Assembly: GCA_038087875.1 (NCBI GenBank)
Contig: CM075988.1
Coordinates: 22,632,001 to 22,696,000, forward strand
DNA from: Malacoraja senta
Lineage: Eukaryota
Reading direction: 5' to 3'
DNA length: 64,000 bases
Positions within the stretch are counted from its first letter, which is position 1, and each line of letters begins with the position of its first letter. A model generated the notes under the pieces. That model saw only the letters and a list, made by a program, of their open reading frames with translations. It was not told the origin of the DNA and searched no databases. Both the position numbers and the translations under genes were made by a program. This document shows, piece after piece, positions 1-64,000 of this stretch.

Positions 1-29
1 TGCCGGGGTTGCAGGGTGAGGAGAGGTAC

Positions 30-330
30 CTGCAGGCCGCTGCGCTGGGCTGGGCTGGGGCTGCAGCCGCCGCCGCCGCCGCTGTATCTCTGTGTCCCGG
101 GGACGACACAACGTTCCACTCGCTCCCGGGGACGACACAACGTTCCACTCACTTCCGCCCGCCGCGACCCGTCTCTCACTCACTCGCCGGAAGTCCCGCC
201 CAGCCGACCCGCTCCCCCCTCCGCCCCTCGGAAACCCGCCCTGCGTTTGGCCGGCCGCGCCGTCACTCAGACCGGCAGAGCCCGCCTCCTGTGCGCCCCC
301 CAGCGGCCGTGCGGCGGCAGCGCAGCGAGC
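30..330 (-). promoter_or_regulatory. CpG-island promoter and probable non-coding first exon of a minus-strand gene (PAFAH1B2 suspected from synteny with SIK3 only)
   Basis: GC/CpG-rich 1-330. ETS/GABP-type motifs CACTTCCG (150-157) and CCGGAAGT (187-194), and a (GCC)n run. Minus-strand donor CAG|GTACCT, with the exon ending at 30. No coding sequence is visible, so the gene name is inferred from mammalian gene order. Confidence 0.55.
95..150. repeat. Two-copy 29-bp-period tandem repeat in the promoter/5' UTR
   Basis: TCCCGGGGACGACACAACGTTCCACTC at 95-121 and 124-150. Confidence 0.9.
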
Positions 331-334
331 CTCA

Positions 335-640
335 AGTAAGTAAGTTTTTATTGGCCAAGTATTCACATACAAGGAATCTGCCTTGGTGCTCCGCCCACAA
401 GTAACAACATGACATACAGTGACGGTAACAACATGACATACAGTGACGGTAACAACATGACATACAGTGACGGTTACGAATGACTCCGAAAATACTAAAC
501 ATTAATAATAATAAAACATTAATGATAAAACACCATTGATCAAGCATGTGAACCAACAAAATACCAGATCAAAGGGAGGCTACAGATTTTTGGCTGTTGA
601 GTAGAGCAACTACTCGTGGATAAAAACTGTTTTTATGTCT
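335..640 (-). mobile_element. 3' tail of a Rex1/Babar-type LINE-related repeat, containing a 24-bp x3 tandem repeat
   Basis: (TTAC)n tail on the minus strand. The same sequence recurs at about 11335-11390 and 11811-11890. GTAACAACATGACATACAGTGACG x3 at 401-472. Confidence 0.6.
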
Positions 641-744
641 CAACGATCCGATAAATAGATACATAGATACAAGGTGTAGTGGTGGACCATTCGGCCCTTC
701 CAGCCAGCACCGCCATTCAATGTGATCATGCCTTTTCATCACGA

Positions 745-1535
745 TACGATGGAACTTTATTTATCCCAGGAGGGAAATTGATCTGCCAAAAGTCATAAAA
801 AAGCACAAAATACATGAAACATGAAATTAAAGTGACGAGTGGAAAGGATTGGGGATGTGCAAAGATTGGAGAGGTGGGAGTCAGTCTCAGTCTCAGTCTC
901 AGTCTGCCCCCACGACAAAAGGGGGAGGAGTTGTACTGTTTGATAGCCACAGGGAAGAAGGATCTCCTGTGGCGTTCTGTGCTGCATCTTGGTGGAACCA
1001 GTCTGTTGCTGAAGGTGCTCCTCAGGTTGACCAGTGTGTCATGGAGGGGGTGAGCTGTATTGTCCAGGATGCTCCGCAGTTTGAGGAGCATCTTCCCCTC
1101 CAAGACCACCCTCCCATGAATCCAAATCCGCCCCCAGGACGGAGCCAGCCTTCCTAATGAGTTTGTTGATCCTATTGGCGTCCACAGCCTTCGCCCTGCT
1201 GCCCCAGCACATGGCAGCGAAGAAGATGGCACTGGCTACCACTGATTGGTAGAACATCTGCAGCATCTTATTGCAGGTGTTGAAGGAGTGAAGCCTTCTC
1301 AAAAAGTACAGCCGGCTCTGTCCCTTCTTGTACAGGGCCTCAGCATTCCTGGACCAGTCCAGTTTACTGTCCAGGTAAACTCCAAGGTGTTAGTACACCC
1401 TGGTAAACTGCACATCCACACCATTGATGGAGACAGGGGACAGGGGTGTTCCTTTCCTCCTAAAGTCCACCACCAACTCCTTAGTCTTGTCAATGTTGAG
1501 CTGCAGGTGATTCAGCCCACACCACTCAACAAAGT
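745..1535 (-). mobile_element. Rex1/Babar-clade LINE, 5'-truncated, degraded RT C-terminus
   Basis: Broken frames give KTKELVVDFRR...[13 protein letters not shown]...FYQSVVAS...HPLH...RRSFFPVAIKQYNS, typical of the Rex1 ORF end. Confidence 0.85.
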
Positions 1536-1561
1536 CGTTTTGTGTTGGGTGGTGACCATTG

Positions 1562-1922
1562 GGAACTGCAGATGCTGGTTTACACCGAAGGTAGACACAA
1601 AAAGCTGGAGTAACTCAGCGGGTCGGGCAGCATCTCTGGAGAGAAGGAATGGGTGACGTGAAGAGTCTCGAACCTTCTTCTTACTGAGTCTGAAGAAGGA
1701 TCTCGACCTGAAAAGTCACCTATTCCTTCTCTCCAGAGATGCTGCCTGACCCGCTGAGTTACTCCAACTTTTTGTGTCTATCTTCAGGGCAGAGGATTGC
1801 TTGACTGGCGATAACATGGATTGTATGGACCGAATGATCTTCTGCTTCAAACTGACTGAAAAATCAGTCTGAAGAAGGGTCTCGACCCGAAACGTCACCC
1901 ATTCCTTCTCTCCAGAGATGCT
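1562..1922. mobile_element. Penelope-derived pLTR fragments in inverted arrangement, with hammerhead cores
   Basis: Arms of about 100 bp are inverted around ~1685. An intact core CTGAAGA-AGGGTCTCGACCC-GAAACGTC lies at 1869-1896. Confidence 0.75.
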
Positions 1923-2779
1923 ACAAATACACTCTTATCTCCTCAAAATAAAATGACCGCCGGAAAAGCTAATATCCCTGAACGTTGCCAAATTGGAAAC
2001 AGATCTTGATTAGTACAGGTGTCAGAGGATATGGGGAGACGGCAGGAGTATGGGGTTAGGAGGGAGAGATAGATCAGCCATGATTGAATGGCGGTGGACT
2101 TGATGGGCCAAATGGCCTAATTCTACTCCTATTCCTTATGACCTTATGAGATCGTCCATTTCTGAAGAGGGGTCTCGACTCGAAACATCGCCCATTCCTT
2201 CTCTCCAGAGAAGCTGCCTGTCCTGCTGAGTTACTCCAGCATTTTTGTGTCTATCTTCATCCTATTCACCTCTATTTCATTGCAAACTTTGGACTGTGTC
2301 TCTGGAACCGTCACACAGTAAAACCCTCATTAAAACGTGACCTTTTTATAATGGATTTTGGTGCTAGTGGACAGTCTCTTCATGAACACAGGCTGCTAGT
2401 TACATTGTGGAGGCTATAGTTATTGACACAGTGTCAAAATGGACAAGCGATGGCTTCCATCCACACTTAACCCTCAAGGTAACAAGCTGGCTTTAATATT
2501 TTTTGCTTGCAGCAGCAAAAATAATTTTTTAGCTGTTAAGAACTTTATTCGGCAGGTTAGTGTCTTTGGAAGAAGAAACGGAGTTGACGTTTAAGGTCGA
2601 TGTCACAAGTTCATGTTATAGGAGTAGATTTAGGCCATTCGGCCCATCAAATCAAATCCACCACTCCACCATTCAATCATGGCTGATCTCTGTCTCCTCA
2701 TCCCATTTTCCTACCTTCTCCCCATAACCCTTGACACCCGTTCTAATCATGTTTTTGTCTATCTCTGCCTTAAGAATAT

Positions 2780-5554
2780 CAGGGCTGCCAACATTGGGTG
2801 AGAGTTGGGAGTGAGAAATTGCGCGAGACCAAGTCTGAGGGAGCGTAGCGACCGAGGGCGGGGGGGGGGGGGAGTGTGTGAGAAGGGGGTGTCCCCCCTC
2901 CCATTGGTATGGAGCTTTTGCATTTTTCAGTTTGAAATTGTGCAATCTGGTGCATACTGTAGCGAGTCTTTTAACTTACACTTGAATGCAATATTTATGC
3001 TTTAAATTGGATTAGCTATGAATAAGGTTAGGCTAAATTACATTCCTAATTAAATTCCACAGTAGAGCCAGGCTCTGATCAACTTGTGCAGCATATGAAT
3101 GATCTTAGTATATTCATGTATGGAAATCAGATTATAATCAAACACTTGGCCCATGTTGACCAACCTGGGTCTCACTGCACACCTGGTACTACTCCTGACC
3201 CTGACTCCAGTTGCATACCTTCTCTCATTCCTGACCATGAGTCCAGCCTTACACCTGGCCCCCTATTCTACCCTGATCATAGCTGCTTACCTGCTTAGGT
3301 TCCCAGTGCTGAACATTCTCATTGTCCCAGCTTTGACTGCACACCTAGTACTATTCCAGACCTTGACTCTGGATGCACACTTTCCTTGCTCCTAGCCCCT
3401 CTGCACTGACAATATATCTTGCCCACACATAAAGCCCCATATCTGACCCCCTGGACTTAACCTATTATGTTCAAGTCCACAGATGCTTATCTAATGCGGT
3501 AATCTTTTATGGGGCACTTCACAGACCAAATTTTGTATAACAAAATTTGCTACATCCATTGGCTTCCTTGTTATCTAACATGCTAGTTACTTTGTCAAAG
3601 AAGTCATCAATTGGTTGAACACAATTTCTCATACATAGAATTATACTCACTCAGCTGTATGTATTCTGTTACTATTTCCGTCATTTTCCTAACAAACTGT
3701 CCTGAAGTCATTTTCACCCCCAATATTTTCAGTATTTTGCTGTCTTCCTCTCAGCTGGGACTTTTCCAAAATGCAAAGTCTAATAACTATATATTTAAAC
3801 AATATTATTCTTTTAAATGTGTTAATATGAGAGTGCATAATATTTTCTGTGGTATTCATAACACAACAATGATAAAAAGTTCTTTGTTTTGATTGCACCT
3901 ACCAACATGCATACATTATTAATTACAGTTAATATGTACCGAGGGCAAATTTTTGTTCCAATGCTCCCCATTCCCAATTACTTTTACATTGAAGTGATTG
4001 AAATCCAAGTGAAGTTTAAATGGCATCAGAAAAATAAAACCTCCGGAATGGATGATATTCATTACGTGGTTGGTTGGAGTCAGTATCAGCACAATCACTA
4101 TATTAAACTTTGAATCTTCAGATGTCCTGGCTAAAACGAAAGACAAATAATAACCTCCTCACACATTCCCCATGCAAGTATCTCTGTCATTCCTTTAAAA
4201 AATGCCCGTTCTTTGAACAAGCTCTTAACCATCGCATCTGAATCAGTTTCCATCTGAGTACACTCCTTGAGGATGTTCATCTACGTGTTCAATTAATAAA
4301 ACAACGAGATTGGGGACATTTCTATTCAACCTGTCAAAGTAATTTGGTGGGGGGGGGGGGTAGAAATAGTCAGTGAGGTAAAGAAACATAATAGTTGAGT
4401 GACAAATGACAATAGTGCTATCTTCCCAATATATAACTGAAGGAAATAATCGGGGCTGTATGTTGTGACAGACAGCCTGACACCTTGCATGTCATTTTAA
4501 TATTACACTTATCCCATCCCCCTGGATATTCTGGATTAATAAATTAAGGTTTTGTCAACTAATTACAAATCAGGCTAATTACAAATCAATAACATTAGCC
4601 AACTCCGAAACACGAAGCGCTGAGCATTGGGATCCAGACATCACGGACAACTGGCCTCAGTTCCCCGCTCACATCTGGCAGTGCTCTATGTCTGAACCAG
4701 GGTCCGAGGAGCGTTTTTGAAAGTGGGGGGGCTGAGCGATCACTGGCCTTGGGGGGTACCCAGCGAGAGAGTGGAGCGACTGTGTGGGGGGAGGGTGTGG
4801 GAGGAGGGTGCCCCCCTCCCAAGGTTGGGACTTTTTGAAATTTGATGTATTAAAATCATATTTTAGTGCATCATAGAAGTATGATTTCAGTTTTTTGTTT
4901 AAAGTATTTTTAAGAGGTAACTTTTTAAGGGTGGTGGGCGTATGGAACAAGCTGCCAGAGGAGGTAGTTGAGGTAGGTACTATCCCAACATTTAAGAAAC
5001 AGTTAGGCTGATACATGGATAGGACAGGTTTGGAGGGATATGGACCAAAAGCAGGTAGTGTAGCTGGGACATGTTGGCGGGTGTGGGTAAGTTGGGCCGA
5101 AGGGCCTGTTTTCACACTGTATCACTCAATGACTACATTATACCTCCACCATGCATGAATGCTTCAAAATCAAGTGGTCGAGTTTTATTGCCATATACTC
5201 AAGCATAGAAACATAGAAAATAGGTGCAGGCCCGGGACTCTTGAACTGAGGCTGCTCCATGGCTGGAGCAGCAATGAGCGACTCGCCAGCCCGGCAAACA
5301 CTCGCCAGCCCACCAAACATTCGCCAGCCCCGGCTCCCCGTCCGCATCTGTCCCCGCCGCTGCTTCTGCTTCCATCCCTCCCTCAGCCCCGGCTCTCCAA
5401 CACCCGCGGCCCATGCAGTTGATGAGTTTTTAAATTTTCGTTGATCACAGAATTTCTCACGCAGAGCGTGAGAAACTTGTGATGAGCGTGAGAGCGTGAG
5501 AATTTGTTGAAATGCGTGATTCTCACACTCAATGCGTGAGAGTTGGCAGCCCTG
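2780..5554. mobile_element. Non-autonomous TIR DNA transposon (hAT-like, 6-bp TSD) inserted in a CR1 3' fragment
   Basis: 13-bp terminal inverted repeats (TIRs) CAGGGCTGCCAAC / GTTGGCAGCCCTG. Flanks GAATAT / GACTAT. Subterminal GCGTGAGA repeats. The host CR1 (2605-2779) resumes at 5555-5654. A nested CR1 piece lies at about 4915-5135. Confidence 0.8.
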
Positions 5555-5654
5555 GACTATCCACTGACTGGGCCTCCACAGCCCTCTGGGCAATGTGTTC
5601 CATAGATTAACTACCCTCTGACTAAAGAAGTTCCTCCTCACCTCTTTTCTAAAA

Positions 5655-5818
5655 GACACCGGCCCGGAGCAGAGGCGACCCCAGGCTTACAGCCAGCGCG
5701 GACCGTCCGTCCAGGGGTGTCGGTTAACCCGGCGGGACAGGCAGAGTTGAGCTGGAGTTAGCGCTTCTTCTCCGTGCTGGCTGTAAGCCTGGGGCTGCCA
5801 CTGCTCCGGGCCGGTGTC
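5655..5818. repeat. GC-rich inverted repeat with 48-bp arms
   Basis: 5655-5702 is the reverse complement of 5771-5818 with about 4 mismatches. Confidence 0.85.
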
Positions 5819-6324
5819 CCGTCAGTCCAGGGTCACCCCGGACATCTCCGGCACCCCCAGACAGGGATGGGACACTTGGGAGGAGACGGGGACGGTTCAG
5901 TAGCAATTCAACCACGTTTGCAACTCCGGAGACTCGGGTTCGATCCTGACTACGGATGAAACGCAGGTCTGTACACACGCAGCAGTTCAGCTGCCGAGAA
6001 TGTCTCTCCACCTGTCTCCCACTGGCATCTGCCCCCTCTCTCTCGCTGTTGCACCCCGCTCTCCCGCTACCTGGCACCCCCGTTCCTCAGATTAAATATA
6101 TTTTTAACACATAAATTATGAATAAAGATAAAAATTTGTACAGTTTATACAGCCAGCGTTTCGTTCGCTTTTTCTTTATCGCGAATGACCATTGACAAAT
6201 CCCATGATTCCTTGGGTTTTTTGGGATACCGAACTCGCTTATAGACCAGCATGTCTTTGGATTGTGGGAGGAAACCGAAGATGTCAGAGAAAAGCCACAC
6301 AGGTCACTGGGAGAACGTATAAAT

Positions 6325-6470
6325 GTTCTCGTGAGTAGCCGCCCAAAGAGTCGTACCTTTTTCTGGTCGCCGCTGGATATTCAACACGTTGAAAATTTTC
6401 GGCGACCTGCTGCGACTATGACGGGTGCTGGCAGTCGCCGAAAAAATTGTGTAAGTGGGACAGGCCCTTT
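6325..6470. mobile_element. PIF/Harbinger-like MITE end fragment
   Basis: Ends in AGTGGGACAGGCCCTTTA, the same terminus as the element at 31426-32038. Confidence 0.55.
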
Positions 6471-6633
6471 AGAATTTCACTGTGCTCTTTCACAACATTT
6501 GACAATAAAACACTCTTGTCTCTCTTGACTCTTTTCTCTGTACCTCGGTACACGTGACATATCTAAACCTAGCTTCTGGGCATTTCTTGTGAGAATTCCA
6601 CGCTGTATTTCCGAACTAAACAGGACAGAGGAT

Positions 6634-6872
6634 AGTGTAGGAAGGAACTGCAGATGCTGGTTTAAACCGAAGATAGACACATAAAGCTGGAGTAACTCAA
6701 CGGGACAGGCAGCATCTCTGGAGAGAAGGAATGGGTGTCATTTAGGGTCTCGACCCTTCTTCAGACTGAAGACTGAGTCTGAAGAAGGGTCTCGACCCGA
6801 AGTCACCCGTTCCTTATCTCCAGAGACGCTGCCTCTCCCGCTGAGTTACACCAGCTTTTTGTGTCTGTCTTC
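6634..6872. mobile_element. Penelope-derived fold-back insertion with 13-bp TSD
   Basis: Inverted pLTR arms. Flanks CAGGACAGAGGAT (6621-6633) and CAGGGCAGAGGAT (6873-6885). Confidence 0.8.
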
Positions 6873-7479
6873 CAGGGCAGAGGATTGCTTGACCTGGATT
6901 AACATGGATTGGATGGGCTGAATGACCTTCTGCTTCAAGGATAGTTTGGGTACAAATAGATTGAAGAAAGAGAGATACACTTTCAGCTCTTCCCCCTCAC
7001 TCTAAGTTAATAAAATCTACCGAGCAATCTTTATTTCATGTTTGAGAGTTATTGGTATGGAAGAGGAGCAGGAACTATGAGTTATACTCTCGAACAATGC
7101 CTCATGATATGTGCAATCTTTTATCTATCTCTCTGCGTTACTGTTGAGTCACGGAGCTAATGATTAATCTTGCTTCAGTGACTCACTGCAGAGGACCATC
7201 AGAACAGTAAATCAGACAGTCGCATCTATTAAATCTTCCCGAGTGGGTGTGTGGAATAGTTACATCCTGCAAACCCAATCACTTTATTTCAGGACCCTTA
7301 GCAGCTGAGCATGAGTGTACAGGAGCAATGAGGCAAACATTAGTTTTCCAAAATAAATCACAAAAATCTATCGAAGGTAGACAAAAATGCTGGAGAAACT
7401 CAGCGGGAGAGGCAGCATCTATGGAGCGAAGGAATAGGCGACGTTTCGGGTCGAGACCCAAAGGGTCGGGACCTTTCTT

Positions 7480-7975
7480 CATAGAAACATAGAAAATAGG
7501 TGCAGGAGGAGGCCATTTGGCCCTTCGAGCCAGCACCGCCATTCTTTGTGATTATGGCTGATCGTCCCAAATCAATAACCCGTGCCTGCCTTCTCCCCAT
7601 ATCCCTTGATTCCACTAGCCCCTAAAGCTCTATCTAACTCTCTCTTAAATCCATCCAGTGATTTGGCCTCCACTGCCCTCTGTGGCAGGGAATTCCACAA
7701 ATTCACAACTCTCTGGGTGAAAAAGTTTTTTCTCACCTCAGTCTTAATGGCCTCCCCTTTATTCTAAGACTGTGGCCCCTGGTTCTGGACTCGCCCAACA
7801 TTGGGAACATTTTTCCTGCATCTAGCTTGTCCAGTCCTTTTATAATTTTATATGTTTCTATAAGACTCCCCTCATCCTTCTAAACTCCAGTGAATACAAG
7901 CCTAGTCTTTTGATTCTTTCCTCATATGACAGTCCCGCCATCCCAGGGATCAATCTCGTGAACTGTGTGCACTGC
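7480..7975 (-). mobile_element. CR1 LINE 3' fragment
   Basis: Reverse complement of the CR1 ORF2 end and 3' UTR, with a (TTTCTATG)n tail. A near-identical copy lies at 46226-46752. Confidence 0.9.
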
Positions 7976-9235
7976 CTTCACACTGATTCTTAGTCTGAAG
8001 AAGGGTCACGATCCAAAAATGTCATCTATCCATGTTCTCCAGAGATGCTGCCTGGCCCGCTCATTCACTCCAGCACTTTGTGGCCTACTAGGTATACCAG
8101 CATTTGCAGTTCCTAGTTCCAGTAAATAGACATGGTTGGTAATGCGAAGGCAACCAGCAGGCCTTGCAGTTCTATGTTCCTCCAGTAGGTGGCGGGAGAG
8201 ATGTGATGGCTGAATAGTAAACTTAGCGTTTCCACTAAAGGGCACACCATCTTATTTCACGTTTTTGCGTTCAGTTAGGAATCATTGTCTCCGTGCGGCT
8301 ATACATCTGTAGCAAAACCCTTGCATTTGTTCTCTCATGAGTGAACATGTGCTGGCTCGAAGGGCCGAATGGCCTACTCCTGCACCTATTGTCTATTGTC
8401 TAATGAGTGAACATTTGTAGAATCAGCCTGAAGAACGGTCCCGACCCAAAATGCCGCCTGTCCATTCCCTCCACAGATGCTGCCTGACCCGCTGGGTTCC
8501 TCCAGCACTTTGTGTTTTATTGCTAGTTTTCCACCTATTGATTCTGAAATTAGATGTCATTGGTTTCTACAACTGCTCTGCTCGATTGTCACCCTGGCAA
8601 CAGGCAACTTCAGTTACTTTGCAGAATTTCATAATTTCCGCATGTTCCAGGAGCAGAATTATGCCATTTGGCCCATCGAGGGTACTCCGCCATTTAATCA
8701 TGGCTGATCTATCTTTCCCTCTCAACCCCATTCTTCTGCCTTCTCCCCCTAACCCCTGACTCCCGTACTAATCAAGAATCTATCAATCTCCACCTTAAAT
8801 ATATACTCATTGACTTGGCCTCCACAGCCATCTGTGGCAATGAATTCCACAGATTCACCATCCTGTGACTAAAGAAATCTCCTCCTCATCTCTTTTTTTC
8901 CTCCTGGCTGGATTATTGTGAAGACTGCTTCAGGTAGTTATTTGGGACCTTCCTGGTCCATAAGAGAAGCCAGAGCGGAGAACTCCTGGGAGATGGTCCC
9001 TGGACAGAGCACACGGGCAAGTCCACCAGACGTCAAGTCCACGGATAATCCGAAAGACAATTTACAGATGTTGGAAATCTGAATTCAAAACTAAGATGCT
9101 GGAAATACTCAGAAGGTCAGGCAGCATCTGTGGAGAGAGAAACAGAGTTAAAGTTTCAATAGAGACACAGAAATGGAGAAGATACATGAGATAGCAGGCA
9201 ATTTACAGAAGCCAATTAATCTACAAACCTGTTTA

Positions 9236-9805
9236 AGAAGGAACTGCAGATGCTGGAAAATCGAAGGTAGACAAAAGTGCTGGAGAAACTCAGCGGGTGC
9301 AGCAGCATCTATGGAGCGAAGGAAATAGGCAACGTTTCGGGGCGAAACCCTTCTTCAGACTGATGTGGGGTGGGGGGGGGGGGGCGGAGAGAAGAAAGGA
9401 GAAAGGAAGAGGAGGAGCCCGAGGGCTGAGGGAGCGCTGAGAAGGGGAGTAGAAGAGACAGCAAGGGCTACCGGAAATTGGAGAAGTCAATGTTTATGCC
9501 TCTAGGGTGCAAACTGCCCAAGCGGAATATGAGGTGCTGCTCCTCCAATTTCCGGTGGTGCTCACTCTGGCCATGGAGGAGGCCCAGGACAGAAAGGTCG
9601 GATTTGGAATGGGAGGGGGAGTTGAAGTGCTGAGCCACAGGGAGATCAGGTTGGTTAATGCGGACCGAGTGGAGGTGTTCGGCGAAACGATCGCCAAGCC
9701 TAAGTTTGGTCTCACCAATGTAGATCAGCTGACATCTAGAGCAGCGGATGCAATAGATGAGGTTGGAGGAGATGCAGGTGAACCTCTGTCGTACCTGGAA
9801 CGACT
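9236..9805 (-). mobile_element. Penelope-like element 3' part: GIY-YIG endonuclease remnant plus pLTR with hammerhead core
   Basis: Peptide FTCISSNLIYCIRCSRCQLIYIGETKLRLGDRFAEH...VAQHF...RKLEEQHLIFRLGSLHPRGIN (stop at 9468). The pLTR follows, with CTGAAGA-AGGGTTTCGCCCC-GAAACGTT on the minus strand (about 9331-9359). Confidence 0.9.
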
Positions 9806-10453
9806 GCAAACCTGCACGACTTTGGAATGTGGGAGGAAACCAGAGCACCTGGTTGGGTATCCCAACATTTATGGAACAGTTCGACAGACACATGGATAGG
9901 ACGGGTTTGGAGGGATATGGACCACATGCGGGCAGGTGGGACTAGTGTAGCTGGGACATGTTGGCCGACGTGGGCAAGCTGGGCTGAAGGGCCTGTTTCC
10001 ACACTGTATCACTATGACTCTGTGACCTGGAGGAAACCCACGCAGGCACGGGGAGGACATGCGAACTCCATAAAGACAGCGGCCAAAGTCAGGATCGAAC
10101 CAGGGTCTCTGCCGCTGTGAGGCAGCAGCTCGACCCGCTGCGTCACCGTGCTGAAGGTGGCAGAGGCTACAGAGGAAAATGCGCTGAAGGCGAAGTCTGA
10201 AGGGGCAAAAGGTGAGGACAGCGGGGAACCCTACCGCCGTGTTGCGTGGGAGCAGAGAGGCGGGAGCGGCAGTGCAGGAAGCCGAGGCCACGTTGTTGAC
10301 AGACGTGTCAATGGTGTCGGAGAAGAACCCATGTTTAGGACAAGGAAGACATCTCCAACATTTTGGAAAGTCCGTCCGTCAGAGAGATAGAGGAGAATGG
10401 GATGGAGGGAGTGGGTGACAGAAAGTTGGTGTGGGGCCCTGGTCTTTTCATTG

Positions 10454-10750
10454 CAGCTCGGAGGACCGCACAGTGGCACGGTGGCGCAGAGGTAGAGTCG
10501 CTGCCTCATAGCCCCAGAGACCCGGGTTCGATCCTGACTATGGGTGCTGCCTGTCCGGAGTTTGTCCGTTCTTCCTTTGACTGCCAGGGTTTTCTTCGGG
10601 TGCTCCGGTTTCCTCCCACACTCCAGAGACGTACCGGTTTGTAGGTCAATTGGCTTCTGTAAATTGTCCTTAGTGTGTGGGATAGTACAGGGTGATGGTT
10701 GGTCAGCGCGAAGGGCCTGTTTACGCGTTGTATATTTGAAGTCTAAAGTT
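10454..10750 (+). mobile_element. tRNA-derived V-SINE (HE1-like)
   Basis: A box TGGCGCAGAGG, B box GGTTCGATCC, and V-domain GGTTTCCTCCCACACTCC. Other copies at about 11505, 13325, 27295(-), 31200(-), 32885, 34590(-), 41760(-), 43530, 44880(-), 47600(-) and 52170. Confidence 0.85.
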
Positions 10751-12140
10751 GAAATCCCCCTCACCTCCCCCATCACTGGGGTCAGCGGTGGCTGTGAGAA
10801 AGCGAAAGTTTTAAACACTACATTTTATGAGTAAGCGAAATTGTGGGGGATTCGCGGGATTAAACGTGTCGATTTGAGACGGGGGAGAGATGGGAGCTGA
10901 AAGTGTCCAGAAACCAGGCCAAGCCCACGGTTAACAGTCAGGCCATGATTCACAAGGCTTCCCATAAGCTGAGAACACTAACCACTTTGCACAGGTGGGC
11001 GGCAGTCTCCGACACTTGTCCAGGAAGCTCACTTCCCCTTTGCCTCACTGGTTGACTGAGCGAGGGCCAGTGCTGGGGGAAGATAAACCCGTCACACGGA
11101 GAGAGCAGAACATGTCTCTCACACGGCGGGTGTCCGGGGAAGGTCAGCGAGTGGACGCAAGGAGCTGCAGACGCTGGTCAACAAGAAAAAAGGCGCAAAG
11201 TGCTGGAGCAACTCAGCGGGTCAGGCAGCATCTCTGGAGAAGGTATTTCTGTTGATGTTGATTATAGTTGATGTTTCAAGTTGGGACACTTCTCAGACAG
11301 TTGTTTAGTTGCATCCCATCCATTCCACACCACTGCACCAAGGCAAATTCCTTGTATGTGAATACTTGGCCAATAAACTTACTTACTTACTGATGGGGAA
11401 CTCTTGCAAAGGGAATAACTGGCACAAGTTTGTATTCTGTTGAACGTAACGTGAATTATCTTTCCCATTACTCAGACCTTTCAGTGACCATTGCCAAAAG
11501 ACTAAGGCAGCACGGTGGCGCAGCGGTAGAGTTGCTGCCCGACAGCGCTTGCAGCGCCAGAGACCCGGGTTCGATACCGACTACGGGTGCTGTCTGAACA
11601 GAGTTTGTACGTTCTCCCCATGGCCGCGTGGGTTTTCTCCGAGATGTTCGGTTTCCTCCCACACTCCAAAGACGTACAGGCTTGTAGGTTAATTGGCTTG
11701 GGTTTGTGTACTCTGAGATGAGAAAAAACATTTTCACCCAGAGAGTTGTGAATTTGTAGAATTCTCTGCCACAGAGGGCAGTGGAGGCCAATTCATGGGA
11801 TGAATTTAAAAGTAAGTAAGTAAGTAAGTTTACTGACCAAGTATTCACATACAAGGAATTTGCCTTGGTGCTCCGCCCACAAGTAACAATCTGACATAAA
11901 AGAGAGTTAGATAGAGCTCTAGGGGCTTGCGGAATCAAGGGTTATGGGGAGAAGGCAGGCACGGATTGTGGATGATCAGCCATGATCACAACGAATGGCG
12001 GGGGTGCTTGCACGAAGGGCCGAATGGCCTCCTCCTGCACCTACTTTATATGTTTCTATGTCAAGGACGACTTGACTAAGGCAAAACTAAAATTCAAAAT
12101 GAGTATACATAGGAACGGCACTTCACTGTAAACATTGTGA

Positions 12141-12282
12141 AGATAGACACAAAAAGCTGGAGTAACTCAGCGTCTCTGGAGAAAGGGAATAGGTGACGCT
12201 TCGGGTCGAGACCCTTCTTCAGACTTAAACTTCAGACTTCAGGTTTAAACCAGCATCGGCAGTTCCTTCCTGCACATTTTGG
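12141..12282. mobile_element. Short Penelope-derived insertion with perfect 11-bp TSD
   Basis: AAACATTGTGA at 12130-12140 and 12283-12293. Internal pLTR pieces lie in opposite orientations. Confidence 0.75.
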
Positions 12283-13421
12283 AAACATTGTGACCCAAGT
12301 ATACTCAGGGGTGGCACTGAACAGGTGACGGGACATCTGAATCACACTGGAGTAGGGCGGAGAGTGCGTCTCTTATCAATGGTGACAACGATCAGCAGTC
12401 TCCTTTCTACCCCTCCACCCCCACATCTCCCCGTGCACCGAGACACCAGGAGACTTCACACATCCTTTGTTTACGTGCAACCGCAAGCTATTTCTGAGCC
12501 AGGGCTCAACATCTCGTTTTGTCCTGAAGTCTTTTAGTCATCGCGCACCCTCCTCAATAATTATCATGATTCATCTACGTGCCAGGAATAATGCAAGTTC
12601 TGTTTTTATACAGCTCTGTAGGAAATTAGATCAGTAACTCCGGGGCCTGATGTTCAGGGGGAGGAGGATGGTGTACACAATGCTGGGCTTGCACAATACA
12701 CTGGCAGAGGCTGCAGAATCAAAGACCACAGCCATGTTGAAGGCAGCGCCCCCCCCCCCCCCCCCCCGCACATTGAAACCATCTCCAAGACCTCACCAAT
12801 TGATACGTTCCATCTCTTTTGCTGGATTTCCAGTCACTTGATTTAAAGAAGGAACAGACTAGAATCTGGAGGGGCAGGAGTCATAGTGTCATACACGTGG
12901 AAATAGGCCTTTCGGCCCAACTTGCTCATGCTGACCAACATGCCCTCTACCTCATTGGTGACCTTCGGACTATCCTTGATCAGACTTTGCTGGTTTCACC
13001 TTGCACTAAACTTTATTCCCTTATCATGTACACTGTAAATGGCTCGATTGTAATCATGTATTGTCTTTCCGCTGATTCAATAGCACGCAACAAAAGCTTT
13101 TCACTGTACCTCGGTACACGTGACAATAAACTAAACTGATAACTGATTGACTGATAACTGATGCCCCATCTACACCAGTCCCACCAGCCTGCGTTTGGCC
13201 CACATCCCTCTAAACTTTTCCTATCCATGTATTTTGTCCAAATCGTTTTTAACCGTTGTGACAGTATCTGTTTAAAAGGAGGAGCAGGGTGAGAGAAGGG
13301 TTAGTGGATGAATCTCAGTCTGAATTGGTAGAGTTGCTGCCTTACAGCGCCAGAGAACCGGGATCGATCCTGACTACGGGTGCAGTCTGAACGCAGTTTG
13401 TACGTTCCCCCCCCGTGACTT

Positions 13422-13621
13422 NNNNNNNNNNNNNNNNNNNNNNNNNNNNNNNNNNNNNNNNNNNNNNNNNNNNNNNNNNNNNNNNNNNNNNNNNNNNNNN
13501 NNNNNNNNNNNNNNNNNNNNNNNNNNNNNNNNNNNNNNNNNNNNNNNNNNNNNNNNNNNNNNNNNNNNNNNNNNNNNNNNNNNNNNNNNNNNNNNNNNNN
13601 NNNNNNNNNNNNNNNNNNNNN
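13422..13621. other. Assembly gap (200 N)
   Basis: Run of N. Confidence 1.
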
Positions 13622-13837
13622 TGGTAAACCCCACTCTAATACCACACAGCTTTACCGCCTAAATAAAGGCCAATAAAGGGACTTTACAGCAGAGCGGAAG
13701 AATTCACATTTATTCCTACAAACATGAACAGCCACTGTTCCATCAGAGTTGATTGGAATTTTTAATGAATTGTGATCTTAAAGGTGGTTTACACCTGTGT
13801 AAACGGCAAGAGCGTTCATTGTCATATGTCCCAGACA

Positions 13838-14244
13838 TATTCTCTTCTCCGTGGATTGTCACCTTGTCGTGGTGGAGAAGCTTGTGTGGTCCTGAGATCC
13901 TGAGATCGATGCCGTCTGGAGGAGGGGCCACCCATGGCGGTAAGGTCGAGGGGGAGGTCTCTGACAAAGAGCAATCCAACCAAGACCTCAACGGTGGAAC
14001 AGGCGGAGGACGATGGCTGACCTTAGTGGAGCGTCACAACGGCTGGGAAGGCGGATGAAGGCTGCAGCAGAAAAGGGTCTCCGGTCGTCTTGGACTCCAT
14101 GCCACTGGATCCTGACCCAGATCTGCCAAGGACCGTGGGGTGGCTGTCTGTGCACCAGTCTCCCCACGTTAAACAAAGTCACGCACTGGCGTCCTCCAAC
14201 CCTGGAGACACCCATGGTCAGCCATGACCGAAGGGGACTAAGAA
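13838..14244 (+). mobile_element. RTE-related non-autonomous retroposon (RTE-type 5' UTR plus short 3' tail)
   Basis: Head CACCTTGTCGTGGTGGAGAAGCTTGTGTG...GGGCCACCCATGGCGGTAAGGTC...TGACAAAG resembles RTE/Expander/Sauria-SINE 5' UTRs. It ends in TAAGAAG. TSD GTCCCAGACA (13828-13837) / GTCCCAGGCA (14245-14254). Confidence 0.7.
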
Positions 14245-15205
14245 GTCCCAGGCAGAACAATGTAATTCTTACTTGCTGCAGCACAACATAATATGTAAAC
14301 ATATGTTTACATACTCTGTCAACAATATAATAACAAAATAATACTGTAAACAATATCATAAACAAGAACAAAAAGTACAGTGACCAAAGTTATTAGCAAA
14401 GATTAAATTTCTCAAGATTTAATTAATCAAGATACTAATCAAGATTCTAATCAGGATTCTTGATTAGTACGGGTGTCAGGGGTTCTGGGGAGAAGGCAGG
14501 AGAAAAGCGTTAGGAGGGAGAGATAGATCAGCCATGCTTGAATGGCGGGGTAGACTTGATGGGCTGAATGGCCTAATTCTGCTCCTATTCCTTATGACCT
14601 TATGGTGCCAAAGAGAGGCAATGTTTTGCAGGAGAACTTTTCTCCTGCCCTGGATCAACACATAGACGGATTCACAAAGGAGGCACACCCATGTCTCAAC
14701 TTTCTTAGAAGTTGATAGATGTTCGGCATGTCACCAAATACTCCAACAAGCTACAGTGTTGTCTGTTGGATGATCTATGACACCAAGGCTCTGGGTGCTT
14801 ATGTCAGTGGATGTGAAAGATCCCATGGAACTTGATTAGTACGGCTGTCAGAGGTTATGGGGAGAAGGCAGGAGAATGGGGTTGAGAGGGAAAGATAGAT
14901 CAGCCATGATTGAATGGTGGAGCAGACTTGATGGGCCGAATGGCCTAATTCTGCTCCAATCACTTATGGAACTATTTTGCAGCGGAGTGGAATTATCCAA
15001 CCCAGCATCAATAATCTTCAACCAGCAACATTCAGACAGATTATCTGGTTTCTATCCAATTATCTGCTTATTATCAGGTTACTCTTTGTAGGAGTTTCTC
15101 TGTACAAATTGGCAGTTGTGTTTCCCACATTACAGCACAATCCACACACTCTTGAGGCTGATGTAGAAATCCAAACCAATCCTTGGCTAACAAGAAGCCT
15201 AAACT

Positions 15206-16722
15206 CAGGGCCGGCCTTAGGAGGTGCGGGGCCCAATTGGGAACAATTTTGGTGAGCCCCAGGTTCCCAGCCAAGGTCTGTAGAATCATAGAAATACAAA
15301 TCAAGTCTATTATAGATTTTATATCTCTATGGTAGAATGGAAAGTCATCAAAATGTGCGCTTAAACAGTGCCTGCGAGTTAATGGACCAAACAGATCTAA
15401 ACTACAATTTAATATAAAATTGCATACATGTAAGCCTACAAGTAGCAAACAAAATGTGTAGATCACCTCTGAAAAGTACATAGTTACAATACCACTTGTT
15501 TGTGAAATGAAAAAAAAGTTATTTAATTAACTAGATCCTGGCAAACCAATAACTATTGGCGAAAAACCAGTCCAGGCATAACATTTTGGGCTTCAGCTCC
15601 ATCCTACCCTTTCGGGCTTTGATTACTGCAGACCTTTTTGAGTGGAAGACTTGCTATAAAACCACAGATTTTATGATTTAACTACTTGGTTTCCCTCCCA
15701 AGTTGATTCTCTCCAACTTTCCCCACGAGAACTCGCTCAAACCAAATATTAAAAGATTACATTTGGCCAGCTTCTCTCCAGAAGCTGGTAAATCCAAATC
15801 CAGACATGTATTGAAATAGTTTGCAAATGCTTTTTGGAGTTCTCATGCTCAGCTAGTCTTGTATGAATGTTCGGCCAGTTATTAAAACCACAACTTGCAA
15901 GTGCACTTGCTGCGTTATTATCAAAAAGCTTGCTAGTAGTAACAGAAGATTTTATCACTTGATACAGAGTATATTAGCCATGGACGATCTACAATTTCAC
16001 CATTTGGCAGCTTTTCTTTTGCAGTGAAATTTTGAAAAATGTGATCCACTCTCATTCTTGGTGAAAGATTCTACTATAATTGTAGGTGGTCCTTTTTTCA
16101 CTAAATAGTCCCTGACACTCTGACTTATCATTTCTGGCCATATTGCAGGATCATCTATTAATTCTACAAAACTGGCAGATTTTGAATTCCCGTTCTCCCT
16201 TGCCTCAGATTTTGAATTCCCGTTCTCCCTTGCCCCAGCAATCAAGTCAACACACAAGTTTCCTTGTCAAATTCAACACTTTCAAAATGGCCGATCTCAC
16301 TTTCAGTAAATAAATTCCCACTTTGATTGTATTGCATAACTTCTTCAGACTGGCTTTCTTCGGTGTCATCATCTTCACTATGTTGTGCCTCTACTTGCTC
16401 TTCTGCATTTTCTGAGATAGTTTTGCTGAAATACTTATCTAATGCACCTTTCTCCTTTTCTGCTTCGGCCTTCTTTGCCTTGGCTGCACCCCTCTTCTTA
16501 CCGCCACTCAAATATGTTCTGCCGATGTCCCTTAGTCTTTTAGTCATATTTACAGAAACCACAGAAATCTCTGTAGAACCTGCAATGTGGTGTTACATAT
16601 ATATAGCAATGTGTTGTTGTGTGTACTTGACGAGCCAAGAGTAGATTACTCTAGTGCGGGGCCCCCTTAGCCACGGGGCCCAATTGGGAGCAATTGGTCC
16701 AATTGGCTTAAGGCCCGCCCTG
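15206..16722 (-). mobile_element. Internally deleted hAT (Tip100/ZMYM1-like) transposon
   Basis: TIR CAGGGCCGGCCTTA / TAAGGCCCGCCCTG. Perfect 8-bp TSD CCTAAACT (15198-15205, 16723-16730). Subterminal GGGGCCCAATTGGG repeats. Confidence 0.95.
15815..16547 (-). pseudogene. Frameshifted N-terminus of hAT transposase (TTF-type zinc-finger region)
   Basis: MTKRLRDIGRTYLSGGKKR...GALDKYF, DDPAIWP...VRDYLVKKGP...HFSK, RPWLIYS...KIFC and GFNNWPNIHTRLAEHENSKKH are spread over several frames. The catalytic and dimerisation domains are absent. A 30-bp tandem duplication lies at 16176-16234. Confidence 0.85.
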
Positions 16723-18909
16723 CCTAAACTGTGTGAAGTATCTGTGAAAGAGGTTTCACCTATTGATGGTTATTACCACCAAACGGAATTGTAACCAGGC
16801 AACTGAACCATCCTATCAACAACTAGAGAGTAGTCCTGAGCTACTATCTACCTCATTGGAGACCTTGGGCCTATCTTTACTTGGACTTTACCTTGCACTA
16901 AATGTTATTCCCTTTATCATGCATTTGTACAGCGTGGATGGCTCATGTATTGTCTTTCCGCTGACTGCTTAGCACGCAACAAAAGCTTTTCACTGTACCA
17001 TGGTACACTTGATAATAAACTAAACAGTGGCAATTTCACATTATTCCAATGACATTGATTTTCATCAGATGAAATATTGTCTATCCATTTCTCCCCACAG
17101 ATGCCGCCTGACCCGATGAGTCCCTCCAGCACTTTGTTATTTGGTTCAAGATTCCAGCATCTGCAGTTACTTGTGTCCCTCATCAAAATAGTTGCAACTT
17201 GTGTATCATGATGTCAGAGTTTTAATTCATAAATTCCTATCAGAATCTGTGTCATTCGTGAGTAGAGGTGGGACAGGGAATATGATGCATGTTAACATTT
17301 CACTCTACAGTAAAAAAGTGAACTTCTAAAATGGTATCTCATATTTTGTTTTTGGTAGCTTACAACCCAGCGGTATGAACGTTGAATTCTCTAATTTTTG
17401 GTAACTTCTTTTGGTAAAGCAGTCCTCTCCATCTTTTCTCTCTCTTTTCCCCCTCCTTGCCCCCCCCCTCCCCCCACACTAAAAGACCAGTTCCACAGTA
17501 CACAACGATATATCCTTCTTGGGATCACACCATCACTAGCCAACAATCTGCCTATCAGGGAACCTCCCTGCCCGAAGTCATCTGTTGCCGGCCCTGATTT
17601 ATCCTGGTCGTTTCTTGTTTCAGGCCACCACCCATTTCACTGTGCAAAGAAGGGTCTCCTATCCATATTCTCCAGAGATGCTGCCCGACCCGTTGAGTTA
17701 CTCCAGCCTTTTGGGTCAATCTTCAGCAAATATCTGTTCAAAGAGTGGAGTGAATAGAATTTACGACTGAACCTACAGTAACTTCTCCCAATCAGAACAA
17801 GGTAAAAGTTATAAAGATACAGTTAGTGGAGGATAGTTGCACATAACTGAAGACAGGTTAAGTTGGAGACACAAGGCATTGCAGGTGTTGGAATCTTGAG
17901 CAAAAAAAACCAAAGTGCTGGAGGAACTCGATAGGTCAGGCAGCATCTGTGGAGGGAAATGAACAGGCGATGTTTCGGGTCGGGACCCTTCTTCAGAGTG
18001 ATTCCGTCACAATGGTGTTGTCATTGGACTCGAGTAACCGGCACGATTTGCAAATCACCTCCACCGTAGCCGAGAACTGTGTTGAGTTAGAATATTTTTA
18101 ATTTTAGCACCTTCCTGCACTCATACATTCCTGCTCCATCCTCACCAAGGGTTGCAAAACTGCCCTTTTATTCATCAACAGGCTGGATAATGAAATTAAA
18201 ATACGACAATCGCTGTAAATTCTGCTTGTAATGCAGAGCATGATGTATGTAATATGGAGGCGATCAGTTTGAAAGGACCTGGATAACCTTTCTAGCGCTA
18301 TTCGGATGATGTCAGGTCGAGTTTATATGCACCAGGTTAACCTTCCCACTATTGAGTCCATCTACAATTCACACTGCCTCAAGAAAGCAGTCAATATGAC
18401 CAAGGATTGTTTTCACACCGGTCATTCCCTCTTCTCCCGTCTCCCATCAGGCAGAAAGCAAGCACCACCAGATTCAGGAACAGCTTCTTCCCCCGCAGTT
18501 ATCAGACAACTGAACGGTCCCTCCATAATAGACACAAAAAGCTGGAGTAACTCAGCGGGTCAGCCAACATCTCTGGAGAAAAGGAATAGGTGACGTTTCT
18601 GGGTCGAGACCCTTCTTCAGACTGAGAGTCAGGGTAGCGGGAAACGAGAGACATGGACGGTGGTATAGAGAGATGTAGAATGAAAGATATGCAAAAAATT
18701 AACGATGATAAAGGAAACTGGTTATTGTTAGCAGTGGGCTCGGTGAAAACGAGTGCACCTCCCATAAACTAGGGTGTAGGCCTGATCTCCTAAACAATCT
18801 CATTGTGGGCCACTGACTATTTCTCTGTAGCCCTATAAAGCTTTAACACTATTGGGTATGGTTTGATCGTATTCACGTATAATTGATTTGGCTGGATGGC
18901 ATTTGAACA

Positions 18910-19420
18910 AAGTGGAAAGAGCGCAGAAAAGATGTTGCCAGGACTTGAGGGCCTGAGCTATTGGGAGATGTAGGGCTAGGCTAGAACTTTATTCCTTGGA
19001 GTGCAAGGAGGAGGAGGGGTGATCTTATAGAGCTGTATAAAATCTTGAGGGGAACAGATAGGGTCAATGCAGAGACTCTTTTACCCAGGATAGGGGGAGT
19101 CAAGAACCAGAGGACATAGGTTTAAGGTGGGAGTGGAAAGGTTTAATAGGAACCTGAGGGATAACGTTTCACTCAGAGGGTGGGTGGGAATATGGAACAA
19201 TCTGTAGAGGTGGTAGTTGACCCATCTACTATAACAACATTTAAAAGAGAATTTGACAGGTACATGGATAGTAGAAATTTAGAGGGCTATAGGCAAAATA
19301 CAGACAAATTAGACAAGCTCAAATGGGGCATTTGGGTCAGGCTGGGTGCTGGAGGGCCTATTTCCGTGCTGTGTGACTATGTGCTGAAGGGCCTATTTCC
19401 GTGCTGTGTGACTATGAATA
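18910..19420 (+). mobile_element. Old CR1 LINE 3' fragment
   Basis: Degenerate match to the CR1 ORF2 end (GGGGTGATCTTATAGAG...AGAACCAGAGGACATAGGTTTAAGG). Confidence 0.75.
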
Positions 19421-19929
19421 CGACACTATATCAGTGTACGTGACAATAATATATCAATAACAATATCATCTGCCCAGCTATGCGAAGAATAAAAAATATA
19501 CATTGTATATTTGTGTGTTTTGTTGTTTATGTAAATTAGAAGAAAACGTTGAGGTATGCCGACATGAAGTATAATTTCCAGCTGACGTCATGCATGACTC
19601 ATGGGTGTCTTTCCTTTGTTGAACACAGGGCAGAACTGGAGGTGTGTTGTATTGTTGGTGATGCTGTCCTTTGGGTGAGATGTGAAACAAAGTCTGCAGA
19701 ATCGGATGGGTGTAAGAGATACGGTAAAGATAAACAGGGTGTCCTGTTCACTACTTATCTCTGCTAGTCTCACTAAATCACATTCTTTGAACCTTGCTCT
19801 GTATAAACTGGCTGCTGGGTCTCAGTCTGAAGAAAGGTCCCAACCCGAAACGTCACCCATCCTTTTCCCCCAGAGATGTTGCTTGACCCGCTGGGTTACT
19901 CCAACACAAGACAACATTGACTACGATTC

Positions 19930-20353
19930 TTTTTTATTTATTTATTATTTTTAAATTTTTTATTAGAAGTATTGTACAGTGCAGTCATCTCAAACAAACA
20001 TAAAATGATACATTTCTTGTACCACTTCTTATTTTAAACTTTAATAAGAAAAAAGATAGAGAGAGTTAGCAGAGATAGTAAGTGAGTGAGTGAAAGAGTG
20101 GTCCAGGGAAACCCCTAGGGACCTAAACCACAAGAAGAGTTAAACAAAAAAAAACAAAAGAAGGAAAAAGAAAAAAAAGTAAGATAAGATAAGACAAGAT
20201 AAAAGGGATGTACCTACTTCATATCTTTACTCACCCCTCACCAGGTCCTGAAACCATTTATTTTCAACATTTTGTTGCACCCTATATTTGTAATGTCGAT
20301 AAATGGAGACCAAATCTTTAGGAAATGGTCTAGTTTACCTGCTAAGAGGAATC
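19930..20353 (-). mobile_element. L1-clade LINE 3' end with A-rich tail and 15-bp TSD
   Basis: CATTGACTACGATTC at 19915-19929 and 20354-20368. The minus strand reads FLLAGKLDHFLKIWSPFIDI (L1 ORF2 C-terminus style), then a 3' UTR and an A-rich tail. Confidence 0.8.
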
Positions 20354-20469
20354 CATTGACTACGATTCAATTGGACTTTGGGTTGAATACACAAAAGGAC
20401 ACCAGGTGCCAGAGTAACTCAGCGGGCCAGGCGGCATCTCTAGAAAACATGAACAGGTGAGGTTTTCAG

Positions 20470-23400
20470 GCTACAGGGGAGACTTTAAACTAGAACGGTT
20501 GGGGGGAGGGACTCAAATAGAGGAAGCTTGTAGACGGTGTGTGGCAGGAGGCAGAGAAGGGAAGCACTCAGACCCAACAGGTAGGGGGGAAAGAAGAAAA
20601 AAATAATAAACAGAGAATAAGAGGTGGTGGGTTTCTTAAATGTGTGAGCAGAGAGACAGAGGGGTGTAAAATAAGGGTAGAAGCAATAGGTAACAAGGTG
20701 AAAAGTAAACGTGGCAGGCAGACAAATCCTGGGCAAAAATCAAAAAGGGCCACTTTTCAACATAATTGTATAAGGGGTAAGAGCATTGTAAAAACAAGCC
20801 TGAAGGCTTTGTGTCTCAATGCAAGGAGCATTCATAATAAGGTGGATGAGTTGAATGTGCAGATAGCTATTAATGATTATGATATAGTTGGGATCACGGA
20901 GACATGGCTCCAGGGTGACCAAGGCTAGGAGCTGAACATCCAGGGATATTCAATATTCAGGAGGGATAGACAGAAAGGAAAAGGAGGCAGGGTAGCGTTG
21001 CTGGTTAGAGAGGAGATTAACACAATGGAAAGGAAGGATATTAGCTTGGAGGATGTGGAATCGATATGGGTAGAGCTGCGAAACACTAAGGGGCAGAAAA
21101 CGCTAGTGGGTGTTGTGTACAGGCCACCTAACAGTAGTAGTGGAGTTGGGGATGGCATCAAACAGGAAATTAGAAATGCGTGCAACAAAAGTAAAACAGT
21201 TATAATGGGTGACTTCAATCTACATATAGATTGGGTGAATCAAATTGGAAGGGGTGCTGAGGAAGAGGATTTCTTGGAATGTATGCGGGATAGTTTTCTA
21301 AACCAACATGTAGAAGAACCAATGAGAGAGCAGGCTATTCTAGACTGGGTATTGAGTAATGAGGAAGGGTTAGTCAGCAGTCTTGTTGTGCGTGGCCCCT
21401 TGGGCAAGAGTGACCATAATATGGTTGAGTTCTTCATTAGGATGGAGAGTGACATTGTTAAGTCAGAAACAAGGGTTCTGAACTTAAAGAAAGGTAACTT
21501 TGATGGTATGAAACGAGAATTGGCCAAGATTGACTGGCAATTGATTCTTAAAGGGTTGACGGTGGATATGCAATGGAAGGCATTAAAAGACTGCATGGAT
21601 GAACTACAAAAATTGTTCATCCCAGTTTGGCAAAAGAATAAATCAGGGAAGGTAGTGCATCCGTGGATAACAAGGGAAATCAGGGATAGTATCAAAACAA
21701 AAGATGAAGCGTACAAATTAGCCAGAAAAAGCAGCCTACCAGAGGACTGGGAGAAATTCAGAGTCCAGCAGAGGAGGACAAAGGGCTTAATTAGGAAAGG
21801 GAAAATAGATTATGAAAGAAAACTGGCAGGGAACATAAAAACTGACTGCAAAAGTTTTTATAGATATGTGAAGAGAAAGAGATTAGTTAAAACAAATGTA
21901 GGTCCCTTGCAGTCAGAAACAGGTGAATTGATCATGGGGAACAAGGACATGGCAGACCAATTGAATAACTACTTTGGTTCTGTCTTCACTAAGGAAGACA
22001 TAAATAATCTGCTGGAAATAGCAGGGGACCGCGGGTCAAATGAGATAGAGGAACTGAGTGAAATCCAGGTTAGCCGGGAAGTGGTGTTAGGTAAATTGAA
22101 TGGATTAAAGGCCGATAAATCCCCAGGGCCAGATAGGCTGCATCCCAGAGTACTTAAGGAAGTAGCCCCAGAAATAGTGGATGCATTAGTGATAATTTTT
22201 CAAAACTCCTTAGATTCTGGAGTAGTTCCTGAGGATTGGAGGGTAGCTAATGTAATCCCCCTTTTTAAAAAGGGAGGGAGAGAGAAAACGGGGAATTACA
22301 GACCAGTTAGTCTAACATCGGTAGTGGGGATACTGCTAGAGTCAGTTATTAAAGATGGGATAGCAGCACATTTGGAAAGTGGTGAAATCATTGGACAAAG
22401 TCAGCATGGATTTACGAAAGGTAAATCATGTCTGACGAATCTTATAGAATTTTTCGAGGATGTAACTAGTAGAGTGGATAAAGGAGAACCAGTGGATGTG
22501 TTATATCTGGACTTTCAGAAGGCTTTCGACAAGGTTCCACATAAGAGATTAGTATACAAACTTAAAGCACACGGTATTGGGGGTTCAGTATTGATGTGGA
22601 TAGAGAACTGGCTGGCAAACAGGAAGCAAAGAGTAGGAGTAAACGGGTCCTTTTCAGAATGGCAGGCAGTGACTAGTGGGGTACCGCAAGGCTCAATGCT
22701 GGGACCCCAGCTATTTACAATATATATTAATGATTTGGACGAGGGAATTGAATGCAACATCTCCAAGTTTGCAGATGACACGAAGCTGGGGGGCAGTGTT
22801 AGCTGTGAGGAGGATGATAGGAGGCTGCAAGGTGACTTGGATAGGCTGGGTGAGTGGGCAAATGCATGGCAGATGCAGTATAATGTGGATAAATGTGAGG
22901 TTATCCACTTTGGTGGCAAAAACAGGAAAGTAGACTATTATCTAAATGGTGGCCGATTAGGAAAAGGGGAGACCTGGGTGTCATGGTACACCAGTCATTG
23001 AAAGTAGGCATGTAGGTGCAGCAGGCAGTGAAGAAAGCGAATGGTATGTTAGCATTCATAGCAAAAGGATTTGAGTATAGGAGCAGGGAGGTTCTACTGC
23101 AGTTGTACAGGGTCTTGGTGAGACCACACCTGGAGTATTGCGTACAGTTTTGGTCTCCAAATCTGAGGAAAGACATTCTTGCCATAGAGGGAGTACAGAG
23201 AAGGTTCACCAGATTGATTCCTGGGATGTCAGGACTTTCATATGAAGAAAGACTGGATAGACTCAGCTTGTACTCGCTAGAATTTAGAAGATTGAGGGGG
23301 GATCTTATAGAAACTTACAAAATTCTTAAGGGGTTGGACAGGCTAGATGCAGGAAGATTGTTCCCGATGTTGGGGAAGTCCAGGACAAGGAGGCACAGTT

Positions 23401-23692
23401 TAAGGATTAAGGGGAAATCCTTTAGGACCGAGATGAGAAAAACATTTTTCACACAGAGAGTGGTGAATCTCTGGAACTCTCTGCCACAGAAGGTAGTTGA
23501 GGCCAGTTCATTGGCTATATTTAAGAGGGAGTTAGATGTGGCCCTTGTGGCTAAAGGGATCAGGGGGTATAGAGAGAAGGCAGGTACAGGATACTGAGTT
23601 GGATAATCAGCCATGATCATATTGAATGGCGGTGCAGGCTCGAAGGGCCGAATGGCCTACTCCTGCACCTATGTTTCTATGTTTCTATGTTT
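20470..23692 (+). mobile_element. CR1 LINE with nearly complete ORF2 (APE endonuclease plus RT), 5'-truncated, inactivated
   Basis: CLNARSI, GITETWL, VYRPP, MGDFN, SDHN, NYRPVSLTS, YLDFQKAFDKVPH, GVPQGS, KFADDTKL. Premature TAG at 20926-20928 and a deletion/frameshift near 22970. ORF ends at 23597, followed by a 3' UTR with a (TATGTTTC)n tail. Inserted in a Penelope remnant. Confidence 0.97.
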
Positions 23693-23924
23693 GAGGTTGA
23701 GACGCGAAATATCTCCTATCCATGTTCTCCAGAGATGCCTCCTAAATGGGTGACTGTTTAACTAACTCGAGTCAAGATGTACCAACAATGGAACGATGAC
23801 ATTCTTCCTTGCAGCAGCACAACGGGTCCGAACACACAATACACAAGAATAATATATAACAAGCAAAAATGCAATACATTAATAACACCAATACTCATGT
23901 AACCCAATACAATGGTTCAGAGTT

Positions 23925-24690
23925 ATAGAATAGAATAGAATAGAAACTTTATTTGCCACACGACCAGGGTTGGTGGTAATTGGGTTCGGTACATGATGGT
24001 ACACTGCTTTAGCACATTAACACTAACAACAATAATAATAATAAAGCACATCACAAATCACAAATCTCATAGTGCAAAAGAACAGACAAAAATCATAGAC
24101 AAGACACTGTATACATCAAAGTCAAAAAGTTATTAAGTTATTGGAGGGAATTAAGTGTTCTTATTGCTGAGGGGAAGAAACTGTTTTTAAAACGGGTGGA
24201 TTTTGTAGCAAGTGACCTAAGGCGCCTCCCTGAAGGGAGAGACTGGAAAAGGTGGTTTGCTGGATGGGAGGGGTCCGAGATGATCTTTGTTGCCCGTTTT
24301 GAGGTACGTTGGAGGTAAATGGAATGGATTGAGGGGAGGGGAGAGTTGATGATCCTAGAGGCCTTGGAGACAATGCGCTGTATTCTGTGTAGTGAGTGAC
24401 TGTCAGTGTTTCCGTACCAGACTGTGATTGAGGAGGTGATGATGCTTTCAATGATGGATTGATAGAAGCGTACCAGGAGGTGTTTGTGGACTCTGAACTT
24501 CTTGAGCTGTCTGAGGAAGTATAGGCGTTGTTGTCCTTTTATTATTGTCGTGTCGTCTGCATATTTGAACATTTTAACTGAGCTGCATTGGGATGTGAGG
24601 TTGTTGGTGTAAAGTGAGAAGAGCTGAGGTGACAGAACGCACCCTTGAGGGGCTCCTGTATTGATAGTCAGAGGGCTGGCAATGTTTGAT
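23925..24690 (-). mobile_element. Rex1/Babar-clade LINE fragment, internally deleted
   Basis: [26 protein letters not shown] fused to KGQQRLYFLRQL...HPANHLF...FFPSAIRTLN. (ATTCT)n tail. Confidence 0.9.
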
Positions 24691-25849
24691 GGTTTCTTGG
24701 GATGGAGCAGATAGTTTAGTGTTTCTATGTCCACAGATGCTGACTGGGTATTCCTGGCCTTATCATTTTTGATTAATAAAATTATTTTGAATTAACTTAA
24801 TTGTGACAGTGAAACTTTGGAATCAGGTTTTGTAGAAGGTGCCGCGACTCAAAATGTCACCCATTCTTTCTCTCCAGAGACGCTGCCTGTCCCGCTGAGT
24901 TTCTCCAGCATTTTGTGTCTATCTTTGGAATCAAAGGACATGGTCTCCTTTCACTGAATTTCTTCAACAACAGAATGGTTGAACACAAATTTAAAACTGA
25001 TGCTTGGGATGGGTGAGTGGGGGGGGGGGGGGGGGGGGGGGGGAAGGTCAGTGGGACATATCTCCGGGTTTTTTCCTTCTTGCACTTCTTTGGCAGTTAT
25101 GGGGTTTTTTCTTCTCTCTTTTTTGTATTTTTCTTCTTTTTCTTCATTCTTTCCTTTTTTCTCTTTTTCTTGATTTATGTATCAATTTATTCTTCTCGAT
25201 TTATGTATCAATTTATAAAACGTTAAAAATGAAGTGGTACAAAAATTGTATAACTGTCATGCCGATCGCTTTATTCTTGTACAATTGCTTAAAAAATAAA
25301 AAAATAAATCTTTGGTCAAAGGGTAGTTTCACAAATGTGTTGAGTCACAGAAACCCCCAACATCGTTAGCACAACACAAAGGGCTGGAGGAACTCAACGG
25401 GTCAGGCCGTGTCCGTGGAGGGAATGTTTCGGGTCAAGTCCTTCCTTCAGACTGATGCTGCCTGACCTGCTGAGTTCTTCCAGCACTTTTTTGCTTAAGA
25501 TTCCCAGCATCTGCAGGTCCATGTGTTTCCAGCAATATTCGTTGTTCTATCTAAAGCTAACCAGCAGATGGCTTCACCATCCTCTCTGTCCTCAACAGAA
25601 AACTGCCTCTACAAACTACACCTCTAGTAGTTAACCAGTCAAATCCGTTCACAGCTCCATTTAACGTTTAATTAATTGCTTCACTTATATGAAATTTTTA
25701 AATCTGAAATTATTAAATATGAGATGCCAGCTACATTAGAATAAAGACACACCAGTAATTTAAACCTATAGGTGTTTGGTGACTTGGGATCAAAAGGACA
25801 CGGTAAATAATATATTAATTTTGGTAGCTGATTTGTGACCATGTAACAA

Positions 25850-26467
25850 GTACTAAATATGAAAGCGTTTGCCTGCAGATTCTTCTTTCTTCATTAAAGC
25901 ATTGTTTGCGATATGTTGGTCACTGGACTTTTTTTTTGTTCCTTTGGATTCTTTCCCCACTTAAATTAACGCAGTTTGTTGCTAGGAGTAACGGTGAGAT
26001 TATTCGGGTTAATTTCACAGTTACCCAGGCAACCTGCGTCACCACAGCGCAAGTGACAAATATTTCACTGTCAAATAGGCTGGCTGAGAGTGTGCAGAGG
26101 GGGGGATTGGGGAGAGGGGTGGAGGGAGGAGGGGAGGGGTAGAGCAAGGTGGGAGGTGAGATGGAGGGGAGAAAGGGGGTGGAGGGAGGGAGGAGGGAGG
26201 GGTGGAGGGAGTGGCGAAGGGGCGTGCGTTGTGGGAGGAGAGGGGGTTGGTTGGTGGAGGAAGGGTGAAGGTAGGGGAGATGGGGGATGGAGGGAGGGGA
26301 AGGAATGAAGGGGTGGTGGGAGAGCTGGAGGGAGGGGTGAGGGGTGGAGGGGAGAGGGAGGAGGAGGGGTGTGTGTTATGGTAGATGGGTGAATGGGGTG
26401 TAGGGAGATATAGAGAGATGTGGATCACCTACGCTCCTCTGAGTGTCAGAGGAGCGGGCAATTCAAG
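25850..26467 (+). mobile_element. Possible non-autonomous Helitron with G-rich interior
   Basis: Perfect 11-bp hairpin CGCTCCTCTGA-GTG-TCAGAGGAGCG (26432-26456), ending 11 nt before a CAAG|T end (a CTAG variant). The 5' boundary is uncertain. Confidence 0.4.
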
Positions 26468-26809
26468 TCAATGTTGGGGTCCATCCATTGTACCCTGTAG
26501 GCCTGATGAGTCACTCAGTGAAACTGAGACCAGATCTGCTGTGTTGTTCCCTAATAGGCAATAGATTGTTAAATGCAAGAATAGTTTACCCATGCCCACA
26601 GCCACTCTTGCAAGGCAGCATCATTTACTTGACCCGAATGTATTGCTGCTGTTCTACATGTCTCCATTCACTCACAACACTTCCTTTCTGCAGACAATTT
26701 TAAAGGGTGGGACTCTGACGTAAAGAGTGCCGTTGGTACATGTGGTTCAGCTCTGATGCTGAAGGATGCTGATGGGTCAGTAAGGGGCGGCACAGTGGCG
26801 TAGCGTGTG

Positions 26810-27280
26810 AAAACGTAGGTTTACAAGGTTAATTCCCGGGATGGCGGGACTGTCATATGCTGAGAGAATGGAGCAGCTGGGCTTGTACACTCTGGAGTTT
26901 AGAAGGATGAGAGGGTATCGCATTGAAACATACAAGATTGTTAAGGGCTTGGACACGCTAGAGGCAGGAAACATGTTCCCGATGTTGGGGGAGTCCAGAA
27001 CCAGGGGCCACAGTTTAAGAATAAGGAGTAAGCCATTTAGACGGAGACGAGGAAACACTATTTCTCACAGAGAGTGGAGAGTATGTGGAATTCTCTGCCT
27101 CAGAGGGCTGTGGAGGCAGGTTCTCTGGATGCTTTCAAGAGAGAGCTAGATAGCGGAGTCAGGGGATATGGGGAGAAGGCAGGAACGGGGTACTGATTGG
27201 GGATGACCAGCCAGGATCATATTGAATGGCGGTGCTGGCTCGAAGGGCCGAATGGCCTACTCCTGCACCTGTTGTCTTTT
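26810..27280 (+). mobile_element. CR1 LINE 3' fragment
   Basis: MAGLSYAERMEQLGLYTLEFRRMRG...ESRTRGHSLRIR plus 3' UTR. Confidence 0.9.
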
Positions 27281-28568
27281 GTCGATTGTCTAAACCCCAC
27301 GCAGGTCACGGGGAGAACGTACAAACTCCGTGCAGACAGCACTCGTGGTCAGGATGGAACCCGGGTCTCTGGCGCTGTGAGGTAGAAACTCTGCCGCTGC
27401 GTCGACGTGCCGCCGAGTTCTGATGGAGCTCTGGTCCGTCGCTTCGATATCTTTATGTAAGGAACAGCACAGTCTGACTACAATTGGAGGCAAGGCTCCC
27501 AAAATAAATCTTCCTGGAAATACAAGGAACTGCAGATGCTGGAATCTTACTTAAAGTGCTGGAGTAACTCAGCAGGTCAGGCAGCATCTGTGGAGGACAT
27601 GGGTAAAAGGTTTTTAAAAAAACAGCCTGTGAGGTCTTTGGATATAGGTCGGAAGGGACTGGACATGGGGGGACAAAATAGAATCGAGGTATTTCGGGAT
27701 GAGTTTGGTGGGGCAGGAGCAGGCAGAAACAATGGGTCCGCCAGGGTATTCCTGCTTATGGATTTTGGTAAGGAGATACGCAAGTCCCTACCAGAAACGT
27801 TACATATCTGTGTCCCCCAGTGATGCTGAGTGACCCGCTGAGTTACTCCAGCGCTTTGTGTCCTAACCTGGATGCATAATCAGGATACTTAGCTGGAGAG
27901 ACACGATACTAAAATTTGGCATTCCCCATTGGGGAACTGAGAACATGGGGGTGTTGGGTCTCTCTTCTGCACACCGGGGTCAAGGTAAATGCTGACTGAG
28001 GTCAACATTGGAAAACAAGCTGAGCTTTAACAGGGGGGTTAGACACAAAATGCTGGAGTAACTCAGCGGCACAGGCGGCATCTCTGGAGAGAAGGAATGG
28101 GTGACTTTTCGGGTCGAGACCCTTCTTCAGACTGGTGTCAGGGGAGTGGGCAGTACAGAGATAAGATGTCGTTGGAGACAGTAAGACTGGCGAGAGAACT
28201 GGGAAGGGGGGTAGGATGGAGAGAGAGGGAAAGCAAGGGCTACTTGATGTTAGAGAATTCAATGTTCATACCGCTGAAGGTGCAAGCTTCACAAGCGAAT
28301 GGGGGGGGCACCACTTGGAAAATTAGAGCGTGCTGGTGCTTTAAGGATTTAAGACAATTGTGGAGGCCGTTCCCTTGGTTACAGTGCACTTACAGCTACG
28401 AAACAGGACTTTATTCACAGCATTACAAGAGATAATCTTTTCCCAGATATATATATATTTTTTACCTAGAACAGATGAATTATCTTCTGAGGAATCGTCA
28501 CTCATAGGAGGAAGCTGCATTGTTTGAGGAATTCAAAACCTTTGTGACAAAATAAGTCAGAAATTGTT

Positions 28569-29397
28569 AAGTGTGTAGGAAGGAACTGCAGATGCTGGTT
28601 TATACCGAAGAGAGACACAAAATGCTGGAGTAACTCAGCGGGACAGGCAGCATCTCTGGAGAAAGGAACAGGTGATGTTTCAGGTCGAGACCCTTCTTCA
28701 GACTCAGACTCAGACTTGAGTCTGAAGAAGGATTCCGACCCGAAACATCACCTGTTCCATTTCTCCAGAGATAGACAATAGACAATAGGTGCAGGAGTAG
28801 GCCATTTGGCCCTTCGAGCCAGCACCGCCATTCAATGTGATCATGGCTGATCATCCCCAATCAGTACCCCGTTCCTGCCTTCTCCCCATATCCCCTGACT
28901 CCGCTATTTTTAAGAGCCCTATCTAGCTCTCTCTTGAAATCCAGAGAACCTGCCTCCACCGCCCTCTGAGGCAGAGAATTCCACAGACTCACCACTCTCT
29001 GTGAGAAAAAGTGTTTCCTCGTCTCCGTTCTAAATGGCTTACTCCTTATTCTTAAACTGTGGCCCCTGGTTCTGGACTCCCCCAACATCGGGAACATGTT
29101 TCCTGCCTCTAGCGTGTCCAAGCCCTTAACAATCATATATGTTTCAATGAGATACCCTCTCATCCTTCTAAACTCCAGAGTGTACAAGCCCAGCTGCTCC
29201 ATTCTCTCAGGATATGACAGTCCCGCCATCCCGGGAATTAACCTTGTAAACCTACGCTGCACTCCTTCAATAGCAAGAATGTCTTTCCTCAAATTAGGGG
29301 ACCAAAACTGCACACAATACTCCAGGTGTGGTCTCACTAGGTCTCTGTACAACTGCTGCCCGATCCACTGAGTTACTCCAGCATTTTGTGTCTATCT
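28569..29397. mobile_element. Penelope-derived fold-back element (12-bp TSD) interrupted by a minus-strand CR1 fragment (about 28771-29352)
   Basis: TCAGAAATTGTT at 28557-28568 and 29398-29409. Two opposed hammerhead-like cores lie at about 28675-28750. The CR1 peptide is LVRPHLEYCVQFWSP...GEKAGTGY. Confidence 0.85.
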
Positions 29398-31425
29398 TCA
29401 GAAATTGTTCCGATTCATTCAAAGCCTGGTTAAGTTGCAACGGTTACATTATAAATGACAACCCATCTGGATATTGACTCATAATTAATGTGGTGAAACT
29501 TATTCTTCCAGTCAGAATGTCATTCTCTCTCACTGATGTGATCATTGTAAGAAGGAATTGATGGCACTGAGTACAAGTGCATTTAACTGAGCTTTCATTA
29601 TCCAATGTTATGATCATATTTACTGAAGGAAATTACTAACTGAGTAAATTTAATAAATGCACCCTTAATGCAATTAATTGGATTGGAGATGGGGCCAGTG
29701 GAACAGTACCAGTGGATCAATAATTTTTATATAAACAGTAAGGGAATATTCATAATATAAGCAAAACATAAAATGCTGGAGTTACTCAGCTGGTCCTGGA
29801 TTCATAGAGACTTACAGTGTGGAAACCGACCCTTTAGGTAGAGTAGGCCATTCAGCCCTTCGAACCATTCAATATGATCACGGTTGATCCTCCAAAATCA
29901 GTACCCCATTCCTGCTTTTTCCCCATATACCTTGATTCCGTTAGCCCTAAGAGCTATGTCTAACTCAATCAAACTCTAGAATATGTGCCCTCAGGCTCAG
30001 TGAGATATATTCCAGTGAATTTAAGCAGAAGGATATTAAAATCAAAGCATTGCTGGGGCAAAAGTCATCAGCTTACCAAGCACAGGGAAGTGAGGTATCA
30101 GATATTTGGATTCAAACAGTTCTGGGTGACCTGAAGAGACAGTGTGTGAAGTGGAAGACACAGTTTAGTTTAGTTTAGTTTAGAGATGCAGCGCGGAAAC
30201 AGGCTCCCCACCTGATACATCGTATGTCCATTAAGCATGGTTAATTAAACTAATTATGTTAATGAGGGTTTGTAATATATGCTGAGTTTTGAGGCTGTAC
30301 CTTCAAACTCATCTACTTGGACTGGACATGTAAACGGGTGTGGAAAAGCAAAAGACTTCCCTCAACTCCAGCCTCTGATGTTGTCTCTTTCCATTAAAAT
30401 CTTCTTGTGACTCATGGAGTCATCGTGTCATAGAGTGATACAGCGTGGAAACAGGCCCTTCGGCCCAACCTGCCCACACCGGCCAACATGTCCCAGCTAC
30501 ACTAGTCCCACCTGCCCGCGTTTGGCCCATATCCCTCCAAACCTGTCCTATCCATGTACCTGTCTAACTGCACCTGAAGGAAACCCTTAAATTTACCTTC
30601 TGCAATCCAGTAATAGACTCATGAAAATGAGATATTGTGGCCCAATTTGACTTCCTAGTTTCAGGAATGCTGGCATGACTGCCCTGCTCACATAAACCAT
30701 AAAAGGAATTTCTCTGTAACTTTGAAACTCATGGGGTCTGATATCATTTCAACGGCCTTTCCCTGATAAGAAGTTTAGTGGAAGTTATAATGGGACAAAA
30801 TCACTGATTTTGAACTGTGTCCAACGGAATCTTCAGATCTTTAATACGTTGTTAGTTTACTATAAATCAACTTTCTTTGAAAATTTGTAAACATGTGGCT
30901 TCACTCCAAAAATAAATAGTTTTCCACCATTTGAGATATGAAGATTTTGGGAGAACAAAGATGATCTTATTTTGGAGCTGGGAGTGAGCATTTAGCAGCA
31001 GCACATGTGAAGTGGAAGGAAGCAGCGGTGAATGCTGTGCCTTCCCATGTTTGGCTTGGAGGTGTTGAAGCACAAGTAGACAGTGGTAAAGAAGGTGCAT
31101 AGTAGGGTTGCCTTCATCAGTTGAGGCATTGAATCTAAGAGTCATGTTGCAGCTTTACAGGACTTTGGCTAGCCCGCATTTGGAGTAGTTTAGTTTAGTT
31201 TAGAAATACCGCGCGGACACAGGCCCTTCGGCCCAGTGATTAACCGTACACTAGTTCTATCCCACACACTGGGGACAAATTGCAGAAGCCAATTAACCTA
31301 CAAACCCTGCACGCCTTTGGAATGTGGGAGGAAACCGGAACACCGGGAGCAAACGCAGGCGGTCACGGGGAGAACGTGTAAACTCTGTAGAGACAGCACC
31401 TGAGTTCAGGATGGAACCGGTATTG

Positions 31426-32038
31426 CTGTCTCACTATGGCGAGTTTATCTGTGGGTTTATGAGAGTTTGCGCTCGCCACGAGCTCGCAGCATGGTCGACA
31501 CGTGGTCGTAGGTGGTCACTGGTAAGTCTTTTTCATGGTCGAGAGGGGTTCCCGCATAGTGGTTACTACTCGCGGCCTCAGTTTGGTCGAGGAAAATTTT
31601 TCAGCAGGCTGAACATTTTTCTGCGAGTAAAAACTGGTTGGCATGGAAAAAAATCAATACTTTTTTACTCGTAGGTTTAGTCGAAGTAAGGTCGTAGTAG
31701 GTCGGCATGTTATCCTAGGTAATCGAAGGTGAGCTGTAGCCACTCGTAGCTTGTCGTAGTTTGCTCTCGGTGTAGTTGTCTGAGGTTGAAGGTGGTCGTC
31801 TTCACTCTCCACTATTGGGTGTCCAATTTTCCCGAGGGCATCGGCGATTGGTCGAAGCTAGTCTTCAACATAGTCGAAGGAGGTCTTCTACATATTCGTA
31901 GGAGGTTCTCAACATAGTCGAAGGAGGTCGTAGGAGGTGTTCTACTTAGTCGAAGGATGCCAAATGTTCGGCGAGACAACAGGACCATGACACTCTCCGA
32001 AACTCGCAAATAAACTTGCCATAGTGGGACAGGCCCTT
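31426..32038. mobile_element. PIF/Harbinger-like MITE inserted in a V-SINE
   Basis: Left CTGTCTCACTATGGCGAGTTTAT matches the reverse complement of right ATAAACTTGCCATAGTGGGACAG(GCCCTT). The interior has GTCGTAG/GTCGAAG repeats. The SINE resumes at 32041. Confidence 0.75.
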
Positions 32039-34966
32039 TAGGCAGCAACTCTACCGCTGCGTCACTGTGCGGGTATTGCATGCTGCTCTGTTCACCTATT
32101 ACATGAAGGTTGTGAGTGAAGGCTTTGGAGAGGGTGCAGAAGAGGTTTACCAGAATGCTGCCTCCCTGGATTAAAGGGTCAGCTACAAGGAGTGGTTGGA
32201 CAAACATGGATTAATTTATCCAGTGCTATGTAAGCGAAGGGGAGACCTTTGCCCCAGGGTAGAAACGTCAAAGATTAGAGGGCATCGTTTCAAAGTGAGT
32301 CACAACATTTGAAAGAGATGTGTGGGTCAAGTTTTTTTAACATGGATGTGGGGGGGGGGGGGGGGGGTAGAGTCTGGAGCCTGCTGCAAGGGGTGGTGGT
32401 GGAGCCAGATACAACAATGGCATTTAGGAGGCTTTTAGATAGGCACATGGATATGCAGGGAATGGAGGGATATGGACAGAGGAGATTAGTTTAAATTGCC
32501 ATCATGTTCAGCACAGACATTGTGGGCCGAAGAGCCTCTTCCTGTGCTGTACTGTCTTATGTTCTATGTTGTAAATCAAACATCATATCCCAGTCACCAC
32601 CCTACCTGCGATCAGTAACCTTAGTACCAACTAAATACTTGGGAGGAGGCTTCTGATTCATGTTTTTCAGTGCGAACCATTTTTAGTTGAACTTAAATGC
32701 AGTCTCTACAAAAGAATATTGGGATAACATTTCAGGCCCTCGGGCATTTTCTGCCATTCTATAAGACCATGGTTGATCTGTGATCTAACTCTATACATCC
32801 ACTTTTCCTCCATATCTGTTATCACCCTTGGTTCGCGAATGCATATGTTTCCCCGACTTAAAATTAATATTTGATCCAGCATTAGGTGGCCTGGCAGCGC
32901 AGCAGCAGAGTTGCTGCCTTACAGCATCAGAGACCCGAGTTCGATCTTGACTACAGGTGCTGTCTGTACGGAGTTTGTACGTTCTCCCCGTGACCTCCAT
33001 GGGTTTTCTCCAGGTTCCTCCCACGCTACAAAGATGTACAGGTTTGGAGGTTAATCGGCTAGGTATAAATGTAAAAAATTGTCCCTAGGATAGCGTTAGT
33101 GTGCGGGGATCGCTGGTCGGTGTGGACCCAGTGGGCCGGTGGGCCTGTTTCCGCGCTGTATCTCTAAAACTAAAAAAAAAACGAAACCTTTAACAGTTGA
33201 CACCTACAATTTGAAGTGTATTGAGCAGCACAAGTGTCTGAGAGAGCTTCCCCTCTCTCCTGGACGCTACAACAGTACAACAATGCTGCGACTGCGATTC
33301 TTGCAAACAGGAAGCTCTTGACAATGCATCTCCTTCCAATATCCGTGTGTCGATAGGGCAAGGTGGCTCGAACCGTCAGCCCTTATTGTTCGAGTTGTTT
33401 CAACCCAGGAGCGTCCAACTTGAGACCGATGTTAACTCTCACTAAAATTAGCTGCAAGATGGCGTAATTGCAAAACAATTATTGGCAGAAAGTCAAGTTA
33501 GTTTTGCCTCATGATTTATATCGGCACAAGCTGTCTCGTTCACCTTCCCTTTTGACCGAGCCTTTTCACCTTGTTTTCTCATCGCAAGATGGTTCTGAGT
33601 TTGAGTTTTGAGTTGACTTTGGAGATACAGCACCTACACTAGCGCTATCCTACATACCTTTTACCGAAGCCAATAAACCAGCAAACCTGCATGTCTTTGG
33701 AGGTAGACAAATGTGCTGGAGAAAGTCAGCGGGTGTGGCAGCATCTATGGAGCGAAGGAAATAGGCAACATTTCGTGCCAAAACCCTTCTTCAGTCTTTG
33801 GAGTATGGGATGAAACCAGAGCACCCGGAGAAGACACACGGGGTCACAGGGAGAATGTACAAGGAACGTCCTTTAAATCTGAGGCTGTGCCCTCTGGTCC
33901 TAGTTCTCCTCTGCGCTCTTACTAATGCAACCACTTCCATGCTGTAGTGTGGCAACCAGAACTGTAGACAACACTCCAAGTGCAGTCTAACTTTGTATAG
34001 CTTTGTATAGCTCCAACTGGATATCCCTACTTTTATACTCATGCCTCAGCATTGGCAAGCATGCCAAATGCCTTCTTCTCTATCCATGTCATCATTTTTA
34101 GCCAACCATGAACTTGCATCCCAAGGTCTCTCTGTAGAACAACATACCGAAGATCTTGGTAGAAACAAAGAACTCTAGATACTAATAAACTAAAGGACAC
34201 AAAGTGCTGGAGTTACTCAGCGAGTCAGGCAGCATCTCTGTAGAACATGGATAGGTGATGTTTTGGGGCGGGACCCTTCTTCAGACTGATTGAACACCTA
34301 AGATCTCCTTAGAATCAAATTGTAATTCAAGATTCAAGAGAATCCCTTGATTCAGGCTTTTAAAATCCAATTCAAATTCAAATAATTTTTTTTGTGTTAT
34401 GCAGAAGAATTAGGGGAACAGGGATAGGTGAGTATTCCTGCAGGAAGGAACGGCATTTTATGCATTCTGTAAAAGTTAAATGATGTATAAGGACACATTT
34501 ATAATGACACTGCATGTAAATGCAAGAGCAAATCTCTCCACACCACATGATGTCATCAGATTAGGATATTTCTAATACTTTAGTTAAGATTAGTTTAGAG
34601 ATACAACGTGGAAACAGGCCCTTCCGTCCGCCAGGTCCGCGCTGACTAACGATCACCCGTACATTGGTTCTGTTATCCGAGCTTCGTGTCCTTCACACTG
34701 GGGGGGGGGGGGGGGGAATTTGTAGAAGCCAATTAACTTATAGACCTGCACAGCATTGAGGTGCGGGAGGAAACCGGAGCACCTGGAGAAAACCCACACG
34801 GCCACAGGGAGAACGTCCAAACTCCGCACAAACAGAAAAAACCCAAGGTCAGGATCGCACCCGTGTCTCCGGCGCTGTAAGGCAGCAACTCTTACCGCTG
34901 CGCCTCCGTGCTGCCCTCTTTCTGATGGTATAATCTGATTTGTTGTATTTCCCCAGTGTTTAGTCT

Positions 34967-35020
34967 GGGGTGGGAGATTGCAACCTTCACGTGGTCCGCC
35001 CTGTTTCGACGAATGCAATC
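34967..35020 (+). ncRNA. Minimal HDV/CPEB3-like self-cleaving ribozyme (predicted)
   Basis: P1 GGGGTGG (34967-73) / CCGCCCT (34996-35002) with a G1-U wobble. P2 GATTGCA (34976-82) / TGCAATC (35014-20). P3 ACC / GGT. L3 TTCACGT. G35003 for P1.1. Vestigial P4 (T-TTCG-A). J4/2 CGAA with catalytic C35010. Confidence 0.85.
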
Positions 35021-35105
35021 AACCCGGCGTGCACAATCAAACAAGATCAAATAGAACAAGTTGTCCTACAACTTTAGGCTGTGCACGCCATACGCAAGAA
35101 GAAGA
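34967..35105 (+). mobile_element. 139-bp ribozyme-headed SINE-like retroposon
   Basis: Perfect TSD AGTGTTTAGTCT (34955-34966, 35106-35117). (AAG)n tail. 3' stem GGCGTGCACA (35026-35) / TGTGCACGCC (35080-89). No Pol III boxes. Confidence 0.9.
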
Positions 35106-35129
35106 AGTGTTTAGTCTCACCACGAATGA

Positions 35130-35447
35130 GGCGGCACGGTGGAGCAGCGGTGGAGTTGCTGCCTTACAGGGCCAGAGACCAGGGTTCAATCCTGACTACG
35201 GGTGCTGTCTGTACAGAGTTTGTACGTTCTCCCCGTGACCTACGTGGGTTTTCCCTGGGTGCTCCGGTTTCCTCCCACACTCCAAAGACATGCAGGTATG
35301 TAGGTTAATTGGCTCTGGTAAAAAATTGTGAATTATCACTAATGTATGTAGGGTAGTGCTAGTGTACGGGGATCGCTGGTCGGTGCGGACTCGGTGAGCC
35401 GAAGGGCCTGTTTCCGCGCTGTATCTCTAACCTAAACTTAACTAAAC
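35130..35447 (+). mobile_element. Full-length V-SINE (HE1-like)
   Basis: tRNA head with A/B boxes, V-domain, CR1-like 3' end (GCCGAAGGGCCTGTTTCCGCGCTGTATCTCT) and (AAACT)n tail. Confidence 0.9.
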
Positions 35448-36503
35448 TAGAAGATAGACACAAAATGCTGGAGTAACTCAGCGGGACAGGCAGTATCTCT
35501 GGAGAGAAGGAATGGGAGACCCTTCTTCAGACTCTAATAACTAAACTAGACAAGAAACTGGTTCCTTACAGTAAGCGAGACAGAAGGAATGAAGGACGGT
35601 GGAGGCAGGTTCTCTGGATGCTTTCAAGAGAGAGCTAGATAGGGCTCTTAAAAATAGCGGAGTCAGGGGATATGGGGAGAAGGCAGGAACGGGGTACTTA
35701 CTGGGGATGATCAGCCATGATCACATTGAATGGCGGTGCTGGCTCGAAGGGCCAAATGGCCTACTCCTGCACCTATGGTCTATTGACCATTCCAATGGTG
35801 AAAGTGGGTCAGATTGTCTCCATTGTTCTCTCTGTGGTGTGGTTTATTGCACTGAATGATGCGGGAGGGCCGGACAAGGAGGAAGTCAGGGAAAGCAGGA
35901 AAACCAGGATCCTTTTCTGGAGCATCTGGAATTCTCTGGGGTACCTCAAAATAACTCAGAGAGAGGTGCAATTTCCTGCAGGAGGGGAAATTTACTCACA
36001 GCCTTCGTGTTTTCTTTGACTTATATGTTCGGTTTTGTGCAGAGCTGCATTTGATAGCAGTTTAATTGAGTGAGCTAGATAGGGCTCTTTAAAATAGTGG
36101 AGTCAGGGGATATGGGGAGAAGGCAGGAACGGGGTACTGATTGGGGATGATCAGCCATGATCACATTGAATGGCGGTGCTGGCTCAAAGGGACGAATGGC
36201 CTACTCCTGCACCTATTGTCTATTGAGTGCATTATAGTTTTGCACATGGCGAATCATTACTTGTTTGGGAAGCAAAAGATTTCTGCATCCACATGAGGAC
36301 AGATATTTCGCGTCTCAACCTCAAACCTCACCTGTCCATGTTTTCCAGAGATGCTGCCTGGCCCGCTGAGTTACTTCTGCACTTTGTATCCTATGCAAGA
36401 TTCCAGCATCTACAGTTCCTTGTGTCTCACTTATTTTACAAAACTTCCCTCCTTTAAGATGTGGCTCAAAATCTATCTCTTTTGCCAAGTTTTTGGACAT
36501 ATA

Positions 36504-37183
36504 GGGCGGCAAGGTGGCGCAGCGGCAGAGTTGCTGCCTTCCCGCGCCAGAGACCCGGGTTCGATCCTGACTACGGGCGCTGTCTGTACGGAGTTTGTAT
36601 GTTCTCCCCGTGACCTGCGTGGGTTTTCTCCGGCTGCTTTGGTTTCCTCCCACACTCCAAAGACGTACAGGTTTATAGGTTGATTTGGCTTGGTAAATTT
36701 GTAAAGGGTTTGGACACGCTAGAGGCAGGAAACATGTTCCCGATGTTGGGGGAGTCCAGAACCAGGGGCCACAGTTTAAGAATAAGGAGTAAGGCATTTA
36801 GAACGGAGACGAGGAAACACTTTTTCTCACAGAGAGTGGTGAGTCTGTGCCTCAGAGAGCGGTGGAGGCAGGTTCTCTGGATGCTTTCAAGAGAGAGCTA
36901 GATAGGGCTATTAAAAATAGTGGAGTCAGGGGATATGAGGAGAAGGCAGGAACGGGGTACTGATTGGGGATGATCAGCCATGATCACATTGAATGGCGGT
37001 GCTGGCTCGAAGGGCCGAATGGCCTACTCCTGCACCTATTGTCTATTGTCTATTTTCTATTGTCTATTGTCCCTAGTGTGCGTAGGTTAATGTAAGTGCG
37101 CGGGGATCGCTGTTCGGCGCGGTCTCGGTGGGCCCATGGGGGGTTTTCCGCGCTGTATCTCAAAACTAAATTAAACTAAACTA
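36504..37183 (+). mobile_element. V-SINE interrupted by a CR1 3' fragment (about 36701-37068)
   Basis: The SINE head and V-domain are followed by the CR1 end with a (CTATTGT)n tail, and the SINE 3' part then resumes. Further CR1 ends lie at 35598-35785 and 36070-36225. Confidence 0.85.
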
Positions 37184-38808
37184 AATATCTTCCCGAATAT
37201 CCCTCAATTGCCTCAATGATTTATTTTATAAAATTCGCTCATGAACCACCTTGAATGATTTCGGACTTTGAAAATGCAGATTGAATGCAGTTGTTGTTTG
37301 GGTCTGTCATCACCTTCGATACATAAATAAGAAATATCAGTGGGAGAAGCAGACTGCAGAAATTATCATCACTAACATACGCCTAACACCACAGCGGTTG
37401 CCATGGACACCGAAAGCACATCCTGTGAGACAGATGTAGAAAATACACCTGAAACATGGCACAAAAGAAATGGCATCTCTGCTGGTTTCCAGAATGACAA
37501 GACAGCAGACAGGAAAAACGGCAATGAGAAAATCAGGAACATGGATCGAAGGATTTATTCATTTAGGAAGCAGCTGAGTAGAACACAACATCCACAGGAC
37601 ACAAGGAGAGCCAACAGTTGGTTTTGAGTTCTGACCCACACTGACCCACGGGCTTTTGTAAAAGAGTCATAGAAAGTGATACAGTATGGAAACAGGCCAT
37701 TCGGCCGAGCATGTCCCTGCTACACTGATCCCTCCTGCCGAAGTATTTGGTCCATATCCCTCCAAACCTGTCCCATCCACGTACCTGTCTAACTGCTTCT
37801 TAAACGTTGGGATAGTCCCAGCCTCAACTACCTCCTCTGGCAGCTTGTTCCATACACCCACCGCCACTTTGTGTGAAAAATTGTTGGATGTTTAAAGAGC
37901 ACGGAATCTAGTGAGAAAGAACCTAAACGCAGATACAGCTTCAGGAATTAAGAATAAACAATAGAAAATTAAATGGATAGCAGGCTGGTTTTTGAACAGT
38001 GTGCCAGTGTTATAGATTTCTCGCAATAGACAGATATAGTAGAAACAAAGAACTGCAGATGCTGGTTTATTTTTTTTTAAAGACACAAAGTGCAGGTGGA
38101 CAGGCAGCATTTCATGGATAGGTGAGATTTCGGGTTGGGACCTTTCTTCAGACAGATTGTGGGGGTGGAGATGAAGTGGAGAAAGCTGGAAGAGAGGAGG
38201 GGCAAGTAATAGGTTGGGTGTTTTGATGGGCAGATGGTGGAACAAAGGCCAGAGATGAAAAGACAGAAGGCGTGAGACAAGAGGATGGAAGAGTTGCCAA
38301 CTGTGAAGCTAGAGGAAGGAATGTAGGTGGAAGGGGAAGGGGGAGGGGAGAGAGAGGTGCGAGTCCAGGTGAGGCACAGGGCAGGGAGCGAGGGTGGAGA
38401 AGGGAGGAAGGGGGGTTTGCATGGTTCTGTCATGGCTGGTACTTCATAACACAGCTATTGCAGTATCTGAAAACAGAATCTCATATCTGATTCACATCCA
38501 CCTACACTGCAGACTTTACTAATACAGCAAGCAGCAACCTACCCAGGCAGCGTTTGCGTGAGAGACAGTCAGTCTCGAGCGTTTGCTTTGCACATTTCTG
38601 GGGCAATGTAATTAAAGTGAAATTTAATGGGGGGAAGAAAGTCTTTGTCTTTCCGCTGACTGGACAGCAAACAACAAAAGCTTTTCACTGAACACGTGAC
38701 AATAAACTAAACTAACGTTTTCATTCCTTCTATCCAGAGATGCTGCCTGTCCCGCTGAGATACTCCAGCATTTTGTGTCTATCTAAAGTTTTCATTTTCC
38801 TGGTTCTT

Positions 38809-38875
38809 TCACAGCATGGTACTCCATAACACAGCATGGTACTCCATAACACAGCATGGTACTCCATAACACAGC
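38809..38875. repeat. 20-bp tandem repeat x3
   Basis: ACAGCATGGTACTCCATAAC x3. A related single copy lies at about 38438-38468. Confidence 0.85.
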
Positions 38876-39084
38876 TAATGCAGTATCTAGTGATATAGAC
38901 ATCAGGACAGACAATAATGTCCGTAACAGAAGATTAATAAATCACGAGAAACAGAGAACAGAACAACACAGGAACAGGCCCTTCAGCCCACCATGCCTGA
39001 GATGACATGTTGCTAAATCAAACTACTTCATTCATCGGCACATGGTCCATGTCCCTATGTTGCCTGCCTGTTAACTGATCACAA

Positions 39085-39458
39085 CTTACAAAATTCTTAA
39101 GGGGTTGGACAGGCTAGATGCAGGAAGATTGTTCCCGATTTTGGGGAAATCCAGAACAAGGGGTCACAGTTTAAGGATAAGGGGGAAATCTTTTAGGACC
39201 GAGATGAGGAAAACTTTTTTCACACAAAGAGTGGTGAATCTGTGGAACTCTCTGCCACAGAAGGTAATTGAGGCCAGTTCATTGGCTATATTTAAGAGGG
39301 AGTTAGATGTGGCCCTTGTGGCTAAAGAGATCAGGGGGTATGGAGAGAAGGCAGGTACAGGATACTGAGTTGGATGATCAGCCTTGATCATATTGAATGG
39401 CGGTGCAGGCTCGAAGGGCCGAATGGCCTACTCCTGCACCTATTTTCTATGTTTCTAT
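39085..39458 (+). mobile_element. CR1 3' fragment, same subfamily as 20470-23692
   Basis: Near-identical to 23312-23690. A shorter copy lies at 41022-41243. Confidence 0.92.
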
Positions 39459-42400
39459 GATCTCATGGGGTTCAGCATAATGTTTTGACACAAACGGGGC
39501 GACTATGGAATCATATCACAAACACATCACGAATAAATGGATCCTTTTCAGATGAACAAAGTTAAGGTGATAACGATCATCTTATCTGTTTAAATTATTT
39601 AGATAAGGGATAACTATTGTTCTGGGTCCCTAAGAGCAAAGTGGTGCTCTGTGAAATCATGCCATGATATATTTTCTACCCACTTCAGGTGGGTCTCTGT
39701 TAAATCCTTCATTCTAACTGCGACAATAGAGCTTCTTCTTCTTTTCGTGTCCATCTTGTTACAAATGTTGACCTCGCTGTCATCGTCCGTCCTGAAAAGG
39801 ACGCAAGCTTCCGGTGACAATCAGTGGAAGCCGTCACTTGTCGCAATAGGTGATAGAGTTAGCTCAGGACACTTCCAGTTTCCAGCCCCGCGACGTGAAC
39901 GCTTCTGCTATGGGGCCACAATAGTGCTAGTGCATGGGGTGGTCGCCAGTCGGCACGGGCTAGGTGGCCAGAAGAGCCTGTTTCTGCATTGTATCTCTAA
40001 AGTCTAAAGTCTAATATTAAAAAAAACATTTGGACAGGTACATGGACAGGATAGATTTAGAGGGATATGGGCCAAACGCAGGCAGGTGCGACGAGTGTAG
40101 ATGGGGGATGTTGGTCGGCGTGGGCAAGTTGGGCCGAAGGGCCTGATTCCATGCTGTATGAATCTTTAAAGATGTCCAATATTCCTCAATACAAACCTGT
40201 CGTGCTGCTGCTGCTGCTGCTGCTGCTGCAAGTAAGAATTTCATTGTTCCATTTCGGTACATATGCCAATAAACTTCTGTTGACTCTCCTGACCCATATC
40301 TGTGACGGTTACTACTTTCCATTGCTGATTGTCTTTCCCTTTACCGCTTTCTCCAATTCACATGATCTCAATTTTAAATTAGACAGCTGTGGAATTTGTA
40401 TGCAGCTAAGACAAACATGACAAAAAAGTAATCTATTTCTTTCTCTTTACAAATGCTGAAAACCTTTCTGCTTATTTTCACCACCCACTGCTTTGATTTT
40501 AGGTTTTCTGCACTTGCATTGCAGTTGTGATTTATCTGGCCCTGCTGGGTGCATGGAGTGTATTCCTCCTCTTCAGAGATGCTGCCTGACCCGCTGAGTT
40601 ACTCCAGCTTTTTGTGTCTATCTTCGGTTTAAAGCAGCATCTGCAGTTCCTTCCTTCACATGTAGTGTAGGTGTTGGTCTATAGCTTGTAGGCAGTGCAT
40701 CTTATCCACAATCGGAGGTGTGAAGTGCCTCCTTGGTTCAATCCTCTTCATAGCTGATGTTACCCAAATGTCTGTTGCCCCATCTCCTCTACACTGAACT
40801 ACACAGATAAGCAGTGGGTTGATTTAACATTCTCACTCTTATTTTCAAAGACCTCCATGATCTTGCCCCTCTCTTTCTCTGTCATCTCCTTCAACCCGAT
40901 AACCGAATAACATCTCTGCATTCCTCCAACTCTGTCCTCTGCATTTTCATCTCTCTCCTGATGGCCATGTGTACTGCCACTGAGTCCCGACACTCTGGAA
41001 TCATTTTCTGCCTCTCTTTAACATTCTCTGCCACAGAAGGTAGTTGAGGCCAGTTCATTGGCTATATTTAAGAGGGAGTTAGATGTGGCCCTTGTGGCTA
41101 AAGGGATCAGGGGGTATGGAGAGAAGGCAGGTACAGGATACTGAGTTGGATGATCAGCCATGATCATATTGAATGGTGGTGCAGGCTCGAAGGGCCGAAT
41201 GGCCTACTCCTGCACCTATTATCTATGTTTCTATGTTTCTATCTCTTTGACCAATCTGATCAAAGTTAATTCAGTTAACTTCTCCACAAGAATTGTCTGA
41301 TCTGCTCTCTCTGTCATTTCTTTTAACCTTTGCACATCAACCCTAACACATCCTTCTATTTTCTGTTTGGTAACTGTCCCGTGAAACACACGGGGTCATT
41401 TATTACATTAAAGATACTTCACAAATGGAAGTCACTGTTGTTGGTTTGTAGAGTTCACTGATCTGAAAACCTGAGTAGGAAGCAAATGCAGATGCTGGTT
41501 TATACTGAATGTAGACACAAAATGCTGAAGTAACTCAGCGGGTCTCTGGAGAAAAGGAATAGGTGATATTTCAGCTCGAGCCCCTTCTTCGAAGGTGTTG
41601 CCTGACCTGCTGAGTTACTCCAGCATTTTGTGTCCATCTCAAAACTTGAGTTCAGCTGAAAGGGTGTGTTGAATGAGGGTTGCACATCCTTAACCCACCT
41701 TAAAGTGGAATGAGGCAACCACAGTGTGGATCAGGCCTGTGTCCTGTCAATGCTGATGCAGGCCCTTGGACCCACCATGTCCATGCCGACCATCAATTTC
41801 CCACTGATACTATTTTATTTTAACAGATGACAAATTACCTGCAAACCGGCACACCTTTGAGATGTGGGAGAAAACCGGAGCACCTGGAGGAAACCCACAT
41901 GGTCACAGGAAAAACATGCAAACTCCACACAGACAGCACCCGAGGTCAGGATCAAACCTGGGTCTTTGGAGCTGTGAGGTGGCAGATCTACTGGCTGTGC
42001 CACCGTGCCACCCTCTAATTATAGAAGTAGCAGCCTTAAAGTAGCAACTTGATTGTTTCTTCGATGGGGAGGTCTAGAACCGGGAGGCATGTAATATATA
42101 TATGACATCCTGTACTGTTTAAAAGGAACATTGTATAGGGAACAACACCACATCAGGGGCAGGGGCAGACTCATACCTGCATGTATTTGGTTGCAGGTAC
42201 ACAAAAATGCTGGAGAAACTCAGCGGGTGCAGCAGCATCTATGGAGCGAAGGAAATAGGCAACGTTTCGGGCCGAAACCCTTCTTCAGACGCATTTAGGT
42301 AACATCAAATGACCCCAAAAATTATCATTATTGTGGTTTATTTCAGTGGGGGGGGGGAAATATCAGATTTCAATTGCAACTGCAAAAAAATGCTAGGTGA

Positions 42401-42829
42401 TTGAATTTCTAAGCAACATTTTTGATAAAACCACCTTTATGTAAATTGCATATAAGTACCTCATCGCATCACACAGTGTTCTCCCTTCCCCCAGTGTCGA
42501 AGACAGCCTGCATTAAAATGCATCAGTATCCGTCGAACAGATACAGTAAGTTGTAACACTGAAAGCTGATAAGGAGCATCGCACATAGTCGCAGAACAGA
42601 AAGGTGAGGGTTTGCAGCTGTAATGGTTGTGACTGCGGAGCTGATAACCATGCTGGGCAGGCACTCCACCCTCGTAACGGCTCTGTGCCTGCACTGACAT
42701 GGATGACCTTCCTGGCTGAGTAAGGTCACTGGGCTTTTGGCTTATCACGCATGATGCGTGGAAGCTGGTTAAGTGACAAGTAACTGGATTCCTTCATCAA
42801 AGCAAACAAAAAGATGGGTCTACAGTGAG

Positions 42830-43520
42830 TGGTATTGTAGACAGCGAAGATGGTTGGCAAAAATTGCAGCAGGATCTTGATTGTTTGGCCAGGTGGGCTG
42901 AGGAATAGTTGATGGAATTTAAAACAGAGAAACGTGAGGTGTTCTATTTTCGAAAGTCTAACATGGGCAACACAGTGAATGGTAGGGCTCTGGGTAGTAT
43001 TGTAGAGCAGAGGGATCTTGGAGTGCAGGTACATAGTTCCTTGAAAGTGCATCAGAGGTAGATAGGGTGGTCAAGAAGGCTTTTGGCACATTGGCCTTCA
43101 TCAGTCAGAGTATTAAGTATAGGTTTCATTCTGTTTTATGATGATTGAAACATATAAGATTGTTAAGGGCTTGGACACGCTAGAGGCAGGAAACATGTTC
43201 CCGATGTTGGGGGAGTCCAGAACCAGGGGCCACAGTTTAAGAATAAGGAGTAAGCCATTTAGAACGGAGACGAGGAAAACACTTTTTCTCACAGAGAGTG
43301 GTGAGTCTGTGAATTCTCCTGCCTCAGTGGAGGCAGGTTCTCTGGATGCTTTCAAGAGAGAGCTAGATAGGGCTCTTAAAAATAGCGGAGTCAGGGGATA
43401 TGGGGAGAAGGCAGGAACGGGGTACTGATTGGGGATGATCAGCCATGATCACATTGAATGGCGGTGCTGGCTCGAAGGCCGAATGGGCTACGCCTGCACC
43501 TATTGTCTATTGTCTATTGA
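42830..43520 (+). mobile_element. Two adjacent CR1 fragments (old RT piece plus young 3' end)
   Basis: Degenerate LQQDLD...KKAFGTLAFI, then IETYKIVKGLDTLEAGNMFPMLGESRTRGH...GTGY and a tail. Confidence 0.85.
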
Positions 43521-46225
43521 TAAGAACAGTCACGGTGGCGCAGCGGTAGAGTTGCTGCCTTACAGCAAAATGCAGCACCAGAGACCCGGGTTCGATCCAG
43601 ACTGTCTGTACGGAGCTTATACGTTCTCCCCGTGACCTGCGTGGGTTTTCTCCGAGATCTTCGGTTTCCTCGCACACTCCAAAGATGTATAGGTTTGTAG
43701 GCTAATTGGCCTGATTAATTGGCTTGATAAATGTAAAAATTGTCTGGTATAAAATTGGCCAACTTCCAGTATAGACCCTGGTGGACTCTTCGGAAGGTAC
43801 AAGGTACAAGAACATCTAAGTCCCTTTAAGCAGCAACATTTCCCAATCTCTCACCATTTAACCAACACTCCACTTTCTTGTTGTGTAGATGACGTCACAT
43901 TTCTTTACGTTGTATTCCATCTGCCATGTTCTCTACCACACACGCAGCTCATCCATATCCCCTTGAAGCCTCTTTTCATCCTCCCCATACTCACAATCCC
44001 ACCCAGTCTAATTTTGTTGTATCATCAAAACCATGTTGTGAATCACTCCTGTGCCATTTGTCTACGGCACTAAAATGAGGGAGAACTTTGGTAGTGTAGG
44101 TTACAGAACCACTTTGTTGGGTTTAGCGTCTAAAATGCCCTGCCGCAGTTGGTTGGTTTCGGCACAGGGCTCTCTACTGTTGCAACTACGTGTTGCAAAT
44201 TCTTGCAGCTCCCAGTATGTAACGTTGCAGGTAAAGTCTTTGCAGTTGGTTTTTAAAGGGACATTCCATAATGTAAGCAACAGCTGTGATGGCCTTGTTA
44301 CTGAATGAATGGATGATATAAGGTGGGAGAGTGCTCCTAGTGGGGGTCAGATGGACCTGGGCAGGCTGGTGAAGAACAATGTTTATGTTCTTAATGCTTG
44401 GGACAAGGGAGATACAGCAAAGTTGTGAACTACCACTCATGGCCAAAAGCTGGCAGGGAAAGTCACAGTGAGAACATGAGCGCAGGTCAAGAATGCCTGC
44501 AATTCAGGGAAGCCTGTGATGTGGACTAATGCGTGGGCTCTGCCTGCTCCGATGGGATGACGGAGAAGCAGATGGAGTATTGTGTGCTGGAGTATGGAGT
44601 TAGAAGGACTTCCCCAATGTAGCAGAGATCAGCAAAGTGTAGTATGTAGCAGAGATCAGCTGCCGCAGCCTGGCATGAATCTGAGGTTAGGAGGGGAGAG
44701 TGACTCTGACCTTGGAGTTTAGTTTATGGGTACAGCGCGGAAAGAGTGTAGGAAGGAACTGCAGATGCTGGTTTGAACCGAAGATAGACACAAAATGCTG
44801 GAGTAACTCAGCGGGACAGGCAGCGTCTCTGGAGAGAAGGAATGGGTGACGTTTCGGGTCGAGACCATTCTTCAAACAGGCCTTCGGCCACCGAGTCTGC
44901 TCTGACCAGCGATTCCCGTACACTAGCACTACCCTACACACTAGGGACAATTTAGAATTTTTACTGAAGTCAATTAACCTACAAACCTGTACGTCTTTGG
45001 AGTGTGGGAGGCAACCGGAGCACCCGGAGAAAACCCACACGGTCACAGGGAGAAAGTGCTGTAAAAGGCAGCAACTCTACTGCTGCGCCACTGTGCCGCC
45101 TAAGGCAATACAGTCCAGTGGCACACTGAGGTTCTGTTCGAGGCTTATTAAAGGTTCCAGATGTCAGTGAGGACAAAGAACACTATTGGAGTGCTGACAT
45201 TTCAAGAAACATGATTTTCACAGAAAATATGCTTCGTAAAACTCGGGTTTGCCTTGTGATTGAATATGACGTGTAGTTTATAAAATACTTACTGAAGACA
45301 AACTTAACATGTGCACTATTGTCGTCATTGTTGAGCAATATGTTTAAAAAATATAGTGCTACTTTCCTACAACTATCAGGTTCTTGAACCAACCCGTTCG
45401 ACCCTAATCCTACCGTGACTTTGCAACAAGATGGAACATTGCTTGCACGACCATGAACTTGTAGAAACAAGGAACTGCAGATGCTGATTCATTCACAAAA
45501 GGATACAATGTGCTGGAGTAACTCATTAGGTCAGGCAGCATATCTGGAGATCATGGATAGGCGATGTCACTCGTTGAGTTACTCCAGTACTTTGTGTCCT
45601 TTTACGACTATAAACTTGTCTTGACTGAAGAATGCAGAAAACAGAGGTAGAATTCCTCTGAAACGGGAGCAAAACAGCTCTCACCCATTTCTCCCGTCAT
45701 TTCCCACACTTCTCTGCCCCACACTCCCCTATACCTCCTTTTGTCTTCATATTTCATGCCTCTTCTCCCCTTATCTGACATCCTTTTGTCTCCTTTTTCA
45801 TTTCTGGCCTTTGTCCACGCATCTGTCAATCAAAAACCCTCCTCACCTATCACTTGGCAGGCTTTGTCGCGCCCCCACCTCATGTCCAGCTTCCTCCCCC
45901 CCCCCCCACTGCACTACAATCAGTCTGAAGAAGGGTCCTGATCCAAAACACTGTCTGTTCATTCCCTCCCACTGATGCTGTGCATAGGAAGATGCCGCAG
46001 ACACTCGTTTAAACCGAAGATAGACACAAAAGGCTGGAGTAACTCAGCGGGTCAGACAGCATCTCTGGAGAGAAAGGGTCTCGACCCGAAACGTCACCTA
46101 TTCCTTCTCTCCAGAGATGCTGTCTGACCCGCTGAGTTACTCCAGCTTTTTGCGTCTACTCTCCACTGACGCTGACTGACCCGCCGGGTTTTTCCAACAT
46201 TTTGTGTTTTACTGTACTCGGGATT

Positions 46226-46752
46226 AGAAACATAGAAACATGGAAACATAGAAAATAGGTGCAGGAGGAGGCCATTCGGCCCTTCGAGCTAGCACCGCCA
46301 TTCATTGTGATCATGCAATCAACCCGTGTCTGCCTTCTCCCCATATCCCTTGAATCCACCAGCCCCTAGAGCTCTATCTAACTCTCTTAAATCCATCTAG
46401 TGATTTGGCCTCCACTGCCCTCTGTGGCAGGGAATTCCACAAATTCACAACTCTCTGGGTGAAAAAGGTTTTTCTCACCTCAGTCTTAAATGGCCTCCCC
46501 TTTTTCTAAGACTGTGGCCCCTGGTTCAGGACTCGCCCAACATCAGGAACATTTTTCCTGCATCTAGCTTGTCCAGTCCTTTTATAATTTTATATGTCTC
46601 TATAAGATCCCCCTCATCCTTCTAAACTCCAGTGAATACAAGCCTAGTCTTTTCAATCTTAATCATATGACAGTCCCGCCATCCCAGGGATCAATCTCGT
46701 GAACCTACGCTGCACTGCCTCATTCACAAGGATGTCCTTCCTCAAATTAGGG
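46226..46752 (-). mobile_element. CR1 3' fragment
   Basis: Matches 7480-7975. Confidence 0.9.
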
Positions 46753-48270
46753 ACTTAAGCTGACTTTCAAGGGAATGACTTTGCTTTCTAGAGCTGTGTG
46801 AAGGAATTTCCAGCCCAACATCTCATTGGAGTTTCATTGCGTTTAGTGCACTCTTCCTCTGTTTCCCCCCGGTTGTTACTGGGACTGCAGTTCAAAAACA
46901 CTTAATTAGCTGTAAAGTGCTTTACGATATCCCGAAGTCACAAACATTACTGCTGGAAATCTAATCGTTCTTATCCTCTACAGGGCAGCCATATAAATCA
47001 TAAGTCTACCATTGGTTGCGAAGGAGCCTTGTCAGAAGACTGCTGGTCGGTCGATGTCCGCTTTCACGTCTGGGGAATGGTTTGTGGAATACCAAAGGCA
47101 AACCAGCCTTACTAAAGCGAGTGGATAACTTTGCTCACAAAGTATGTGCAACTGCACTGCACCAAACTTTGCAGAAAGAGAGATCAAACCTCCAGTGCAA
47201 CATTAAACTTGCTGGATCCATGTCTGAACCAGATTAAATTAAAATGCAACCACAATATTTACCTCAGAAAAATGTAAATACCCGATAAAAATCTTATCTT
47301 GTATAATTATTCAACAGTTACAGGAAATGCCATCCATTTATGAAGATTATTCCGCGGCTAGCTATGAGGATATCAAAAGAGATCTGCACCAGGGCATTGG
47401 ATTTTGATTGGAATGCTAATAAAATTCAGCAATTCTTAAAAGATATAAGCCTGTAAACAAATAAGATTAAGAGTCAAAAGTGTTTAATTGTCATCTGCAC
47501 AGTGAACAGAACAATGTAATTCTTACTTGCTGCAGCTTTTGGACACAACACACCAAAATAAATATACAATAGGCAACAACACAATAAATAGTCAGTGTAG
47601 TTTAGTTTAGAGATACAGCGCAGAAACAGCCCCTTCAGTCCACACCGACCAACGATTCCCGCACACTAACAATATCCCAAGGAAAATTTACAATTATACC
47701 GAGCCAATTAACCTACAAACCTGTACGTCTTCGGAGTGTGGGAGGAAACCGAAAATCTTGGACAAAAACCCATGCAGGTCACGGAGAGAAAGTATAAACT
47801 CCTTACAGACAGGATCGAACCCGCGTCTCTGGCGCTGTAAGGCAGCAACTCTACCGCTGCACCACTTACACTAGGTAACCAGACCTTAACAACGCAAGTC
47901 GCAGTGCAATCCTACACAGTGCAAGTCACAGTGCAATCCGGAGGCCCCCGACCACGGGGGAACATCAGAGGAAGATGACTGACTTTGGTGCCTTCCCTCA
48001 CAGTGGGAAACTTTTGATTCTGCTGTGTGGGGATGTTTTGTGTTGAACTCTATCGTGTGTTGTGTTCTTTATTTTTATTGTATGGCTGTATGGTGATCAC
48101 ATTCCACTGTGCCAACTGGCACCTGTGACAAATAAATATATCTTGTATCTTGTACAAACTAGAAATAGAAGTAAAAGTAAGCCATTTGCCCCTCATTTCT
48201 GCTCTACCATTCAATAAAAGCATGGCTCTATTTTAGTACCTCTTTCTAGCAAAACCCCATATTCCGAGAT

Positions 48271-48675
48271 TCTATCTATCTATATTTAAAACTCTGTGTG
48301 TGTGTGTGTTTCTGCCTTGGTGTGTTTCTGCCTGTCTTGTGGGTGCCAGCCTTCCTTTGATTCGTTGCTACGCCAACACCACACGCAGAAACGCCGAGAT
48401 TTTTTCCATTTCGGTAGAGATTTCACTTTTCATTCCAAGTATCCACTCCTGATTAAATTTCCTCGTGTTTATGTACAAATCTTTAATAAAATCTTTCTCC
48501 CCCCCCCACCCCACTCACTCATTTTGTCTCCTCCTGCTGGCCAGCCACCATAACGGCTGCTGCCGACCGGCTCTGCTCCAAGAACGACGCCATATTTTTT
48601 TTTCGCTAGCGATTTTCGCCCCGGGGTCTGATGCACTTTCGGGGTACAGACCCAACGGGTCTGCACTTGGTCTAG
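48271..48675 (+). mobile_element. Non-autonomous Helitron (about 400 bp)
   Basis: 5' TC(TATC)TATA start. 3' hairpin GTACAGACCC-AAC-GGGTCTGCAC (48644-48666), then TTGGTCTAG|T. No TSD. It interrupts an old CR1 tail. Confidence 0.8.
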
Positions 48676-49583
48676 TTTACATCTAAAAATCTATTGATCT
48701 CTGTCCTGGAGTCACTTGGCTACTGACCCTCTCAGGCTTCATGGACAGAAAATTAAAAAACTTCACCCCGTGAAGGGCATTTCTTCTCACCTTCGTCCTG
48801 AAAGTCACGCCCTTACTTTAGGACTTTAATCCCTAGTCCCAGAAATCCTAGCCAATGGGAAACATCATCTGCATCTCATTGGTAAGAATTTTGTTTATTT
48901 CAGTGAGATTACCCCTCATTCATTAAATTCAAGAGAGTACCGGCCCAATCTCCACAACTTGCAATTAAACTAAGCCAACAATGAACCATTCTACATTTCC
49001 TTGATCATCGTCTACTTTTATCTGTCATCTTCACACCTTACAGTCTCTTTGTACCCATCCATATCTCTAGTTCCCTTCTCCCCTGACTCTCAGTCTTATG
49101 ACGGATCTCATCCCGAAACGTCACCCATTCCTTCTCTCCAGAGATGCTACCTGTCCTGCTGAGTTACTCCAGCATTTTGTGTCCATCTTCACCATAATAA
49201 TCCAATTGGTTCATCTTTGCTACATGCCTTCTCTGCAAGTAAAGCTTTCCTTAGGTGGGACGACCAGACCTTTACAACAGATGCACTCACCAAGGCTATA
49301 TGTAATAAAAGCAAGATTTCTCACTCATTTATTCAAATCCTCTTACATTAAAGGCCAACATGTCGCTTGCCTTTCCAATTGCAATGCTAAACTTTTCAAC
49401 TTCAGTAATTTATGTCTGAGGACACATAGGACCTTTTGAAGACTACCACCTTTCAGTCTCACAACATTATAAAAATACTCTGCCTTTTTCTATATTGCAT
49501 CTGCATGGCCCCATAATCTGCTTATATCCCCCTGAAAACTCAGAAGCTAACTTAGATACATTAAACACAGCAGCCTCGTTGAT

Positions 49584-49780
49584 GTTGTAGACACAAAATG
49601 GTAGACTCAGCGCGTCAGGCTGCATCTCTGGAGAAAAGGAACAGGTGATGTTTCAGCTCAGAACCCTTGTTCAGACTGCTTCTTTTTTCCAAAGGTGCTG
49701 TCTGACCCACTTAGTTACTCCAGCATTTTGTGTCTAACTTCGGTATAAACCAGCATCTGCAGTTGCTTCCTTTACATTTT
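49584..49780. mobile_element. Penelope-derived fold-back insertion with 11-bp TSD
   Basis: GCCTCGTTGAT (49573-83) / GCCTCATTGAT (49781-91). Similar units lie at 41477-41640 and 63739-63836. Confidence 0.75.
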
Positions 49781-50692
49781 GCCTCATTGATTTTGTTGTG
49801 AATAGCTGAGGTACAGCCTGTTCTCTAAAGCAACCACAAGTCAGAGGCTCTCAATCAAAGTGGCTCATTTACTCCCACTCTCTTTAACCAATCCTTAATC
49901 CACGCCTATGTTCTACCCACAGCGCCCCAAGATCCCATCTTTAACTGGATCATTCAATATTCAAATGTATTTGAAAAAATGACAATTCTGATACAGAAAA
50001 TGAATTTTCACATATTTCACATCAATGCAAAGAATAGAAGAACAGGATTACATTCATATTTTCTGAAGGAATGATAATCAACTGACCCCCAGCAATTGCA
50101 AAACAGAATTAATATAGAATCCTTGGACCCCTCAACCTTTCTGCCAGTGACGACTTCTACTCTCCTCTCTGAGAATTACACCTCCAACATTATTCTGGAA
50201 AACCAACACGGAGGTGGATATATCTCAATCTTCATCGCAACAGTGTAAGCCAGCTATTAAATCAACATTAAACCAAATTCTGGATTTTTAATTGAAAAGC
50301 AGCAATAAATTAATTTGTAAATCTCTGCAGCTGCCCATAAAGTGGAACAGGGGAATGAAGAAAAGAAATAAGCAAAACTGTTAATGCAATAAAAAGGAAC
50401 TGTAATGCTGATTTATGCCAAAGATAGACATGAAATGCTGGAGTAACTCAATAAGTCAGGCAGCATTTCTGGACAAACTGGATAGGTGACATTTCGGGTC
50501 AGGCCCCTTCTGCGACTTTCGTTTGCAGCGGCCTCTGCAGTCCGTCTGTCTTTTTATTATTTTTGTCTCGTTTTTATGTAGTTTTTTATTATTTTTTTTG
50601 TCGGGGTATGTGTGTGGGGGGGGGGTGGGGGTGGGGGTGGGGGTGGGGGTGGGGGTGGGGGGGGGGGAACTTTGAAATCTTTCCCCTGCATG

Positions 50693-50892
50693 NNNNNNNN
50701 NNNNNNNNNNNNNNNNNNNNNNNNNNNNNNNNNNNNNNNNNNNNNNNNNNNNNNNNNNNNNNNNNNNNNNNNNNNNNNNNNNNNNNNNNNNNNNNNNNNN
50801 NNNNNNNNNNNNNNNNNNNNNNNNNNNNNNNNNNNNNNNNNNNNNNNNNNNNNNNNNNNNNNNNNNNNNNNNNNNNNNNNNNNNNNNNNNNN
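50693..50892. other. Assembly gap (200 N)
   Basis: Run of N. Confidence 1.
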
Positions 50893-51340
50893 CATTGTAT
50901 TTATTTGTTGTTTCATCATTACTATGTGTACACTGTTTATTCCATGGGCTTCATGTGAGCAAGGAATTTCATTACACCCTGGTGTATATGTTAATAAACT
51001 AATCTGAATCTGAAATTGAATCTGAATGCAATGACAACAGTCTCTACTTTGGTTACCTTTTAGCTCTCTCTGTTCACCTTTATTTGATTTTTGCTTTTTG
51101 TGTTGTCTTGTATCCAGACTTTCCAGCTTTCTTTCATTTACTAAACGGCCCCTCTCCTCTCCTTCTTTTCCTTTTTTAGCCTTTGCTATGAATCCGTCCA
51201 TTGCTTTCTATTTTGAGAGTGTATCTTGGGGTTGTCTTTCATTAGATCACCCCCCAACTATATTCCTGCTGAGCACACAAACCCCACTGTTTGTCTGGGC
51301 CTTGAAATCCCTTTGCCCAAGTTATGAACAATACTGTTAA

Positions 51341-51718
51341 AGAAGGGGGAGGAGGAGGAGGAGGGGGTGAGGGAGGAGGAGGGAGGGAGGAGGAGGGGGG
51401 GGAGGAGGAGGAGGGGAGGGAGGAGGAGGAGGGGAGGGAGGAGGAGGGGAGGGAGGAGGAGGGGAGGGAGGAGGAGGGGAGGGAGGAGGAGGGAGAAGGA
51501 GGGGAGGGAGGAGGAGGAGGGGAGGGAGGAGGGAGGGAGGAGGAGGGGAGGGAGGAGGAGGGGAGGGAGGAGGAGGGGAGGGGAGGAGGAGGGGAGGGAG
51601 GAGGAGGGGAGGGAGGAGGAGGGGAGGGAGGAGGGGGGAGGGAGGAGGGGAGGGGGAGGAGGGGAGGGAGGAGGAGGGGAGGGAGGGAGGGAGAGGAGAG
51701 GAGAGGAGAGGAGGGGGG
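51341..51718. repeat. (GGA/GGGA)n polypurine tract
   Basis: About 378 bp almost entirely G/A, adjoining a Penelope ORF-end remnant (51720-51775). Confidence 0.95.
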
Positions 51719-53099
51719 TTTGTTAGAGGATGACCTAAAATTGAGAATTCAATGTTCATGCCGTTGGGCTGTTATCAGGTTTCTGAATTATCCTTCCATA
51801 TGCTAGGCTTCTTGTCCGATTTGCCCATTGTAGACTTTGGCTTTTGTCTATGGAACTGATGTGCTATATTGCGCTACAATGCTGAGAACTATAAGCTGCA
51901 CACAGTATCTTCCCTCTTTGTTCTTTCTATTGTACGTGTTCGACCTGATGGTATTTATGTTTGGTATATCTAATCTGTGCAAAACAAAGCTTTTTTTACT
52001 GTACTTTGGTAAATGTGACAATTACAACCTAGTAAGGAAAGCCGAGATTTCGCATTTTGTGTTCCCACTGTTATGTAGAGATGTCTCCTCAGCACCATTT
52101 ATAATGTCAAGGCAGAGGGGTAAGGCCAGGGTAGTTCAGGCTGGAGCTTGCACCTCTCCTCCTCCACACTACGGCACGGTGGCGCAGCGGTAGAGTTGCT
52201 GCCTTACAGTGCTTGCAGCGCTGGAGACCCGGGTTCGATCCCGACTACAGGTCCTGTCTGTACAGAGTTTGTATGTTCTCCCCGTGACCTGCGTGGGTTT
52301 TCTCCGAGAAGGCAGGTGAATGGGGTTGAGAGGGAAAGATAGATCAGCCATTATTGAATAACAGAGTAGACTTGATGGGCCGAACGGCCTAATTCTGTTC
52401 CAAAAACGTATGAACGGCAACACTTTGGGTCAAGACCCGTCTTCAGGCAGATTATAGGGGGGAGAGAAGAAAACTGGAAAAGGTGAGATGCTGCCTGACC
52501 TTCTGTGCTACTCCAGCACTTTGTCCTTCTGTGCATCTACCAGCATCTGCAGTTATTAGTTTCTACATTGTTAGAAGTTTCCATTTTACCCCACTGCTGG
52601 TAACTGACAAATAATAGGCCACTGTAAATATGCTTTGTGAAATTTGGGAAATCGTGGGGTTTGTTCTTGGTGTTTGTCCGATGCTAATAAACCAATGTTT
52701 ATTGCTCCTTTCCACTTGTCCACAGGGATTAAGAGACAACCATGTAATCTGAAGTTATGTATAGGGATGGTGGTGGGGGGAGGTTTCTTGCCTCAAGGTT
52801 GTTAGTGAACCAGCTGGGTATTTAATGACAATTCAAAAGCATGGATATATTCTGGTGCTAGCCTGCAATCATCAGATTTATTGGATTCTGTTATACAAGC
52901 TGTCACAGTTGGATTTAACTCATGACCCCCGGGCAAGTAAAATTGAATGGTAACACTGGCTTTTAAAATAGCTTGAGCCTTCATGAAAAAGAGCAAGGGA
53001 AGAACGTTGCCTTCAAAAAGTTTGCAAATGTTTGCATTTTGAAACAAAAATGGAAATGTACAGAACATAAAAAGTTTATTAGCAGCTGAAATAAACAAA

Positions 53100-53340
53100 G
53101 AAACATAGAAAATAGGTGCAGGAGTAGGCCATTCGGTTCTTCGAGCCAGCACCACCATTCAATATGATTATGGCTGATCATCCAAAATCAGTACCGCGTT
53201 CCTGCTTTTTCCCCATATCCCTTGATTCCGTTAGCCCTAAGAGCTAAATCTAACTCGCTCTTGAAAACATCCAGTGAATTGGCCTCCACTGCCTTCTGTG
53301 GCAGAGAATTCCACAGATTCACAACTCTCTGGGTGAAAAA
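53100..53340 (-). mobile_element. CR1 3' fragment
   Basis: FTQRVVNLWNSLPQKAVEA...GEKAGTRY plus tail. Confidence 0.9.
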
Positions 53341-53811
53341 GGCTGAATAAACTAAGGCTGCAAACCAAGAGGCGTACCTCACTTAAAACATTATTATTTT
53401 TTCTTTATGCACTTGGCATATTCAGCATTTTGAAACACATTTGGATGAAAAAAAAAACAAGTGTTCTTCTCAACTGCAGTCTTTGGAGAAGCATGGTCAT
53501 CATTGCAATTCTATGACGTTACATCGGAACAGATGAAAGGTCAGTAACTTGAAACATTAATTCGGCAATCTCCACAGACGCTGTTTATCTTGCAAAGTAT
53601 TTCCAGATTTCCCAGCAACTGCAGTAGTTTGCATTTGACACAAACAAGGAACTGCAGATGCTGGCTTACGGAAAAAGAGGTGTTGTTTTGTATTTAGTTT
53701 TTTTAGTTACTCAGAACTGGTGTAAGATGAGTTTGTTTCATGTTTTTTTTTTTAATGCACAGGATTGTGAAGGATAGCAGCAAATGGTTTGCAAGCTCCT
53801 AGTGTTCACCA

Positions 53812-54148
53812 TGCAGGCAGGGGAACAGCTCTCTGTGCCTCTCAACACCTTCTGCACAAGCAAGAGTGCAACTCCGCATCTCTGACCACCTTTTGCACAA
53901 GCAGGGGGCTCTCTGTGCCTTTCACCACCCTTTGCGCAAGCAAAGGGTTAGTTAGCACTTGTGCCTCTGGCCACCCTTTACAGCCTCTGAGTGCTGACCC
54001 TGTAATCTCTCTGTGCCTCTGACCACCTTTTGCACAAGCAAGGGTGAGCAGCTCCTTCAGCCTTTGACCACATTTTGCAGCCTCTGAATAAATTCACCCT
54101 GCTGCAAGCAAGAGGGAACAGCTCTTCCGCGCCTCTGAACCAACCACC
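53812..54148. repeat. Degenerate ~40-bp minisatellite upstream of the SIK3 promoter
   Basis: Recurring CTCTGTGCCTCTGACCACCTTTTGCACAAGCA-like units, about 7 copies. Confidence 0.7.
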
Positions 54149-54199
54149 CTTAAAGTGCAATGCAGAGTCTCTTATCGGAAATAACCTTCAGGATACTCT

Positions 54200-54952
<753 letters not shown>

Positions 54953-57900
54953 TGAGGTGGTCCGTTCAGGGTGAAGGCTTTGACAGCTGTCAGTGGTCCA
55001 GTCAGGGAAGAAGTGTTCCCTTTCCCTGTTTTTGCCCCCTTCTCCTCACACTCACACAATCCACAACTTGGATTCATTGTCCAATGGAGGTTTCCTGTTC
55101 AGTTCCCCCTTCAGTTGCTGGAGATGTCAGTCAGTGCAGTCCCTTTATTCGGCGTTTGGCCGGAGGGGGTCAGGCCGGGCTGGCGCTGTCAACTCGGCCT
55201 GGTCTCTGCTCCATAGCCTGTCCACCACACCTCTGTTTTTTCCTTCCATAAGAAGTTTTTTTTTTAGAAGTTCTGGGGACTGTTTGTCGAGAATGGACCC
55301 TACTACACGCTTCTTAAAGTAACTAACTTGCGACGCACTGCATGAGCACTCTGCGCTCAATGTACAGAGTTCAGCATTCAGTTATTTTTCAGTCCCTGAA
55401 ATGAACTGAAAACATCTCTAACATAGTCTGGGGTTGATCAGATTAGAATCATTTTCATAATCCATTTACGATGTATTTACGTACATCGATCATGGTCCTT
55501 CTGGTGACTTGCGATAATTTATGCTGCTTTCTAACAGTGACCTGAGGACGTGCGCGATTTAATTCAAAAGTATAGCTACATCACGTTATTATTTCGAATC
55601 GATATTATTGCCATAGATACATTTTGGTAATTTAATCATAAAATGTTTATTAAAATGAAGTTTTGGATTCGCTGAAATAGTTAGAGGTTGTAAATGAAGA
55701 GGAGGTTAAACATTTGTCAATTGATGTACATTAATATATTTACCAATAGCTAAAGAGGAAATGTCAGTTTCAGTTCATTGTTTATTCTTGTCTTGTTTAA
55801 TAACAATGTATCACAGAAACGTGTTTGTTATTTTTTACGCGAATAGGCTTTCTGTTGTGTTTCTGTGTTACAATGAACTTTTCTCAGTAGGGTGCGATTG
55901 CATTTACATTTTGAAAGGTACAAATATGGCAGCATCCTTATCTGTGCAAGTGTCATCAGTATTTTTATGTGCTGTACTTTTTCACATTGAGACCGTTTCT
56001 TTTTAAAGTGACTGAGATAATTGTCCACATTATTTACAGATGAGCCAGTGATAAAGTGCAAGTTAATTATGTTAATATCATTTATTATAATTGTTGATAT
56101 TGGAAGTTGTAGTTCATTCTGCACTAGAAAATCCTTTGATATGCAGCATATGGTCAGGGGACTGGTTAATTTTTGAAGTACCTTTTTTTGGAAAAATCTG
56201 CTGTGCCATGATGACTGACGTACACTCGTATATTAAGACCAACATTTATATTTCTATGCTAGGAATTTTTCAACAATTGGTGAATGTGTTGTCATTGCCT
56301 AACTGTAGACTCATTCATTTCTGAGACATTCATGCATAACATTGTTTTTGCAAATTTGGGGTGAAATTTGTGCTTTCTTGTCAGAATCTGGAAAAAGTCA
56401 AAAATAAAAAAGAAAGGGAATGACTACTTTAAGAGCATTTCTTTTCTTTCTACTCCAATATTTTATTTGGGCAATTCAATTAAACCACAATAATTAGTTG
56501 AGAGCAGATATACCAAATCATATTACAGATGTAGTTATTATTTTGGCTGACTGTTGCTTAATCGGTGATGTGTTGTGGTGCAGTGATATGTTGAAAGGTT
56601 ATAGCATTTGCTATTTCCTTCAGCACTTTTTTTTATTTGGAATTGCTTTTGGATTTATTTTGACTATAGATATTCTGTGGCATCACCTTTAAACCCTGTA
56701 ATTTGGTCTTTTTCTCTCATGTGTTGTTCATCAATTTGGGACTGAGTGAACAGACACATGACTTACTCTAGACTTCTGTCTGTGCTGCTTTGCACTTAGC
56801 TATAAAGATGTGAAAAGAGTGACCCAGAGTGAATCATCTGCCTTGGCTGTGGGAGAATCTGATCAATGTTTCCAATGTTGTGAACATTACATAATCATGT
56901 GATGGTTTTCATTTTGCTGCTGGAATGTCATTGTATTCAGGAGAGATGAAAATATTTCTGTGTATGTGATGTCAAGAAACTTTTATTTCTTGCCATATTT
57001 TTCCCTTTTATCTCACTGTGAGATTGTTTCAGCCTTGTTTCCTTTGTGGGTGGAGAGAGGAGGTGGTCTAATTTACAGATTGCGCACAGCTGCAGTCAAG
57101 GTGATTCTATGGCTGGCTTCCTTGAAATACCCCTTTCCTCATTCAGGAAAAGAATCTCTGAGGGTTTTTTTTCTACCCCTAAGGTGGAACGTTCCATTTT
57201 ATGACAGTGCCAAGAAAGGATTTTATTTTGATTCTGTGCAAATGGGATGAAAGCCAATGAAATATGTGGTACTCCTTTGAGGGAATGTTGATGCATTGTT
57301 GACTTTGAGTTATGCTGGCAGAGAGCTGACCAGAAATGTCTGAGTGGCACACTTAATGAGACGGAACACTTGAAAACGGGTAGGGTAGCATATGCCAAAA
57401 ATGGAATAGCTCTGGTTTTACTTCAGTGCTTCTCAATCAACCTCAGTCATTTTTTAATATGTGTGTTAGATTTCTGAAAATCCGAGACTGAGCAGGCAAA
57501 TCATTTCATAATTTAAGACAATAATTTAATTGGTATTGCGAATTTTGAGTGATGGTAAAGTATGGAGACATCGCAAGTCTCTCTATTTGATAGAAAAAGA
57601 AATATATGGGAGCAACAGTTTATTATTGTTAATACTTAAACATGTTTTTCATGATGCTTCATGCTACTGCAAATAATTTACATTTTTTTTGCTATATAAT
57701 TGAATTATTCACAACTTGAATTAATAACTTCAAAGCAATTTTCACTGCACCTGAAAATTGCGGCCTTATATTTTCTTCATGTTGAGTTAATTCTTGCACA
57801 TCGTGGGGGACATGCCACTGCCAGCACTGTTTATAAAGGACATAAACGTGATAAAATCAGTTGTCTGGGCATATTTATTATCCAGCAATATCTCACCTGC

Positions 57901-58507
57901 TTTCTTGCTTTCAAATACCCGAGTACCAATGATGGCATAATCCTGGGCCACTTTCTAGCAAGCACAAAGGGAAGCAAATATGTGACCTGAATGGGTCATT
58001 TCTTTCATTTTTTGCCAGTGGTTATCAGAATGCTCTGTTGCATTAGAACATAGGAGTTGTTGACTGTTTTGGCCTTTCAACCTTCTGCCATTCATAAAGA
58101 TCATAGCTGATCTGCCTTACCTCCTGCACTTTCCTGCGCTTTCTATATTCTAAAGCTTGAAAGCATGACCACCAAACAGGAACAGCTTCTTCCCAAACGA
58201 TTCTTCTACCAAAGGGTTCTCACTTAAGCTAGGATGTAGTCTTGATTTTCCAACCTATCTTATTGCGGACCTTGCACTTTTCCCTCTGTAACTGTAATGC
58301 TACAATGCTGTAATACTATAATTTGCACTCTGGTATTTTTCTCTTTGTAGTATTTGTTGCACAGGGTGTGGCTTAATTGTCAAGATTCAAGATTCCAGAG
58401 AGTTTATTGTCATGTGTCCCAGATAGGACAATGAAATGTTTGCTTTGCTTCAGCACAATAGAATATAGTAGGCAGAAATAAATACAGAACAGATCAGTGT
58501 GACCATA

Positions 58508-60252
58508 CAGGGCTCGAAATTAGAGGTTGCCCGGGTGCCACTGACCACTCAAAGCTCCGCCGGGCAACCTAAACACCGAGTCATTTTGCCCGGCTTGGCA
58601 ACCAGATAGTGGTTTGTACCGAAGATAGACACAAAAAACTGGAGTAACTCCGCGGGTCAGGTAGCATCTCTGGAGAAAAGGAACGCGATGTTTGTGTCAG
58701 CGGTGACGGCTGTATTGCAGGGCAAAGATACTAGGTGCAGGGTGAGGAAGGGTCGGAGCGAATGACGGGCTTCGCACAGCGACAGCAGCGGCCGCGACAG
58801 CGGCTCCATCTCCTCCTCCTCCCGCCTCCCGCCCGCCCTGATAAGGGCCTCTGCTTGCAAACCCGCTAACGGCGATAACCGCTTTCGAAACAAACCCTCC
58901 CGCACTCCGAGGCCGGGAGGGAGGGGGAGGCCTCGGCCACCCCCCCCCCCATCCATCGTACATTGGTTCCCCAATTCACCCTGTACTTACCCCTTTCCCA
59001 TCCATCCTCCACTTCTCCTCCATCCATCCTGTACTGATCCCCCATCCATCCTGTACTAATCCACGCATTCATCCCATACTGACCCACCCTCCATTTACCC
59101 TGCACCTTCCCCCCTTCCCCTCATTCATCCTGTAGTGATCCCCCATTCATCCTGCACAGACCCTCCGATCCACACTGTACTGACCCCCCCCCATTCATCC
59201 TGCGCTGATCTCCCCCCCATCCATCCTGTACTGATCTTCCCATTCAAGAAGAATGGGGGGAACAGTCTGAAGAAGGGTCTCGACCCGAAACGTTGCCTAT
59301 TTCCTTCGCTCCATAAATGCTGCCTCACCCGCTGAGTTTCTCCAGCACTTTTGTCTACCCCCATCCAGCCCGTACTGAACCTCCCCCATTCAACACCACT
59401 GACATCCCCGGTGCTCTCCCCACACAATTTTACCTTCTCCAACCAACACGTACTAATTCACCTGCCTCAATCCATCCATTCTGCACCGACTGCCTTCTAA
59501 CCCCCCCCACCCCCACCCCCGCCATCTATCCACCCCGCACTGATTCACACACCCCTCCCTGACCCTATTGTGCTGGAAATGTCTTCAGAGCGAACTTTGA
59601 CTATGTTTGATAACGGAATGCAATCAAATGTGTTTTAATTCCCAATGTTATTATTTGTTTTAATCCATAAAGATGGATTAATTAAATTGTGAACACGTGA
59701 AACATTAAAACCGCAGTGTTCGATTGTCACTGCTGCCGTTGACACGTTATTACAGAATTCATTTTAACGGCAAATCAATGCTCTTAATATGGAGTATCAG
59801 TACTGTAGTTATTTAATGAGCAACATTCACAACTATACGTAAGCATATATGTTACCATGGTCCAGGATTTATTGACACTGGTTGATCATACGCTGAATAA
59901 TCCAACCACATTGTTGTTTGGAAGTGGAAAGAACGAATAGAAATTGCATTAATTGCAACGTGTAAAAAGAGTTGAGATACTGTCTTATAATTTTGCTGCG
60001 TGTCATTGTGGGATATATCATGTCTTGATTGGTGAATAAGTTTAGTTTGTGACTTTATTTGAAGCAGAAATAATATATGAATGCTTCATTGAGTATAATT
60101 CCGACTGGTAACTACACACTTCGTTCGAGCACATTATTGCATGCGTCATGCAAGCCATCTTAAATGACCACCTAAACTGTCATTAGGCAACCTAAAAAGC
60201 TGCCAAGGTTGCCCGGCTGGCAACAGGGAAAAAAAGTTAAGCGAGAGCCCTG
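58508..60252. mobile_element. Non-autonomous TIR DNA transposon with 5-bp TSD (hAT5-like)
   Basis: Ends CAGGGCTC... / ...GAGCCCTG, with CCATA on both sides. Subterminal GGTTGCCCGG/GGCAACC repeats at both ends. Nested Penelope pieces (about 58610, 59264) and a C-rich degenerate repeat. Confidence 0.75.
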
Positions 60253-60266
60253 CCATATACCAATGC

Positions 60267-60314
<48 letters not shown>

Positions 60315-60317
<3 letters not shown>

Positions 60318-61410
60318 AGTGAGTGGCCAGGATGGTATGGGTCTTTGATGATGCTGGCAGCCTTTGTGAGGCAACGACTGCGATAGATCCCCTCGATGGT
60401 GGGGAGGTCAGAGCCGATGATGGACTGGGCAGTGTTTACAACTTTTTGCAGTCTTTTACGCTCCTGGGCGCTCAAGTTGCCGAACCCAGCCACGATGCAA
60501 CCGGTCAGCATGCTCTCTACTGCACACCTGTAGAAGTTCGAGAGTGTCCTCCTTGACAAACCGACTCTCCGTAATCTTCTCAGGAAGTAGAGGCGCTGAT
60601 GTGCTTTCTTAATAATGGCATCATTGTTCTCGGACCAGGAAAGATCTTCAGAGATGTGCACGCCCAGGAATTTGAAGCTCTTGACCCTTTCAACCATCGA
60701 CCCGTTGATATAAACGGGACTGTGGGTCCCCATCCTACTCCTTCCAAAGTCCACAATCAGTTCCTTGGTTTTGCTGGTGTTGAGGGCCAGGTTATTGTGC
60801 TGGCACCATTTGGTCAACCGGTCGATCTCACTTCTATACTCTGACTCATCTCCATCAGTGATACTTCTCACATCAGTAGTGTCGTCAGAGAACTTGATGA
60901 TGAAGTTCGCACTATGACCGGCTACGCAGTCATGAGTATAGAGTGAGTACAGCAGGGGGCTGAGCACGCAGCCTTGAGGTGCTCCCATGCTGATTGTTAT
61001 CGAGGCTGACACATTTCCACCAATACGGACAGACTGTGGTCTGTGAATGAGGAAGTCGAGGATCCAATTGCAGAGGGATGCGCAGAGACCCAGTTCTGAG
61101 AGTTTGGTAACCAGCTTCGAGGGGATGATTGTGTTAAATGCTGAGCTGTAGTCAATGAATAACAGACTGACATATGAGTTTTTGTTGTCCAAGTGGTCCA
61201 GAGCGGAGTGGAGAGCCAGCGAGATCGCATCCACCGTTGATCTGTTGTGGCGGTAAGTGAACTGCAGTGGGTCCAGCTTTTTCACGAGATATGAGTTGAT
61301 TTGTGCCATGATCAACCTCTCAAAGCACTTCATCACCACCGACGTTAGTGCCACTGGTCGATAGTCATTGAGGCACGTCACCTTGCTCTTCTTGGGCACC
61401 GGTATAATTG
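60315..61410 (-). mobile_element. Rex1/Babar-clade LINE RT domain, open but 5'-truncated
   Basis: IIPVPKK...[19 protein letters not shown]...[11 protein letters not shown]...[17 protein letters not shown]...KFSDDTT...[10 protein letters not shown]. The tail at about 58381-58507 is separated from it by the TIR element. Confidence 0.93.
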
Positions 61411-61789
61411 TGATTGTGTATAGTATGATTTGACTGGATAGCATGCAAACAAAGCTTTTCAATGTATCTCGGTACACGTAACAATGATAAACCAATACAA
61501 TTCCAACTTTCTCTTAACTTTCATAAATCTATCAATCTTTGTTTTCAGAATTCCTAGATTAACCACCCTCTGATTGAAGTAATTTATCTTCTCTGCTTAG
61601 TGCGGGTGTCAAGGATTATCGGGAGAAGGCAGGAGAATGTGGTCAAGAGGGAAAGATAGATCAGCCATGATTGAATATTAGTGTAGACTTGATGGGCCGA
61701 ATGGCCTAATTCTGCTCCTATCACATGAACATGAACTTCTCAGTCTCATGTGGCATACTCCTTATTTTGACCTTTAACACAAGTTAGCC

Positions 61790-62400
61790 AATTTCTTGTG
61801 TGGGATCTTATCGAAATTCTCCTGGAAGTCCAAATACAGCACATCCACTGGTTGCCACTTATCTATTCTATTCATTACACCCACAAAGAATTACATTAGA
61901 TTATTTAAACTTGATTTTTCTTTCATAGATTTTCATGGATTCTTCTCCCATGTTTTATCTGCTTCCTCCTATTATAGTTTTCAAGGCCATCCATGATATC
62001 ACCCTTCATTTTAGAATTTAACAATTTTCCCACTGATGTTAAGCTAATGGGTTGGTATTGCATATTTTCTCTCACTCTTTCCTAAATAGTGGGGTCACTT
62101 TGGCCACCCACCAATCCACAGAGATGGTTACAGATCCAAAGAATTAACCAGAGACTTATTATTTGTATAACAACATCTTTGAAGAGTCTTGGCTTTAGAT
62201 CATCAGATCCATGAGAGTTATGTTTTTAGTCTCATTAACTTCTCTAGTGGAGTTTTTCATTAATACTGATAACTTTGAATTTATTTTTCTTGCTAGACGA
62301 CTATTTGTTGTTTTTTCTGAGAAGAGGGACACAAAGTAGTTGCTTAATTGCTCAACTATTTCCTTATTATCCATCATGAAATTTTCTCATCACTGTTTGT
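61790..62400 (-). mobile_element. Ancient degraded CR1 RT fragment
   Basis: Reverse complement resembles VDVLYLDFQ..FDKIPH and MMDNKEIVEQLSNYFVSLFS. Confidence 0.65.
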
Positions 62401-64000
62401 AAGCAACTCGCAGTTAGTTTGCAAGAATTTTCTCTTTTACATAAACTAGCTTTTATTTTCTACCGAAGACAAACTAAATATTTGCTATTATTCTATTTCA
62501 TTGACAATATTTTGAGCCAAAGCTGGAAAAATAAGGCATTGGGGTAATTTTGCACGGTTTAGTTGATGCAACACCAGCAACAATCCACCCTATGCTCTTA
62601 AATCTAAAATTCACTGCTGTTGGTACTAAGGTCCATAATTATAATCTGTGCCATTATTATAACTTATTCATTTTGTCATAAATACATACCATTTGGAACC
62701 AGTTTGCATACCTCTGTGTTTCCAGGGAAACAATTGCTGTTCTGGCATCATTACTGATGTGACTGACATCACACTCACTGCAGTTGTGCACATAGGTAGA
62801 ATATGTGCTTATGACAGCTTTGGGAAAAATAGAGGAGGGAAGCATAGAACGGCAAAGAGTAAAGCCCAATCTCAGATAATCATATTAAAAAAAAGTACTT
62901 ATTTCTGGTATTTAAAATTTGTTATAATTGGGCATCTAAATGTCAATGGTTGCAGTTTGTGATCTTTCTCATTTGTGCGAATTTTATCTTTATGGTTCTC
63001 AATTATGTATAATGTGACCATTTAAACAGAACTATGTGGAAGCGAACTTTTTGGAAACAATTCCAGCAGTCTCATTGCTAATATAATAATCATATTTATT
63101 TTATGTTTACTCACTCACTATATCTCCTACCTTCCCCTTATTATCTGTATAACAACATTTTGCGACATATTTCAATTACACAGCCTTGATGAAATCGTAC
63201 TTGAGCTGAGTTTCCTTCAGCACAGGAGCTGGGAAAACTGAAGCTATACATTCTACCAATACCTACATGTTTCAAGTCTTGGCTTGATCACTTTTCTTAC
63301 TATATAATCTAAGTTAGATAATGTGAACCATGATATGTTGTTCAACTGATCGCTGTGCAACTTTTCCCACATCCTTTCTGTTATTAGCATTTGCCCAGTA
63401 ACATTTAGCTCCATCTCTTCCTGATATCTTCTGCTACCAAAATCAAAAATCTACGCCTTTATCACCAGAAGGCTTGGTTTCTCATCACCGGCCTCAGCAA
63501 GTTATGATTCATTTGACTGTCACTCCTACGTCCTCAATTGTGTTTCCATTACTCCACACGCAATACTGTTTCGCCATAACCTTGTCACTACTTTTAAATC
63601 TCTCTACAACCATATCATTTTCCTTGGTGATATCACTCTATCTCTGCATGAAACCTCTGCTTTTTTCATAACCAATTCACATCCATTGTTGCGGGTCTTT
63701 CTTTCGGATATTATTACTGTTCCTGCCAATCTCTCTGTCATGTTCACGCAGAAGATAGACACAAAATGCCGCTGAGTTACTCCAGCTTTTTGTGTCTATC
63801 CTTGGTTGAACCAGCATCTCCAGTTCCTTCCTACACATCTCTCTGTTTAACCCCATTTTACTTTTGGGTCATCTAAAAATCTTTCCCTGTGATTTCAACC
63901 ATCTTATTATCTTTATTTCTGTTCAGTATTTTTGTTTTGCACATTATGAAGAATATTTCAGCATTTGAAATGAGCTTTGGAAATGTCAGTTTATTTTGGT

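What the first reader, a model, noticed from the sequence alone, without database searches (positions are those of the whole stretch)
34955..35117. Tiny retroposon whose 5' end is a complete minimal HDV/CPEB3-like ribozyme
Seen: a 139-bp insert (34967-35105) between perfect 12-bp TSDs (AGTGTTTAGTCT), ending in (AAG)n. Its first 54 nt, GGGGUGG-GA-GAUUGCA-ACC-UUCACGU-GGU-CCGCCCU-G-UUUCGA-CGAA-UGCAAUC, supply the HDV nested double-pseudoknot elements: a 7-bp P1 opening with G-U, a 7-bp P2, a 3-bp P3, a single-pair P1.1, and J4/2 CGAA with the catalytic C. P4 is reduced to a U(UUCG)A stub. Known: L3 UUCACGU and J4/2 CGAA match the mammalian CPEB3 ribozyme. HDV-like ribozymes cut immediately 5' of G1 and define the 5' ends of R2, some RTE and L1Tc elements. 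Here G1 is exactly the first base after the TSD. Inference: this is a full-length, promoter-less SINE-like element that cuts itself out of read-through transcripts and uses a LINE RT via its 3' tail, analogous to R2 SIDEs. I do not know of such a family in cartilaginous fish, but I cannot check novelty here.
Basis: partly seen in the sequence, partly recalled or inferred. Interest (0 to 1): 0.93.

Follow-up and report, generated by a model that had tools for sequence, protein, structure and literature searches.

The report
Tiny retroposon headed by HDV-like ribozyme
A 139-base mobile element present in thousands of copies starts exactly at the predicted cut site of a very small HDV-type self-cleaving RNA, so it probably trims itself out of host transcripts before being copied back into the genome; the trick is known, this minimal form is not, and cleavage still needs a bench test.

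Summary
Window 34967-35105 is a 139-nt insert between perfect 12-nt direct repeats, ending in (AAG)3A. It is one copy of a young dispersed family. The first 19 nt occur 8,235 times in the 1.94-Gb genome at up to 1 mismatch. Of 63 independent full-length copies, 58 start with the same G. In 38 of them an exact 7-14-nt target-site duplication abuts that G.

Nucleotides 1-54 fit a generic HDV-like descriptor. That descriptor hits nowhere else in the window, 0 times in 4.45 Mb of shuffles, and 0 times in 200,000 shuffles of the head. The two best Rfam matches of 4,227 families are CPEB3 and an HDV-like ribozyme, both in register but below threshold.

Not shown:
- cleavage itself, since only contigs and no raw RNA reads were available;
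- helix covariation, because the family is too young;
- a partner LINE, which four pattern searches and a tail survey did not find.

Verdict: a real retroposon family with a probable (about 70%) minimal, P4-less HDV-like ribozyme that sets its 5' end.

The parts
34955..34966 (+). left target-site duplication AGTGTTTAGTCT
   Evidence: Identical 12-mer at 35106-35117. Other copies carry different duplications that abut the same first base.
34967..35020 (+). 54-nt predicted minimal HDV-like ribozyme; predicted cleavage between 34966 and 34967
   Evidence: Only descriptor hit in the window; 0 hits in shuffles. Rfam CPEB3 and HDV-F-prausnitzii models align G1 at 34967 and end at 35020. The nested MFE of the 54-mer is exactly P1+P3.
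34967..34973 (+). P1 5' strand GGGGUGG (pairs with 34996-35002 CCGCCCU)
   Evidence: Read from the sequence. Duplex energy -11.3 kcal/mol.
34976..34982 (+). P2 5' strand GAUUGCA (pairs with 35014-35020 UGCAAUC; pseudoknot)
   Evidence: Read from the sequence. Duplex energy -7.4 kcal/mol.
34983..34995 (+). P3 (ACC/GGU) enclosing L3 UUCACGU
   Evidence: L3 is identical to the Rfam CPEB3 consensus in the alignment.
35003..35009 (+). G37 (P1.1 partner of C22), then the UUUCGA stub in place of P4
   Evidence: Read from the sequence. The G-U after P1 is the same as in the CPEB3 consensus. Minimal HDV-like ribozymes lacking P4 are known (PMC10879173, passages).
35010..35013 (+). J4/2 CGAA; predicted catalytic C at 35010
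   Evidence: Aligned to the CGAA of the CPEB3 model and the CUAA of the F. prausnitzii model. A large subfamily has CUAA.
35025..35090 (+). 3' structured domain: 10-bp stem 35026-35035/35080-35089 with inner hairpin 35058-35074
   Evidence: MFE -23.0 kcal/mol, z = -4.9, 0 of 500 shuffles as stable. Presumed reverse-transcriptase recognition element; this is inference.
35096..35105 (+). (AAG)3A tail
   Evidence: Tail length varies among copies, from 3 to more than 10 repeats.
35106..35117 (+). right target-site duplication

Best explanation
This is one copy of a non-coding, LINE-dependent retroposon family of 139 nt. It consists of little more than two RNA modules and a repeat tail.

The 5' module (nt 1-54) is a minimal HDV-like (delta-like) self-cleaving ribozyme whose P4 is reduced to a 6-nt stub. 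When a copy lies inside any longer host transcript, the ribozyme folds and cuts immediately 5' of G1. This releases an RNA whose first base is the first base of the element.

The 3' module (a 66-nt stem-loop domain) plus the (AAG)n tail is used by a reverse transcriptase supplied in trans. Target-primed reverse transcription starts at nicks in T-Y|R sites, with micro-homology between tail and target. The result is a 7-14-nt target-site duplication. Because the cDNA reaches the 5' end, each new copy again carries a complete ribozyme.

Shown here: the family, its exact 5' and 3' boundaries, the duplications, the fit to the HDV fold, and the structured 3' domain.

Inferred: cleavage itself, dependence on read-through transcription, and the identity of the reverse transcriptase.
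For: Family and boundaries:
- 40 of 40 scored genome matches are 95-100% identical; 39 start at nt 1-2 and one at nt 5, and all end at nt 136-139.
- The 5' 19-mer gives 8,235 matches at up to 1 mismatch, against 0 for the reversed control. The 3' core gives 3,333.
- 58 of 63 independent full-length copies begin with G at the same position.
- 38 of 63 have an exact duplication of at least 7 nt (mode 11) abutting G1 with no extra bases.
- In contigs of four runs, the sequence before 34966/34967 and after 35104-35107 is unrelated between copies (agreement 0.32-0.41).

Ribozyme:
- The descriptor hits only at 34967, 0 times in 4.45 Mb of shuffles and 0 times in 200,000 head shuffles.
- The Rfam top two of 4,227 families are CPEB3_ribozyme (15.6 bits, E 0.081) and HDV-F-prausnitzii (14.4 bits). 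Both are in the register G1 = 34967 to 35020.
- L3 is identical to the CPEB3 consensus. The same G-U follows P1, and J4/2 is CGAA.
- Per passages of PMC4836649, the U20.G25 pair, the single G-C plus U-U P1.1 and the 4-nt J4/2 with the catalytic C are the CPEB3 core features. All have counterparts here at the same numbering.
- The nested MFE of the 54-mer is exactly P1+P3, leaving both P2 strands free.
- Variants with at least 10% share in the family are pair-preserving (nt 32 G>A turns U5.G32 into U5-A32) or unpaired. The unpaired ones are nt 42 in the stub loop and nt 45 in J4/2, where CUAA equals the F. prausnitzii consensus. No variant at the catalytic C reaches 10%.

Other:
- Target bias is T at -2 (21 of 38), pyrimidine at -1 (29 of 38) and A/G at +1 (34 of 38).
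- The kind is established. A review states that LINEs and non-autonomous SINEs use HDV-like ribozymes to free themselves from co-transcripts (PMC6765202, passages).
Against: - No experiment and no RNA 5'-end data. All 24 runs found were kept as contigs, which cannot show RNA ends.
- Both Rfam hits are well under their gathering scores, and neither appeared when 2 kb was searched.
- The nested MFE of the 54-mer is not better than shuffles: z = +0.74, and 779 of 1,000 shuffles fold at least as well.
- No compensatory double changes were seen. The six double changes in 75 copies are gaps or non-pairs.
- Individual copies decay mainly at CpG sites, including C44>T in 4 of 75, as expected for neutral copies. 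Copy-level conservation therefore says nothing about function.
- No partner LINE was found.
- A P4 as short as UUUCGA is untested in this context.
- The descriptor was designed after the candidate was seen.
Confidence: 0.7

Rival explanations
1. An ordinary SINE with an unrecognised internal promoter. G1 is a transcription start site, and the HDV-like fold of the head is coincidental or vestigial.
For: - Precise 5' ends are also what a fixed transcription start gives.
- There is no cleavage data.
- The nested MFE of the head is unremarkable.
- Rfam hits are below threshold.
- The element contains no TTTT run (read from the sequence).
- Earlier notes of this scan on other genomes found similar ribozyme claims to be plain SINE heads.
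Against: - ARAGORN finds no tRNA-like gene.
- Among 4,227 Rfam families nothing other than two HDV-like ribozymes aligns to the head.
- The descriptor match is absent from 4.45 Mb of shuffles and from 200,000 head shuffles, yet it begins exactly at base 1 of the element.
Confidence: 0.15
2. A SIDE-like internal-deletion derivative of an autonomous LINE that carries the same ribozyme and 3' end. The parent would be extinct, very rare, diverged, or missing from the assembly.
For: - This is how the known ribozyme-bearing non-autonomous elements arose: R2 SIDEs (PMC3414825, abstract in the listing) and NARTc from L1Tc (PMC3383444, abstract).
- The two-module layout is what such a deletion would leave.
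Against: - Patterns requiring non-family sequence next to the 3' domain returned only family copies with indels, truncations or deletions. No upstream sequence recurred (99, 27 and 9 matches).
- The pattern requiring non-family sequence after the ribozyme behaved the same way (51 matches).
- Three divergent places were fetched and were unrelated to each other.
- 20 places sampled by the 5' 19-mer showed no LINE body.
- These searches need exact 19-24-nt matches, so a parent under about 90% identity would be missed.
Confidence: 0.2
3. Chance resemblance: a real retroposon whose head merely happens to be drawable as an HDV fold.
For: The helices were drawn post hoc by a reader looking for them. 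There is no covariation.
Against: Searches put the false-positive rate of a generic descriptor at or below about 1 per 0.7 Mb of natural sequence and 0 per 4.45 Mb of shuffled sequence. The match sits at one pre-specified base. Two independent Rfam HDV-like models choose the same register.
Confidence: 0.04

Closest known systems
R2 SIDEs of Drosophila (non-autonomous R2 derivatives with the R2 HDV-like ribozyme)
   Same: A non-coding element whose 5' end is an HDV-like ribozyme and whose 3' end is what the reverse transcriptase uses. It depends on co-transcription (PMC3414825, abstract seen).
   Different: SIDEs insert site-specifically in 28S rDNA and share both ends with a living R2 parent. 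This family is dispersed with varied targets, and no parent was found. Its ribozyme is only 54 nt.
NARTc / L1TcRz of Trypanosoma cruzi
   Same: A short non-autonomous retroposon carrying an HDV-like ribozyme in its first nucleotides that frees it from long co-transcripts (PMC3383444 and PMC3185411, abstracts; PMC6765202, passages).
   Different: There the 77-nt head is also an internal promoter and is shared with the autonomous L1Tc. The host is a protist and the tail is poly(A) (the tail is recalled, not checked). Here no promoter function or parent is known, and the tail is (AAG)n.
Mammalian CPEB3 ribozyme (Rfam RF00622)
   Same: It is the best Rfam match. L3 UUCACGU is identical, the same G-U follows P1, J4/2 is the same CGAA, and P1 is 7 bp opening GGGG. 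The core features are described in PMC4836649 (passages).
   Different: The score is 15.6 bits against a gathering score of 35. CPEB3 is a single-copy intronic sequence with a full P4 hairpin. This one is a multi-copy retroposon head with a P4 stub and different P2 and P3 sequences.
Minimal HDV-like ribozymes (drz-Mtgn, theta ribozymes)
   Same: An HDV-like core with the P4 domain absent or vestigial and a length of about 50-60 nt (PMC10879173, passages).
   Different: Per that paper, those are almost all in gut bacteriophages (about 99%), often next to tRNAs. This one heads a eukaryotic retroposon.
HDV-like ribozymes of RTE and baggins LINEs
   Same: Promoter-less non-LTR elements processed from host transcripts by a 5' HDV-like ribozyme (PMC6765202, passages). 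RTE-related elements also have microsatellite tails whose first base correlates with the first base of the duplication (PMC6007223, sections 13 and 16).
   Different: Those are autonomous LINEs. The T-stretch near position -10 described for plant RTE-related SINEs is not seen here.
Schistosome Sm-alpha SINE-like elements with hammerhead ribozymes
   Same: A short non-autonomous retroposon that carries its own self-cleaving ribozyme (PMC6765202, passages).
   Different: The ribozyme class is different, those elements are Pol III-transcribed, and they are often tandem.

Membership tests
HDV-like (delta-like) self-cleaving ribozymes | Nested double pseudoknot: P1 and P2 interleaved, with P3 and P1.1 inside | tested here: met
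   All helices are present with no mismatch. The descriptor hit is unique in the window.
HDV-like (delta-like) self-cleaving ribozymes | Cleavage-site G1 forming a G.U wobble at the base of P1 | tested here: met
   G at 34967 pairs with U at 35002.
HDV-like (delta-like) self-cleaving ribozymes | Catalytic cytosine opening a short J4/2 directly before the P2 3' strand | tested here: met
   CGAA at 35010-35013 aligns to the J4/2 of two Rfam models. The catalytic role itself is inferred.
HDV-like (delta-like) self-cleaving ribozymes | Rfam gathering score of an HDV-like family model | tested here: not met
   RF00622: 15.6 vs 35 bits. RF02682: 14.4 vs 44 bits. These models cannot score P2 and they expect a P4.
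HDV-like (delta-like) self-cleaving ribozymes | Helices supported by compensatory changes among relatives | tested here: inconclusive
   The family is too young. Only pair-preserving U.G to U-A changes and changes at unpaired sites were seen.
HDV-like (delta-like) self-cleaving ribozymes | Mg2+-dependent self-scission, abolished by mutating the catalytic C | not testable with these tools
   Needs a bench assay. Only contigs, and no raw RNA reads, were on hand.
Minimal (P4-less) HDV-like ribozymes | P4 domain absent | tested here: met
   Only 6 nt (UUUCGA) lie between G37 and the catalytic C. Definition from PMC10879173.
LINE-dependent non-autonomous retroposons (SINEs in the broad sense) | Dispersed copies with identical ends and different target-site duplications | tested here: met
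LINE-dependent non-autonomous retroposons (SINEs in the broad sense) | 3' tail of simple repeats of variable length | tested here: met
   (AAG)n from 3 to more than 10 units.
LINE-dependent non-autonomous retroposons (SINEs in the broad sense) | 3' end shared with a partner LINE in the same genome | tested here: not met
   Four sampled top RT loci are L1-like with A-rich tails. Only near-identical partners could have been seen.
SINEs in the strict sense | Head derived from tRNA, 7SL or 5S RNA with an internal Pol III promoter | tested here: not met
   ARAGORN finds none. No such Rfam family matches at E up to 10.
R2 SIDEs | Site-specific insertion in 28S rDNA, and both ends shared with an R2 parent | tested here: not met
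   Targets are varied. No parent was found.
CPEB3 ribozyme | Single-copy conserved intronic sequence reaching the RF00622 gathering score | tested here: not met
   Thousands of copies. 15.6 bits against 35.

The most novel reading that the evidence does not exclude
This would be the first minimal, P4-less HDV-like ribozyme found as the working head of a eukaryotic retroposon. The element is stripped to ribozyme plus RT-recognition hairpin and amplified to more than 8,000 copies without any parent LINE sharing its ends.

Its core (L3, P1.1 and J4/2 identical to CPEB3) may also reflect common descent with the mammalian CPEB3 ribozyme. That would mean the CPEB3 ribozyme is a domesticated head of this kind of vertebrate retroposon.
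Probability: 0.15. Interest if true: 0.85.

Novelty: new member of a known kind. Interest (0 to 1): 0.6.

Why it matters
HDV-like ribozymes at the 5' ends of non-LTR elements are established for R2, RTE, baggins and L1Tc, and for a few non-autonomous derivatives. This family would add three things.

- A very small natural example: a 54-nt ribozyme with the P4 domain reduced to a stub, in a 139-nt element.
- A new host setting: a large eukaryotic genome. According to the paper read here, minimal ribozymes of this kind are known almost only from phages.
- A natural minimal design for a self-processing retroposition template.

Its CPEB3-like core also gives a concrete candidate for testing the old idea that the mammalian CPEB3 ribozyme came from a mobile element.

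In practice, more than 8,000 potential cleavage sites scattered through host transcripts could affect mRNA integrity wherever copies lie in the sense orientation within genes.

No paper in the held library links HDV-like ribozymes with cartilaginous fish or fish SINEs. Dfam and Repbase could not be consulted, so the repeat itself may already be catalogued.

Tried and rejected
- **Rfam on 2 kb around the site**: no HDV hit. Hits appeared only on the 163-nt stretch, where filters are laxer.
- **Partner LINE, by genome patterns.** Each pattern demanded non-family sequence beside a fixed family word.
  - Upstream of nt 63-82: 99 matches.
  - Upstream of nt 93-116: 27 matches.
  - Upstream of nt 114-135: 9 matches.
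  - Downstream of the ribozyme: 51 matches.
  - All were family copies with indels, truncations or internal deletions. No flank recurred.
  - One search was the same idea with a mis-indexed pattern. It only gave a copy count.
- **Three divergent places fetched**: unrelated downstream sequences.
- **Survey of every (AAG)n run of 3 or more units** in 340 kb in hand: 67 family tails and 7 unrelated singletons, with no second family.
- **Top RVT_1 matches** (159,858 first-look candidates, 150 scored). Four were fetched. All belong to one L1-like family with A-rich tails, so they are not an obvious partner.
- **RTE-type target signature**, a T stretch near -10: not seen in 38 sites.
- **Metagenome scan** for the ribozyme core: nothing.
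- **RNA evidence**: the 24 runs are all contigs. Laying four of them shows family boundaries and variants but cannot show RNA ends or cleavage. Contig ends at 34967 are expected at any repeat boundary and are not counted as support.
- **Earlier findings of this scan:** by sequence, none. By words, only negative verdicts on other ribozyme claims in other genomes.
- **Tally of the last base of the duplications:** not completed, because the script was not run.
- **Copy-level conservation of the catalytic C or the helices:** rejected as evidence. The copies are neutral, and my sample was selected by sequence.
Full report
**1. The observation**

One search shows AGTGTTTAGTCT at 34955-34966 and again at 35106-35117. 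The 139 nt between them begin GGGGTGGGAGATTGCAACC and end CAAGAAGAAGA. BLAST of the stretch against the window finds only itself and the two 12-mers.
- P1: 7 bp, G1.U36 and U5.G32 wobbles.
- P2: 7 Watson-Crick pairs.
- P3: 3 pairs.
- L3: UUCACGU.
- A G after P1, then a 6-nt UUUCGA stub.
- CGAA, with the C at 35010.
- The P2 3' strand, ending at 35020.

**2. It is a retroposon family**

The window's own genome (1.94 Gb, 6,182 contigs) was searched with the 139 nt. There were 492 first-look candidates. All 40 that were scored are 95-100% identical; 39 of them start at nt 1-2 and one at nt 5, and all end at nt 136-139.

The first 19 nt occur 8,235 times at up to 1 mismatch, against 0 for the reversed control. 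A 19-nt core of the 3' half occurs 3,333 times. That second figure is an undercount, because most copies already differ from the window copy at nt 76.

I de-duplicated the loci in hand by upstream flank, which left 63 independent full-length copies.
- 58 begin with G at the same position.
- 38 have an exact direct repeat of 7-14 nt (mode 11) that ends at the base before G1 and restarts after the tail.
- 46 qualify if one mismatch is allowed.
- Tails run from three to more than ten AAG units.
- Sites show T at -2 (21 of 38), a pyrimidine at -1 (29 of 38) and A or G as the first duplicated base (34 of 38). This fits priming of the AAG tail on the nicked target.

These loci were chosen by similarity or by sequence patterns, so the proportions are not an unbiased census.

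Contigs of four coded runs, labelled as four organisms, were laid on the locus. They show the same boundaries, with unrelated sequence before 34966/34967 and after 35104-35107 (agreement 0.32-0.41).

I also sampled 20 places by the exact 5' 19-mer.
- 10 are ordinary full-length copies.
- 2 have internal deletions.
- 1 is truncated.
- 4 are a truncated copy fused to a C-rich satellite and duplicated along with it.
- 3 are followed by unrelated sequence after nt 19-24.

**3. Is the head more than a drawable fold?**

I wrote a deliberately generic HDV-like descriptor (section 1 lists what it has to find; P2 need only be 5 bp). Its results:
- One place on either strand of the window: 34967.
- Nothing in 4.45 Mb of dinucleotide-preserving shuffles.
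- Nothing in 200,000 composition-matched shuffles of the 60-nt head.
- In 555 kb of natural flanking sequence, 49 family starts and one unrelated G-run.

Since the match must also start at base 1 of the element, chance is a poor explanation. The caveat is that the descriptor was written after the candidate was seen.

Infernal against all 4,227 Rfam families on the 163-nt stretch ranks CPEB3_ribozyme first (15.6 bits, E 0.081) and HDV-F-prausnitzii second (14.4 bits, E 1.4). Both align G1 to 34967 and end at 35020. Both are far below their gathering scores (35 and 44 bits). Neither was reported when 2 kb was searched. These models cannot score the P2 pseudoknot, and they expect a P4 hairpin.

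The alignment shows L3 identical to the CPEB3 consensus, the same G-U after P1, and the same CGAA. Passages of PMC4836649 describe the CPEB3 core as follows:
- a U20.G25 pair in L3;
- a P1.1 made of one G-C and one U-U pair;
- a 4-nt J4/2 holding the catalytic C.

The element has counterparts for each at the same numbering: U20, G25, C22-G37, U21/U38 and C44.

The nested minimum-free-energy fold of the 54-mer alone is exactly P1 plus P3 (-12.4 kcal/mol). That leaves both P2 strands free; the P2 duplex is worth -7.4 kcal/mol. On the other side, this nested energy is no better than shuffles: z = +0.74, and 779 of 1,000 fold at least as well. ARAGORN finds no tRNA-like gene.

**4. Variation**

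The family is young. Individual copies decay mostly at the four CpG sites of the head, including the catalytic C in 4 of 75 copies. This is what neutral copies do, and it says nothing about function.

Variants shared by at least 10% of the family's contig depth are more telling.
- Nt 32 G>A turns the U5.G32 wobble into U5-A32.
- Nt 42 G>A lies in the stub loop.
- Nt 45 G>U (31-45% of depth) changes J4/2 from CGAA to CUAA. CUAA is the consensus of the F. prausnitzii HDV-like family.
- Nt 59 and nt 76 lie outside or in loops of the 3' domain.
- Nt 101 is the last loop base of the inner hairpin.

No variant at the catalytic C reaches 10%. So the lineages that kept amplifying changed only unpaired or pair-preserving positions. 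This is suggestive, but it rests on a handful of sites. No compensatory double change was found.

**5. The 3' half**

Nt 59-124 fold into a 10-bp stem closing a domain with a 7-bp inner hairpin. The MFE is -23.0 kcal/mol, z = -4.9, and 0 of 500 shuffles are as stable. By analogy with LINEs that recognise a 3' stem-loop plus tail repeats, I take this to be what a reverse transcriptase binds. That analogy is recalled knowledge and was not tested here.

**6. The partner**

I looked for family words joined to non-family sequence on either side of the 3' domain and after the ribozyme.
- The 99, 27, 9 and 51 matches were family copies with small indels, truncations or deletions.
- No flank recurred.
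- Three divergent places were fetched and were unrelated to each other.

No other (AAG)n-tailed family exists in the 340 kb in hand.

The genome is rich in reverse-transcriptase genes (159,858 first-look candidates). The four intact ones I could still fetch are one L1-like family with A-rich tails.

These searches would miss a partner below roughly 90% identity, or one that shares only the tail. The SIDE-type origin is therefore unsupported, but it is not excluded.

**7. Mechanism and standing**

The most likely reading is a promoter-less, non-coding retroposon that is carried in host transcripts, cuts itself free 5' of G1 with a minimal HDV-like ribozyme, and is reverse-transcribed from its (AAG)n tail by an unidentified LINE enzyme.
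- Shown: the family, its ends, the duplications, the target bias, the fit to the fold, and the structured 3' domain.
- Inferred: cleavage, read-through dependence, and the enzyme.

I put this at 0.7. The main rival is an ordinary SINE with an unrecognised promoter and a coincidental fold, at 0.15.

**8. Comparison with what is known, and novelty**

The kind is known. A review states that R2, L1Tc, baggins and RTE elements, and some non-autonomous SINEs, use HDV-like ribozymes to leave co-transcripts. It also states that hundreds of intergenic HDV-like copies with conserved downstream and varied upstream sequence were found in genome searches (PMC6765202, passages).

The nearest non-autonomous analogues are R2 SIDEs and NARTc (abstracts). 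What differs here:
- a P4-less 54-nt core, a form that PMC10879173 (passages) reports almost only from phages;
- dispersed insertion;
- the lack of a recognisable parent;
- the CPEB3-like core.

No paper in the held library joins HDV-like ribozymes with cartilaginous fish or fish SINEs. Dfam and Repbase, Ruminski 2011 (not held), and the Webb 2009 and Riccitelli 2014 supplements were not seen.

The organism was not identified.

I class this as a new member of a known kind, with interest 0.6. A cleavage assay with a mutant at 35010 would settle it.

Noticed in passing
window 34850-34915 (-) and 35131-35290 (+): The insert sits in about 215 nt of unique sequence between two inverted copies of another, much more abundant repeat with a tRNA-like-looking head. 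Contig depth over 35133-35180 is as high as over the element. ARAGORN does not call a tRNA there.
   Followed up: partly
L095, L096, L111, L112 (G000:C1 near 1.416 Mb, 1.418 Mb, 7.527 Mb, 7.536 Mb): A copy lacking the P1 3' strand and truncated near nt 100 is fused to a CCCTCCCTCTCTACCCCC-like satellite. It recurs with the same upstream flank, so a dead copy has become part of a larger duplicated unit.
   Followed up: no
G000:C4:62229511-62229544 and G000:C6:2875814-2875847: The P2 3' strand is followed directly by the reverse complement of the element's first bases. This is a head-to-head inverted junction at two separate places.
   Followed up: no
L092 (G000:C1:355371600-355372150): A mini-copy consists of the 54-nt ribozyme plus about 19 unrelated nt, flanked by a 9-10-nt direct repeat. 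It looks as if a 3'-truncated or chimeric RNA was retroposed.
   Followed up: no
L114-L117; many places listed: An L1-like LINE family has many copies whose reverse-transcriptase ORF stays open for up to 1,271 aa, with A-rich tails carrying AATAAA. It appears recently active.
   Followed up: partly
family-wide, element nt 45 and nt 76: The window copy belongs to a minority lineage. C at nt 76 is replaced by T in about 99% of contig depth, and about a third to nearly half of the family carries CUAA instead of CGAA in J4/2.
   Followed up: partly
window: The window contains 400 N. Their position was not examined.
   Followed up: no
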